In this document: in pieces, positions 1 to 64,000 of the stretch
Layout: every line of letters begins with the position of its first letter
How positions within the stretch are numbered: the stretch's first letter is position 1
From: Blastocladiella emersonii ATCC 22665
Lineage: Eukaryota > Fungi > Blastocladiomycota
Assembly (NCBI GenBank): GCA_025594325.1
Contig: JANHCV010000009.1
Span: 310,001-374,000, forward strand
DNA length: 64,000 nucleotides
Reading direction: 5' to 3'
Program-made: the position numbers and the translations under genes
The notes under the pieces: model-generated
Told to the model about the DNA's origin: nothing
The model's input: the letters and a program-made list of their open reading frames with translations, nothing else
The model's database searches: none

Positions 1-54
1 CGCGTCCATCTTCGATCTGTAGTTATGTACAATGTATGCAATTGCGAGCGGGCA

Positions 55-3000
55 TCACTGGAACAGCACGTTGGCGCGCTGCATCGGCGACTCGGGCGAG
101 GACTCGTCGTCATCGCTATCGCTTTCAGGCGCCTCAACGGGCGCTGCTACGACAGCCGGTGCGGGCGGAGGCGGAGCAACCACGCGCCGCCGTACCGTGA
201 CCTCGAGCCCGTCGTCCGAGTCCGAGTCCGGGTCCTCGCTGCTCGACTCGGCCACGCCACCGGGGTACAGATACGACCCGCGCGGCGGCCCTTCATCCGC
301 CGCGTCCATCCCGTCCGTCGTCGCAGCCGCGTCGTCGTCAGCGCCGTGCGGGGGAGACGTGCCGCCGCCGCCGCCACCGCCGCTGCCGAGCGAGTGGCGC
401 CGGTGCACGCTGAGCGGGCCGCCGCGCGGCGCACGGCGGCGGCGGTGACGTGGCGGGAGCGGGCGGCGGGCGACCGGGGTCACGTCCGCGTCGTCGTCCT
501 CGTCGCTCGTGGTCGGCGAGCTCGACGACGACAGCGGTTCCTCGTCCTCGCCCTCGACATCCGCTGGTACCGCCGCCGTCGTGAGAAGGCCAGGCGACGA
601 CCCGCCCGCGCCGGGCGCGGACCCAAGCTTGCCGTGCTGCAACCCGGCGATCGACGCGGACGACGACGGCGACGAGAACGTCCCCGCGGCGCGCGCCCCG
701 CCGCCGCCTCCGCTCGGCCCATGCGACGATGGCGGGGACGGCGGCGAGGGCAGCCGGTGCGCGTGCTGGCTGTGGAGGTACGCGCCCGAGAGGTGGACGG
801 CGGACTTGACGCGGAGCTGTTTCGGGCCGTGGTGCTGCTGCTGTACTGCGGCCGCGGGCGCGCCCGCCGACATGCCCCATCCGGCGGGGACGAGGCCGCG
901 GAGCGTAGCGACGGCCGAAGGCGACGGCTGCGTCGTCGTGAGCGGGCCGGCGGACGCGGGGCTCTGGTGGGCGATGCGGACGGGCTGGAGGGCGAGCGCG
1001 GGCGGCGGCGCGGTGGCGGCGGGGGTGCTGAGCGAGCGCAGGCGGCAGCGGTAGAGCATCTCGTCGAGGGCCATTTCGACCTGGAGGTGGTTCTGCATGA
1101 TGGAGATCTTGGGCCAGGTGGCGCGCTCGCCTTTGAGGGTAGCCTCGATCATAGACTTGGGGGTCGGGTTGGTCAGGATGCCGAGGTAGTCGGCGACGCC
1201 GATCTCGGGGATGATGGTGATATCGCCCATGTACCGCTGCGAGACGATGGACTGGACGCGGTACAGGAGCTCGGGGAGGAGGCCGAGCTCGCGCAGCTGG
1301 TTGCACCGGAGGTTGAACTCGGACCGCGAGAAGCTGAGGACGGCTTCGCATGCGGACCGGAGCCCCGATTTGGCGAGCGATTTCGAGAGGAAGGGCACGA
1401 CGTGCGGGTTCACCTGGCACACGATGAAGTGGTTCACGTTGAACAGCTCGCTCAGCTTCTGCATCGGCAGGTCCGACTCGACCGACCCGTCGATCCACCG
1501 GTGGCCCGACGGGTTCCACTGCACGGGGCGGCCCGACCGGTCCTTGGCGAGGAGCGGCGCCGGCTTGAAGACGTATGGCACCGAGCACGACGCGGCCACG
1601 GCCGACCAGACGTACTACGCAGCGGGGAGGCGCGGGTGGTGAGCGCGGACGTGTTATGGAGAGAGCGGGGCTCACGTACGACGTTGGGCGCGGTAATGTA
1701 GTTGAGCAGGCGCGGCATCTCGTAGACGGTCGAGGAGCTGACGGTGATGTTGAGGATGCGTCGCGTGCGGTTGAACGACTCCTACACGCGCCGAGCGCGG
1801 TCAGCGTGGCCGCGCAACGAGGGTACGGGGAGGGAAGCGTGCCTGGAAGGTGATGTCGCCGAACATGGCCTTGACCGTGTTGATGAGGGTCTCGACGTCG
1901 AACAGGACACCTGGTTGCGGGTCATAGTCAGTCATCAATCGAATGAGCAGCGGCGAGTAAGAGGGACGACGTACCGCTCTTGAGGAAGCGGTTGAGGACG
2001 TGCAGCGGGCCGTTCTCGCTCGGGTCGTCGAAAAAGTCCTACACCCCGCGCGAGTCAGCACGGCCCATGACCACGCATGAAGAAAACGCACGAGTCGAGT
2101 GTAGGCCGGGTTGAGCATGCGCTCAAACTCGTCCTCGGTGTGGGTGCAGACAAACGACGCGATGATGGACCCACCGGACGCGCCCGAGACGATGCGCGGG
2201 AGGAGCTTGGCCTCCCAGAGGGCCTTGACGACGCCGATATGGTTAAGCGCAAGCGTCGCGCCGCCGGAGAGCAGGAGCGCGGTGCGACCAAACGCCTGGC
2301 GCGAGTTGAGAAAGAACTCGGTCCGCGCGCGGGGCGAGATGGCGTCCGACTCGGCGTCGCACACGAGCTCGAGGCATTTCACGGCCTCGCCAATGTACTC
2401 CTCGATGAGGTGCTTGGTCCCGACGTGGCACTCGGCGTAGAGGAGCGGGTTGCCCATATTCGCGAGGTTGCGCGACAGGGACGTGCGCAGGAGGACGAGC
2501 AGGCGGGGCAGATCGCCGGCCTCGCGCGCGGCGCGCAGCGACGCGAGGCGGTCCTGGACCAGCTCCCAGTCGTAGTGCGGCGAGACCGGGTCGGCGCGCC
2601 ACGCCTCGCGGCCGTCGATGGCGTCGAGCGTGGCCGCGGCGGCGCTCCACTGCTCGTACGACGAGGCGGCGGAGAGCAGGTGCTCGTAGTACCCGCGCGA
2701 CCGCGGCGGGACCAGCACGCTCGCGACGGTGCCGCGCAGCCGGCCCAGGTGGTGCGCGGCCACCTCGGCGGCCATGGCGCGGGTCTCGGCGGACAGCGCG
2801 CCGATTTTCGACGCGGACGAGGACGCGGCGGCCTCGGTGGGCGCGTCGTCGGGTTCGAGCATCGCGGCGGGTTTCGCGGGGACCGGCGCGTGCAGCCCGC
2901 CGCCGGCAGCGTCGTAGGCGGGCGGCGGGGTGACGGGGCTGGGCGGGGTCACGAGGGCGGCGTGCAGGGCGGCGCGATCAAGAGCGACATCATGCTGGTG

Positions 3001-3135
3001 GTGGTACGGGTGGCGGTCGACGACGGGAGCGGCGAGCGAGGAGGGCAGGGTCGGCGAGAGCAGGTCGAAGCGCGCGACGGTCGGGGTGGCGGGGGCAGAG
3101 GCCGCGGTCGGGCGGAGGCCGAGCCCGAGGGACAT
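55..3135 (-). CDS. TGL4: Patatin-domain triacylglycerol lipase (Tgl3/4/5-SDP1 family), spliced
   Basis: ORFs 1801..3135 and 55..1599 carry LSGGATLAL (oxyanion loop), VSGASGGS (GxSxG), WIDGSVESDLP (catalytic Asp) and NHFIVCQVNPH, preceded by a DUF3336-like region (YEQWSAAAATLD...YDWELV). Short introns lie between about 1600 and 2070. Paralog assignment is approximate. Confidence 0.88.
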
Positions 3136-3547
3136 TCGGGCGGGCGTGGGGGGCGGCGGCGCGTCGGGGTGGGCGGCGGCGACGCGTGCGTGTTGGTGCG
3201 TGTAGGGCAGAGGTTGTGCGATGGGCCGGCGGTCGGTTCACTCGGCGGCGGGGTTGCAGTGCATGAGAATGGCCATCAACGGGTCGGTTTCTTTCCCGGG
3301 GAGTAGAGAGAACAAGCTTCTCCTTCCCGACAGCGCGACCGACTGATGATGAGGCTGAGCTGAGGCGCGGCGGGAGACGTCGCTCGCGCTCACGCGCCGC
3401 GGCCTGAAACGGCTTTCACGTGGCCCGCTCGCTTCCCTTCCTTCTCCCGCTTCTTCCGCTTGAAAACGGCGCCGCGTCAAGTGTCCCGCACCGCCCGCGA
3501 GACACCCTCGAAACGACGCGTTGAACAACTCGCAACACCTCCCGGCC

Positions 3548-4751
3548 ATGCGCGCCCTCGCCGTCCTCGCGCGCCAGCTCAGCCTGCTCGGCCGCGCCTC
3601 ATGCATCGACGCCCTGCGCGCGCACCCGCTGCTGCTCGCCGCCAACGATGATGGAGATGCCTCGGCGGGCCCGCACGCTCGGACGGCCGGCCGGATCCGC
3701 GCCGCCGTCGAACAGCACGACCGGATCGCGGCGGCCGTGGCTGATCTGCACGAGCTCGCTGGTTCGCCCGCGCTTCTCTCCCAACCCGCGAATGAGAGCA
3801 CTGACAGGGACCGACAAGTCTAGACACGGGCTTCTCCGAACCCGACCTGGCCGACGACGCCGCCCGCCTCCTCTCCGAGACCGACGCCGCGCTCTCCGCC
3901 ACGACCGCGCAGTGGATCCCGCACGCGTCCTCCCCCTGTCTCCTGACCGTGAGCGCAGGCGCGGGCGGCGCGGATAGCGAGGACTGGGCGCGAATGCTCG
4001 CCGACATGTACGCCGCGCACGCATCCCGCATTGGGGGAGGGGTGCGGTGGCTCGAGCAGTCGGCGCGCGCACACTCGCTCGAGGTACTCGCCGACGGCGC
4101 GACCGCGGCGTACACGGGCGAGGCCGGCGTGCACCGGCTCGTGCGCGTGAGCCCGTTCAACGCTGCGGGGAAGCGGCATACGAGTTTTGCGGCGGTCGCG
4201 GTCACGCCGCTGCTCGAAGAGGGTGAGGGCATCCGCATTGACCCGAAAGACCTCGACGTGCAGGTGTTCCGCTCGGGCGGCGCCGGCGGGCAGAGCGTCA
4301 ACACGACCGACTCGGCCGTGCGCGTCGTCCACCGGCCGTCGGGCATCACGGTCGTGTGCCAGCAGGAACGGTCGCAGCACCGCAACCGCGCTACCGCGAT
4401 GCGGATTCTTCATGCGCGGTTGCTCGAGCGCGAGCGGGCTCAGGCGTACGTTCTCTCGTTCCTCTCCTCTCGTCGCCACCGCTGACTCCCCTCAAACCCG
4501 CCCGTAGAGCGAAAGAAAAGGCCGCGCGACACGACTCGGCCGCGTCCAACGCGTTCGGCTCGCAGCTCCGCTCGTACGTGCTGCACCCGTACCACGCCGT
4601 GAAATGCCACGCGTCGGGCTACTCGACCCCGCGCGCGACGGCCGTCCTCGACGGCGGCGACGAGCTCGACCGCGTCATCGAGTCGCTACGCGTGCACCGC
4701 GCGCACCTCGCTGCCTCGGCCGCCATTGCGAATGGAACATGGGTATCATAA
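3548..4751 (+). CDS. prfB: Class I peptide chain release factor, RF2 type (probably mitochondrial)
   Basis: Exons 3548-3761, 3824-4445 and 4508-4751 with GT-AG introns. Motifs: [29 protein letters not shown] (SPF), [19 protein letters not shown] (GGQ), [13 protein letters not shown]. The Arg/Ala/Leu-rich N-terminus resembles a presequence. Confidence 0.88.
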
Positions 4752-4752
4752 T

Positions 4753-5954
4753 TCACTCCTGCATGTGCTCGAGAATCAGCCGCAGACAGTCGCCCTGCGT
4801 GATGATGTGCAGCGGGCACCCGGCGCCGTCCACGAGAAACACCTCGCGCACCCGCGTCGCGAGCAGCCCGACCACGCGCGACACGGGGTCGTCGAGATCG
4901 ACGGTCGCCGCGGGACGGCACACGGCCGCAACCGTCGCACCCGGCACGCACGCGGGGCCGGGCGTCCACGCGGGCACCACCGTTTTTTCCTTGTTGGGGT
5001 TTGGCGACTGCGTCCGCCCGCTCTTCGGCACGACCGGCCGCGCCGTCGGCGGGTGCGGCGCGACGACGGCCGCGGGCACGTCCCACGCGCCAAATACGCC
5101 GAGCTTGGGGGAACCCGTCTCGGACGCCGGGTACGTGACGGCGACGCGGTGCACGGCCCACGCCAGACACTGCGCCATGGCGGCGAAGGCGGGCGTCGCG
5201 TGGTCCACGGACCGCAGCGGCTGGTCGGCGTTTGTGCCGAAAAACTGCGCTTCGGCGAGCGTCGCGGACGCGAGCGCAGGTGGGAGGGAGGTGGAGAGGT
5301 AACGCAGTAGCTGTGTCTGCGTGACTACCTGGTACAGCGAGGTGCCCTTGTCGTCGTTGGCGTCGTCGGTGATGAGCAGGCGGTGCGCGCGGTGCGTGAC
5401 CAGCTGGCGCAGCGTCGCGCCGACGGTCGCGGAGCGCGGGACCGAGAGCGTCGGGTTGCGCGACGAGAAGTCTACACACTCGGTTGTCAGCGATCATCAC
5501 TCGGCGCTGCAGTGAGGGTGCACGTACTGACAACGTCGCCACACACCGTCCCTGTCAACACCGCGCGCACATCCCACGCACTCCCGTCGTCGCCGTACTG
5601 CTCAGAGACAAACGCCATGAGGTCCGTCACGTCCAGAAACTCAAACCCGTGCCCGTCCCCCATGGCGATGGGCAGCGACGAGATGTTGTGCCGGTTGAAG
5701 GTCTGGACGGCCAGGATCAGCGGGTCGCCGTGCGCCAGCATGCACACGGGCTGCACCGACTGCGGCGGGACGACTGCGTCGAGTCGGCGCGACAGCACGT
5801 CGCCGGCGGCGGCGGTCGTGGAGCCGGGGAGGGGCAGGAGGGGGTCGGACAGGGGGCTCGCGAGCGAGGAGGACGAGGCGCTGCCCAGGTGGTGCCGGCG
5901 CGCGAGGTCCGGGTCGTCGGTCGCGACGACGGGGGACGAGGTCTGGTTTCCCAT
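4753..5954 (-). CDS. CBS-domain protein (Sds23/AMPK-gamma-like), spliced
   Basis: Repeated CBS-like segments (DPLILAVQTFNRHNISSLPI; TLRQLVTHRAHRLLITDD; IITQGDCLRLI). The MGNQTSS start is a possible N-myristoylation signal. Confidence 0.7.
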
Positions 5955-6099
5955 GGTGTGAGTTACATGTAATGAGTGCGTGGAGAGAGCGAGGATGGAG
6001 TGCGGGCGCGGAGCCGCGGTTTTGAGGCGGCCGGAAGGAGGAAGGAAGAGGAAGAGAGAAATAAATAAATAATAAATAATAAATTGACGCGTTGCTCAT

Positions 6100-6370
6100 G
6101 CATATTTACAATCAAACAACAAAAATTGGAGGTAAAGTGCACCGGCCGACGATGCGGCCGAACGAGGGTCACCCGGCCCAGCAGGGCAAGGGCACCTCGC
6201 AGCTGAGCTGGCTTGCTACTATTCGAGCCACCGCCCCGCCGCTGACTCCTAAGCACAGCGCGTGCTCGTGGTCTTGGCAAGGGAAGCACGGACGTGCGGA
6301 CACGATGCGTGTCACACGCTCCAACCCAGCTGGTGGATGGTGAGGGGAAGGAGGGTAAGGACGGCTTGCA
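6100..6370 (-). ncRNA. Candidate Fanzor omegaRNA (scaffold plus guide); boundaries uncertain
   Basis: Immediately 3' of the Fanzor stop codon. Stem-loops at 6143-6160 (cggccg/cggccg), 6209-6230 (tggct/agcca), 6252-6266 (agcac/gtgct) and 6299-6313 (gacacg-atg-cgtgtc). The position matches known Fanzor/TnpB omegaRNAs. Confidence 0.4.
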
Positions 6371-7750
6371 CTACTCGACCGTGAGCGTGGTGCGGCGCTT
6401 GCGGTGGTAGCGGTGCTTGGGGCGGGCGGCGGGCAGCGGGTTGCCGTCCGCGTCCTTGGCCTGGTCCTCGAAGATGAGCTGCTTGATGGCGAACGAGAGG
6501 ATGTTGACGGCCGCGTTGCGGTCGCGCTGGACGCGGACGCCGCAGCGACGGCACGCGCGCGTCTGGTACACCTTCTTGTTGGTCTTGCCGAGCAGGTTGG
6601 TCTTGTCGGCCTTGGCGGCGGCGGGGTCGGCCATGGCGCACGCGGCGCACCACTTGCTCGAGAAGTTCTCGTCGACGGCGTACACGGTGACGCCGCGCGA
6701 GCGCAGCTCCTTGACCATCTCAACCACGGGGCCCTTGTCGGCCGCCGAGATCATGCCGAAGCCCGAGAAGTTGCGGCCGATGAGCACGACGTGGCCGCGC
6801 AGCGCGCGGGCGAGGTCGGCCCAGTACGCCTTGCGGCGGCCCTCGTTGGTGAACTTGGTGCTGCACACGCCGTGGCTGCAGCTCTCCTCGACCGTGGCCT
6901 CCATGTACTCGGTGGCGACCCAAGCGACCGCGCGGTGGTCGCCGGCAACGCACGAGTGCGCTGCATCGCCTGGTACGAGGCCCGCCTTGGCGCGCGACGC
7001 CTTGCGCTGCTCGCGGGCCTGGTTGGTGCCGACGTGGTGGTGGAACTCACAACTTGACAGCGACTGGAACAGCGGCCAAGTCAGGACGACGCGCGAGACC
7101 GCCGACCGAATGTACGCCTTGAGCACCTCGGACCACGGGCCGTCGCCGCCCTGCGCCGCCAAGTACGCGAGGTACTGGAGCCGCCGGAACAGGCGCGCGA
7201 GCTCAAACGGCACAACGAAGCCGGTGAGGAAGTCGCGCACGCCGGCGTCAATGACAAACATGCGCTGGCCGTAGCGGACGACAATCTTCTTCTTGTGCGA
7301 CTCGATCTTGTCACGGCCGCCCGGGATCGGGACCTGGACTGAGCCATGGGGTGCGAGCTTGTCAGCCTTGGCGAGCACCTGGTCGAGCGTGAGGCCGCCC
7401 GCGCCGTCGACCAAGACGCCCGCGAACGGCTTGTCGAACTTGCCCGTGGAGCGACGCCCTTGACGCCCGCCCGTCGTGGTGGTGGTGGTGGTGGTCTTGG
7501 TCCCGGCCTTCTTCTTGCCGGCAGCCTTCTTGACCATGTTGCCGCCAGCGCCCTCCTCGTCCTCCTCCTTGTCACCGCCGTCGCCGACCGTGTCCGCCCT
7601 TGGCCGGATGCCGCCCTTGTACAGGTACACGCGAACGACATGGCCGTCGGTCGAGATGCGGCCCTGGAACTGGTTGATGAGCGAGCCGCTGGGGCCGTGG
7701 CGCCGCAGGATGCGCGGGTCAACGAAGCCGTTGCACAGGTCGAGGAGCGC
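6371..7750 (-). CDS. Fanzor1 (TnpB/Cas12-like RNA-guided endonuclease), 5' end missing or spliced
   Basis: The frame is open from about 7765 (upstream stop at 7766-7768) to 6371. Motifs: QFQGRISTDGHVVRVYLYK, RuvC-I MFVIDAGVRDFLTG, VVLIG (Gly at the canonical TnpB Glu site), alternative RuvC-II AVDENFSSKWC, zinc finger CAAC...CRRC, RuvC-III QRDRNAAVNI, and basic NLS-like stretches. Confidence 0.9.
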   Translation of the reverse strand, partial: ALLDLCNGFVDPRILRRHGPSGSLINQFQGRISTDGHVVRVYLYKGGIRPRADTVGDGGDKEEDEEGAGGNMVKKAAGKKKAGTKTTTTTTTTGGRQGRRSTGKFDKPFAGVLVDGAGGLTLDQVLAKADKLAPHGSVQVPIPGGRDKIESHKKKIVVRYGQRMFVIDAGVRDFLTGFVVPFELARLFRRLQYLAYLAAQGGDGPWSEVLKAYIRSAVSRVVLTWPLFQSLSSCEFHHHVGTNQAREQRKASRAKAGLVPGDAAHSCVAGDHRAVAWVATEYMEATVEESCSHGVCSTKFTNEGRRKAYWADLARALRGHVVLIGRNFSGFGMISAADKGPVVEMVKELRSRGVTVYAVDENFSSKWCAACAMADPAAAKADKTNLLGKTNKKVYQTRACRRCGVRVQRDRNAAVNILSFAIKQLIFEDQAKDADGNPLPAARPKHRYHRKRRTTLTVE

Positions 7751-8927
7751 CTGTTCACTTGCAGGTCAAACACCGTCGTCACGCTCGTGCAGAACTTTGC
7801 GCGGGTGATCGCCAGCCTCTTCTTCGTCACGCTGCTGGGCGCGGACACGGCCGAGGAGGTGGTTTGCGACGGTCGACCTGCGCACATGATCCCATCCGTG
7901 CGTGCCCGTATCGCCGACGGCACGCTCTCCGCCTTCAACGAGGAGGCCGAGGCGACGGCCAAGGTGGCAGTGGAGGTCATGGCGCGCCTCAACGTGGACG
8001 GGCTCATGGCCGCCACCGGGCTGTTCGCGTGCAAGGCCACGTCCTTTGTCGCCAGTGGCATTGCTCCTGTGTTCCTCGACTTGGCTCTACTGGACCTCTA
8101 CGTGCAGCTCTGCGGCGCGCGTCTCAACCACTCGGACTCGCACCTGGGCATCCTCCTCCCGATGCAGATGGGCGGCGTGTTTGGTTGTGGCTTCCACGGA
8201 CCGGGTTGCGCAATGGGGTGTCTCGGGGTGATGTGGGCGTCGCTGCTGGCCCAGTCGAACGAGGCCGACATGCGTGCACGCCTTGCGTGCCTCATCAACC
8301 CGGGTCTCAACATTGTGCTGCTCCACGACGTTCGCGGTGCTGGTCATTTCTTTGGCGCTACCATTGACGTCCAGGTTGCCGACGGCCACATCACGTTGTG
8401 CCACATCAAGTGGTACAACCCAAGCTCGGCGACAACGACGTGTTCCTCACCAACTTTGTCGAGATCGTCGAGAACCTCGCCGGGTGCGCCGTGACGACCA
8501 GTCACTACCCGCCCAACTTCTACCCGCAGGTCGACGGCTGCGACTGCCTACTCTACGTGATGCTGTTCGCCGAGCTGATCGCGTACGAGACGGCGGCGGG
8601 TGCGCCCTACCCCTTGTCCCGCGAGGCGCCCATGTTTGGTGCCGACCTGGATGGTGCTGGAACGTGGCCGCTGCTCAAGTACGAGTGGTACTTCCGCTCA
8701 GATGCGTCGCAGGTCGCTCGCCGTCGCGCGTTTGCACACGTCCTCACTGTACGTACTCACCCATGGTCCCGCTCATTGGCCTGGTACTGGCGCGACTTAC
8801 TAGCTCCCTTTTGTTTCTCTAGCTGCTGGCCGTCGGGCTCCACGGGCGTCGGATGCAGCGCAGGCGTGGCGACGACGTTCCCGTTCCGCCCAACGCTGTC
8901 TCGCTCCTGAACCGCAAGATGGACTGA
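7751..8927 (+). pseudogene. Ulp1/C48-like (CE clan) cysteine protease; no clear 5' end, one frameshift
   Basis: GC3-rich coding on the + strand. Motifs FLDLALLDLYVQL, GHFFGATIDV (His), WYNP (third residue Asn) and YPQVDGCDCLLYVMLFAE (Gln/Cys). A 1-nt frameshift lies near 8418. Intron 8749-8822; stop at 8925-8927. Confidence 0.62.
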
Positions 8928-9203
8928 TTGCGTTGGCGCTTTGGGTGGTGGAGTTGTTTTGGATGAATGAATGCGATGTGGGATGAATGAAGAATGATTG
9001 AACTCCTGGAAGATGGGGAACACGACAGGGAACGTGGAGACAAGGTGGTTGCTCGGTCCCTCCGCTCGGTGACTCATGCACAGTGACGAAACGTGATTCA
9101 CCGCCGCGTCTTCTCACGCCCCCACTCGCCTTCCTGTCCGCACTTCGCTTGAACGACGCGTCCTCTCCGCTCTCTCCTTCCACCAACCACACACACGCAT
9201 CAA

Positions 9204-10037
9204 ATGAACACATCCGCCGAGTTCGCGAACCCGCTCGCCGGCCTCCCGCGCCTCGCCGACCCGACCTACGGCCTGCCGCCGCCCCTCGCCGCGCGCACCA
9301 CGTCGCTGTGCACCTCGTACTCCTCGGTCGCGCGGGACCTAGCGCGGCAAGTGGCGACTATGTCACACCTCGTCCGCCGCGCAACCCACACCTTACCCAA
9401 CCTCGGCCTCGTGGGCGCCGGGCACGTCGCGACGTCGATCCTCGCCGCGCTCCCGCCCGAGTTCTCCGTGCGCCAGTGCGCGCGTCTCCCGCCCGCCAAC
9501 CCCGACCCAAACCGCCAGAAGATCGGGTGCGACGTCGCGTACACGTTCCGGTGGAGCAGCGTGGCCGTCCTCGCATGCGCGCCGGCGGCGGCGCTTGGGC
9601 CGGTCCTGCAGATGTACGCGGGCGCGCTCGCCGAGTGCCGCCTCGTCATCGTCGTTGCGGCGGGGGCGGTGCCCGAAGTCGTGCGGCGTATGGTCGCGGG
9701 GACGGGGATTGGCGCGCACCTCGCGCTGCGCGTCGTGTGTGTCGCGCCGGGGACGGGGGATGTCGCCGTGGTGAGGGCGACGCTCGACGCGCTGCTCGCG
9801 TACGCGCGCGACCCGCGCGAGGAGGATGCGGGAGTGTGGCCCGGGCTCGCGGCGACGCGGCTCGCGGGGGAGCTGTTGCGGGATGTGCTAGGGATGGAGG
9901 ACGTGGGCGAGGTCAAGGCGTGGGACGTGTGGCGCGCCGCGCTCGAGTCGGACGCGTTTGCCGAGAAAGTCGCGCAGCTGATGGCGCACGTCGACCGGTT
10001 CACGCCTGCGTCCGCCGGAAGTAATACAACGCTCTAG
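9204..10037 (+). CDS. NAD(P)-binding Rossmann protein (NOXRED1/P5CR-like)
   Basis: 277-aa ORF with NLGLVGAGHVATSIL (GxGxxA dinucleotide-binding motif). Confidence 0.55.
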   Translation: MNTSAEFANPLAGLPRLADPTYGLPPPLAARTTSLCTSYSSVARDLARQVATMSHLVRRATHTLPNLGLVGAGHVATSILAALPPEFSVRQCARLPPANPDPNRQKIGCDVAYTFRWSSVAVLACAPAAALGPVLQMYAGALAECRLVIVVAAGAVPEVVRRMVAGTGIGAHLALRVVCVAPGTGDVAVVRATLDALLAYARDPREEDAGVWPGLAATRLAGELLRDVLGMEDVGEVKAWDVWRAALESDAFAEKVAQLMAHVDRFTPASAGSNTTL

Positions 10038-11124
10038 CCGTCTATTTCTTCGTCACCCGTGCTCCGCCACACAACGCTAAGCCGCTCGCCAACCCGCGGC
10101 ACGAGCATCCCGTCGACCTCGTCCCCGCCGCGGCCCTTGATCCCGTGCGAGAAGTCGGTCCGCGCGGGACCCTGCATCACCACGAGCGAGCGCGGGGGTA
10201 GGTATACGCTGCCCGCAGACTCGCCCGACTCCGCGTGCCGCATGTCCATGGCGCAGCCCGACGCGAGCGAGAGCGAGACGAGGTAGGGCCCAAACTCGGG
10301 AATGTCGACGTGCGGCGGGATCCCCGCGCGCGGCGGGTAGATGGAGACGGTGGCTTGCGTCGGCAGGTGCCCACCGAGGTACGGGCGCAGGCGCTCGTGC
10401 AGCGCGGCGAGGAAGGGTGGGAACGCGCGGCCCCGGGTCAGGGCGAAGGCGTCGTAGACGTACTCGAAGCCGTAGTGGATCTACGCGTTGTGCGGTTAGC
10501 TCCTGCAACCTGCGAGAGTGAGAGCGAGAACGTACGACGCGACGGTGATGAACGTGAGTCCACTCCTCCTCGGGCAACCCGCGGATCGCCGCGACCAGGG
10601 CGGCCTCCTCGTCCGCCGACACGAACTCGTGCACGCACTGCAGTCCGGGCACGCGGTCGAGCGCGCTCATTGCGACCCCGCCCGAGAACGACGCCGGTGC
10701 GTTGGGCAAGTGCTCGGCGCGCACGTACGCGGCGAGCCCGGTCCGCGGCTTCCCGCCAGGCAGCTGCGGGACCGCGGCGCCGTGGTACGCGGGCAGCGCG
10801 GCGGCCTCGTCCTCGGGCGAGTCGAACAGGACAAACGAGAAGCTCTACCTCCATGAATCAGCAAGGGGGCGAGGTTCGCTTCGACAAGAGACGCACCCGC
10901 GCGAGGGGCATCCACGAGCTCACGACCGCGGGCCCGAGCGACGCGACGATCTCGGCAAACTGCGCGGGCGAGATGGCGAGGAACCCCTGGCTGCCCGCGT
11001 TGAGCAGGCACACGCACGGGGTCGGGGTCTCGCTGAACAGCGCCGCCGCGTCGACGCCGAGCGCCCGCGCGACGCCCGCGCGCAGCGACGCGGCTTTCGC
11101 GGTCGGGTCATTCCGGCGGCCCAT
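10034..11124 (-). CDS. ALKBH8: ALKBH8-like RRM plus 2OG-Fe(II) dioxygenase, without methyltransferase domain
   Basis: RRM-like N-terminus (CLLNAG...SFVLFDSPEDEAAA), PGLQCVHEFVSADEE, HYGFEYVY, GIPPHVD (HxD), DFSHGI (His) and RLSVVWR (Arg). Two introns inferred. Confidence 0.75.
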
Positions 11125-11361
11125 TGCACCAAGTCGTTTCCCAAAATCAGTGATGCGCGGCGTGATACATTTGCGGGCGGGCGGAAAACGCGTTCTGGTT
11201 CAGGTGGAGGCACGTGCGCCGATCAACACCCTGTTTGAGCGCGTGCGCGCGTGCGTGTGGTGCCGCCGCCGCGCCGTCTCCTTCCCCCCCTTCTCCGCCG
11301 ATCCTGCACCGCCGACCGACGCCGCCGCAACGCATACGGATCGCACTCCACCAGCATCGCC

Positions 11362-13106
11362 ATGTCATCGCAGTCCTCGGTTGCCGCCACGCTGCAGCGC
11401 CCCTGGGTGCTCGCCACGCTGTCGGTGCTCGCCCTCGGCATCGGGTACTCGGTGTGGTTCGACTACAAGCGCCGCGCCGACCCGTCGTTCCGCCGCCGCC
11501 TGCGTACGCCCTCTTGCGGGAGCCCTGCTCGCGCCGCACGCTAACGATCCACCCCCGAAATACAGGCAAGCAGCGCAAGGCCGTGTCGTCGCGCCAGGTC
11601 GAGACCGAGAAGGACGCCCCCGCCGCCGCCAGCGCGTCCGGCGCCGCTACCGCCGGTGCCAGCGGCATCACGGCCGCCAGCATCCCCGGGCTCGAGGCGC
11701 TGCTGACGGGCCCGCTGCCGACGACGCCCGAGGAGAAGGAGGCCTTCTTCATGGAGATGCTGTCCAAGGGCGAGCAGCTGGCCAAGATGGGCCCGCCGCT
11801 CTACGACCTGGCCGCGCAGTGCTTCTACCGCGCACTCAAGGTGTACCCGGCGCCCGCCGAGCTCGTCATGCTGTACCAGCGCACCCTCGAGGAGCCCGTG
11901 TTCCGCCTGATCATGGACCTCGTCACCAACGAGGTCAAGGAGCGCCAGGCGCAGTACTTCACCGAGCACCCCGCCGCCGACATGAACGTGCGCATCCGCG
12001 AGGACGTGGACGCGTCGCGCCCGCCAGTCGACGGCAACCCCGTCAAGCGCCGCGTCCTCGTCGCCACCAAGGATTTCAACCCCGGCGAGACCATCTACAC
12101 CGAGGCCCCGCTCGTCGCCGCCCTCGCCCCGCACCACCTCCTCTCGGGCGCCCACTGCTCGCACTGCCTCAAGGCCACGGCGACCGCCGCCGAGTCGGTC
12201 CTGTCCACCAAGACGGGGCTCACCTACTGCTCCGAGACGTGCGAGGCCGAGGCGTGGGAAAAGTACGAGTCGCTGCTGTTCGCCGACGCGGCCGTCTCGG
12301 GCACCTCGACCACGCGCGAGCTGATCGAGCGGTGCGCCGCCGACAACGCCCTGACCCCGCTCCTCATGGCCCGCTTCCTCGCCCAGATGGTCCACGAGGA
12401 CATGGTCAAGTCGCAGGACCCGACGGGCGGCGAGACGTTTGGCGCGTGGGACCACATTGAGCGCCTCAAGTACCTCGAGATCACCACCCCGACCGCCGAC
12501 GACGCAAAGCACATGGAGGTGCTCCGCCGCGTCCTCGGCACCAAGGTGCCCGGCCTCGACGAGTTCCTCACCGAGGAGCGCTACCTCCTCCTCAAGGGCA
12601 AGTTCATGTACAACGAGTACGCCGTCAACATCGCCTCTGCCTCTGCCTCCGCCTCCTCCGCTGCTGCCGATGCCGCCGCGGCTGCTGCCGCCGGCCCCGT
12701 CGCCATCGCCACCGAGACCGAGACCGAGGAGGAGGGCGCCGAGGCCAAGATCGAGGAGGTTGAGGACGTCTCCGCCGCCCCCGCTGCCGCCGCCGCCAAG
12801 ATCCCCGAGGAGCCCCTGCGCTCCGACTCCCCCGTCACCACCGCGACGCTCGCCGGCGCGTCCGTGTACATGACCACGTCGTACCTGGGCCACGCGTGCG
12901 AGCCCAACACGGCGGTCGAGTTCCCGAGCAAGTCGTGCAAGGTGGCGCTCGTCGCCGCCAAGCCCATCGCCAAGGGCGACGTGCTCACCATCGCGTTCGT
13001 CGACACGGGCGCCGACCACGCGGCGCGCGCCGAGGCCCTCAAGAAGGGCTGGCGCTACACGTGCGCGTGCGCCAAGTGCCAGCAGGAGACCATGGACATT
13101 GAGTAA
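11362..13106 (+). CDS. TOM20: Tom20 (MAS20) fused to a SMYD-like SET domain
   Basis: Transmembrane anchor plus GYSVWFDYKRRADPSFRRRL; intron 11504-11565; Tom20 core (PTTPEEKEAFF...FYRALKVYPAPAELVMLYQRT). The same frame continues into a SET/MYND-like region (VATKDFNPGETIYTEAP, CSHC, YCSETC, GHACEPN, YTCACAKC). Confidence 0.85.
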
Positions 13107-13247
13107 GTAGCGTCGGTGTGTGTGGTGTAGATGGTTAGTAGTAGTGTCATTTTGTATCTTTCATTGTATTACCCCTCCCCTCCTCCTCTCCCATCTTGTT
13201 GCTCGTGGGCCTCGCAGCCAGTCCTCGCTCTCGCCTCCCCCAAAACC

Positions 13248-14224
13248 ATGGATCAGCAGCGCGTGAACTCAATCGCGACCCGCTTCACGGCCGCCCTGCA
13301 GCGACACCTCGCGGCGCGCGGGCTCGACCTCGCCACGCCGTTCGCCGTGCAGCGGTACAACGCCGCCGTCGCGGACACCGCCATGCGCCTCCCGACCTTC
13401 TCCCACCCATCGAGCACCCTCGGCGTCCTCGTCGCCAACTCGCGCGCCCTGTGGCCGCGCTTCACCGCGTACATCCGGCGCGACCCCGCCCACGTCACAC
13501 GCGGCGGGCCGCACCCGTTCGACCGGTTCGTCGCCTTGGCAGTCGACGAGAGCCTCGCCCTCGCGCGCGCCGAGGCGGGTGTCCCGGAGGATGTGGTGGC
13601 CGAGGTGCGCGGGTACCAGGACCCGCCGCCCAAGATGGTCGCGATGCAGCGGCTCGCGCACGCCGCGGGGCTCGCGCACTTTGATCAGGCGTGCTTTCTC
13701 AGCGTACATGCTGAGTTCGGGCCGTGGATCGCGTTGCGCGCGGCGAGTACGTCGTGAGGCGAAGGTTGGTGGAGGTGGGCGCTGACATGGTGGACTTGTA
13801 CTGTAGTCGTGATAGACCTCCCCGGCCCACCCGACACCCCGGCCGACCCGCCGAACCCGGTCCCGGCCGCGCTACCGGCGCATCTCGCGCGGCACCTCGC
13901 GCGCCTGCTCCCCGCGGGCACGTCGTACCACGCCAAACCCGTCCCCGCCGCCGCCCCCTCCAACTTGGACACGGTCCCGCCGCTCGACGGCCTCGACGCG
14001 CCGACGCGCGCGCTCGTCGAGCAGATGCACGGCCCGTTGCACGGCGACTGGCGCGACTGGCTGATCATGCGCGATGTGGCCGCGGTTGCGAGTTTGGGCG
14101 GGGAGGGCGCGCGGAAGGCGAGGTACGAGGACGAGGCGGTCGAGTACCACTACACCAAGGAGTCGCATGTCCTGCGAGGGATTATTGGCGAGGAGGCGTG
14201 GCGAGCGGCGGGCGGGGCGGCGTA
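13248..14224 (+). CDS. MMACHC: MMACHC/CblC-like cobalamin-processing protein
   Basis: LGVLVANSRALWPRF, HPFDRFV, VAMQRLAHAAGLA, SVHAEFGPWIALRA, an intron near 13750-13805, then DWRDWLIMRD...RYEDEAVEYHY. Confidence 0.8.
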
Positions 14225-14264
14225 GCCGCGCTGCATCGCTCGTTGGTGGTCGATGAGTGGGTTC

Positions 14265-14720
14265 TCATCGCGAGAGGCGGATGGTGCGGGCCGAAAAGTG
14301 CGCGAGCACGGCTCGCGGAGGCGTAGAAGGTAGACAGAATGAACGATTTTCATAAACAGGAGCCAGACATGTGCGATTGCAACAGCGGACCTCGCCGTCG
14401 ACAGACGGGTGCTGGTACTGGACTACACCTGCAACGACGCCTGGGCACAATCGTCGTCCGGGCTGTTCGTTGGCCACGCGTGCCTGCAGCACCATGTTCA
14501 GCCGTACCCCATTCTTGTGCTCCTCGGCCAGCGCGTCTACTGGCGGCAGCCCCTCGCCGGCGTACCGCCCCTGCATTTCCTGGTCAAACAGCGCCGCGTT
14601 CTCCGCGGCAAGCTTGGCCGCGCGCTCCCGGCGCCGCCGCGCGATAAGCGCGAGCACTGCGGCGATCACGAGGCCGATGACCACAGCGCCCGCGATGATG
14701 GGGGTGTTGTTGCTTGGCAT
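14265..14720 (-). CDS. Small single-pass membrane protein, unknown function
   Basis: MPSNNTPIIAGAVVIGLVIAAVLALIARRRR (TM helix plus basic stop-transfer). The 3' exon structure is uncertain. Confidence 0.45.
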   Translation of the reverse strand: MPSNNTPIIAGAVVIGLVIAAVLALIARRRRERAAKLAAENAALFDQEMQGRYAGEGLPPVDALAEEHKNGVRLNMVLQARVANEQPGRRLCPGVVAGVVQYQHPSVDGEVRCCNRTCLAPVYENRSFCLPSTPPRAVLAHFSARTIRLSR

Positions 14721-15298
14721 GGCGATACGTGGCGTGAGGGACGGGTGCGGGAGCGGGAGCAAGGGGGATGCGGCGACGGTTGCCTCTTCTGGTTGCAAGC
14801 TCGCCTCCGCCTCGCTGCAACGTTCGCCCAGTGAACGGCGTTGGTCCGCACGCAAGGGACCTCGCACCGAGCCTGCTGGTGTGAGCACCGCGACGCGCGA
14901 GCGCCCAGCACCGCACGCGGCGGCGGCTGAAACGCGGTGTCGCCGCCACACGCCGTCTCGCGCGGTGCGTGAGACGCGTCGATCAATCACGTGTCGCATA
15001 CAAGCGGGCTCTCCCCACGCCTTGCGCCGTTCTTGTGAGCGCGGCTCTCAGAAACGTGCGGCGACGTGGGCGGCGGTCGATCCGGTGTGCTCCCGACTGA
15101 CGCAACCCAAGCACGTACTTGAGCTGAAGCGGGACCCCACCGGATCCAAGGGTTTCAGATCACGGCCGATCAAACCGCGGCGCCGCGGGCGGAGGGCGCA
15201 ACGGTGCACATCGGGACGGGTACAAGAGGGCCGGGCGTCCCCGCCTTCCTTGGTGGTAGGACAGCAACGACGAGTTTCTCTGAACGCATACATTGACC

Positions 15299-16200
15299 AT
15301 GAACCCCCGCACCGCGCACCTCCTCGCCCTCGTCGCCCTGATCGCCGTCCTCGTCGGCCAGACGGCCGCGCAGGACGCGAGCGATGCGACTGCCACTACC
15401 GCGACTGCCAGCAGCTCGGCGGTGCCCACGGCGACGGGCGCGCCCATCAGCGACCGCGCGCGCTGTGAGAACTTGTATGCGCACCTCGGCATCCCCGCTC
15501 CCGACCGCCACAAACTGACACTCGAAAACTCCCGTTCGGTAGCTCGCTTACGACGACGCAGTGCTTCCCAATGGGCGTCAACGACCCGAGCGGGATCTCC
15601 AAGTCGGTGATGCTGTCGCAGATGGACGCCAAGTACTGCGCGGCCAAGTGCAACGCGGACGTCAAGGACATGACCGACTCGGCGCTCGACAAGTGCGGCC
15701 CGCTCGGGCCCATGGGCGCCATGCTCGGCTTCTTCGTCCCCTACCACGACGCCTTCTGCTTGCGCAAGGACAACAAGTACTGCTTCATGGAGCTCGCGTA
15801 CGGCATGATCGAGCGCAAGCAGAACGTCACGCTCCTGTCGCAGAACCCCGCCGCCGTCGATAAGTCCGTCCTCTGCACGCCGTGCGTCGAGGCGCTCCTC
15901 CCCAAGTTCGACGAGATGGAGGCCACCGGGAACAAGATCATTGCTAAGAACCCCGGTATGAAGATCTCGTTCACGTCGCCGTCGACCCTCAAGATCCGGT
16001 CCGCGTGCGGTAACAAGTTCAACGCCGCGTCCTCGACGGCGGCGCCTGCGTCCCCCGCGGCGGGTGGGTCGTCGTCGGGTAGCGGAACGTCAGCTGGCAG
16101 CGGGTCGTCAACGGGTGCGACCGCCGCCGCGTCGTCGCTCGTGGGTCAGGGGGCGGCGGTGGCCGCCGTGGTCGTTGCGCTCGTCGCGCTGCTCGCTTAA
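15299..16200 (+). CDS. Secreted Cys-rich, probably GPI-anchored protein
   Basis: Signal peptide MNPRTAHLLALVALIAVLVGQTAA, a Cys-containing core, a Ser/Gly/Thr linker and a hydrophobic C-terminus (AAVAAVVVALVALLA). Intron near 15475-15550. Confidence 0.75.
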
Positions 16201-16434
16201 GCTTTCCGTGATTCCGAATACATTTATAGACTGCATCAGAGAGAGACCTTGCGGGGAGAAAGCGAGAGAGAGAGCGCGTTGGGGGCAGGGTCGGTGCGAT
16301 GACCGACGCGTTCCGCCACGCCACGCCGAGCAGCACGCCGCGCACCGCGCTCGGCGGCCGCGTCTCTTCTCCGCCCGGTGGACCACGCTCAACGAGATCC
16401 TCACACGCGACCTCGTGCAATGAATTCTAACGTC

Positions 16435-17962
16435 ATGGATGCATCCGTGGCCGCGGACCAGCGCGCCGCCGCGCGCAAGTCGTCGCGCGAGTTCCTCGCC
16501 GGCCTGTCCGCCGAGCTGCGCGAGCTTTCACTCAAGGTCCAGCACTAGACAACCCCTGCTCAAGCGGCTCTCAGCTGACCCTCTGCGCCGTGCCTGCAGA
16601 TCTACAACCACCCGGAGCTGGCCTTTGAGGAAGTGTACGCCGCCGCGACGATCCGCGAGTACCTCGGCACCAAGCCCGGCGTCACCGTGACCGACTCCAA
16701 GGCGACCGAGATCCCTACCGCGTTCGTTGCCACGTTCGAGCACCTCGTCGAGGGCAAGGACGCCAAGGAGGTGCTCACCATCGGGTTCTGCTCCGAGTAC
16801 GACGCGCTGCCCATGGGCCACGCGTGCGGGCACAGTACGTGTGTTGCGTCTGGAAGCGTCGCGAGGTAACACTGACAGCGGTTGCGTAGACCTGATCTGC
16901 ATCTCGGGTGTCGGCGCGTTTTTGGTACGGCATCTCGATCCGCTCTCGCTCGAGTGCACCGCTCACACGCCCGCGAAACTGTAGACGGCCGCGCACCTGA
17001 TCACCGAGTTCGGCCTCCCGGCTCGCCTGCGCCTGTTCGGCACGCCGGGCGAGGAGGGCCTCGGCGGCAAAATCAACATGATCTCCGCGGGCGACATGGC
17101 CGCGACCGACTTCCTGATGATGCTGCACCCGGGCAACATCGACCTGGCCTTCCCGACGTACCTGGCGCTGCAGACGTTTGACGTCGAGTACTTTGGCCGC
17201 GAGGCGCACGCGTCGGGCGCGCCGTGGGACGGGATCAACGCGCTCGACGCCATCATCAACGCCTACAACGGCATCTCGCACGTGCGCCAGCAGATCACGC
17301 CGACCGACCGCGTCCACGGCATCATCCGCAACGGCGGCGCCGCGCCCAACATCATCCCGGCCCACACGTCGGGGACGTTCATGACGCGGTCGACCGAGAT
17401 CGCGCACCTGCGCTCGTTTCTCCTCCCCAAGGTCCTCGCGTGCATCGAGTCGGGCGCGCGGAGTACCGGGTGCACGTACTCGACGAGCATGCACCCGCCG
17501 TACTTTGACGTCAACACGAACGCGCCCATGGCCCAGGTGTACGAGACCGAACTCCGCGAGCAGCTCGCGATCGCGCTCCCGTCGCCCGACGTCCAGAAGA
17601 GCATCTCCCGCGGCAGCACCGACTGCGGGAACATCTCGTACCTCGTGTGCCCGACCATCCACTCGGTTTTTGACACCGGGTGCAAGGCCGAGATCCACTC
17701 GGTCGAGTTTCTCGCCCACGCCAAGGTACGCTTGTATTGCGGTGGCGCGACGCGTGCTGGACTTCGCTCACCCACTCACCCGCCATTCACCGTCGTGTAG
17801 ACCGAGGAGGCGCACAACCACACGCTCGACCGCATCGCGTGCCTCGTCATGGTCGCGTTCCAGCTGCTCACGGACGGGGACCTGCGCGACCGCGCACGCG
17901 CCGAGTTTGCACGGTCGACCAAGACTGCCGAGGCCGCGGGCGTGTTCGACAGCACCGCGTGA
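16435..17962 (+). CDS. Peptidase M20 family amidohydrolase (PM20D2/ACY1L2-like)
   Basis: IYNHPELAFEE, GFCSEYDALPMGHACGH, FGTPGEEGLGGK, GREAHASGAPWDGINALDA, GSTDCGNISY. Several short introns. Confidence 0.88.
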
Positions 17963-18712
17963 TGGATGTCGCGTGCCCGATTTTGAATGCATCTCGTCAT
18001 CTGCTGGACACTCGATCGTGCTCAGATGATGCGCCATGGCCAGCGTGACTGTGAACGACACGAGAGTCCCGGCCAGCTGGATTGCCGCCGCGATGGCGGC
18101 CTGGAGCTGGCCATCGATGATCCCCGGCAGCTGGAGCTTCGCAAAGGCCTTGGCAGACGCGCGCGCAAGCCCTGGCCACGCTGACGCGCGCACGAGTGCT
18201 CGGCGAAACGCAAGCGCGGATCCGTCGCGTCGCGTGGCCAGGGTCGCGCACGGCCGCGGCCCATGACCAACGCGCACGTCCATTTCCACTCTCACACCAC
18301 GCTGACTGGGCCAGGGAGTTGATCCAAAACGGCTCTTGAGACACGCCGCTTCGTCAGCCTGCACCGCGTCAGCGCGTCAGCGTACGCGAGGACGCGACGC
18401 GGCCGCGTGGCGCCGACGGGTCCACGAACACGGCTCGTCCAAGTTTGGTGCCACTTTTTCCGCGGACTCGTGCGGCGGCGCCCGCTGATTATTCATCAAT
18501 CGTGTGCGTGCAAGGGGGTGGAAATAGACGGGGTGATTCAAAGTGGGCTTGCACTGAACTTGGTGCGGCCCGGGTGGCGCAGCATGGCGGAAGCGTTCTG
18601 GAACAGAGCCTGTATAAAGAGGCCGGGCTCCCCCCATTTCCGGCTGGGGCCATCATAAGAGTCTAGAAGACCGACCGACCCCGGGCGCCACCACTTCCTC
18701 CCGCTGTATACC

Positions 18713-20008
18713 ATGCATCACCTTCTGCCCATCGCCGCACTCATCGCAACAACGCTAGCGACGGTGTCCGTGGCCGGCCCGCTCGCCTGCTTCGAGGGAG
18801 GTAAGGTCTGCTTCCAGGCGGCGCCGTCGGTGGCCAACGCCAACGTCGTCGATGTCCTGGTCCAGCACAAGGTCACGCGCGGGTGGGTCGCTGTCGGGTA
18901 CGGCCCAGGAATGACCAACGCCGACATGATTGCACGTTTTCTTCACGCAGCCCATCCTCATCGACTCAAGCTGACCCACTTCCTCGTTGCCATAGATGCT
19001 GTGGCAGAACCCCAACGGCGACTGGACCGCAAGTCGGCGCTTCAGCACCGGCGCAGGCCTCCCCGCCGCTGCGCCGGCGAACCTGCAGTCAGCGGTGCGC
19101 ATCGTGAACGCGACGCGGTCGCCGAACGCCGCGGGCAACCACCAGATCCTGCTGCAGCGCCCCGTCGCGCGGACGAGCAACGCGGCGGGCGACGTGGCGG
19201 TGACGAGCGCGGCGCAGGCCATGTCGTACGCGTACTATGAGGGCAGCGGCGTGTCGGCGACCAACCTGCCGCGGCATAACGGGCTCGCGCGGTTCACGTA
19301 CAACTCGCTCGACGCGTCGGTCCGCGTCGATTTGTCGAAGCCCGCGGTGCCGACCACGCAGCAGCAGGTGCCGAGTGGGCCTGCCTCGGCGGAGGAGGCG
19401 GAGGCGGTGGCCAAGGCGGAGCTCCGGCATACGGCCGTCCTCGTGCATGGGATCCTCATGGCGGTCGCGTGGAGTGTCATCTCGTTCACTGCGTACGTTG
19501 TCGCGTGTCGCTCGAGCTGTACGAAGGCGATTCACTCACCGCGATGACTTGTAGCATCTTCTTTGCGCGGTTCATGAAGGGCAAGCTGCCGAGCAAGTGG
19601 TTCCCGATCCACCGCGCGCTGTTCCTGCTGGCCATCGTCATGACCATCGTGGCCTTCGGTCTGGTCGTCGGCACCAACAGCAGCGGCGACCACTTCACGA
19701 CGACGCACGGCCTGATCGGGTTCCTGGTCTTCATTGCGTCGCTGCTGCAGCTGATCCTCGGGTTCGTCATTGACAAGCTGTTCGACCCCGCGCGCACCAA
19801 GGTGCCGTTCCACGACAAGCTGCACTGGATCGCGGGCTACTTCCTCGCGGTCGCGGCCCCCGTGAACGTGGTCCTCGGCCACCTCAGCTACGAGACGCCG
19901 ACCGCCCTGTTCGTCGTCAATCTCGTCGTGTTCGGCCTCTACGTCGCCCTGTTCGCTGTCGGACAGGCGCGGTTCGGGCAGACGCACGAGCACAAGGAGA
20001 AGCCGTAG
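18713..20008 (+). CDS. DOMON (CDH-cytochrome-like) plus cytochrome b561 protein, copy 1
   Basis: Signal peptide, GWVAVGYGPGMTNADM, LPRHNG, then b561 His motifs HGILM, IHRALF, THGLIG and LHWIAG. Confidence 0.85.
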
Positions 20009-20499
20009 TGGACGGCGGGGGTAGTAACTATAAATACATGTACACAAGACGTTTGATTGCATCCGTCGGAACCGTGGGGGAGTGAGCGACGTGCGAGGGA
20101 CAAGCGCACGCGCCCGCGACGCGCCACGGCGCCAGGTACATGGCCCCGCGCGCCGTGGCGCTCGAAGGGGCGCGAGTGCCAAGAGTCGCTGCGGGGACGC
20201 GGCGCGCGGCGGTTCGCCAAGGCCAAGACCAACGAAAGGTTAGCGAGAGCGGAGTGGCGCAGCAGCGGGATCGGCGATCCGGCGTGCAGATCCGAGTCGT
20301 GCGCGCCATCGGCGTCCGCGGCACGTGGGTCGCCAAGCCAAATTCGCGATCGGAATCAGCGTGGTCGCGCGCGCTCGCCCCTCCTTCTCCGACGGGATTG
20401 GACTTGGCAGCGAGCTTGTTACCTCCACAGCGCGTCCTACAAGTAGGCGCAGTTCCCGCGCGCCCTCCGCCGAGCCGACTCCACTCGCACAAACTTGCA

Positions 20500-21751
20500 A
20501 TGCATCAACTACTTCCAGCCGCCATCATCGCGGTCGTCGCGCTCCTCGCCCCACGCGCGGCCGCGGGCCCCGTGCAGTGCGTCGGGTCCAACTCGATCTG
20601 CTTCCAGCTCGCCCCGACGCCGGGCAACACGACGTCGTCCGTCGACATCCTGATCGCGACCAAGATCGTCGGGTGGATCGGGCTCGGCGTCGGCAACGGC
20701 ATGTCGAACACGGACATGGTCATGGCGTGGCAGTCGTCGACCGCCGACAACGGGTGGGCCGTGAGCCGCCGGCTGTCCACCCAAAAGGACCTCCCGCCGC
20801 GCGCCAGCGTCCAGTTCGTCTCCGTCGTCAACACCACCAAGACGCCCGACGCGCTCGGCTACTACTACCTGCGGCTGCGCCGGCCCGTCGAGAAGGCGTC
20901 GAGCGCCGCGGGGGAGAAGACGTTGACGAATGCGGCGATGCCCATGTCGTGGGCGTACCTCGCGTCGTCCTCCGTCTCGGCCAGCAACCTCCCGCGCCAC
21001 TCGCGCGACGGAAGCTTCTCGTACAACCCGCTCGGCGCCGAGCCCCTCTCGACGCTCGCGGCTACGGGCGAGGTCGGGCTCAACGTCACCCTGGCGACCG
21101 GCGGGTCGGCGTCGTCGGGAAGTGGGTCGTCCTCGCGAGAGACGGCGATGCTGGTCCACGGGATCCTCATGGGCGTCGCGTGGAGCGCGCTGTCGTTCAT
21201 CGGGTACACTTCTTCCGCCCAAAACCACCCTGAGCAACGACTAACCGCTACCCTCACACAGAATCCTGATCGCGCGATTCGGCAAACACCGCTTCGGCGC
21301 ACGGTGGTTCCCGCTACACCGCGGCCTCTTCGGCGTCGCGATCCTGTTCACGATCGGCGGGTTCCTGGCCGCGGTCCTGACCACGGACAGCGACCACTTT
21401 GACTCGACGCACGGCAAGCTCGGGCTCGCCGTGACCATCGTGGCCGTCGGCCAGATCGTGCTGGGTTTTGTGATTGACAAGATGTTCGACCCGGACCGCG
21501 CCGGGATCCCGCTGCGCGACAAGGCGCACTGGCTCGCGGGCTACTTCCTCGCGGTGGCCGCGCCCGTCAACGTGTACCTCGGGCACAACGCGAACGGGTC
21601 GGACAGCGGCTTGGTCGCGCTTAACATTGTCGTGTTTGGCCTGTTCGTCATCTTGTTCGGGTTCCTCCAGGTGCAGGTCGGCCAGGTCCACGACAAGAAG
21701 AAGTCGGACGACAGCGGCGCACCGCTCGTGCGTCGCGGGAGTATCGCGTAG
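20500..21751 (+). CDS. DOMON plus cytochrome b561 protein, copy 2
   Basis: Signal peptide, GWIGLGVGNGMSNTDM, LPRHSR, HGILM, LHRGLF, THGKLG and AHWLAG. Confidence 0.85.
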
Positions 21752-21789
21752 TTGCGCAAAGCAGAGAGAGATTATATACATTCACTTGA

Positions 21790-23244
21790 TTAGCTAGCAA
21801 CGCCCGCATTGTTCGGCTCAACGGCCGAGTCCGGCACCGCGAAACACGAGCGGACCGCGCTGTCGAGCTCGCCCTCGCGCCCGAGCACCGCCAGCACCAC
21901 GTTCTTGGCGGCGAGGAAGCACCGCGGCATCCCGTGGCCCGTGTACCCGACGGCGGCAAACTGGCGCGACTCGCGGCCGCTTGGGTCGGCCGAGTGCAGG
22001 CGGCCGACAACGGGCTGCGCGTTGCTCGAGAACCCCATGATCCCCGTCCACGTCTGCGTGACGTCGAGCTCCGGGCCGGGCGCGAACCGGCGCGCGAACA
22101 CGTTGACGAGTCCCTCCGAAATGTTTAGGTTGACGCCCGCGTCGTCGTGCTGGCCGACCTCCATCGGCGTATCGTCGCGCGCGGCAAACTCGCGGCCGCC
22201 GCCCAGCAACACGGTGCCGTCGTCGCGGTTCTGGAAGTACTCGAGCCCCTCGTTGAAGGCGAGCCCGGCGCGCCACGTCACGGCGTCGGGGTTCCCGCGC
22301 AGCTTGCCGGCGACCATCTGGCCGCGCACGGGGACCACGCGGTCGCGCAGCGTCGGGACGAGCTGCCCGACGTACGCGTTGGTCGCGTGAATCACGGCGG
22401 TCGCGGCGATGGTTCCGCGCGCGGTCCGCACCGCGTACGTCCCGTCGGGCTGGCGGGACACGCCGAGCGCGAGCGTGTGCGTCTGCAGGTTCACGTGGTC
22501 GGGGTTGACCGCGAGACAGTGCTGCGCGAGCGCGGTGACGAGACGGTACGGCCACAGCTGGAACCCGAGCGACGAGTAGATGCCGCCGAAAAACCCGTCG
22601 GGCGCCGTGTGGAACTCGCGCGCGAGGGCCGCCGGGTCAAGCACGTGGATCTCCTCGACGTCGTTATCTTTTAGCGAGACCGTGTGCTCGCGGTAGTACG
22701 CGAGGTCCGCCAGCATCCCGCGCCACTCGGCCTCGCTTTCGGCGAGATTGAGCACGCCGCCCTGCCGCAGCTGCACGTACTCGCGCAGCCCGAGCGCGTC
22801 GATCGTCGCGACGAGCTCGGAAACGCACTTGCGCTCGAAGGCGACCGTGTCGAGCGCGGCGCGCACCGAGCCCAGCGCCTCGACGCGCGACCGGAACCCG
22901 TGTGCGGCGAGGGGGGTCGCCATGCCCGCGTTCCGCCCCGTCGCGCCCTCGCACACGCCGCGCGCGTCGATGACCGTCACGGACAGGTGCGGCGCGAGCT
23001 CCGTCAGGTGGTACAGCGCAGCGATGCCCGTCATGCCCGCGCCGAGGATCACGACGTCGCTGGAGGTGGGGAGGTCCGGCGTCGTACGGTGGTCGCTCAG
23101 CTGGCTCCCCTCGCGCAGCCAGTACGACGGCGTCGGTTTGGGCGATGGGAACAGCGGAGGGGCGGCGGCCGTGGACATGGTGCGAGTGGTCGAGCGGCGG
23201 GTCGCGGCGGCGGTGGCCCGGCTGAGCAGTGTGCGAAGATACAT
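21790..23244 (-). CDS. FAD-dependent oxidoreductase (DAO/PuuB-like)
   Basis: DVVILGAGMTG, EGATGRNAG, VIHATNAY and GYTGHGM in an intronless 484-aa ORF. Confidence 0.85.
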   Translation of the reverse strand: MYLRTLLSRATAAATRRSTTRTMSTAAAPPLFPSPKPTPSYWLREGSQLSDHRTTPDLPTSSDVVILGAGMTGIAALYHLTELAPHLSVTVIDARGVCEGATGRNAGMATPLAAHGFRSRVEALGSVRAALDTVAFERKCVSELVATIDALGLREYVQLRQGGVLNLAESEAEWRGMLADLAYYREHTVSLKDNDVEEIHVLDPAALAREFHTAPDGFFGGIYSSLGFQLWPYRLVTALAQHCLAVNPDHVNLQTHTLALGVSRQPDGTYAVRTARGTIAATAVIHATNAYVGQLVPTLRDRVVPVRGQMVAGKLRGNPDAVTWRAGLAFNEGLEYFQNRDDGTVLLGGGREFAARDDTPMEVGQHDDAGVNLNISEGLVNVFARRFAPGPELDVTQTWTGIMGFSSNAQPVVGRLHSADPSGRESRQFAAVGYTGHGMPRCFLAAKNVVLAVLGREGELDSAVRSCFAVPDSAVEPNNAGVAS

Positions 23245-23535
23245 GTGATGGGAAGCGCGACGGCTTCCTGCTTATGTGTTTGCGAGGTTGAAAGAGAGAG
23301 CGAGCGAGCGAGAGCGAAAAAGCGTTGGGGAAGCGGCCAGGGACAGCGACCGTGAGAACGCGTCGTGGCAGGCGTCAGGTGGCCGTCACGCGAGGTGAGG
23401 TGCGCGCGTTTCCGCCCGGTGGCGCCAGTTCCCTTGGTGGCGCTGGCCCGTCCGCCGCCCATCAATCCGCCCCCTCCCCTCCCCCTCCTCCCACACGGAC
23501 GACCGCGCGAGTCCCAGCAACTAAGCAGCAGCACC

Positions 23536-26500
23536 ATGAATAGCGCCGAGGGCATGGACGCCTACATCGAGGACGCGAGCGACGACCCGCTCGTGACGGG
23601 CGAGCCGTGCCAGTACACGTACTTTGCCGAGGCCGACGAGTTCAAGGCGACGCTCGCCGCGGGCCTCGCCCTCGAGGCCTCGCTGCTGGCCGAACCCCCC
23701 ACCACCGACCCCGCCGTGGCCAACGCCGGCGAGAGCGCCCTGTACCTCGCGTTCCTGCCGCTGCACCGTACCCTCGCAAAGTACCACGCCCAGCCGCAGC
23801 TCATGGACGCGCACCTCGCCGCCATCATCGCGCCCGTCATGGACCTGATCCGCACCCACTACCTCGCGCCCACGCGCGCCACTGTGTTCGCGCATGGCGC
23901 CTTCAACCTCCTGATCGGGCTCGCCAACGCGCGCGGGCCAAAGTACATTGTCAAGTTCTTCTCGCACGAGGTCGCCGACCTCGAGGGGCTCCTGCGCCTC
24001 GTCGTTGCCGTCCACTCGTCCGCCTTCCACCTCTGGCCTGTGCGCTACATGCTGCTCCTCTGGATGTCGTTTGTCACCCTGCTGCCCTTCGAGATCACGC
24101 GGCTCGGGACCAAGGGACACGAGCGCGGGATCGTCGCGCGCGTGCTGGAAACGGCCAAGGGGTTCCTCGCGTACACGGGCAAGGAGCGCGATGGCGCCGC
24201 GATGCTCATTGGGCGGCTCGTTTCTCGGTCCGTTTGACTCACTTTACGAGGTCTGCTGCGTCGCTGACACTGCCTTGTTCGTAGAGTCGACGTCGCTCCC
24301 ACCGAGCTCCCCGCGTTCGTCGCCTGGGCCGAGGCCGAGCTTGACGCCAAGCCCAACGTCTTCAAGGTACCCCCTATCCCTCACTTCGTGTCGCCGCAAC
24401 TCCACTGACGCCATCCTTCCGTTTAGGCAACGGGCATCCTCCAAACCCTGTGCTGCATCCTCAAGTTCGCCGAGCGCGGCCTGCTCCTGCCGCACCTCGA
24501 CCAGCTCGCCGCCCTGCTCCGCTTCGCCGACGCCGCCATGGTCCGCACCAACTCGCTCCTGCGCAAGCTCGTCGCCAAGCTCGCCACCCGCGTCGGCCTC
24601 GTCATGCTTCGCAACAAGCTGCCCAAGTGGCGCTACGACCGCGGGTCGCGCTCGCTCGAGGCCAACATCCGCCGGGCTGGGGCTGGTGCGGCGGGCGGGC
24701 TCGTCACCTCGGGCCCCGCCAACCCGGCGCCGAGCCGCGAAGAAGAGGACGAGGACGAGGAGATCCCCGAGCAGATCGAGGAGGTCTTGCACGTCGTCCT
24801 CGCCGGGCTGCGCGACCGCGACACCATCGTGCGGTGGTCTGCCGCCAAGGGCGTCGGCCGAATCACGTACCGCCTGCCCGAGGAGCTCGCCGCCGACGTG
24901 GTCCAGTCGGTCATTGACCTGTTCAACGAGAACGTGCACGCCTCCACCGCCACTGGAAATCTCGACATCTCGGGCGTGTCCGAACACACGTGGCACGGCG
25001 CGTGCCTGTCGATCGCCGAGCTCGCGCGCCGCGGCCTGCTGCTGCCCGCGGTCCTCGACACGGCCATGACGTGGATCCAGCTCGCCCTCACCTTTGACAT
25101 TCGCCGCGGCAACTACTCGATCGGCAGCCCCGTGCGCGACGCCGCCTGCTACGTGTGCTGGTCGTTTGCGCGCGCGTATGCACCGGATATCATGCGCCCG
25201 CACGTCCACCGGCTCGCGCCGTCGCTCGTGTGCGTGTCCATGTACGACCGCGAGGTGCACGTGCGCCGCGCGGCCTCGGCCGCGTTCCAGGAGAATGTCG
25301 GCCGCCAGGGGATCTTCCCGCACGGCATCGATATCGTGACGGCGGCCGATTTCTTTACCGTCGGCAACCGCGCGTCCGCGTTCCTCGTCGCCGGCCGCGC
25401 CATCGCCGCGTTCGACGAGTACCACCCGTACTGCGTCCGGTACCTGCTCGAGAACAGCGTGTTCCACTGGGACCCCGCCGTGCGCGTGCTCGCCGCCGAG
25501 GCGTTGGGGGTCCTTGTGGACCTCAAGCCCGATATCTTCCAGCACCTCTTTGACACGCTCCTCCCGACCATTACCAGCACCGAGCTCGGCACGAGGCACG
25601 GGTCCGCCGTCGCGCTCGCCGAGGTGATCCTCGCCGCCGGTTCGGGGGTGGTTACCCTCGCGCACGCCGACGCGGCCGTCGCGCAGCTCCGCGCCATCGC
25701 GCCCGCGTTCCTGCAGACGTTCGGGTCCGAGCTGACGCGCCAGGGCGCGCTCAAGCTGGTCGCCGCGCTCGCCACCGTGTGCGCCGTCCCCGAGGCCACC
25801 ATCGACCTGCTCATCCCGCTCATCGAGTCGTCGGTCGAGCGCAAGGAGGTACCCCTGCAGGAGGCAGCGGCGGCTACGGCCGCCGCCGCCCTGCGCCGCG
25901 TCTCCCCCGCGCGCCTCGCCGCCGTCGTCGGGTGGTGGGTCCACGCCGCGCGGCCGTCGGGCGACCAGGTCGCGCGCCGCGGGTACGCGCTCGCGTTGGG
26001 CGAAGTCGCGATGCCGCTCGACCTCAGCGTGCAGACGGTCGAGGCGCTGATCGCGTCCACCGAAAACCTCGCGAAACCCCAAATCGACGCCGAGGCCAAG
26101 AAGAACGCGCTGCAGGCTGTCGGGAAACACGTCGTCCAGCACGGCGCCGCGCTCCCGCCCGCGACCGTCGCGCGCATCGTGGCCGCGTTTTTGGGTGCGC
26201 TCGACGACTACACGACCACCTCGCACGGCGACGTCGGGTCGTGGGTCCGCATGGAGGCCATGGCCGGGCTCGCGCTCGTCGTCGAGCACGCGGTGCTCGC
26301 GGATCCTGCGGCCGTGGTCCCCGCGATCGCGCGCGGCGTCGTCCACCAGACGCTGTCCAAGATCGACCGCGTGCGCGAGGTCGCGGGCCCCGTCCTCGCG
26401 CGGCTGCTCGCGGCACAGCAGGCTGCCGGGCACATCCCGGCCGTGGACGTGCTGCAGCGCGTTGTCGCGCCCGCTGCGGGCGACCCGTCGCTCGACTGGT

Positions 26501-27210
26501 CCAACTCGGCCAGCGTCCTCGCGGCCGTCGCGCCCGTCCTCGCCGAGCCCTTCTACCGCGAGACGGCGGTCCTCGGGTACCTCCTGTGCATGGGCGGCAT
26601 GACCGAGTCGCTGGTCAAGGCCGCGGGGCAGGTGCTCATGGACCACCTCGAGGGGCTGGCGGACGACGACGCTGCCCTCGCCGCGGCGACCGACGCCATT
26701 CTCGCGACCCTGACGTCCAACTACCGCGTGGACCGCGTCGTTCTCCCCGTCCTCACCGCGCTCGATATTTTGTACGCGAACCAGTCGGTCCTGTACGCGC
26801 CCGACGCGTTTCACGCGGGCGTCTACGCCGCGGTGCGCCGCGAGATCGCCAAGGTCAAGGACGTGAACAAGATTCTCGCCGCGTTCAAGGTGCTCGGCGG
26901 GCTCGCCGGCGTGCCCCACCGCGAGACCCGGACGTGCGCGGCGCGGTACCTCGCGCAGCAGACGTGCCACGTCTACCCGCGCGTCCGCAAGGGCGCCGCC
27001 GAGACGCTGCTCGCGTGCGCGCCCATCTACGCGCAGGCGTGCGAGGATGATGGCGGTGATGCGGGGGTGCGGGATGTGGACCGCGTCACGACGCTCCTGA
27101 CCGAGGTCGACTGGACTCTGCCCATCGCAGACGTCAAGGCGCACCGCGACGAGCTGTACGCGATGCTCGGCGTCGACGGCGTCGTGCTGCCGCCCGTGCC
27201 CGACGCGTAG
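23536..27210 (+). CDS. TBCD: Tubulin-folding cofactor D
   Basis: YHAQPQLMDAHL, KFFSHEVADLE, RDRDTIVRWSAAKGVGRI, WHGACLSIAELARRGLL, VRDAACYVCWSFARAY, DREVHVRRAASAAFQENVGRQG, GDVGSWVR. Introns near 24230-24425. Confidence 0.95.
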
Positions 27211-27399
27211 TGGTGGAGTGAAGAATATAGCGAAGTTTTGCTCACGGTCTCGGTCTCGCGCTGATGACCGACGCGTTTCGCGTTCGGCGCTCGGCCGTTC
27301 GGTGGGTCGGCCCTCCTTCCTTCACGGCCTCCCCTCCTCGCCGCCCTTCCGCTCTCCTCCACCGTCGCCACGGCACGCCACGGAACGAAACACCACACC

Positions 27400-28348
27400 A
27401 TGTCGATGCCAACCACCGAGCAGGAGCAGCAGCCGTTCTCCAAGATCCTCGACGCGGTGCGTCTCCCCGCCGCGCCCTCGTCATCGCCACGGCGGCCATC
27501 GCTAACTCACGCGTCGCTCGTCGCTCGTGTGTAGGATCTCGATGCGGCCATGATCCTGTACGTCTCTCGCTCGCTTCACCCTGCGCCCGGCGAGCCTGCG
27601 CTGACGCACGCACCCGCGCGCTCTCCCGCTTAGCAACGAGTCGGCGCTGCTGTCCAAGTACTGCGCCGAGAAAGCCGAGCGCGCGGGCGTCGACTGCTAC
27701 AAGTGCTGCCGCACCTACGCCGGTACGCTCCCTCTCCCTCACTCAATCGCTGCCCACACGACGCTAACTCGTCCGCCGTGCTGCATAGACCTCGCGCACC
27801 AGGCCGCGTGGCTCCTCGTGTCGGCGGGCTCCGAGTCGCTTGGCATCCACCAGCACGCCGTCACCTCGTCGCCGCCGCCGGCCGGCGAGTCCATGGCGCC
27901 GCCGTCGGACCTCGGCGACCGCGCGCACCACCTGGCCACGGACGCGCTCGACTACTCGGGCGTCCTGGCGCTCGTCCTGTCGTCGGCCGAGCGCGTGCAC
28001 GCGCACTGCGGCAGCCACACGGAGCACGCGCACTGCCAGGCGTGCGCCGCCGCGGCGGGTCGCGCTCACGCCGTCCTGCGCGAGATCCTCGCCGCCCGCA
28101 AGCAGGCGCGCCACCCGCACTACGCGACCGACCCGCACGGCACCGCGACGGTTGGCGCTGGCCGCGGCGCGGTCCCGCATGGCCCGGCCCCGATGCACCG
28201 CGGCGGGCAGCAGGTCGGTTCCGACGAGAAGAAGGCGTGGCAGCCGCCCGAGACGGACAAGGGCGAGCTTCGGCTCGGCCGCGGCGCCAAGCAGCTGCGC
28301 GACGTGGCCGCTGGCGGCGAGGCGCAGAAGCGCGCGGTCGAGGAGTAG
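27400..28348 (+). CDS. Csp3/YhjQ (DUF326)-like four-helix-bundle protein, Cys-depleted; copy 1
   Basis: Exons 27400-27456, 27535-27557, 27634-27722 and 27789-28348. CYKCCRTYADLAHQAAWLL and HCGSHTEHAHCQACAAA resemble the Csp3 pattern (CxxHxxxHCQxCAxAC). Confidence 0.6.
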
Positions 28349-29005
28349 TCGCTGTGAGTTGTGCGGTCACGCAGAGAGTATGATTTAATGGATCACAGTT
28401 TGAGCTGCCACAAAGTGAGGGTCGGGGAATGTGGTGAAGAATCCGCCGCGATGCGCCACTCGCGTGATGTTGATGTGATGTCGCCCGAGCGATCAACTCT
28501 TGGCCTCGATCGAAACACCTCAGCTTCTCGCTCTCGCCCGCAACAACCATGAACGAAGCGAATGAAAGAAACTTGCTGCAACCGAACGAGCGCACAATTC
28601 TCGAAATGCTCCCCGTCGAGCTGATGACCTTTGCGCTCCAGCTCGCACGGCCCCAATCGGCTATCTGGGCAGCGACGCGCGAGCTTCACTTCCTTTCACG
28701 CAGCGCCCCCGTCAAGGGCGCATGGATTCGATATCTACTTGTCCACGGACCGCCCGCTGACTGGCGGGGAGGACTATGACAGCAAGGAGACAGTTCTGCC
28801 GTCCGACAGCGGTGCGCTCATCGAGTACTGCTACGCTTCCGCTTTCGACTTGTCGACTCTCCTTGCCCTGCACAGTGTACCCGCATTTGGTCCTGCGTCT
28901 CGTTGGCTCGCTCGCCATTTCCAGAACGAAGAGGTCTCCGCCAGCCTCTTGAATTTCCTTGAAGCAAATGCAGATATGACTCCTGATAACGCTCACGACT
29001 TTGCG
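27718..29005 (+). repeat. Left arm of a large inverted duplication (partner about 62290-64000)
   Basis: 27718-28369 matches the reverse complement of 63349-64000 without indels; I saw one substitution (R/Q codon near 28272). More diverged homology continues into the adjacent F-box-like gene. Confidence 0.92.
28549..29005 (+). pseudogene. F-box-like family copy 1, internally deleted
   Basis: MNEANERNLLQ...LEMLPVELMTFALQLARP. Compared with copy 7 it jumps from YCYASA to DLSTLLALHSVPAFG with frameshifts. Confidence 0.7.
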
Positions 29006-29007
29006 CG

Positions 29008-29364
29008 ATGCTCGTCCCTCGGCTTCCGCGCTCAATTGCGCGGCTTGCTCTCACCCACATTGACTGTGGGGCGGAAGGTGCTCGCGCACTTGCGCAGCAC
29101 ATGCAACCCGGAATCAAGTGGCTGGTTCACAGACACACAGGCCTCAACGATGAGGCGGTTCAACACCTCGCTTCCATTCTTGCGCCGAATGTGGTGTGGC
29201 TCGACTTGTCGGACAAAAAGTCGATTACCGACGTGGGCGCCCGCACTCTTGCCAAACAGCTTCAAGGTACTGCGTACGAGATTGACCTGTGCGGCACCAG
29301 CGTGACGAAAGCGGGGGTCAACGCGATTCTCGCTGCAGGTCGCGCGAGCCGGTGCAAAATTTGA
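29008..29364 (+). pseudogene. RNI-like leucine-rich-repeat fragment joined to copy 1
   Basis: LALTHIDCGAEGARALA / LNDEAVQHLA / LDLSDKKSITDVGARTLA / IDLCGTSVTKAGVNAI. Confidence 0.55.
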
Positions 29365-29691
29365 AGCTCAGATGCTGTCAAACCGGAAGTTTAATATACG
29401 CAGCTGACTTTTTTCCGTCTCAAATGAAATCAAACTATTAGGGTTTGAGCCCAGAACTTGATCAGACTTCCATGAATCGGCTGAGGAGTGCGTGTATGCG
29501 AGTCCACAGCGTAATACCAGGGGCTATACGCCCGCTGATTATCGCAACGAGGGACTAGGCGGCGGGCTGGCGGCAGTCTCCCCCGAGACGCGCTGCGCCA
29601 CTCGCGTGAATGCACGTGCGGGTTGACGAGATCAAGGTGGCGGGTTTCAACGCCTGGCTTCGGCTCCGCGCACCCCGCGAACCATGCATCC

Positions 29692-31592
29692 ATGAACGAA
29701 GCGAATGAACCTAACTTACCGCAACGGCCTCGGAACAGCGGGCTTGCCATCCTCCCTGTCGAGCTCGTGACGGCGGTGATGCAGCTTGCCCAGCCTCGCA
29801 CAGCCATCTACACGGCCGCACGCGAGCTTCACACATTGGCATTGTCGTCTCCCGTGAGACGCTCCTGAACTGTTTATGTGCTTGTCCATGGTGTACCTGC
29901 TCAATTTATGCAAAGCTACAAGGCTTTCGAGCACTGCTTTACCTCAGACGTTGGCGCGCTGCTCGAGTACGGCTACATGGGCAGCGATCAGCGCGTATCG
30001 CCATGCAAGCTTGGCTATGACTACCTTGTTTCGCTCTACTTCACGCTTCTCGAATATGTGCTTCCAGAGGCGTCGCAAAAACCGCGCGCTTGGCATGAAG
30101 GGACCGAAGCCTTGAGCGATGCAATCGAGGCTTCCATTGGCGCTTTGGGCTTTCACCAGTGCAGAATGTCGCCCATCGAGGCTCTCAGCCAGTTGTTCGC
30201 GTTTGCCGCGGTCCGCCTTGACCCGTCAACGCTTGTTCGCCTCCTTGCCATCACGCTTGACGAAGCCCCTGATCTTTTCCAAATTCAACTGTCCCCTGAC
30301 TCTTGGGTGAAACTCTTCAAAGCCGGTCAAGATTGCATCTTCGGATACGCAGAGCGCTGGCGGTACAACGAGGAGGAGCCACCACTTCGTTTAGTAGAGT
30401 TCCTTGGCGTTGGTGCAATCTTCTCGTGGGCGCTGCCGATTGTCTCCGTCTTGCAGGAATTACCAACGCTCGGGCTCGACTTGGGCTGGCTCGTCGAGTA
30501 TTTCAACCGCGATTTGCTCGTAAAGGCAGTTTCATGGAGTCTTAATGAGGCAACCCTTGACCCTGTTTCCGTTCATGGCGTGCTTGATTGGCTCTTCAGC
30601 GACGTTTGGACGGACAAGCGCGTTCATTTCGATGGCATGCATCTGGTTAGCTACCTGGGTCCCGTACCCGAATTTCTTTGTCATTTTTATGAGCTTGACC
30701 CCGAGCGCGTGTCCAACGGAATTTCCCAGGCCGATCTTGACCAAGTCACAAACCTGTTGCACTTGGCCCAGAGGCCGCTGCATGTGGCCAGCTTGGAGAC
30801 ACTGGACAAGCTCGGTATTTACGACCAGCTTGCTTGGGGATACATCGTTGCGTTTGCGCTCACCGAACAAAACGGCGGGCCAGCTGGTCCGCTTGCAGCG
30901 CTCGCTGTGCGGCTTCTTGGCGATCGTTTTGGAGGCACACTTGTGCTTGGTACGATAACAAGCGAGCGAGCCAGCCTGATCCATTTGCTGACGAGCTTGC
31001 GTTTGCTCTCATGTAGCGTTCCAATCCTTCAGCGAACTTGTCCTGTGCCCCAACACGACTCCACAAATGCCTCTTGATCTCGTGCGTAAGCAGTGCCCTA
31101 GCGAGGCCCAGGAACTTTTCAAAGCTCTTGCAACGAGTTTCCACAATCACGTTCAGCAGTCATTCCCAGTCAGCTGTGTCAAAATCCTCCACCCCTGTCC
31201 CAACAGGCCAGAGACGTGCAAAGTTTTGGCTACCGTTCTAGCAAACTTACTGCAGGTCTTTGGGATGTTTTTCTTCTCGCTAATGCGACTATCATCAAGC
31301 GGTCGGAAGTGATTTACGCATCGGTTGCATGGGTGCCTGTTGCTGTGCTCCAAGACCGGTCGATCCGCGATCAAGCTTTTGCGTTGATGCTGGAAACCGA
31401 TACCGCCGTGCACTTTCTTGGCGCCATGCTTTGGGCTCAGATGTCAGAGCGCGTTGGAACTCACGTCGTGCCGCTTGCTTCGGGCTCAAAACCGTGCGCT
31501 AGATCATCTTCGAAATTCGTCGCGCTGCACCTGAGACGGTCGTCTCGCGCGATTACGCGAACGCGATGGTCGCTATCCACCACGAGTTTTGA
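29692..31592 (+). pseudogene. F-box-like family copy 2
   Basis: MNEANEPNL...LAILPVELV. TGA at a conserved Trp (29866-29868), an intron near 30950-31016, a frameshift near 31220 and a deletion near 31500. Confidence 0.75.
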
Positions 31593-31731
31593 GCTGTCTG
31601 TTACCACGGTTGTTGCGAAGGCATAGAATACACTCGTTTTGATTTGAGGGCGTATCATCCTGAAAGTTGAGACAGGTCAGAGCGAGCGAACGAGCAACCG
31701 CCAACATCAGGCCAGGTCTCTCGCATGTCCG

Positions 31732-32577
31732 TTAAGCCATGAACCGATGCGCGAACGTATCGCCAGTCAAAGCTTTGGTGAACCACTTGTGGTTGAGGCC
31801 GGGGTTTGAGCAGCGCAGCGCGTGGAACGTTGGCAAATTACACGTAAAGATCGCAAGTAAGGCCAAGAAGTCGACAAGGGAGACGCGAGTGCCGTCTATG
31901 TTCTCAGCACCCCAGACCGCATGCATCCGTGGCAGACCGCCCCAAGAGTCCGGAGTAAGGCGAACGTGGAAAAGGGCAGGAAAACGCTGCTTTGCGGCGG
32001 TTAAAATTTGGCCGAAGTGAGCTGAGTCAAGCACCCCTACGGCGCTGACTAAAAGCTGTAGGAGAGCAAAGATGGGTTTCGATCGGCCCAGCTGGCAATC
32101 AGCTGTCTCTATATCAACATCAACAAGCCAGAGCCGAATACGGTGTGATAGTTGAACGAGGTTGTTGTCGAGCTTTTCGAATGCGCACTGAGCGAGGTCA
32201 AGAAGGTAATCCGCCAGCACGACGTAGAGCGACGTGACATGGGCAAAGGCAGGATCTTCGCGAGATACATGCCGATACGACGCTTGCTCTCCAGAAACTG
32301 ATTTGGCGGTATGTTCGAGGAGCGCGCTCACGTCGCTGAGGTAGAAGATATCCTCGGCGCCATCCAAGCCATAGCTGTCGACAACACGGTGCGTAAGGAT
32401 CGTCTCGATCCAGCAACGCTTGACATGCGCGGAGCCGACCACGGCAGCAAGCTCGCACGTCGCGGTGGGAACATCCGTCCGCGGTTCGGCGAGCGCCAAC
32501 ACGCTCGCAAGCAGTTCGGTTGGAAGGTCTGAGAGCGTGGCTCGAGATTGCATCAAGTCTATTTCATTGGTTTCCAT
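31732..32577 (-). pseudogene. F-box-like family copy 3, 3'-truncated
   Basis: METNEIDLMQSRATLSDLPTELLASVLALAEPR...LVDFLALLAIF, ending about 280 codons in, tail-to-tail with copy 2. Confidence 0.7.
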
Positions 32578-34125
32578 GGCGCAGTGTGGTTCTGAAGGAG
32601 CTCGGAGAGGAGCTGTCCACTTCGCGCAAGGAGGCTGCTGTCGCGACCGTGAGAAATAGGGGAACGTGGCGCCGCCGAAGCCACATGACCCGCACCTGAC
32701 TGTCTCGCACACTGTCTCGCAGCGCGAGCGCGAGCGCGTATGACGCGATTTGGCGCAAAACGCGTCGGACCCAACGAAGTCGAGGCTGATCCGAGCCTCG
32801 CCGCAGCTAAAGCTCGTGACGCGATGTAGCCAACGTCCTCAACTCCTGGCCCCGCGGTTCGTACTTCCCAGATTTACCAGCCCGGAGGATAATCGCGCAA
32901 GCAAAGCAAGCAACATCTATATGTCTCGTTGACACGAATCAAAGCAACTCGCGAAACGCTCGACCCCCACCGACTCCAAGTCTCGCGCGACATTCCAACC
33001 CCGCGCTGCGACATGCTTGTCGAGAGGGCCGCACGCGCACACACGGCGCGGACTTTTTCACGGCGCGTGTGCGGGTGCGGCCCATCAGCGCGGTGCAGGA
33101 AAGTCGGCAAAAACGAGTAAGGAGGAGCGGCTCGAGCTCTTGACGATGCGCTTCGTGAAGGCAACGAGCGACGCGCGCAATTGAGGGCATAGCACGACTC
33201 GGAGGAATTTGTGTTCGTGCGACCGCGCTGCGTCCTGTGTATTGCGAGAGCGAGGGTCAGAGCGTGGCCGTCGACGTGATTCGCAGGGTTTCGTACCAGA
33301 GTAAAGCGGGATGCAGGAGTGATCTCGTTCCCGCGCGCAGGTCAACAGGCTCGAACGGGAACTTGGCGATTGCGAAGCGTAGTCCTGGTGAAAGATGACG
33401 TGTCCGTACTCTGCCGCAGGGCGAGCTGGTGCTGAGCGCATTGCGAACCATGCGTGCATCCCTGCGAGCCTTGCGGCAGCGCTTCAGCAGTTGAGCTCCG
33501 TTGGTGGACAGACATTCGAGCAGCCGGTTTCAGGTTTCTCGATGTCCTGGCTCGTCAGCAAACAGCGCGTGTAGCCCGCAAAACGTGCGCATCAGCTCCT
33601 ACTCGGTGAACCACTCCAGCTTGCCCCAGATCGAGCGTGACGCTCTCCAGCCAATCACATTTGAATCCGAACACGCTGGCTTGGATCACCAACAAAGACC
33701 GTGCCGTGATCTCGAGCTAGAACACCACTCGCGTCCGTCAACCGCTCAGCGAAGCACAGCTGTCGCGCGGGACACGACGCACCCGCGAGTCGCACGATCA
33801 CGCTACACCACGCATTCTGCGCGCCATAAAGATTGCATCAAGTCGTCGGCATTCTAGGCCGGCCGTTTCATGGATGTGCAAGGGTTGAAGAGCGGGGAAG
33901 CATGCGCGAGCGACGCGGTCAAGCCGCTGCCTGACCAACGCGTTGCGCGTTCCGCCACTGCCGGTCCGAGGAGATGATGGGGACACTTCTTCATGTTTTC
34001 GAGTGATGGTCGAGAGAGAGGGGAAAATGGAATACAGGCGATATGACATGAGAAACGGATGAGATGGGATGAGGGAGGAGAGGGAGTGTGCAAGTCACGC
34101 AAACAAAAAAAATAACGGCTCGCTA

Positions 34126-37100
34126 CTACTGCTGGTGGATCGTCGACAACGTCGAGTCGCCGTCGTGCGACGTGAGCCCCGAGTGCATCGAGTTCATGGA
34201 CCCGTAGTCGGCGAGGACGTGCGCGTTGCCCTGCGCGTCGTGCATCACGAACGCGCCGCTCGTGTGGTCCATGCCGCCCATGCCGCCCATGCCGCCCGTC
34301 GGGTCGTGGTACAGGCCCGACGCGTCGTACAAGCCGAAGCTCGGGTCATGGTGGTGCTGGTGCTGCGGCACGTCGACGTGGCCCGACACGGACACGCCGC
34401 CGTAGTCGCCGCCGTACGACGCATGGAAGTCGGCGCCGCCACCGTCGTGGTGGTGCGGGCGCCCATAGTCGGCGTACTGCTGCTGCTGCTGCTGCACGGA
34501 CACACCTCCGCCGTCGTCCCACGCGCCCGGGTGGCGCTGCTGCTGGTCGTCGCCCGCGTACCCCTGCTGCAGATGCTGCGCGGGGACCGCTGATGGCGGC
34601 GCCTCGGTCATGGCCATAGCCATGTGCTGCTGGTCACCACCACCAAACTGCTGGTGCTGGCCCTGCTGGCCCTGCTGGCCCTGCTGGCTCTGCTCCCGCT
34701 GCTGCTGCTGAGCGCGCGCATTGTTGGCGACCGCGGCACCCGACATGGCGCCGGGCCGCGTGGCGAGGTCGTTCCACGTCTTGAGCTGCGAGTAGACGGA
34801 CCGGCCGAGGTCAAAGGGCGTGGCGAGCGGGTTGAACACGTCGCCGAACGCGAGCTCGGCGACCTGCGCGCGGGCGCTCGGGATGCCGTGCGGAGTCGGA
34901 CCGCCACCGCCGTTGCCGCCGCCGGCGAGCATCATGGCGGGCGCTGCGGAGGACGGCTGCTGGTGCATCATCGCTGGACCCGCGCCGCCGCCGTACCCGC
35001 CGTAGCCGGCCCCCGCCGTCGCCGAGGCATTGGCGCGCTGCCGCTGCTGCTGCTGCTGCTGGCGGTACGCGTACTCGGCCTCGGCCGCGTCGTGGTCATC
35101 GTGGTCGTCGGGCGCGAACCCGATCCCGCGGGTACTGCTCCCGCCATCCTCGCCGTCATCGAACTGCGGCATCGCGGACCGGCTGAACCGGCGCGTCGAC
35201 CGCCCCGCCGCCGCACCGCTCCCACTCGACGGTGTGGGCGGGTCGAAGAACGACGGCTGCATCGCGGCCGAGCTGCTGCCACTCCCACCTCCACGATGGG
35301 CCTCGAGGTGCGACGCGGCGGCGCCCGAGTGAAAAAAGTCGGCCTCGGACGGGTCGACGTCGGCGTAGTCGGCGTTGCCACCGTTCGGGCCGAACATCCA
35401 CGACTCGGGGATGCGGGACCGGCGGCGCCGATGGCCACCACCACCGCCGCCGCCTCCACCGCTGGGCGCGGGCGCAGGCGGTGCAGCGGCGGGCGCGGGC
35501 GCCGCGGCCATGGCGGCGAGCAGGTTGACGTGCGACTGCTTGCGCGTAGACCCGCGGAGCGTCATGCGCGAGCTGACGCGGCGCATGCTGCCGCCGCCGC
35601 TGGTCGCGTACGGCTGGGGGTGGTACCCGGTCGTCGACGTGTGGTGCGGCGACTGCGTGAGGGTCAGGGTGCCGACCTTGTTGTGCTGCGCCTGCTGCCC
35701 GTCCTTGCCGTCAAAGATGGACTTCATGGACGGGAACCGGAACGACAGGTTGTGCCCGATCGACTTGTGCATGGTCTCGCGCCGGATCACGATGCGCGTG
35801 TTGTCGATGGCGGGGACGCGCTTGAACGAGATCCTAGACACCCGCACAAAGGTCAGCACCGCGCCACTAACCCACACCACACCACCTCCGCAGAAAAAAA
35901 AACGTACTTGGACGCGCGCGCCCAATGAATCGGCGCCTGGAGCGTGTACTGGACCTGGACCGCGCCGACGGCGAGCGCGAACTTGAGCGACACGAGCAGC
36001 GGGCGCCGCGCCTCGACGAGCTTGTTGCGCGGGAACTCGAAGTTGAGCTGGATGATGTGCTTCTTGGGCTGCACGCCGGGCTCGCCACCGTCGGCACCCG
36101 CGGCGGCCGCGGCCGCGGCTGCGACGCTGCGCATGCTCCGCACGCTGCCGACGCTGCGTAGGTTGCGCACCGAGCCGACGCCGCGGAGGGACCGGCCCAC
36201 ACCGACGCCCGCACCGCCGGGACCGCGGACGGTGCCGGGGTGACCGCGGATCGACCCCATGCCGGGCGGGACCCCGCGGAGCGTGCCGCGGGACTGCTTG
36301 CGGTTGACGGTGCGCCGCTGCTGGGTCCCCGCTCCCGCCGCCGCACTCGCACTCGACCCCGTCGGCGCCGCGCCACGCGTCGTCCCCGCGCCACCCGTCT
36401 TCCGCGACCCCGGCTGCGCACCAGGCACGGGCGTCGACTCGCCCGACGACGTGCCGGAACTCTGCCCGGCGGCCGCGGTACCCATCCACGCCCACGGGTT
36501 CTCGGCTCGCTCCGCGCGGCCCGTGACGAGGACAGTCGGGTCGCGCGGGGACCCGAGGAACGCGGTCGGGCCGGCGCCGCGGGGCGCGGCGACGACGTCC
36601 GGGACGCCGGCGACGCGGACGGCGAGGACCATGCACCCGACGACGCGGTTGCGCGGGTCGAGCTTCACGTGCGACGCGGTCGGGGTGACGGTCATGACGG
36701 CGGTCGGCGGCGGGCCGCGGAGGGTGCCGCGGGACTGGGACTGCGGCTCCGCGGCAGGTGCGGCGGCAGCGGCGGACGTGGTGCCGTACTGGAACTGGTG
36801 CGGGACGCCCGAGACGGACCCGAGGAACGCCGAGCGCGCCTGCTGGAAGTTGGACGTGGACGCGGGGTTGCCGCGCCGGGTATCGTGCGGCGTCGGCTGC
36901 TGCTGCTGGTTACGCGAGTACCGACGGCGGTCCTCCTCCTCTTCTTCGCCACCGCTCGACGCGTCCTCAAACTCGTCGTCGCCGTCGACGTCCGGAAACC
37001 GGTCGGTGCGGACCGACGAGTAGTCAGGGAGCGGCGGGCGCGAGGCGCGGGACGCGCGCGCGGTACCTTGCGGCGCGTACGTCGGCGACGGCGGCTGGTA

Positions 37101-38092
37101 CTGCCCGCCGGTCGGCTCGTACTGGAGCGACATACGGCGCGTCGACCGCCCACTGAACCCCTGCTGGCCCTGCATGGGTGGCGGCGGCGAGAACATATCG
37201 CTCGTCAAACTACCGACGGACGTCGACACGACGCTGGGCCCGACGCTGACGGGGGTTGGCGGCTGCGCGTGCGCGTGCGGGTGCCCCTCGTACGCGGACC
37301 GGAGCTGGTCGTACAGGCGCGCGTTCCCGTCCTTGCCGGCGCCGCCGAACCGCCACGACGGCGGCGGCGTCATGGACCGCGGCGGCGCTGCGGCCACAAG
37401 CGCGCGCTGCGCCTGCGCGCGGTGGTACTCCTGGTGCTGCATCCGCTGCTGTTGTTCTTGAGCGGCGTAGTACCGCTCCTCCTCCTCCTCGCCGGGCGAC
37501 GGCGCGCGTCGCTGCGGGGGAGCGGCGGGGTACGACATGCGCACCGTGGGCGCGCGGGCCTGCGGCTGCTGCTGGCGCGGCTGGAAGTACTGCTGCTGCT
37601 GGGTCTGCGACGCGGCATCCCAATCGTCCGAGTCGGCCGAGGCAAACTCGATGCCGGGGTGCAGGATCGACGCGCGCGAGCGCATCGAGACGAGCGACGG
37701 CATCGCGCTGAGCGACCGCTTGTGGCGGAGCGCGCGCGCGGTGCGGGGCTGGACGGGGGAGAGCGCGCGGTTACCTGTGGCCGCAGCCTGGGCGGCGGGC
37801 GATGGGCCGGGCGGCGCGGGCGAGGAGGATGGCGGCATCCATGACGCGCGACGCGTCTGGTACTGCTGGTTCGAGGCGGGCGGTGGCGGCGGCGGCGGGG
37901 CCTGCGCGTACACGGGCTGGCGCTGCTGCTGGGCCTGCTGCTGGGCGGCGAACGCGGGGTGGAGAACCGGCTGCGCGCGCATCGGCTGCTGCTGCTGCTG
38001 CTGCGTGACGGGGTGCTGCTGCTGCTGCTGGTACACGGGCTGCACGGGCTGCGGCGCGGGCGGCGACGGGGCGAACGAGCCGGGGAGGTACC

Positions 38093-38127
<35 letters not shown>

Positions 38128-39215
38128 TGCTGAACCGGCACCCGCTGGTGCTGCTGCTGCTGCTGCTGGTTCGCGGCCGCGACCATGGACTGGCGGCGCG
38201 GCGGGACCTGCTGCACCGGCTGCTGCGGCTGACCCACGCGCTGCTGCTGCTGCGCCACCGCCACCGCCACCGGTGCACCAGGCCCCCGCTGCACAACCGG
38301 CTGCCGCTGCTGCGCGTGCTGCCCGCCCGGGAGGACCGGCACGGCGTTCGGGTTGCGCGGCGGGATGTAGACGGCGGGTTTCGGGTGGCGGATCCGCGCG
38401 TGGATGCGCAGGCTGCCGTTACTGCCCGTGCGCTCTTTCGCGCCGGCGAGCGACTTTGGGGCGGCACCGCCGCGCGTGGTCTGCTGGCCGGTGCCCACGG
38501 GGACGGGGATGCGCGAGCGCATGGTCTGCGGCGGCGGGAGCGGGGTGGTGGGCGAGGTGGGCGACGGGTACGCAGCGGCCGCGGTGGCAGCTGCGACGGC
38601 GGCGGGCGAGGGGAGAGGTGGGAGTGGGGCGGGTTGTTGCGGGACGGCGTACGAGTTGCGGCGGGTCTCGGGCTCGGGCATCGGGATGATGGTCGGGTAG
38701 CGCGGGCCCGCCGCCGCCGGCTGCTGCTGCGCCTGCGCGTGCTGCTGCTGAGGAGGCGGTGGCGAGGGCGACGCGTGTCCGTCGCTCCCGACGACGACGG
38801 GCACGACGTGCGGCTGTCCGCCGGGCCCGCCGGGGACCATGCGGTAGACGACGCGGCCGGGCTCGGCGGTCGACGACGAGGTGGTGGAAGTCGATGCCGT
38901 GGTGACTGAGGACTGCGGGCGCGCGCGGTCCTGCTGGTGCTGCGGGCCAGCCGACGAGGTCGCGGGCATGAGCGAGGATCGGCGCTCGGGCCACGGGCCG
39001 CCGGACCGCTGCGGGGGCATCTGGCGGTTGGAGGCGACGTGGCGGAGCGACTTTGGCGGCGGCTGGTGCTGTTGTTGAGGGTGATGAGGGTGGTGCTGAT
39101 ACGGGCCCAAGGGGCGGGGTACTGGTGGTGGAGGCTGCGACGGGGCCGGGTGCGAGTTGTTGTTGCTCCCGCCGCGCAGGCGCGCGAAGCCGTTGCCGAG
39201 CATCGAGGAGAGCAT
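34126..39215 (-). CDS. Large Gln/Pro/Ala-rich low-complexity protein, unknown function
   Basis: ORFs 35853..39215 and 34126..36636 are joined by an intron near 35840-35910. Small globular segments (KLDPRNRVVGCMVLAVRV; KKHIIQLNFEFP...RISFKRVP). A further upstream exon is possible. Confidence 0.6.
38095..38131. repeat. (CTG/CAG)n microsatellite encoding polyGln
   Basis: tgc repeats read as QQQQQQQQQQQQ on the minus strand. Further shorter tracts occur at about 37985-38030 and 38148-38168. Confidence 0.9.
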
Positions 39216-40348
39216 CTACGCGCGGATCGAGGGGATCAGGAGCTGGTCGAGGAGCGAGTCGTAGTCGGGCGGGCGCGTACCTCGGAGCGGTCAGCGAGGT
39301 GGAGTCAGCGGCGACCTGCGCCGGGATGGATGGCGAAGAGTGCGACGATGGGTCCAGTCGCCACCAGGTCGAGTGCGCGGGTCGAGACGAGCGAGATGGT
39401 CGGGTGCGAGCGAGGGCCAGAGTGAAGCCGACGAGGTCGAGCCAGCCGACGACGGGGACGGGGACGTGGCAGCGATCGAGCAGCCAGGCAAAGCGCACTT
39501 GCCCGATTCTGCGCGAGGGTTGCTGCGTGGTGCAGAGGTGCAAGAATACGGCCGATTATCGTGGGAGGGAGAGAGGACGAGGGCGGGCGAGGGGAGCCGC
39601 GGAGAGATGGCGGTGAGAGCGACGCGTCGGGGCGAGACGCGTGGGAGCGGCCGGCCACCTTTGCTGCGAGTCACGCCGTGTGAGACACGCGCGCCCTTCC
39701 GAGCCGCAATCCGTTGCACGCTCGCTCCCACGCTGCGCTCGAGCGCTAAATTAATCAAGCGGGCGAGGGCTGAGCACCTGTGCGAGCTGCTCGGGGCGGA
39801 GACAACAGCGCGCGCGCGCACGGGCGTGGGAGCGCGGGCAGGTTCGGGCTGCGCGAGCCGACTTGCCTCCGCGAGCGCTTGCCTGACTTGCTCTCGCCTC
39901 GCTTCATGAGATGACTGACATGCTTCGCGCTCTCCGTGCATCGAGATTGTCTTCGCTGAACGGCAGTGTGAGCAGCGAGAGCGAGGGCCGCGAGCGCGAC
40001 GAGTCGCCGGCGAGAGCGCTGTCCTGCTGCGCAGCCTGCTGCGCACGGCTCGCGTCGCGCCGGCTTCGAGACACTGGCGCGACGCGCCTCTGACCGCGTC
40101 GCCGACCACGGCCACGCCTCGCTTCGCACTTGCGATGCTCGGAGTCGCGAGCTCAGGGATCACGCCGCTCCCGCGGCCGCGGACGCGCTGCGCCATCCAT
40201 GCATGCATGTTCGCAGCGAGCGTGGCGGTGGCTCAGCGCGTGGTCGCCGCGGACATCTGCTCGCCGTTCTTGCATCAGACCCGCCGTGAGCGTATGAATG
40301 TAATGAACAAGTGTACAATTGCAACTCCACCTTCACCCTCAACCACAT

Positions 40349-42046
40349 TTACACGAACCGCCCACGATCCTCGTCCTTGCGCCGGCCATCCTTGTTCCCG
40401 ACCTGCCCGTGCAGGGGCCGGTCAGCGTCGGGCGAGTGCGACACCATCATCGCCTGGGCCTTGGCGCTGCGCGCGCGGCGGCGTCGCACCACCACAAACA
40501 GCGCGACGCCCAGCACGACGACGACGACGGCGACAATGGCCGAGACGACGACGCCGCGCGAGGTCCCGAGCGCGGACGAGAGCGCGGCGAGGACGCCCGT
40601 CGCGGACACGCTGCACTGGGCGAGCGGGAACGCCATGCCCTGCTGCACCGTCGCTTTCGCGTTGAGCGCGGCGGCGCGGGGCACGACGACGTGCCCGCCG
40701 CCGAACGCGAGCGGGGTCGCCGCGGCCGAGAGCTTGGCGGTGAGATCTGCGGGCGTGGCGGACGCGTTGGCGCCGAGGTGGAGGGCGAGGACGCCCGCGA
40801 CGAACGGCGCGGCCTGCGAGGTGCCCTGGCGCTGCTCGAAGGCGTTCGCGGCGCCGTTGACGTTGGCCGTGAAATTGGTGGCGCCCCAGATGGCGACGCC
40901 GGGCGCCCAGTACTTAAGGCAGTCGCCGCGGTTCGAGAAGGTGGCGATACGGGGTGCGTAGGCGCCCTGCGCGGTCGCGGACGCCGAGGACCGGTCGAGG
41001 GCGCCGACGACGAACGTGTTGGGGACGTTGGTCATGGACGGGGTACCCGCGGGGACCTGGCAGATATCCACGCCCGAGTTGCCGGCGGCGATGACGACGG
41101 GGACGCCGGCGCGCGTCATGGCGGCGATGGCGTTGGGCAGGGTGTTGCCGCGGAGCGACTCGGTGGACCCGAGCGACATGTTGATGACGGCGGGCTTCTT
41201 GATGTTCTGGGCGAGGAAGTTGAGGGCGTCGACCGCGTCCGACACGCTGCCGGTCTTGTCGCACCCGATGATGCGGAGGCCGTGGACGCGCGCCTTCTTG
41301 GCGATCCCGACGGTCGTGCCGGCAATGACGGACGCGACGTGCGTGCCGTGGCCCGTGCAGTCCGTCTCCTTCTGCCCGGCCTCGCGCACCGACTGCGACG
41401 TGTAGATGTTACTGGCGCGGCCGTCGAATTCCGGGTGCGCGTCGTTGATCCCCGAGTCGATCACGTACACGTTGACGCCGTCGCCCGCGAGATCGAACCC
41501 GTACGTCCCATCGAGCGCGCCGTCCATGGCGTCGAGCCCCCACAGCGCCTCCTTGTTGGGCATCGCGGGGGACTGCAGGCACGCGTTCTCCGTCACCGCG
41601 AAACCGCTTGCCTCGGACGCCTGGTCAAAGCCCGCATCGTCTTCAATGTACGCGACACACGGCACCTTGCCCGCGAGGAGGTCGACGGGGAGCGAGGGCC
41701 CCGAGTACGTGACCTTGAGCCCGCGCACGCCCATGACGTTGAACCCCCACTGCGCCGTGACGCCGACCGCCTGCAGCAGCGGCCGCATCGTCTCGAGGCT
41801 GCCCGCCGCGGAACTGCACTCGTCCTTGATCCCGATCAGGTACGAGTGCGGACGTGCGCGGGCGCCGCTCGCGTTGTTGGGCAGGTACCGCACCGCGGCG
41901 GCGGCCGCCGTGTTGACGATGGCCGTGATGTTCGGGTTCGAGGAGGGGGAGGGGGAGGAGCCCGACGGCGCGCCGGACGCGCGGTTGAGGATGGTCGCGA
42001 GGGCGTCGGTGGCGGCCTGCTGCTGGTTGGTGGTGGTCGACGACAT
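40349..42046 (-). CDS. Subtilisin-like (S8, proteinase K type) serine protease with C-terminal TM helix
   Basis: Catalytic motifs VYVIDSGI, GHGTHVAS, AAGNSG and GTSQAAPFVAG. TM helix VVVSAIVAVVVVVLGVALFVVV followed by RRRR. The true start may lie upstream. Confidence 0.88.
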   Translation of the reverse strand: MSSTTTNQQQAATDALATILNRASGAPSGSSPSPSSNPNITAIVNTAAAAAVRYLPNNASGARARPHSYLIGIKDECSSAAGSLETMRPLLQAVGVTAQWGFNVMGVRGLKVTYSGPSLPVDLLAGKVPCVAYIEDDAGFDQASEASGFAVTENACLQSPAMPNKEALWGLDAMDGALDGTYGFDLAGDGVNVYVIDSGINDAHPEFDGRASNIYTSQSVREAGQKETDCTGHGTHVASVIAGTTVGIAKKARVHGLRIIGCDKTGSVSDAVDALNFLAQNIKKPAVINMSLGSTESLRGNTLPNAIAAMTRAGVPVVIAAGNSGVDICQVPAGTPSMTNVPNTFVVGALDRSSASATAQGAYAPRIATFSNRGDCLKYWAPGVAIWGATNFTANVNGAANAFEQRQGTSQAAPFVAGVLALHLGANASATPADLTAKLSAAATPLAFGGGHVVVPRAAALNAKATVQQGMAFPLAQCSVSATGVLAALSSALGTSRGVVVSAIVAVVVVVLGVALFVVVRRRRARSAKAQAMMVSHSPDADRPLHGQVGNKDGRRKDEDRGRFV

Positions 42047-42609
42047 GGTCAAGGGAGGGGAAATGATTGGGAGGGAGGGAGGAGGTCTATACAAGTGTAG
42101 GGTATCACGCTCGGGATGCGTGGAGAGAGAGGAGAGGGAGAGCGCTGCGATGGGGCCGTCGTCAGCAAACTTTCCTCGCGGATGATGATGCCCGGTGCCG
42201 GCCCTCGAGGAAGGTAACAAGGAGAGGGACACTCACCTGATGGCGACTGCGACGGCGACGGCGGTAAGGGACGGATGGGGATGAAGTTGCCGCAAGTGCG
42301 CCACACGACGCTAACGGCGGAGAGGATGATACGGCGAGGACGACTCGCCGAGGTGTTGACGACGAGAGAGCGAGCGAGAGCTGCGCCGCAGCAAGTTCTT
42401 CATGAGCCCCGCCCGCTGCGTGAGTGGACGGAGAGGTTCGAGAGCGCCAGCGGGGCTTGGCAGCAGATCGCCCGCCGACCTGGTGGCGATCCGCCGTGGC
42501 GCACACACGGGGCCTTCGGCGCCACTCACACACGTGGCCTCCGCCAACACGATCTCTCCTTTCATGGCCCCGCGAATCGCTTCTCTCTTGCCTAGCGTGT
42601 ATGAAACTC

Positions 42610-44598
42610 TCATGAGAACAGCGATCGCCGGCCCACAACATCCAGCAACCACCCGACGGCCGACCGCACGCTCGCCACGACCTCGCCCGCGCTCGCCGGC
42701 GGCTCCCCAGGCAACGAGTCCGCCAACCCGCCGCCCGCGACCTCGTGCGCATCGAGGGTGCCGTACCCCCACCCGGTCCCCCGGGCGACGGCGCGCGCGA
42801 GGGTCGCGGGGTCGCGCGGGCGGGACGGGGACCGGCGGCGCTGCGCTGCTGGCGGCTCTGCTGACGGCGCGGGCGACGCCGGTGGTAGTGGGGGAGGCGG
42901 AACCCCCGTCGCGTACGGCAGCGCCAGGAGCGCGAGCGTGTCCGTGTCGATGTGAAAGGGGGGCAGCGCGTGGTCGCGGCCGCGCGCGAGGTCTTCCTTC
43001 GCCCACGTCGGGTCCGGGTCCGGGTCCGCGCAGTCTTCCACGGGGTCGCTCGGTTGCCGCTGGTGTGTTGCCGCCACGGGTGCGGCCGGTGGTGGTGGGA
43101 GCGGCGAGGGGGTGGGCGGCGGGGGCGGGACGTCCTCGGCGTCGGGCGACGACAGCAGGTCCTCGACGAGCCCGCACAGGACGTGGAACTCTTCTTCGAC
43201 GGGCGAGCGGATCGCGGCTGCCGCGGTTGTGGAGGAGGTCGGGGAGGCAGGCAGCTGTGGCTGGCGCAGCGATTTCGGCGGCGGCGGGACCGTGAGCTTC
43301 ATCGGCTTCGCTACCAGCACAGGAGCGGCAGCGACGACAGGCCGCGGGACCGGCGACCGCCCCCTGCGCCGGTCCGCGTCGCCCATGGACCCGGCCCTCG
43401 CCCTCCTCGCCCCCGTCCCCACCCCCTCCCCCTTGACCTTGGCGTCCATCCCGATCCACGCCTCAACCACCCGTGGCACCGCGCCCGCTACTTCATCCCT
43501 CGCGAACCCCGCAAGCACGAGACTCCGCGACCGCCGGCGCCGATGCGCGACGATCTGCGTGCCCGCGAACACGCGCTCCTCGACCACGTGGTTGAACCGC
43601 ACCGTGTCGGGGACGCCGCCGCGGCCGTACCGCTCGTGCCACGTCGCGTCCACGGGCATCGGGTGCGTCGCGGTGCTCGTGCAGACGAGGACGAGGTTGG
43701 GTGGGGCGGAGGTGGAGGAGGGAGGGCGAGGGGTTTCGGCGTCGCTCCCCTCGTCCTCCTCGGACGAGGGCGGGGTGACGGACGGGGCGAACAAGCTCGG
43801 CCGCCGCGCCGCCGTGGCCGCGGGAGGTGGGGAGGCGACACGCAGCGCGCGCGACATGGCGGCCGCGTGCTCCTCGGCCGACTGCCGGCGCACGCCGCGC
43901 CGCGCGTGCTGGTGGTGGCGCGGGCGCAGCGGGGACGCGGGCTTGACAGCGTCGGCCGCGTCGCCGTCGTCGTCGTGGTGGAGCCACCCGCCGTCGGCGG
44001 TCCGCTGCAGCAGCTCGCGCAGGGTGTGTCGCTTGAGACACCCGCTGTGCGAGAGGGTGGAGGGCGACGGCGGCGAGTGGGTTGTCGCCGAGGCAAAGTC
44101 CGGGTGGATGTGCGACTTGCGGAAGATCTAGGTGCGCGGGGAGTCAGGGTCAGGGCTGCGGCGTGAGGAGGGCGACTGGGAGAGCGTACGGGTCCCGGCG
44201 CATACAAGTGCGTCGCATCTTTCTCCCAGTGGATCGTGTACGGGTGCGTCTTGGGCAGCTTCCGCGTGCGCTGGATCCTACACGCCCGCTGTATCAGTCC
44301 TGGCCCACCATCGCACAACCCACAAGGCGTACCAGATCCGCCACGTCAGGTACTCAAGCCGCTCGCCCTTGCCTCCCGCGCGGAGGGCGCCGTTCTTGAG
44401 CTTGGTGACGAGCTTCCACGACCCCGTCAGCTCCTCGTCGGTCCACGGGTGGTGCAGGTAGTCGACGTATTGCTGCGGCGGCAGCGACGCCCAGTGCGAC
44501 GGCCACACGCCGCTGCCGGACCCGCCGCCGTCGGCGAGGTTCGGCATCGACTGCGCGCGCGGGCGCGGGCGTGGGCGCGATGGTGGATGGTGTTGCAT
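42610..44598 (-). CDS. Reg1-like PP1 regulatory subunit (DUF1752-containing)
   Basis: YVDYLHHPWTDEELTGSWK and RLEYLTWRIW (DUF1752), plus TVRFNHVVEERV resembling the Reg1 RVxF-type PP1 site. Introns near 44130-44340. Confidence 0.65.
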
Positions 44599-44853
44599 GG
44601 GATGAATACGATTTACATGGGCCGCCGCGGTGCGGGAGCGGGGACCGGACCTCGGCCGGATTCGGGTGCTCACTCACGCTCTCTATCAGTTTATCGTGTC
44701 CCCCAACGCGTCGCGCAGCACAGCGCGAACAGCTCAAGGCGCGCGCGCGATGGTCGGATCCACCGCTGCCGCTACGGCGCGCGGCGGCGTCGACTATTAC
44801 AGGGCGTGGGAAGCGTGTGTGGCGCTGGGTCCGCCACCACCGTCGCGAGATTT

Positions 44854-45815
44854 TTATGCAAAAATGTGCTTGACGACCGCGACCAGGTTCTCGCGCATGC
44901 CCTCGTCGCCGCGGTTGCGCGAGTCGACGAGGAGGACGCGCACCGGCTCCTCCTCCTCTTCCCCATCATCGAACGTGACGGGGACCACGGACCCGCCCCA
45001 CTTACCGCCTTCATCCACCTCGACCGCCTCGTCGACCGGCGGGAGCACCCGCATCCCCGGCGGTAGATGCCGGACGACCGCCTTGTTCTGCTCGAGGTAC
45101 GCGGGCCACACGAGCGCGTCGAAATACCCCGGCGGGTCGGACCAGAAAATCCCGTCACTGCACGCGTACCCTGACCGCGCAGCGCGCCGGGCGCGACACG
45201 TCGCGCCGTCGGCGGCCACGAACACGGCCGCGTCGAACTGCTTGGCGACGGCGCGCGCGTGGTACAGGAGGAACCCGTCGACGAGGACCACCACGCGGTC
45301 GCGGCGGAGGTGTGGGAGCAGGGTGTCGGCGGGCGGGGCCCACGGCATCGCGTCGCGGTCGTCGGCCGCGCGCGTGTGTTCCTGCGCGTCGCGCTCGAGG
45401 GCGTGCTCGGCCCACAGGGCGTCGAGGGCGGCGCGCGAGGGGGCCGACCGGATGGCGGCCAGAACGCGCGACATGAGCGACAGGTCCATGGCGCTCGGCA
45501 GCTCCCAGTTGGCTTCGCCCGTTGCCGGGTCGAGCGGGATCTGGTCGTTGGGCTACGGTTGGGGGGTAGTGAGGCGCAGGGCGGGGAGGGACGGCGGCCG
45601 GGTAGGCGTACCAGGAAAAAGGTGTCCTGGCGCAGCATCCGGACCTCGCACCCGTGCGGCGTCAGGATCCGCCGCAGCTGCTCCGTGAGCATCGACTTGC
45701 CTGTATGACACGGCGACGGCGGCGGCGGGGGTTAGGTTCCGCGGAGGGATCGACAACCCCGAAAGATCGGACCCGACGCGGACGACCCGCCGACTGCAAT
45801 GAGTTGGATATTCAT
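44854..45815 (-). CDS. NRK1: Nicotinamide riboside kinase / uridine kinase family
   Basis: Spliced P-loop IAVGGSSASG|KS, QDTFF, NWELPSAMD, VLVDGFLLY, RRAARSGY and DPPGYFDALVWPAY. Confidence 0.8.
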
Positions 45816-46046
45816 GGTAGGTCTATGCGTTGCGATACGTTGCGTTGTGCGGGGAGAGAGAGCGAGAGCTCGAGAACGGCGACCTCAAACCGGATCGCCG
45901 CTGCCGCTCGGCGTGGCGCAGACTCTCGCAACAGCGTCACGTTTTCTGACGCCATGTGGCGCATCGCGTCGCCGATCTTCGTGAAAACGAGGGCGTGTAC
46001 TTCTTTGCAACATCATAACTGATACGACACAATTTACAAACCCCGC

Positions 46047-47643
46047 CTAGCGCGTGCGCACGCTCCCCGCGTCGCCACCGACGCCGCGCTCCGGGTAGAT
46101 GGTCGCGGGGGACTGCCGCCCGCCGCCGCCCGTCGCGCTGCCCGCGCGCATGCGGGGCGTCGTCGGCATCGCGACCGGCGTGCCGATCCCCTTGTTCACG
46201 CCGATCTCGATCTCGACCTCGGACGCAGGCGACGACGACGAAGTGGCGGGCGGCGGGTGGTCGTGAACCTGTCCGATGCGCCACTGCGCGAACCCAAACG
46301 CCAGGACGAGCTCGATCCCCAAAACCAGGTTGACCGCGATCCACTGCGGCGGGGTATCGTACGCGAGATGCCCGAGCACCGTGTTCGCGGCGCCGAGCCC
46401 GAGCATCGCGTACCCCGCGAGCCAGTGCGCGCGGTCGCGCAGCGGGACCCCCGACCGGTGCGGGTTGAACAGCTTGTCGATGACGACGCCGAGCACGCCC
46501 TGCAGCGGCGCGAGGATGGTGACGGTGAGGCCGAGTTTGCCGTGCGTCGAGTGGAAGTGTGGGACGCCGTCGGACGTCGTCGAGACGACGAGGGCCAGGC
46601 CCGTGATGGTGAGCAGGATCACGAGGGTGAAGACGGCGCGGTGGAGAGGGAACCAGAGGGTTGGAAGGCGGTGCTTGGCGAAGCGCGCGAGGATGATGCT
46701 GGACGGGAGGGGGCAAGTGGGTTGGTTAGTGAACGTCGTGGATGAGGAGCGACTTCCCTAGAAAGCGTACCCGACAAACGACAGGATGCTCCACGCGAGC
46801 GCCATGAACACGCCGTGCAGCGCGAGCGCGACGGCGCGCGTCCGGGCCTTGGCCGAGAGCTTGGGCTTGCCGGCCGCGGCGTTGGCGTCGACAGGCGGGA
46901 GCGCGGGGAGGACCATGGCCGGCACGTCGGCCGCCGCCCCAGCCGTCTCCGTCCCGTTCGCCGCCGCCGTCGCGTTCCCACCACCCGCCGCCGCCGCCCC
47001 CGGCGCAGGCGCCACGACGAGCGGGACCGACGCGTCCGCGTGGTTATACGTGAACGTCTCGGCGTCGGTGTGGATTGGGAGGTTGGCTGCCGACACGCCG
47101 GTGCCCGAGTAATAGGCGTACATCATGGCCATGGTGCCCGGCGACACGGCCTGCGCCTGCGCCGCGGTCCCGACCCGCGCCACGGGCCGCGTCAGCACCA
47201 GCGTGTGCATCCCGTTCGCGTCGGGCGTCGTCGTCGCGCGAACCAGCGTGATGCCCACCGGGTCGCTCGCGGGCGCGGGGGCCGGGGTGTTGAAGCCAGT
47301 GCTAAGGCGGCGGCTCGCGGTCCAGGCGCCCGTCGTTGCGTCTTGCCACAGCATCTACGCGGAATGGTGCGACGCGCAGTGTCAGTGGACGTCGCGACAG
47401 AGCGAGAGGAGAGGGGAAGAAGCGTACCACGACCTCGGCGCTCATCATGTTTCCGCCAAACGCGATAGAGACCCAGCCGGACACCTTGGTCAGGATCACC
47501 ATGTCGACGGCGTCGCCCGCCGCGTTGATCTGCCCCTGGTAGCACAGGTCGTTGGCGCCCCAGCACGTCAGCGGACCCGCGCGCGCCGTGGTCGCGAGCA
47601 GCAGTGCGAGCGCGACGAGGACGAGGACGAGGAGGGAGAGCAT
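46047..47643 (-). CDS. DOMON plus cytochrome b561 protein, copy 3
   Basis: Signal peptide, GWVSIAFGGNMMSAE, LPIHTD, LHGVFM, THGKLG and AHWLAG. Two introns. Confidence 0.82.
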
Positions 47644-48127
47644 GGTGGTTGGTAGCTAGTGTGCAGATGATGTGCGATAGTCGTCGTTGTGTAGTAGTCG
47701 GTCGCCGATGATACGTTGCGCTGCGTTCGTGCGATGCGAGAGCGCGAGCTAGCGGGCGGCGGTCGCGCGCGGTTCTTGAGTGGGCGGGTGGCGAAGCAGG
47801 CCGACGCGGACACGGTGCGCAGCGAGCGGGAAGCAGGCGGTGGGGGGTGGAAGGCGGCCGCGGCGGTGAGGTGCGCGCGCAAGTGGAGCCAGCAGGGCCC
47901 GCCGGCTCAGCCGCTCTGCCCGCCCGCCAGCCCGACCCGCCCGCTTCCCCGCGATACCGGCCTTGGATCCAGCTTCCCAGGCGGGCCCGCGCCGCGATCG
48001 CCTTCCCGGATCGCGCGGCGCCAAATTGCGGGCTAGGCTCCGCACCCACCGATGGCTCACACCTTCCCCTCGAGTACTCAAGCAGCACTCGCACGCCTCC
48101 AAATCAACGTCGAACAATGAGTGGAAT

Positions 48128-49529
48128 TCACACCACGACCACTACGTCGTCGTCGGCCGTCGCCCACCCCTCGCACGTGCACCGCGTCGACTTGGACGCA
48201 AACGCGAACCCGCCCGCGCCCACGACCGCGGGACCCGCGGCGTTCTTGACCGTCGCCGAAAGCGCCGCGTGCGTTGAGGGCACGCGTCGCCGCAGCCGCC
48301 GCACCGCGGCAGGCACGAGCCCGGCATCGGCCTCGGCGCGCGCCATCCGCGCCATGACGGGTGCGGGGACACCGATCGCCGCGACCGCGTACGTGCAGAA
48401 CGGCGCGAGGTGGCCCGCGTAGTGCTCCTCCTCTTCCCCTTCGCCGTCGTTCGCGGTGAGCACCGGCATCCCCGCGCGGTGCGTCCAGTCGGTCGCCTGC
48501 TCGCGGCCCGCGACATCGACGCGGTCGCGCGCGCTGACCCACGTCACGCGGACGACCTGCGCCCACATGGCCCAGTGCGCCGCGAGCCCCGCGCGTGCAC
48601 CGCCAGACCCGCCGTGCGCGCCCCAGTCCGCGACCAGCGACCCGTCCGCGAGCCCGCGCGCCGTGAACTCGGCCCAGTCGCGCCCGATCACCGTGATCCC
48701 GCTGCGCGCCGCGGCCGGGGTTCCGTCGAAGCCCGAAGTCCACACGAGCCGCGGCGGCTGCGTGCCGTCGGCGCGGAACTCGGCGTACCCGCGCAGCTCG
48801 CGGAGCAGCGAGGTCAGGCACAGGTACGTGTCGGCGCGGCCCACGAGCGCCACGTGTGTCGGATCGTAAAGGGGAGGAGTGCCCGACACGTACCCGAGCG
48901 CGTGCAGCAGCGGGTACGCGTCGCGCGCGAGCGGCGACGTTGCGGGCGAGAGCAGGATCGGCGACGGAGCCGCGCCGCCAAGCGCGCGCAGCTTGTCGCC
49001 GGCGTGGCCCGGCACCGGGTCTGCCGAGAGTGCGAGGTGGTTCGGGATCAGGTGCACGCGGGGTGATGGGGTGAGGGTCGAGAGGCGCGACAGGTGCGCC
49101 TGGTCCGTGTAGTTGGCCGTCACGTAGAAGGCGTACTCGACGCGCGCGCCTGTCGCCGTCTCGACCGACGACAGCGTGTCGTTGGCCAGCCACGTCTGCG
49201 TCAGGGTTGAGATGTCCGAGAGGAAGTCGAGGTTCACGTGGATGAGGATCAGCAGCCGCACGCTGGCGTCGGTCGTGTTGGCGTCGGTCGTGTTGGTGGT
49301 AGTTTGAGTGCGTGGTTGAGGTGCGCGCAGGATGTGCGCAACCGAGTCTTGAACTACGACGGGCAGCGGTGAGAACTTGGTCGTCCGCTTCGAGACTGAC
49401 GAGCGCCGTACCAATCAATGGCGTCAGCTCCTGTGCTTCTCGCTCGGCCGTCATCGGGCCCACCACGGCCGCTTGCACCAGCGCGATAGCGAGCGCGAGG
49501 ACCGCGAGCGAGCAGCGCCAGAAATGCAT
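48128..49529 (-). CDS. Secreted or membrane-anchored protein, unknown function
   Basis: Signal peptide MHFWRCSLAVLALAIALVQA followed by a GC3-rich ORF (RLLILIHVNLDF...). Exon joins are uncertain. Confidence 0.5.
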
Positions 49530-51014
49530 GGTGTTTCGTCTAGTCGTCGAGTTCATGGCGAGTGCGTCTAGTTCGTTGCAGTCGGTCTATGTAGCCAAGT
49601 CTATGGACTCTACTGCTGAGGGAGCGGAGGGGGTGAGGTTGCGTTTCGGAGACTTGAGCGACGCGTCGCGTCCCAGGTCGCGCAGGCAAGCGGGAGGCAG
49701 GTGCGAGACGCGTCGCGCCAATCACGCGACCGCGCCACACGCGTGCGAGTTTGGACAAACTCTCGGGCGCGGTTGAGGCTCTTCCGTATCCGATTGCGTC
49801 TCCAACAATGACAAAAGCTAATGAATCGCACTTGCTGAAACCGACTGGGCACTTTGCAGACCTCCCCGTCGAGCTGCTCGAGTTGGTGCTCAGTCTCGCC
49901 GTACCACGCGCCATCGTTCCCGCCGTGATACGAGCACTCGCTGATGCGGGACTTCATCACGGACCTGCCGCGCAGCAAGGGCATGACGTGCATCATGGTC
50001 GTGGTCGACCTTTTCTCCAAGATGTCGCACTTCATCCCGCTCGCCGCGATCCCGACGGCCGCCACGACCGCCGAGGCCTTCATCCAGCACGTCGTGCGGC
50101 TGCACGGGCTCCCCACCGGCATCGTTTCGGACCGCGGGTCGCAGTTCACGTCGCGGTTCTGGTCGGCCATGTGCGAGTCGCTCGAGATCAAGGCCAAGCT
50201 CTCGACGGCGTACCACCCGCAGACCGACAGGCAGACCGAGCGCATGAACCAGACCCTCGAGGTGCACCTGCGCATGTTCGTCAACGAGGACCAGACGAAC
50301 TGGGTCGAGCTGCTGCCGTACGCCGAGATGGCCATCAACAACGCGCTCAACGAGTCGACGGGCGAGATGCCGTTCAAGGTCAACTACGGCTTCGACCCGC
50401 GGCTGGCGGCGGCGACGGACCGGTCGGATCGGGTTCCATCAGCCGCGGCGCTGGCCGAGCGCATTGCCGACATCCAGGGCCAGCTGCTCGAGAAGGTCGA
50501 GCGCGCCAAGCAGCTGTACAAGAAGCACGCCGACCGACGCCGCCGCGAGGGCCCCGACTACAAGGTCGGCGACATGGTGCTGCTGAGCACCAAGAACCTG
50601 CGCGTCGACGTGCCCAAGGCCAAGCTCGGGCAGAAGTACACGGAGCCGCTCAAGATCGTGCGCCTCATTCGCAAGACGGCCGTCGAGCTCGAGCTGCCGC
50701 CGACCATGGCGCGCGTCCACCCGGTGTTCCACGTCTCGCTCGTCAAGCCGGCGGTCGCGCACGACGAGGACACGTTCCCGGGCCGCACGCTGCCGCCGCC
50801 GGCGCCGTACGTCGTCAACGGGCGCGAGGAGTGGTCGGTCGAGGCGATCGTCGACGCGCGCAGGTCGGCTTCGGGTCGCAGCGTCGAGTACCTGGTCAAG
50901 TGGCACGGCTGCCCCGAGACCGACAACACGTGGGAGCCGTACGCGAACCTCAAGCACCTCGAGATGCTCGCCGAGTTCCACGCCGCGCACCCGTCGGCCC
51001 CCGACCCTCGCCGC

Positions 51015-51032
51015 AGGAGGGGAGGGGGGGGA
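51015..51032 (+). other. Polypurine tract
   Basis: aggaggggagggggggga immediately before the LTR start. Confidence 0.85.
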
Positions 51033-51035
51033 TAG

Positions 51036-51187
51036 TGTCACGTGCGCGTTTGGCACGTGCGCCGTGACGTCTCGGATTGTTGAGCCGCCGCTCGCTCGCA
51101 CTCTGTTCTCGCTCCCTGCTGTTCAACCACATACATCCTCGTTCGCTAGTCATCGTGTATTCGGCCCTCCCCGGGCGCTCCGTTACA
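51036..51187 (+). repeat. 3' LTR (152 bp)
   Basis: Starts TGTCACG right after the PPT and ends CGTTACA (TG...CA imperfect inverted termini), directly followed by the duplicated target. Confidence 0.85.
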
Positions 51188-53700
51188 TCGCTGATGCGAC
51201 GCAGTCAAATTTCGTGCAGCGCGCTTGGCTTGACGCAATCCTTGCCCATCGCGTCCCCGACAGATGGATTGAAGTTTACCTCGACAGCGATTTGATGTAC
51301 CAGACCGACCTTTGCGCGCTACTCGAGCGCATGGCCGAGGTTGCAGACCATTCATGGTCGTGTGGTACTCCCGCTCCTGCCGATCCGGGTTACGAGCGTA
51401 CAACCTCGCTCTACTCGATGCTCTTCAACCATCTGCTCGACCTCATGCAATCCGACCGGGGCGGTAGATTTGCTTTCTCACCGAAAAGGACCTCGAAGGG
51501 ATTTTTGACGCGCAGCCAGAGCTCCGTCTAGCTCGTCGCAAGCCGTTTCTCGCGCTCTTACAACTCCTGGCCCACGCCGTTTGCTACTCGACCCCGTCCA
51601 GCTCATTCGCCACCTCGTTGCAACGCGTCAAGTCCACCCCGATCTCTTTGACGTCCAACTTTCCATCACGTACTGGGGCGCGCTGACGTTCCTGTGCCAA
51701 TTCAAGCTTATCGACGAGACTGGATTCGGCAAGCTCGGCCTGCTCGAATTTCTCGGGCTACTGGCTGTACTCGCGTTCAACATGCCTGCGTTGCGCGCCT
51801 TGTTTGACGCGCCGCTCGGCCTGAACAAGGAGTGGCTCGCCTCGTTCATGAGCCGAGATGGGCCGGTGTGGCAACTCCCGGACGATTTCGCCAGGTTCGA
51901 CGATGAACACGTACACCCGCTCCCCGAAGAAGTCATCTTGACCATCGAGTGGCTCATGCGCGAGAGCTGGGCAAGCCGCCCCACACTCGAGTTCCTTGGA
52001 ACGCCGCTTCTCGCGTTCTTGGCCTCGGCGCCGTACATCATCCCTCGCATCGCAGCCCTTGATCCCGCTCGAGTTCTCGGTTGCAATGTGACCAGGCTCC
52101 AATTGACCGTGAAAACGTTCATCGACTGGGATAAGGTCCCGATCACACCCAACACGCTCGCAATCCTTAACGGGTCTGCATGCTCAGCAAAAAGGCGTAG
52201 GGTACCATCGTGTTTTACATGCGGACTGAGCAGCAAGCCGGTGACTCGACCGAACCGCTTGCGCCGTATGTGCAGAAGATACTTGGACCTCAGCGTTTCC
52301 TCGCTGTTCTGATCGAGTGTACGTCCCACGCTCGCTTGTATGAACCGTGAGATCGGTGGCCGACCACTTGCTCGCGAACAGGTATGAAGCGAACGCCGGA
52401 CCGCGAGGCGCGGGAAAGCCTGGGCATGTTGATGGTGGGGAATCGCTGGGACATTGTTGAGCGGCTCATGCAGCGCATGGAGTCGGGATCGTGAAAGTGC
52501 TAGTTAGGTGCCCATTTCCTAGTCGCTTGTTCATACACTTTCACTTGCGCAATGAAATTTCAGCAGCCCGACCAATCGTCGCAGGGCAGCAATTCGTTCT
52601 CGAGTGGCGGCATCCCGGCCCTCATCGATCACGCACGCGTTTGAGCCGCCGGCCGTCAATAGAATGAACAGTGCGGCACATGTTGGCCTCAACGGGAACT
52701 GCGAAGGGAGGCGGGAGGACGCGACGGTCACATCCGCGTGACCACTTCAAACAGGCCTGCGGCTGGTGGCTGGCCCGCGCGCGGGCCGTAAAACGCGTGC
52801 GCTCCCGCGGACCACCGGGAATCTCCAACCACAACGGTAACCAATGAATTTGACTTGCTGCATTCTTTCTCTCGGGTTGCGATCGTCGCGGTCGCAGCGA
52901 CGCACGACTCACTTGGAGCGGTCATGCTAGATTGGTCAGGTTGACGTCGTCCAGGGTCATTAGTCGGTACAATAAATTACGTAGATTTGTGTGAAATGTG
53001 AAATAGATTGATTTGTGGACTGCGCATAACAGTGGCCTTGAGCCGATGGAAAGAGTCGCCGCACATGGCGTCTGGACGAGTGACCTTGACGGCCGCGGTC
53101 ATGCTTTCGGCCATCATCTGTCTACAAGTCGGCGATAACCCGTTCGACCCAGCAACATCGCCATACCTAGTCGAACAAGGGTTCGTCGACGTCGCTGCTC
53201 GCCGCGCGCGCAGGCCTTCACGGTCCTAGGAGCCATGAACAGCGGCTCGCACTACCTGTCCTCGACGCGCGGCTCGCTCGCATTTGATTGCCCATTGCCA
53301 AACCATTCAGTCGCCGCTCGAATCCGACCGCCGCACGGACCTCGCCAACCCTCCCGCGCCGCGCTGCTGGGCCGCGCCCGCGCCGGCGCCGTGAAATGCC
53401 CGCGCCGCCGGTGCGCACGTGGCCCTTGATCCTTTCGCGTCACAGCGCGGCGCTGGGCGGTCGTGCGAGGGCGCGAAGCGTGGCTGCAGTCGCCGAACAC
53501 GCGTGTGTTGCTGCGCTGGTGGAACGCGTCGAATACATCGTATTTTGCGAGTTGGTTCCATCGATCGGGCATATCTGGCGGACTTTCGCACTCAAGAGCC
53601 ACCTCGCACCTTCCCTGGGTCGCTGCGGGAACCTGTTTGAGCCAGACAGAATTGTGGAGACTAGGGGTGTGTGCGTTGCACACCTAGTCTCAGCAGTAGG

Positions 53701-54678
53701 TTAGTAGGCTGGGCGAGTCAGTGGTCCGGCTACAACGTCAGATACTCCTTCAATGAGGTCCAGGTGAACTTGCGCTTGCATTAGAACAAAAACCAAGGCA
53801 ACACCCGTGTTTCTTGGCGGCCATCGTATTTTATGCGTCGCGCACCAAGTTCTGCGCCGTGATCGGGACCTCAACACTCGAATTGTTGAGCTTCTCCGAA
53901 TCCTGAAGCGGAAGGGCGTTCGCTCGTCCGGAGCGGATGTACTCGACACCGCGTTCCAAGACGTTACAGTCGTGGAGATGTTTGGGGACGTCGTGCGAAT
54001 GAGAGATTTGAATCCAGTGCGACTCATCAATCGCGACCAGCGCTGGCGGCAGTCCGAACGTAACCAAGAGTTGGTTCTTACTTGCGAATTGACCAACTTA
54101 TCGGTTTCTGCTATCGCGGAGGTACCTTTGACCAGTCCGGTCGCTGTGGGCGCGCGGACGAGCTCAACGCATTTGAAGGCGAGGTCTTGCCAGGTTGGAG
54201 GCCACGCGTCCGTCTCGCGACGGCTAGTGTGTCCGACAGGTCGCACAGCTAGCCCTCCGAAAGGACGATAGCAAGCCAATCCAGCCGGGTTGGAACCGCG
54301 CTGGTGTTGGGCAAGTACGTGATTGCCCAACCGGAGAGGAGATACTCGACCACGCGTTCCAGACCGTTGGAGTTACGCAGGTCTTTGAGCATCACTTGGA
54401 AGCCGACGTTGATCGACTGCTGTCTCAAGTCAGGGCCCACTCAGAACGATTGGAATTCTCAAGTTCAGGCCCACTCAGAACGATGGGAACCCGAGTGAGC
54501 GGTCCCGACGGGTCTCAAACTGCGAGGAGTTGCTGAGCGAGTTCACGTAACGCTGCAACATCAATAATCTTGAGGCCAACCATGAAGCTTTTGTGAACGA
54601 GGAAGCACTGGCGCAGAGCGAATGTCCTTCAAACTCAACCTGCGTTTGATCCATACATGCCCTAATGAACAGAGACAC
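53701..54678 (-). pseudogene. Degraded ORF fragments, possibly a P-loop NTPase relic
   Basis: Several short protein-like fragments in different frames, including LVAIDESH (Walker B/DExH-like). No convincing Walker A. Confidence 0.25.
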
Positions 54679-54769
54679 ATCAGTGTTCGCAGTGTCGCAC
54701 GCGTTCCCGCTCGACGCTCACCCCAAAATTAACACGAAGTCGCCAAGTAGAAAGAGGCGGTCAATTTCA

Positions 54770-55245
54770 TTTTCAGACCGAGTCGAAGTCAATGCACGGA
54801 GTTGGAGAGTCTAACCTGCAGTCCGAGACGTAGAACGGGCGACGGCGGTCGGAGGTCGGAGCTGGTGGTCGGCGACGCGTCTCCCACTGCTGCGCCACCC
54901 GACCAAGCCACCTGCTGTGCCACCACCGCTCAGTCCGGAGTTTCGTTCGGCCGGGTCGGGCTGTCCGGGCAGTCGGAAGAAATTACACGTCCGAGCTCCA
55001 GCTTTACTCGGCTGAGTCGTAGCTTGGAGGGTCGGAGGGTTGGAGAGGTCGGATGTATGAGGCTGTTGAGAGCGCGAGTCAGAGTACCACTGCGCAGCCG
55101 CTGTGAGTGGTCGTAGCGAGGCGGTAGTAGTATCAGAATTTTTATTAGACCGAGTCAAAACCATTGCGGGAAGTCATAAAGTCGGAACAATCGGTGAAGT
55201 CGGAGAACTCGAGGTCGGAGGTCAGAGCTCAGAGTCGGAGCCGAA
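54770..55245. repeat. Non-coding tract rich in GTCGGA hexamers
   Basis: About nine GTCGGA copies plus AGACCGAGTC near 54775 and 55148. No credible ORF. Confidence 0.5.
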
Positions 55246-55734
55246 GGAGCTGGGGGAGGTCACGGGAAGTTGAGCACATTGATAGCCCAGCTTCAAGCCG
55301 AATTCAGCTCGGGAGAAACTCAGCCGCTGTCGCGCACCGCGCGTGATGCTCGGGTCACGCGCGCGCGCGTAGCGCTGATCGCGCCACATTTCCCACCACT
55401 GCGAACTCGGCCGTTCGCGCCCCGCCGCAGCTGGTGACTCGCCGCCCGTTTCCTGTCGCCCTCAAAAGGTGGCCGCACCCTCGCCGCGGACGTGAGCTCT
55501 CTTTAGCTCACGTTTCCGGATCTTACAGGTGTGTGCGGCCTCCTCACCCTCCTTTTCCCTCTTTCCTCTCCATCTTGTCCCCCATCATTCTCCTGAATAA
55601 AGCTCACGTTTCAGGATCATACAGTTGTCTTGGGAATCGTGTGGGCTCGACACCACCAGCGCCGTGCTTCCCCCCACGGTGCTCTTCACCGCTGAGAAAA
55701 ACTGAATCAAATCAAACAAAAATCATGCTCAACT

Positions 55735-58053
55735 CTAATAGTTGCGGTGGACCGCGACCATGATCGCGTCCGCGTACTCGCGCGACGCCATTGTGACGGG
55801 AGCCACGCGGCGGAGCTCGTCGATGATCCCGCGGGTCGTCGCGCGGTGTTCCCGTGCGGTGACCACCGCGTACGCAATCCAGCGCGCGTCCTTGATGCCG
55901 TCGAGCGCACCCGAAGGAACGGCGCGCCAGAACGAGAGGGGCAGCGGGGCGTCGGTCCCAACCGCGCGGCAGAGTACGTCGATCATGGCCGCCAGGTCGG
56001 CGCGAACGAGGGTTTGGACGAGCTCGCGGTGCGGTTGGTCCAGCGAATCGCAAACGGAGTTGCAGCTGCGCGACGCGTTGCCGACGCTCGGTCGAGCAAG
56101 GTCGTCAGTCGAGGCCAGAAGGCGCGCGAGATCGCGGGCGGCGGGAAGAGGTAGCTGTCGGATTGCAGTCGGGTCGATGGTCAAGAGCGTGCGCACGGTG
56201 TCGATCCACACAATCTGCCGGTCAAGGGGACACTCGCCGCACGACTTCCTGGACGGAGCAACAACGAGTGGAAATACGTGCTTTCCAGCTTGACCTGTCG
56301 CTTGCGCTGAGATCATGGCACCCAAGAAGTGCGGCGCAAGACGGCGGTCGTTGATACATTCGCGAGCACGAATCGTCCCGTCCTGCAGCGCGGCAACATG
56401 GACCCATGCAATTGGAGCACATAACGGGCTCGAGAGCCGCACCGCGACTTTGGCGGCGACGGAAAAGCAGTTCCACAAGCTACTCGGTTGCTGGTTGGCA
56501 AAAATGGACATTGCGACTGTTGACATGAGAGTCAAGGCGTTCTCGTTGCGGCCGTTCGAACAAGACTCCATGACCTCCTCGCACAGAGCTGCCGTAAACG
56601 CGCTAATGGCGCAACTCGGGTCGTTGCGCCAATGCTGCCGCGCAAAAGCAAAGAATCGCTGCGGCTCAGGCTGACCAAGGGGGTGCTTGAGACTCATGCG
56701 GAAGGCTGACCAAGATGTTCGTTAAGGGAGTTAGTCGATTACCTACGTCACCCCCCCCCCAAATATGAAGAAACGTACCTCGCTTGGCAGAATCCCGAAG
56801 CTTGTTGCCAATCAAAGTAGCAGCAGCAGAGGCAAGTGGCCCCGAATAGCCACCACCACAGTCGCTGAGCGCAAAGACGAGAATGTGGCTCCATGCGGCG
56901 CAGTTGAGAACGTCAAGCTCGTGAAGAATCCGCAAGACGTCTTCGGTGATGGAAAAAGCGCAATCGTTGACCGCGCCAATAAGCCCAGGTGTGTCGCCCG
57001 CATGAGTCGCATCTTCCATGAACTGGACCTCGAGATCAATTAGGTGGCGAACGACAGCGGAGGAATGAGCGAGCCTGTTAACAAGTGGAACGTTGCAAAA
57101 GAACTGCGGCTGGTCCGTCCAAGCTGCACGGAGAAGCCACTGAATTATCTGCGCGGCGTTCCGTTCACGAGTCGGAATGGGCACTTGGCCGTTAAACCCC
57201 TGGATTAAAAGCATGTCAGCAAGCGTGTCGTTCTTGAACGTCTTGGCGAGCCAACGCATATTGAGTCCGAACAAAGGAAGATCTCGCAGCGCACAGAGGA
57301 TCGGAAAGTCCCAAAGGAACACGGTAAACAAGCCCAAAAAGTCCATGATGCCCATCGGGTCAGGGTTTTCCATGGATGCGATCCAGTCCCGTGCATTCGT
57401 GCAAATGCTCGTGTGAGAGGGTTCCGTCAGCATAGCCCATTTGGCGACGGGCATGCGAAGTTGGAAGAGGTCCGGAACTTTGAGGTGGGTCGTCGTCAGC
57501 ACGCCGGTAAGAGACGGCGGATCAAGTCGAACCACGGCGAGCACAAGCAGCTGAAGGAGAGCTTGGATTGGCGACTCCTGAAGGTTATATGAGCTTGAGG
57601 GGGATCGATAGTGATCTCGATGTTTTTGGAGAAGGTCTCGAGGCTGGTTTGATGCGAAGCCAAGGCGGACAACGCCAAGGGGAGAATGCGGTCGAGGACA
57701 ACGTCAAAGAGCGAAGTGGAATAGTTGTAGTCAGTATCAGCGGGCACGATACGACGGCTCACGTTAGTGTAGTCCCAATAGAGCAAGTCGCCGCTGTTCG
57801 AAACGAGGGCAGCCGTATGATCGCGATATACGTCGATCCAATCCAAGCGATCAAGGTGCTCAACGAGGTGCTCGATCCATGCTGCTTTAACAAGAGGATT
57901 CTGCGCCGCATTGTAGAGCTCGCGCGTTGAGGCACAAATGGCGAGCTGGGGTCGAGACAGCATGACCACTGCGGTCACCAGCTCGGTCGGGATATCAGCA
58001 AGGCATGTGCGCCGATGACATTGCGGCAAGTTATCTTCATTGGTTTCGTTCAT
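55735..58053 (-). pseudogene. F-box-like family copy 5 (one frameshift)
   Basis: MNETNEDNL...LADIPTELV. Frameshift near 57590-57605 next to a G run; intron about 56705-56777; C-terminal exon complete. Confidence 0.75.
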
Positions 58054-58390
58054 GGTTCGTCGTGCCGGGTTTCTTGGAGAGACGGCGGTCGCCACAAGCC
58101 CTGTCGTTTCGCTGACGCCGGTCACACGAGCGCCACACGTGTGGCGCAACGCGAGCTGACCTGCGGCTCTCGGGCGTCCATCACCAAACCGCGTCCGGCA
58201 GACGGGAAAGCGTCATGCAACGGATAGAGCTCGACGATAAGCAACCTGATTTGATCCGCGTATATCCGCGGTAGTCCCCGCTGCGCTCGCGATTACATGG
58301 TGCGACATCGCTGGCACGGCCTGCAGCATGCATCACAAATGGACACGGCAAACAGAACAAGAATATATGTACGGCCGGGACGCACATGTT

Positions 58391-60568
58391 TCAGAGACTG
58401 AAGTGGACCGCACTCATGACAGCGCCCGTGTACTCGGAAATCGCAGTCGTCTTGGGAGCGGCGCGTCGGATTTCGTTGATGCTCGCGCGAGCAGCGTCGT
58501 CGCCGCCCCTCGCCAAAACAACAGCGTGGGCGATCCACTGTGCGTCCTTGACGCCATCAAGCGCGCCCGAGGGGACGGCGCGCCAGAAGCTGAGCGGGAG
58601 CGGCGCATCCGCATCAGCCGCGTCGCCGAGCACCTCGAGAACTGCAGCCAGATCGGTGCGAATCAAGAGCTGGACGAGGTCGCGGTACGGGTGGGTCAGC
58701 AAGTCGCATGCGGACAGGCATGTCGTGCTGCCATTTCCGGTCGCGTTCGCTTGCGCAGGGCGGATATAAGCGAGATCCTTGTAGTCGGCAAGGAAACGCG
58801 CGAGCTCCTTGATGGCGAGTGTAGGGATGCGCCAAATGCACTGCGGGTCAAGCGCCAAAAGTTCGCGGACCGTGTCGAGCCAAACGCGCTGTCCTGAAAG
58901 CTCGCACTCGCCGCAGGTCGTACCGAAAGGAGTGGCGAGCTGGATGATGTGTCTCCCGGCACGGTCAGCCGCCTGTGCCCAGATCATGGCACCGAGGAAC
59001 AAGTGGGTGGTGCCGCTCTTCTTGAGCATTGCGACGGCATCGTCCCGAATCGAGTGGTCCTGCAACACCGCAACCAGAACCCATGCGAGCGCGGCGCAGC
59101 TGGAGATTGGAAGCTGCACAACGGTCGCGTGGGCGAGCAGAAACACGTCCCAAAGGTCCGCCGTGCGCTTGCTGTTGAAGACAGCCGACATGGTTGCACA
59201 AAAGTGAGAGTTGACGCACGGAGGATGATGGAAACAGTCAGAATTGCTGCGCTGCAGGTTTGCTTCGAGTAAGACTGACGCAAGAACAGGGCAAGCATGG
59301 GCGATTTCGGCACGTCGATGCTGCCGGAGGAAAGAGAGCACCTCCTGCGGCGTCGGGAGACCGGGGAGAAGCAGGAGACTTGTTTTGAAGGCTATTTACG
59401 ACAAGTCAATGTTAGCCCGTTGCTTCGACACATGGGACAAGGCGAGCAGTAGCGTACCGTGGACGAGAGGGTGGTCGTGAGCCTTGTTGTCGAGCGCACG
59501 ATACACATCCCCGTCAAGAAGCTTGTTCACGCGCTCGAGCTCCAAATCGGCCAGGATGCGGAGCACAGCGGGTGTGCGAGAGAGCTCCGTGACGAGCACC
59601 TTGTTTTCGAAAATCTTCGGCTTGTCCTTCCACGACTCGCGAAAGAGCCATTGGAACATTTCCGCGACGTTGCGTGCGAGTGTCGGGTCAGTTTTCACGT
59701 CGTTGGCGGGAATGCTGTCCACAAGCGCGGTCGAGATCGTGTCGTTGTTGAAGATTGCTGAGAGCCAGCGGACATTGAGGCCAAAAGAAGGCAGCTCGAG
59801 TAGTGCAGTCAGGGTCGTAACGTCCCACAGGAATACGGCAAAGACGCCCAAAAACTCGATCAGCCGCATCGGCGACTCGGCCATTTTAGCGAGCCAGGCC
59901 TCGGCGTGGCGATGAATTCGTTTGAAGGACTGAACTGAAAGAACCGACCAAGTGCATACAGGCAACCGAAGCCAAAAGAGTTCGGGGGCGTCCTTCTTTG
60001 CAGTCTTGAGCAGGTTGGTGAGAGTGTCCGAGTCGAGCTGAGCCAGAGCCACGACAAAGAGTTGGAGAAGCAGCTCGACCGGAGCATTATCCCGTGTTAG
60101 GTGTTCGTCGGCGAATTGGCCGATCGAGTCCCGAATGACGTTGGCCAGCGTCTCCGATCCTGTGCCGCACGAGTTGAGGGCCGTTACAGCCAGAGGGAGA
60201 ATGTCTTCGAACTCGAACTTGAACAGCATGGTGACGTAAAGGTAGCCGGTTCCCCCAGGCGTGACGCGGCGCGCGGTGCCCATGAATCCGTACTCGAGCA
60301 GCTCCCCGAGCTCAGACGTGAAGTAGTCGCTGGATCTCCGGTACGCTGCCAGCCAGTTGTCCGGTGGATCGTAGCTGACAATCTCCTCTGTCCAGACATC
60401 TTTCAACAACGGAGTTCGCGCCACGGCGAGAAGCTCGCGCGACGCCGAGCAAAGGGCGGTCCGAGGCTCCGTGAGCAACATGACGGGCGTGAGCAGCTCG
60501 ACGGGGAGCGACGCGAGGCCGAGGCGCTGGCTCCGTTGCATCTGGTTATTTTCATTGGTTTCTTTCAT
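58391..60568 (-). CDS. F-box-like family copy 6, apparently intact (703 aa)
   Basis: Exon 60568-59458, intron 59457-59392 (gtacgc...ctaac...tag) and exon 59391-58391 splice in frame without stops. Confidence 0.75.
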
Positions 60569-60850
60569 GGTGGGTGCTGGTAGGGCATGCGAGGAAGAAG
60601 CGGCGTGTTTTTTTTGCGGTGGGAACGCACACCAATCGCGTCACGCGAGTGGCGCATCGCGACGCCGCCGGCGGCTCCTCCCTGATCGCAGCCGATCCCC
60701 CAGTTGCGGGCAAGGCCGCCAATGTTTCTCTCTCAGGTGCCCCCCGTCGCGAGGCGAATTTCGGCGGGGCGCTCAGTTGAACTGTAACGGAAGTTATTAT
60801 GAGGGAAAGAAATCGAATGAACAAACTTGCACGACCACAGCCACCGCCAT

Positions 60851-63176
60851 TCACTGGCCGTAGTGAACCGCGACCATGGCCTCGGCATATTCGGGACTCG
60901 CGACAGTTTTGGGGGCAGCACGGCAAATCTGGTTGATGATCAGACACGCCGTGTCGCCCTTCCGCATCGCCACGACCACGGCCTGCGCGATCCATCGCGC
61001 GTCCTTGACGCCGTCAAGCGCGCCCACGGGGACGGCGCGCCAGAAGCTGAGCGGGAGCGGCATGGTCGCTCCCACCGCGTTGGGGAGCGTGTCGAGAAAA
61101 GCGCTGAAGTCGGCGCGAATCAAAGCCTCGACGAGATCGCGATACGGGTGGTACAAAGCATCGCAGGCGGAAGACACGAAGTGGCGGCGACCTCGTTTGA
61201 ATGGGCTCGCGGCGCGCGCACGTGCGCAAGGTCGTCAACTGAAGCGAGGAAACGCGCGAGCTCCTTGACGGCGACGATGGGAATACGCCGAATGCATTGC
61301 GGATCGATCGCCAAGAAATCACGGACGGCATTGAGCCACGCGCGCTGGTTTGTGATCTGGCATTCGCCGCAAGACTTGGTACGAGGCAGCGCCAGTGGGA
61401 AGCGGTGATGACCGGCGCGGTTAGCTGCCTGCGCCCAGATCATGGCGCCAAGAACCGAGTGGATGGTACCGCGCTGCTCAATCAGCTTGAGCGCGTCCTG
61501 GCGGTGAAACTCATCCTGCATCACGGCGGCGAAGACCCACACAAGCTCGGGGCAGGCTGAGCTCGAGAGCTGAAGGACAGTCGCGTGCGCGAGGAAAAAG
61601 AGAAAATGTACGCTCACCGTAAGCTCGCTTGAGAAGACGGATGCCATCGTTTTGCTCGAGTCGTGGTGAAGTCCTGCATTTTGGCTATTGGGGCCATGCT
61701 GTACGAGTGTGTCACGCAAATCCGAGGCCAAGTCATAGCTGAGATCCGGCGTGAGGTCACTGCCATGCTTCCAGAGAAACGCAAGTATTTCGCGAGGCCC
61801 TGGTTGACTCGAACATGGCTCAAGTGATGCTCGGAAGGCTACACATCGGAGAAAAAAAGTCAGTGATTTTTTCGCGCAAGGCAGACTGTCAACGTCAACG
61901 CACCGTGTCGCACAGCGCCCGAAAAGCGACTGCCCATAGGCTCCACGGATAGCGTTGCTACGGGACCTGCGAGCCCACCACCATTCGCGCCCAAGGCAAA
62001 AGTAAGCACGCGGCCCCAGTCCGAGTCGTTGAGCAGAGCATGTTTGTGAAGCAGGTTGAGGACGTCAGTGTTGATGGAGAGCGGGCGAGCGCTAGTCTTG
62101 GAGCCAAAGATGCTCTTCTCGACACCCGCGTCCAAAGAATTGGTTGACGGAAATTCGAGCGCTGCCAGTTGATAGAGAACTGCCGGTCTTTGGACCAGGT
62201 GCGTGACGAGTTGTACATTTTCGAAGAGCGGCGGAGCGGCCGTCCACGACTCGCGAAGGAGCCACTGGAACACAAGCGCAAAGTCCCGAGCCTGCTCAAG
62301 AGTCATGTCTGGCTCTGTTTCGAGGAAATTCAAGAGGCTGGCGGAGACCGCTTCGTTTTGGAAATGGCGAGCGAGCCAACGAGACGCAGGACCAAACGCG
62401 GGTACACTGTGCAGGGCAAGGAGAGTAGACAAGTCCCAAACGAAGACGGCGAGGATGCCCAGGAAGTCAAGCAAACGCACCGGATTGTCCGCATCGTCGG
62501 CCCAAGACACAAGGTGTTCATAAATCGAATCGTAAAAGGCGTGAGGTGTCAAAGCAAACCAAGTGACGGCCGGCAGCCGGATGGAGAATAGCCCAGGAAC
62601 TCGATGCTGCACATGTCGAAGCAGGCAGGCAAGCTTTGACGGTTCGAGACGCATGACTGCGAGAGTGATGAGCTGGCAGAGTGCCGCAACTGATTAGTCT
62701 TTGCATTGAAGCTTACAGTCATTAAGAATCGAGTGTTTGAGTCCCGCAGTCGAAGACGCTGGACTAGTATCAAAGGAGCGCAAGGCCAGCGATGCAAGTG
62801 GAAGAATGTGATCAAGAAGCACCGGAAAGAGCGATGTGACGACTGGATGACGAATGGCGTTGTGGGAACAACTATTGTGTAGTGCGGAAGCGTAGCAATA
62901 TTCGATGAGCGCACCGCTGTTGGACGGCAGAACTGTCTCCTTGCTGTCATAGTCCTTCCGCCAGTCTGCGGGCGGTCCGTGGGCAAGCAAGTGTCGGATC
63001 CATACGCCTTTGACGGGGGCGCTGTGTGAAAGGAAGTGAAGCTCGCGCGTCGCTGCGCAGATCGGCGATTGGGGCTGCGCGAGTTGGAGCGCAAAAGTCA
63101 ACAGCTCGACGGGCAGCATGGCCAAAGTAGGGCGCTCGTTCGGTTACAGCAAGTTTCTTTCATTAGCTTCGTTCAT
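60851..63176 (-). pseudogene. F-box-like family copy 7
   Basis: TAA at codon 11 (CAA in copy 1), an in-frame TAA at 62694-62696, an intron near 61850-61905 and a frameshift near 61180. Confidence 0.78.
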
Positions 63177-63369
63177 GATTGTTGCATTCGGGAGCGAGGA
63201 GCCTCGAAGCTGCGATCACGGCCAAGAGTTGATCGCTCGGGCGACACCACGCGAGTGGCGACACCACGCGAGTGGCGCATCGCGGCGGATTCTCTCATCT
63301 TGCACGGGTGCTCAAGCTGTGATCCATCAAACAAACGAGCTCTCTGCGGAACCGCACAACTCACAGCGA

Positions 63370-64000
63370 CTACTCCTCGACCGCGCGCTTCTGCGCCTCG
63401 CCGCCAGCGGCCACGTCGCGCAGCTGCTTGGCGCCGCGGCCGAGCTGAAGCTCGCCCTTGTCCGTCTCGGGCGGCTGCCACGCCTTCTTCTCGTCGGAAC
63501 CGACCTGCTGCCCGCCGCGGTGCATCGGGGCCGGGCCATGCGGGACCGCGCCGCGGCCAGCGCCAACCGTCGCGGTGCCGTGCGGGTCGGTCGCGTAGTG
63601 CGGGTGGCGCGCCTGCTTGCGGGCGGCGAGGATCTCGCGCAGGACGGCGTGAGCGCGACCCGCCGCGGCGGCGCACGCCTGGCAGTGCGCGTGCTCCGTG
63701 TGGCTGCCGCAGTGCGCGTGCACGCGCTCGGCCGACGACAGGACGAGCGCCAGGACGCCCGAGTAGTCGAGCGCGTCCGTGGCCAGGTGGTGCGCGCGGT
63801 CGCCGAGGTCCGACGGCGGCGCCATGGACTCGCCGGCCGGCGGCGGCGACGAGGTGACGGCGTGCTGGTGGATGCCAAGCGACTCGGAGCCCGCCGACAC
63901 GAGGAGCCACGCGGCCTGGTGCGCGAGGTCTATGCAGCACGGCGGACGAGTTAGCGTCGTGTGGGCAGCGATTGAGTGAGGGAGAGGGAGCGTACCGGCG
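63370..64000 (-). CDS. Csp3/DUF326-like protein, copy 2 (runs off the window end)
   Basis: The last exon translates identically to copy 1 except for one R/Q change. Confidence 0.7.
   Translation of the reverse strand, partial: AGTLPLPHSIAAHTTLTRPPCCIDLAHQAAWLLVSAGSESLGIHQHAVTSSPPPAGESMAPPSDLGDRAHHLATDALDYSGVLALVLSSAERVHAHCGSHTEHAHCQACAAAAGRAHAVLREILAARKQARHPHYATDPHGTATVGAGRGAVPHGPAPMHRGGQQVGSDEKKAWQPPETDKGELQLGRGAKQLRDVAAGGEAQKRAVEE

What the first reader, a model, noticed from the sequence alone, without database searches (positions are those of the whole stretch)
6371..7750. Fanzor1 RNA-guided endonuclease with an intact RuvC triad
Seen: FxGxIxTDG motif, RuvC-I Asp (VIDAG), Gly at the canonical TnpB Glu position (VVLIG) with the relocated Glu in VDENFSSKWC, a C2-C2 zinc finger, RuvC-III Asp (RDRNAAVNI), K/R-rich NLS-like segments and about 460 open codons. 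Known: this rearranged catalytic site defines Fanzors. Inference: a new Fanzor1 from an early-diverging fungus. Its nuclease lobe is uncorrupted, but the N-terminal recognition region is missing at this locus. It may instead be spliced via a CAG acceptor at 7751-7753, or translated from MVKKAAGKK as a RuvC-only form.
Basis: partly seen in the sequence, partly recalled or inferred. Interest (0 to 1): 0.88.

Follow-up and report, generated by a model that had tools for sequence, protein, structure and literature searches.

The report
Truncated Fanzor nuclease copy, Blastocladiella
This is a beheaded, probably dead copy of a Fanzor (eukaryotic TnpB-like, RNA-guided DNA-cutting) gene that has multiplied about a dozen times in the fungus Blastocladiella emersonii; every copy keeps the same tail but has lost a different amount of its head.

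Summary
The frame has 459 open codons (6374-7750). D168, E361 and D410, a Gly at the old Glu position and a CxxC...CxxC finger are all intact.

The protein belongs to the TnpB/Fanzor superfamily. It hits Pfam PF07282. An alignment profile hits TnpB, Cas12f and SpuFz in the PDB. The predicted nuclease lobe superposes best on the fungal Fanzor1 structures SpuFz (Z 13.4) and PpFz.

The locus is not a complete gene. Window 6103-7751 is one of at least 11 copies in Blastocladiella emersonii ATCC 22665, 93-96% identical between copies. All 11 share one sharp 3' end, about 265 nt past the stop codon. All 11 have different 5' ends.

The window copy lacks at least 130 structured N-terminal residues that longer copies and paralogues have. 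It has no conserved start codon. Most of its private changes are CpG decay. The CAG acceptor only joins a 6-residue annotation exon, and the MVKK methionine is private to this copy.

The 3' tail is structured, with compensatory changes between two subfamilies, so it is a candidate omegaRNA.

The same nested 5' truncation was described in 2013 for Fanzor1 elements in Chlamydomonas. This is a new member of a known kind, of modest interest.

The parts
6103..7751 (-). 5'-truncated copy (about 1.65 kb) of the multicopy Fanzor element, family 1
   Evidence: blastn gives 94-96% identity to L001, L002, L005 and L008. Homology ends at 7751 on the 5' side and at 6103-6110 on the 3' side. Logan contig depth is 4-16x here against 1x in the flanks.
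6374..7750 (-). Open frame of 459 codons: the C-terminal part of a Fanzor (second half of WED, RuvC, TNB). The stop codon is at 6371-6373.
   Evidence: No frameshift or stop relative to the family consensus.
7247..7249 (-). RuvC-I Asp (D168, VIDAG)
   Evidence: Invariant in alignments A5 and A6. Lies in the model range that superposes on the SpuFz segment holding D383.
6776..6778 (-). Gly (G325, VVLIG) at or next to the canonical RuvC-II Glu position; no acidic residue nearby
   Evidence: Kept in at least 90% of rows. Gly or Pro at this position is the Fanzor rule (PMC10530073).
6668..6670 (-). Relocated catalytic Glu (E361, VDENFSSKWC), 36 residues after G325
   Evidence: Invariant. The published alternative Glu lies about 45 residues downstream.
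6542..6649 (-). TNB zinc finger CxxC...CxxC (C368, C371, C400, C403)
   Evidence: Pfam PF07282 covers residues 310-377. The cysteines are conserved.
6521..6523 (-). RuvC-III Asp (D410, QRDRNAAVNI)
   Evidence: Invariant. The profile aligns this block to the RDENAALNI block of ISDra2 TnpB.
7406..7543 (-). Low-complexity acidic, then K- and T-rich insert (NLS-like). It holds the private Met72 of MVKK.
   Evidence: pLDDT below 50. The other family-1 copies that cover this residue read TVKK.
6103..6370 (-). Conserved, structured 3' non-coding tail up to the element end: candidate omegaRNA scaffold
   Evidence: Shared by all copies. In the eight copies aligned, the two subfamilies differ by 9 compensatory pairs, 5 of them in one 12-bp helix. 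96.6% of cells are paired against about 40% when partners are slid. No Rfam match.
6103..6122 (-). Common 3' terminus ...TTGTTGTTTGATTGTAA(ATA), followed by a slightly variable ATAYGCA(T)
   Evidence: The same end is seen in all 11 copies. A similar T-rich ...TTGTAAATA or TTGATTAATA motif lies 205-230 nt after the stop in two other paralogue families.
7751..7752 (-). 5' breakpoint of this copy
   Evidence: Contigs from other copies continue past 7751 with the sequence seen in L001 and L005 (loose ends).
7752..7891 (-). Intron (7752-7873, GT..CAG) and 6-codon first exon MGSCAQ (7874-7891) of the NCBI model H9P43_007095; judged an annotation patch
   Evidence: It adds no homologous N-terminal sequence.

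Best explanation
Window 6103-7751 (minus strand) is a 5'-truncated, most likely inactive copy of a multicopy Fanzor1-like element of Blastocladiella emersonii. It keeps the second half of the WED domain, the whole RuvC/TNB nuclease lobe with an intact D168/E361/D410 site, and a 265-nt structured 3' tail that ends at the element's fixed 3' terminus. It has lost the N-terminal strand and helices (first WED strand and REC-like region, at least 130 structured residues) that longer copies and paralogues carry. By analogy with the solved SpuFz1 complex (inferred, not tested here), that region should help hold the omegaRNA and the guide-target duplex. Shown: the family identity, the truncation, the nested set of 5' ends, the common 3' end, the intact catalytic residues, the CpG-dominated private changes, and the compensatory structure in the tail. 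Inferred: the full-length protein is an omegaRNA-guided double-strand DNA endonuclease whose guide is read from the DNA just past the 3' terminus. Also inferred: this copy makes no working nuclease, although its tail could still give an omegaRNA usable by an intact paralogue. Also inferred: the family spreads by a copying process anchored at the 3' end that often stops short of the 5' end. The closest precedent for that spread is the one-ended, Helitron2-type rolling-circle copying proposed for the Fanzor1 elements CRe-1/2/3 of Chlamydomonas. RNA-mediated retroposition is the main alternative, and I cannot separate the two.
For: Identity: Pfam TNB hit. Profile A4 hits TnpB, Cas12f, LaTranC, SpuFz and ApmFz2 in the PDB. 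Foldseek's top three matches are SpuFz states at probability 1.00. VIA-align gives SpuFz 8gkh Z 13.4, rmsd 3.6 over 221 residues, model 148-427 on chain 362-623, a range that holds SpuFz D383, E541 and D606. PpFz scores 11.2, ApmFz2 9.6 and TnpB 9.5. AFDB clusters named Cas12f1-like TNB or transposase also match.

Truncation: all copies end together at the 3' side and start at 11 different points. On L008 coordinates these are 11082, 11279, 11323 (the window copy), 11400, 11505, 11597, 11676, 11748, 12201 and 12356, and L008 itself runs further upstream. Summed contig depth rises from about 4x at 7656-7779 to 8-16x at 6300-6900. Upstream DNA is unrelated between copies.

Missing head: P0029 (788 aa, L008), P0006 (L005) and paralogues P0012, P0015, P0019 and P0023 share a PxLxxxxRFF strand, helices and a conserved Trp, all N-terminal to the window's first residue. 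phmmer places window residue 139 at P0012 residue 338.

Decay: 21 of 30 private changes are CpG to TpG or CpA, and private changes split 13 non-synonymous to 9 synonymous. Four other copies carry frameshifts or a stop codon, and the longest copy also looks frameshifted and has a 24-nt in-frame deletion.

Tail.

Insertion signature: L007 has a perfect 14-bp direct repeat at both junctions.

Precedent: 5' truncation, 3' over-abundance and variable TSDs of 7-19 bp in Fanzor1 CRe-1/2/3 (PMC3627910).
Against: The frame is fully open and the catalytic residues are untouched, so a shortened protein cannot be excluded. No RNA run was listed, so neither silence nor expression is shown. Stop codons are rare at 66-70% GC, which weakens the value of an open frame either way. 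Private dN/dS of about 0.56 is below 1, although CpG and transition bias inflates the synonymous rate. The N-terminal fold of the full-length paralogue was predicted only at low confidence, so calling it WED/REC rests on position and secondary structure. For the mode of spread, only 1 of 11 copies has a clear TSD. No 5' terminus, inverted repeat or partner transposase was found. The only strong 3' hairpin ends about 50 nt from the end, not within 20-30 nt as in Helitron2.
Confidence: 0.8

Rival explanations
1. One reading: a functional Fanzor1 gene at this locus. Its recognition lobe would come from an upstream exon through the CAG acceptor, or it would work as a RuvC-only enzyme starting at MVKKAAGKK.
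For: The frame is open for 459 codons and the triad and zinc finger are intact. The NCBI model H9P43_007095 does splice into the CAG at 7751-7753. dN/dS between copies is about 0.44.
Against: The upstream exon adds only 6 residues. No homologue of the N-terminal region was recognised in the DNA upstream of 7751: a translated comparison of 4 kb matched no other copy, and tblastn with the paralogues ran at most ~100 nt past 7751, across an in-frame stop. The homology breakpoint at 7751 is one of 11 different breakpoints. Met72 is private to this copy. The consensus has no ATG before MFVIDAG. The private changes are mostly CpG decay. In solved Fanzor1 the WED domain binds the omegaRNA scaffold (PMC10432273), and part of that domain is missing here.
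Confidence: 0.06
2. On the mode of spread: the copies are RNA-mediated. A Fanzor transcript ending at the fixed 3' terminus would be reverse-transcribed at chromosomal nicks by a non-LTR retrotransposon enzyme acting in trans. That gives 5' truncation, an occasional long TSD and microhomology at the junctions.
For: The copies form a nested 5' series with one 3' end. L007 has a 14-bp TSD whose inner end resembles the element sequence at the junction. The copies are intronless. The common end lies about 265 nt after the stop, where an mRNA might end. Fanzor1c is reported as preferentially associated with LINE, among other transposons (PMC10530073).
Against: No copy has a poly(A) or microsatellite tail. 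Ten of 11 copies lack a clear TSD. No element sharing the 3' tail was found in about 250 kb of fetched DNA. Full-length paralogues are also intronless, so intron loss cannot be used as a test. TGTAA is not enriched after other ORFs once the Fanzor copies themselves are discounted.
Confidence: 0.3
3. The window insertion is larger than the Fanzor fragment: a composite unit 6103-9072 that also carries about 1.3 kb of unrelated 5' DNA, flanked by an 8-bp duplication CTCATGCA (6095-6102 and 9073-9080).
For: The 8-mer sits exactly next to the 3' end and again 1.3 kb upstream of the breakpoint. Extra non-Fanzor sequence at the 5' side of truncated copies is described for the CRe elements (PMC3627910). 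Part of 8100-8600 is present twice in the genome.
Against: Five of the eight bases (TGCAT on the minus strand) belong to the element's own terminus ATATGCAT, which is also seen in L005 and L011. The 8-mer occurs 6 times in the window. I estimate the chance of such a match within 1.5 kb at a few per cent. No other copy carries this upstream DNA.
Confidence: 0.12

Closest known systems
Spizellomyces punctatus Fanzor1 (SpuFz1, PDB 8GKH; PMC10432273) and Parasitella parasitica Fanzor (PpFz)
   Same: These are the best structural matches of the nuclease lobe: Z 13.4 for SpuFz1 and 11.2 for PpFz. Shared features are the RuvC fold with the relocated Glu, a TNB zinc finger, a fungal host, a multicopy family, and a non-coding structured tail after the stop codon, where the SpuFz1 omegaRNA lies.
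   Different: Sequence identity is only 13-17%. phmmer finds no relative outside B. emersonii. SpuFz1 elements have 30-nt inverted repeats, and none was found here. This copy lacks the part matching SpuFz1 residues before about 362.
Fanzor1 elements CRe-1, CRe-2 and CRe-3 of Chlamydomonas reinhardtii, non-autonomous Helitron2 elements (Bao and Jurka 2013, PMC3627910)
   Same: They are Fanzor1-bearing, transposase-less multicopy elements. Most copies are 5'-truncated and almost all are intact at the 3' end. Truncated copies can carry TSDs of 7-19 bp, and one here has 14 bp.
   Different: In CRe elements 10-70% of copies have TSDs that lie after TTTT, and the termini match known Helitrons. Here only 1 of 11 copies has a clear TSD, no T-rich target is seen, no Helitron-like terminus was shown, and the gene is intronless, whereas CRe genes have 5-10 exons.
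ISDra2 TnpB and Cas12f (prokaryotic relatives)
   Same: The RuvC/TNB core is shared. The profile aligns the CxxC...RDxNAAxNI block. Fold Z is 8-9.5.
   Different: Those proteins keep the canonical RuvC-II Glu. They sit in IS200/IS605 elements or CRISPR loci, have no NLS-like inserts, and do not show this nested-truncation family structure.

Membership tests
TnpB/Fanzor superfamily | C-terminal motif D-X(125,275)-[TS][TS]-X-X-C4 finger-X(5,50)-RD (PMC3627910) | tested here: met
   D168-X195-S364 S365-KW-C368..C371..C400..C403-X5-R409 D410 (motif quoted).
TnpB/Fanzor superfamily | Match to curated TNB / OrfB zinc-ribbon profile | tested here: met
   PF07282 scores 38 bits against a cut-off of 26.3. 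The same model hits paralogues P0029, P0012, P0019 and P0016.
TnpB/Fanzor superfamily | RuvC fold in which the three acidic residues meet at one site | tested here: inconclusive
   The fold matches Fanzor, TnpB and Cas12 over model residues 148-427, and the three residues fall in the range aligned to SpuFz D383, E541 and D606. The tools return no coordinates, so the distances could not be measured.
Fanzor (both types) and rearranged TnpBs | Canonical RuvC-II Glu replaced by Gly or Pro, with a conserved alternative Glu about 45 residues downstream (PMC10530073) | tested here: met
   G325 is kept in at least 90% of rows and no acidic residue is nearby. E361 is invariant and lies 36 residues downstream.
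Fanzor (functional enzyme) | Complete WED and REC lobe N-terminal to RuvC-I | tested here: not met
   Homology to longer copies stops at 7751. Conserved N-terminal blocks of P0029, P0006, P0012, P0019 and P0023 are absent here.
Fanzor (functional system) | omegaRNA encoded at the 3' end, running to the element boundary | tested here: inconclusive
   The 3' tail is conserved, with 9 compensatory pairs. The z-score of the single fold is only -1.35. There is no Rfam family and no RNA run was listed.
Fanzor1 rather than Fanzor2 | Placement in the Fanzor1 branch; larger REC; not in IS607-type elements | tested here: inconclusive
   The fold is nearest to SpuFz1 and PpFz (Z 13.4, 11.2) against ApmFz2 at 9.6, but GtFz1 scores only 8.5. 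No tree with reference Fanzors was built. No serine recombinase was seen among the called neighbours of the fetched loci.
Helitron2-type non-autonomous element (CRe-like) | 5' truncation with 3' over-abundance | tested here: met
   All 11 copies share the 3' end and have 11 distinct 5' ends. There is a depth gradient.
Helitron2-type non-autonomous element (CRe-like) | Asymmetric terminal inverted repeats, hairpins at both ends, termini shared with a RepHel element | tested here: inconclusive
   The 5' terminus is unknown, because the longest copy, L008, has no partner to define it. No inverted repeat links the L008 upstream region to the 3' end. The strong hairpin CGGCCG-N6-CGGCCG ends about 50 nt from the end. 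The genome could not be searched for a partner.
Non-LTR (LINE-type) retroposed copies | 5' truncation, variable TSDs, and a poly(A) or simple-repeat tail or a LINE-derived 3' tail | tested here: inconclusive
   Truncation is met. A TSD is present in 1 of 11 copies. There is no A-rich or repeat tail. No partner was found in the fetched DNA.

The most novel reading that the evidence does not exclude
The family may need no transposase of its own kind. In that reading the Fanzor-omegaRNA complex makes the chromosomal break, and the element is then copied in from its fixed 3' end, from RNA or by one-ended strand invasion, which often stops early. B. emersonii would then be a second system, independent of the Chlamydomonas CRe elements, in which Fanzor1 elements show 3'-anchored copying. 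That would make the long-open question of what Fanzor does for its element directly testable.
Probability: 0.1. Interest if true: 0.8.

Novelty: new member of a known kind. Interest (0 to 1): 0.36.

Why it matters
The locus itself is a decayed fragment and will not give a new editor.

Three things at family level have some value. First, B. emersonii holds a private radiation of very divergent Fanzor-like genes. There are at least ten families below 50% identity, and none was detectable by sequence in any other organism among 1.84 billion representatives. At least one is an intact intronless 639-aa ORF (P0012, L009). I found no mention of Blastocladiella in the Fanzor papers and supplements I could search.

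Second, the nested 5' truncation with a fixed 3' end repeats, in a fungus, the odd behaviour described in 2013 for Chlamydomonas Fanzor1 elements. That suggests the pattern is tied to Fanzor1 cargo rather than to one host.

Third, the two tail subfamilies give compensatory support for an omegaRNA-like structure that could guide experiments.

Tried and rejected
- A single-sequence PDB search gave nothing significant. A sub-profile of the RuvC-I to RuvC-II region did not bring SpuFz into the printed alignments, so residue-by-residue equivalence to D383, E541 and D606 rests on ranges only.
- Folding a full-length paralogue (P0012:95-639) gave a low-confidence N-terminus with pLDDT 30-70, so WED/REC could not be confirmed by fold.
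- No RNA-seq run was listed, so the 5' end, splicing and omegaRNA expression are untested.
- TSD searches were negative for 10 of 11 copies. I compared the junctions directly, and for eight copies also searched up to 5 kb upstream. L012 has only a weak 8-bp match offset by 5 nt.
- I tested whether TGTAA is a general poly(A) signal. The only peak after ORFs came from the Fanzor copies themselves.
- No terminal inverted repeats were found around L008, and there was no Rfam match.
- The plus-strand ORFs upstream (7802-8491 and 8398-8907), called Ulp1-like in another note, have no Pfam hit at E up to 0.1.
- Supplements of two Fanzor surveys held no Blastocladiella, Allomyces or H9P43 entries, and the third survey has no held supplements.
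- I could not BLAST the whole genome, because the genome collection offered covers only bacteria and archaea. The copy census therefore rests on annotated proteins plus contig depth.
Full report
**What is in the sequence**

The minus strand of 6371-7750 carries an open frame of 459 codons. The stop TAG is at 6371-6373 and an in-frame TGA lies upstream at 7766-7768.
- FQGRISTDG at residue 28
- VIDAG with D168
- VVLIG with G325
- VDENFSSKWC with E361
- a CxxC...CxxC finger (C368, C371, C400, C403)
- RDRNAAVNI with D410
- lysine/arginine-rich stretches

**Which organism and gene**

The closest proteins are all from Blastocladiella emersonii ATCC 22665, assembly GCA_025594325.1. The window's own annotated product is H9P43_007095 (P0010, 465 aa). 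GC content of 66-70% fits this genome.

**Family membership**

- Pfam PF07282 (Cas12f1-like TNB) is hit above its cut-off.
- A profile built from the window ORF plus divergent Blastocladiella paralogues hits ISDra2 TnpB, LaTranC, several Cas12f, SpuFz and mimivirus Fanzor2 in the PDB.
- The AlphaFold model has mean pLDDT 66, and residues 140-430 are mostly above 75. Its first three Foldseek matches are Spizellomyces punctatus Fanzor states at probability 1.00.
- With VIA-align it superposes on SpuFz 8GKH at Z 13.4 and rmsd 3.6 A over 221 residues. Model residues 148-427 align to chain residues 362-623. That range contains the published SpuFz1 metal ligands D383, E541 and D606 (PMC10432273).
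- PpFz follows at Z 11.2. Cas-phi scores about 10, ApmFz2 9.6, TnpB 9.5 and GtFz 8.5.
- AlphaFold DB clusters named transposase or Cas12f1-like TNB also match.
- The sequence fits the Bao-Jurka Fanzor/TnpB motif. It also fits the rearranged-site rule of Jiang et al.: the canonical RuvC-II Glu is replaced by Gly or Pro, and a conserved alternative Glu lies about 45 residues downstream (PMC10530073).

That rule applies to all Fanzors and to some TnpBs, so it does not by itself say Fanzor1. The Fanzor1 call rests on the fold ranking only, and no tree was built. I could not measure whether the three acidic side chains meet, because the tools return no coordinates.

**The locus is a fragment of a repeat**

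I fetched eleven genomic copies of family 1: the window plus L001-L008, L011 and L012.

- They are 93-96% identical in DNA (one short subfamily-B copy, L011, about 90%).
- All end at the same place, about 265 nt after the stop codon: ...TTGTTGTTTGATTGTAA, followed by a slightly variable ATAYGCA(T).
- Each begins at a different place. On L008 coordinates the starts are 11082, 11279, 11323 (the window copy, at window 7751), 11400, 11505, 11597, 11676, 11748, 12201 and 12356. L008 itself runs further upstream.
- Upstream of each breakpoint the DNA is unrelated between copies, even at the translated level.
- Independent DNA contigs show the same picture. Summed depth is about 1x in both flanks, about 4x at 7656-7779 and 8-16x at 6300-6900. 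Loose ends occur at many internal positions. At 7751 other copies continue with the sequence seen in L001 and L005.

**What is missing**

An exhaustive phmmer search of 1.84 billion representatives found only 20 hits. Nine of the ten non-family-1 hits I looked up, and the family-1 copies themselves, are B. emersonii proteins; the tenth is a plant 'serine racemase' that I take as spurious. Six weaker hits were not looked up.

The paralogues I read in full are 505-1055 aa, and two further matches are 881 and 926 aa. They place the window's residue 139 at about residue 338 of P0012 and residue 122 at about residue 315 of P0017. So about 190-200 residues precede the window's first residue.

The longest family-1 copy (P0029, 788 aa, in L008), the next longest (P0006, in L005) and paralogues P0012, P0015, P0019 and P0023 share three features that lie N-terminal to the window's start:
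- a PxLxxxxRFF strand
- flanking helices
- a conserved Trp

By position these correspond to the first WED strand and the REC-like helices. Folding P0012:95-639 gave helices there but at low confidence, so this assignment is inferred.

The family consensus has no ATG before MFVIDAG. The ORF-finder's GTG start at 7630 is Val in the other copies. The Met of MVKKAAGKK is a private Thr-to-Met change of the window copy.

The NCBI model reaches the CAG acceptor at 7751-7753 from a 6-codon exon, ATG GGA TCA TGT GCG CAG, at 7874-7891. It adds nothing homologous and looks like an annotation patch.

**State of the copies**

- The window copy has no frameshift or stop in the covered region.
- L005, L006 and L004 have frameshifts. 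L003 has a stop codon.
- L008 appears to need two frame changes in its N-terminal part and has a 24-nt in-frame deletion before the relocated Glu.
- The window copy differs from the consensus at 30 of 1642 positions, and 21 of these are CpG to TpG or CpA.
- Its private coding changes are 13 non-synonymous and 9 synonymous. None touches a catalytic residue.
- Pairwise dN/dS between copies is about 0.44, and for private changes about 0.56.

I read this as selection acting on the source lineage, followed by near-neutral, methylation-type decay after insertion. The CpG bias makes these ratios soft. Open frames are also cheap at this GC content.

**The 3' tail**

The 265 nt between the stop codon and the common end are conserved and fall into two subfamilies. 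Subfamily A includes the window and six other copies. Subfamily B includes L003, L006, L011 and L012.

- On eight aligned copies the consensus fold has 68 pairs.
- 96.6% of cells are paired, against about 40% when partners are slid.
- Nine pairs changed on both sides, five of them in one 12-bp helix.
- This is effectively one A-versus-B comparison.
- The single-sequence z-score is only -1.35, and Rfam has no match.

Two other paralogue families have a similar T-rich ...TTGTAAATA or TTGATTAATA motif 205-230 nt after their stop codons. This is where a Fanzor omegaRNA scaffold is expected, with the guide read from the flank (PMC10432273). No RNA run was listed, so expression is untested.

**How the family spreads**

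What is shown is copying that preserves the 3' end and truncates the 5' end.

- One truncated copy (L007) is flanked by a perfect 14-bp direct repeat, ACGCACCGCTGCTG. Its inner end resembles the element sequence at the junction.
- The other ten copies have no clear duplication.
- There is no poly(A) tail, no terminal inverted repeat, and no transposase or reverse transcriptase inside the unit.

The same syndrome was described by Bao and Jurka in 2013 for the Fanzor1 elements CRe-1/2/3 of Chlamydomonas. Those show frequent 5' truncation, nearly all copies intact at the 3' end, and TSDs of 7-19 bp mainly on truncated copies. The authors attributed this to one-ended rolling-circle transposition of non-autonomous Helitron2 elements (PMC3627910). 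Craig later noted variable TSDs and fuzzy right ends for Helitrons and Replitron-1 in the same alga, and speculated that Fanzor might be involved (PMC10288648).

Unchecked notes of this scan report Helitrons, and a possible Helitron2-Fanzor pair, elsewhere in this genome. I could not test that. RNA-mediated retroposition explains the truncation and the one long TSD equally well but lacks a tail. I put the Helitron-type route slightly ahead on precedent, but neither is shown.

**A side question**

CTCATGCA occurs at 6095-6102 and at 9073-9080. That could bracket a larger insertion of 6103-9072. However, five of its bases belong to the element's own terminus ATATGCAT, seen in L005 and L011, and the 8-mer occurs six times in the window. 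I rate this reading as unlikely but open.

**Verdict**

This is a real Fanzor-type sequence with an undamaged nuclease lobe. At this locus it is a beheaded, decaying copy of a repeat, not a new complete enzyme. It is a new member of a known kind, and the family behaviour has a published precedent. The best enzyme candidate in this genome lies elsewhere: for example P0012, an intact intronless 639-aa ORF at L009 6001-7920. The scan has already followed up another intact Fanzor1 gene in this genome.

Noticed in passing
window 7752-9072 (+ strand ORFs 7346-8494 and 8398-8910): The DNA just upstream of the Fanzor breakpoint carries plus-strand ORFs that another note calls Ulp1-like. Neither hits any Pfam family at E up to 0.1. 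About 8100-8600 is present twice in the genome, the second version differing at 31 of 316 positions.
   Followed up: partly
window 6095-6102 and 9073-9080: CTCATGCA is directly repeated on either side of 6103-9072. It overlaps the element's own terminal TGCAT and occurs 6 times in the window against 1.6 expected.
   Followed up: partly
L003 19090-20631 (-): A second, very divergent Fanzor-like gene (P0014, 505 aa, about 33% identical) lies about 7 kb from the family-1 copy in the same locus. It has its own ~230-nt tail ending in TTGTAAATA.
   Followed up: partly
L009 6001-7920 (+): P0012 is an intact, intronless 639-aa Fanzor-like ORF with the full N-terminal region. It is the best candidate for an active enzyme among those seen.
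   Followed up: partly
B. emersonii proteins P0012-P0025: There are at least ten Fanzor-like paralogue families below 50% identity. They include 881-1055-aa forms with long Pro/Ser-rich N-terminal extensions (P0016, P0024, P0025). No relative outside this species passed E 0.001 in 1.84 billion representatives.
   Followed up: partly
window 6110-7751: 21 of the 30 private substitutions of this copy are CpG to TpG or CpA. This suggests cytosine-methylation-type decay of repeats in this fungus.
   Followed up: partly
L008 10236-12676: The longest family-1 copy (P0029, 788 aa) seems to need two frame changes in its N-terminal part, which the annotation patches with an 80-nt intron. It also has a 24-nt in-frame deletion just before the relocated Glu. 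So even the longest copy seen is probably damaged.
   Followed up: partly
L007 10033-10046 and 11336-11349: A perfect 14-bp direct repeat ACGCACCGCTGCTG flanks a 1.29-kb truncated copy. It is the only clear target-site duplication among the 11 copies.
   Followed up: yes
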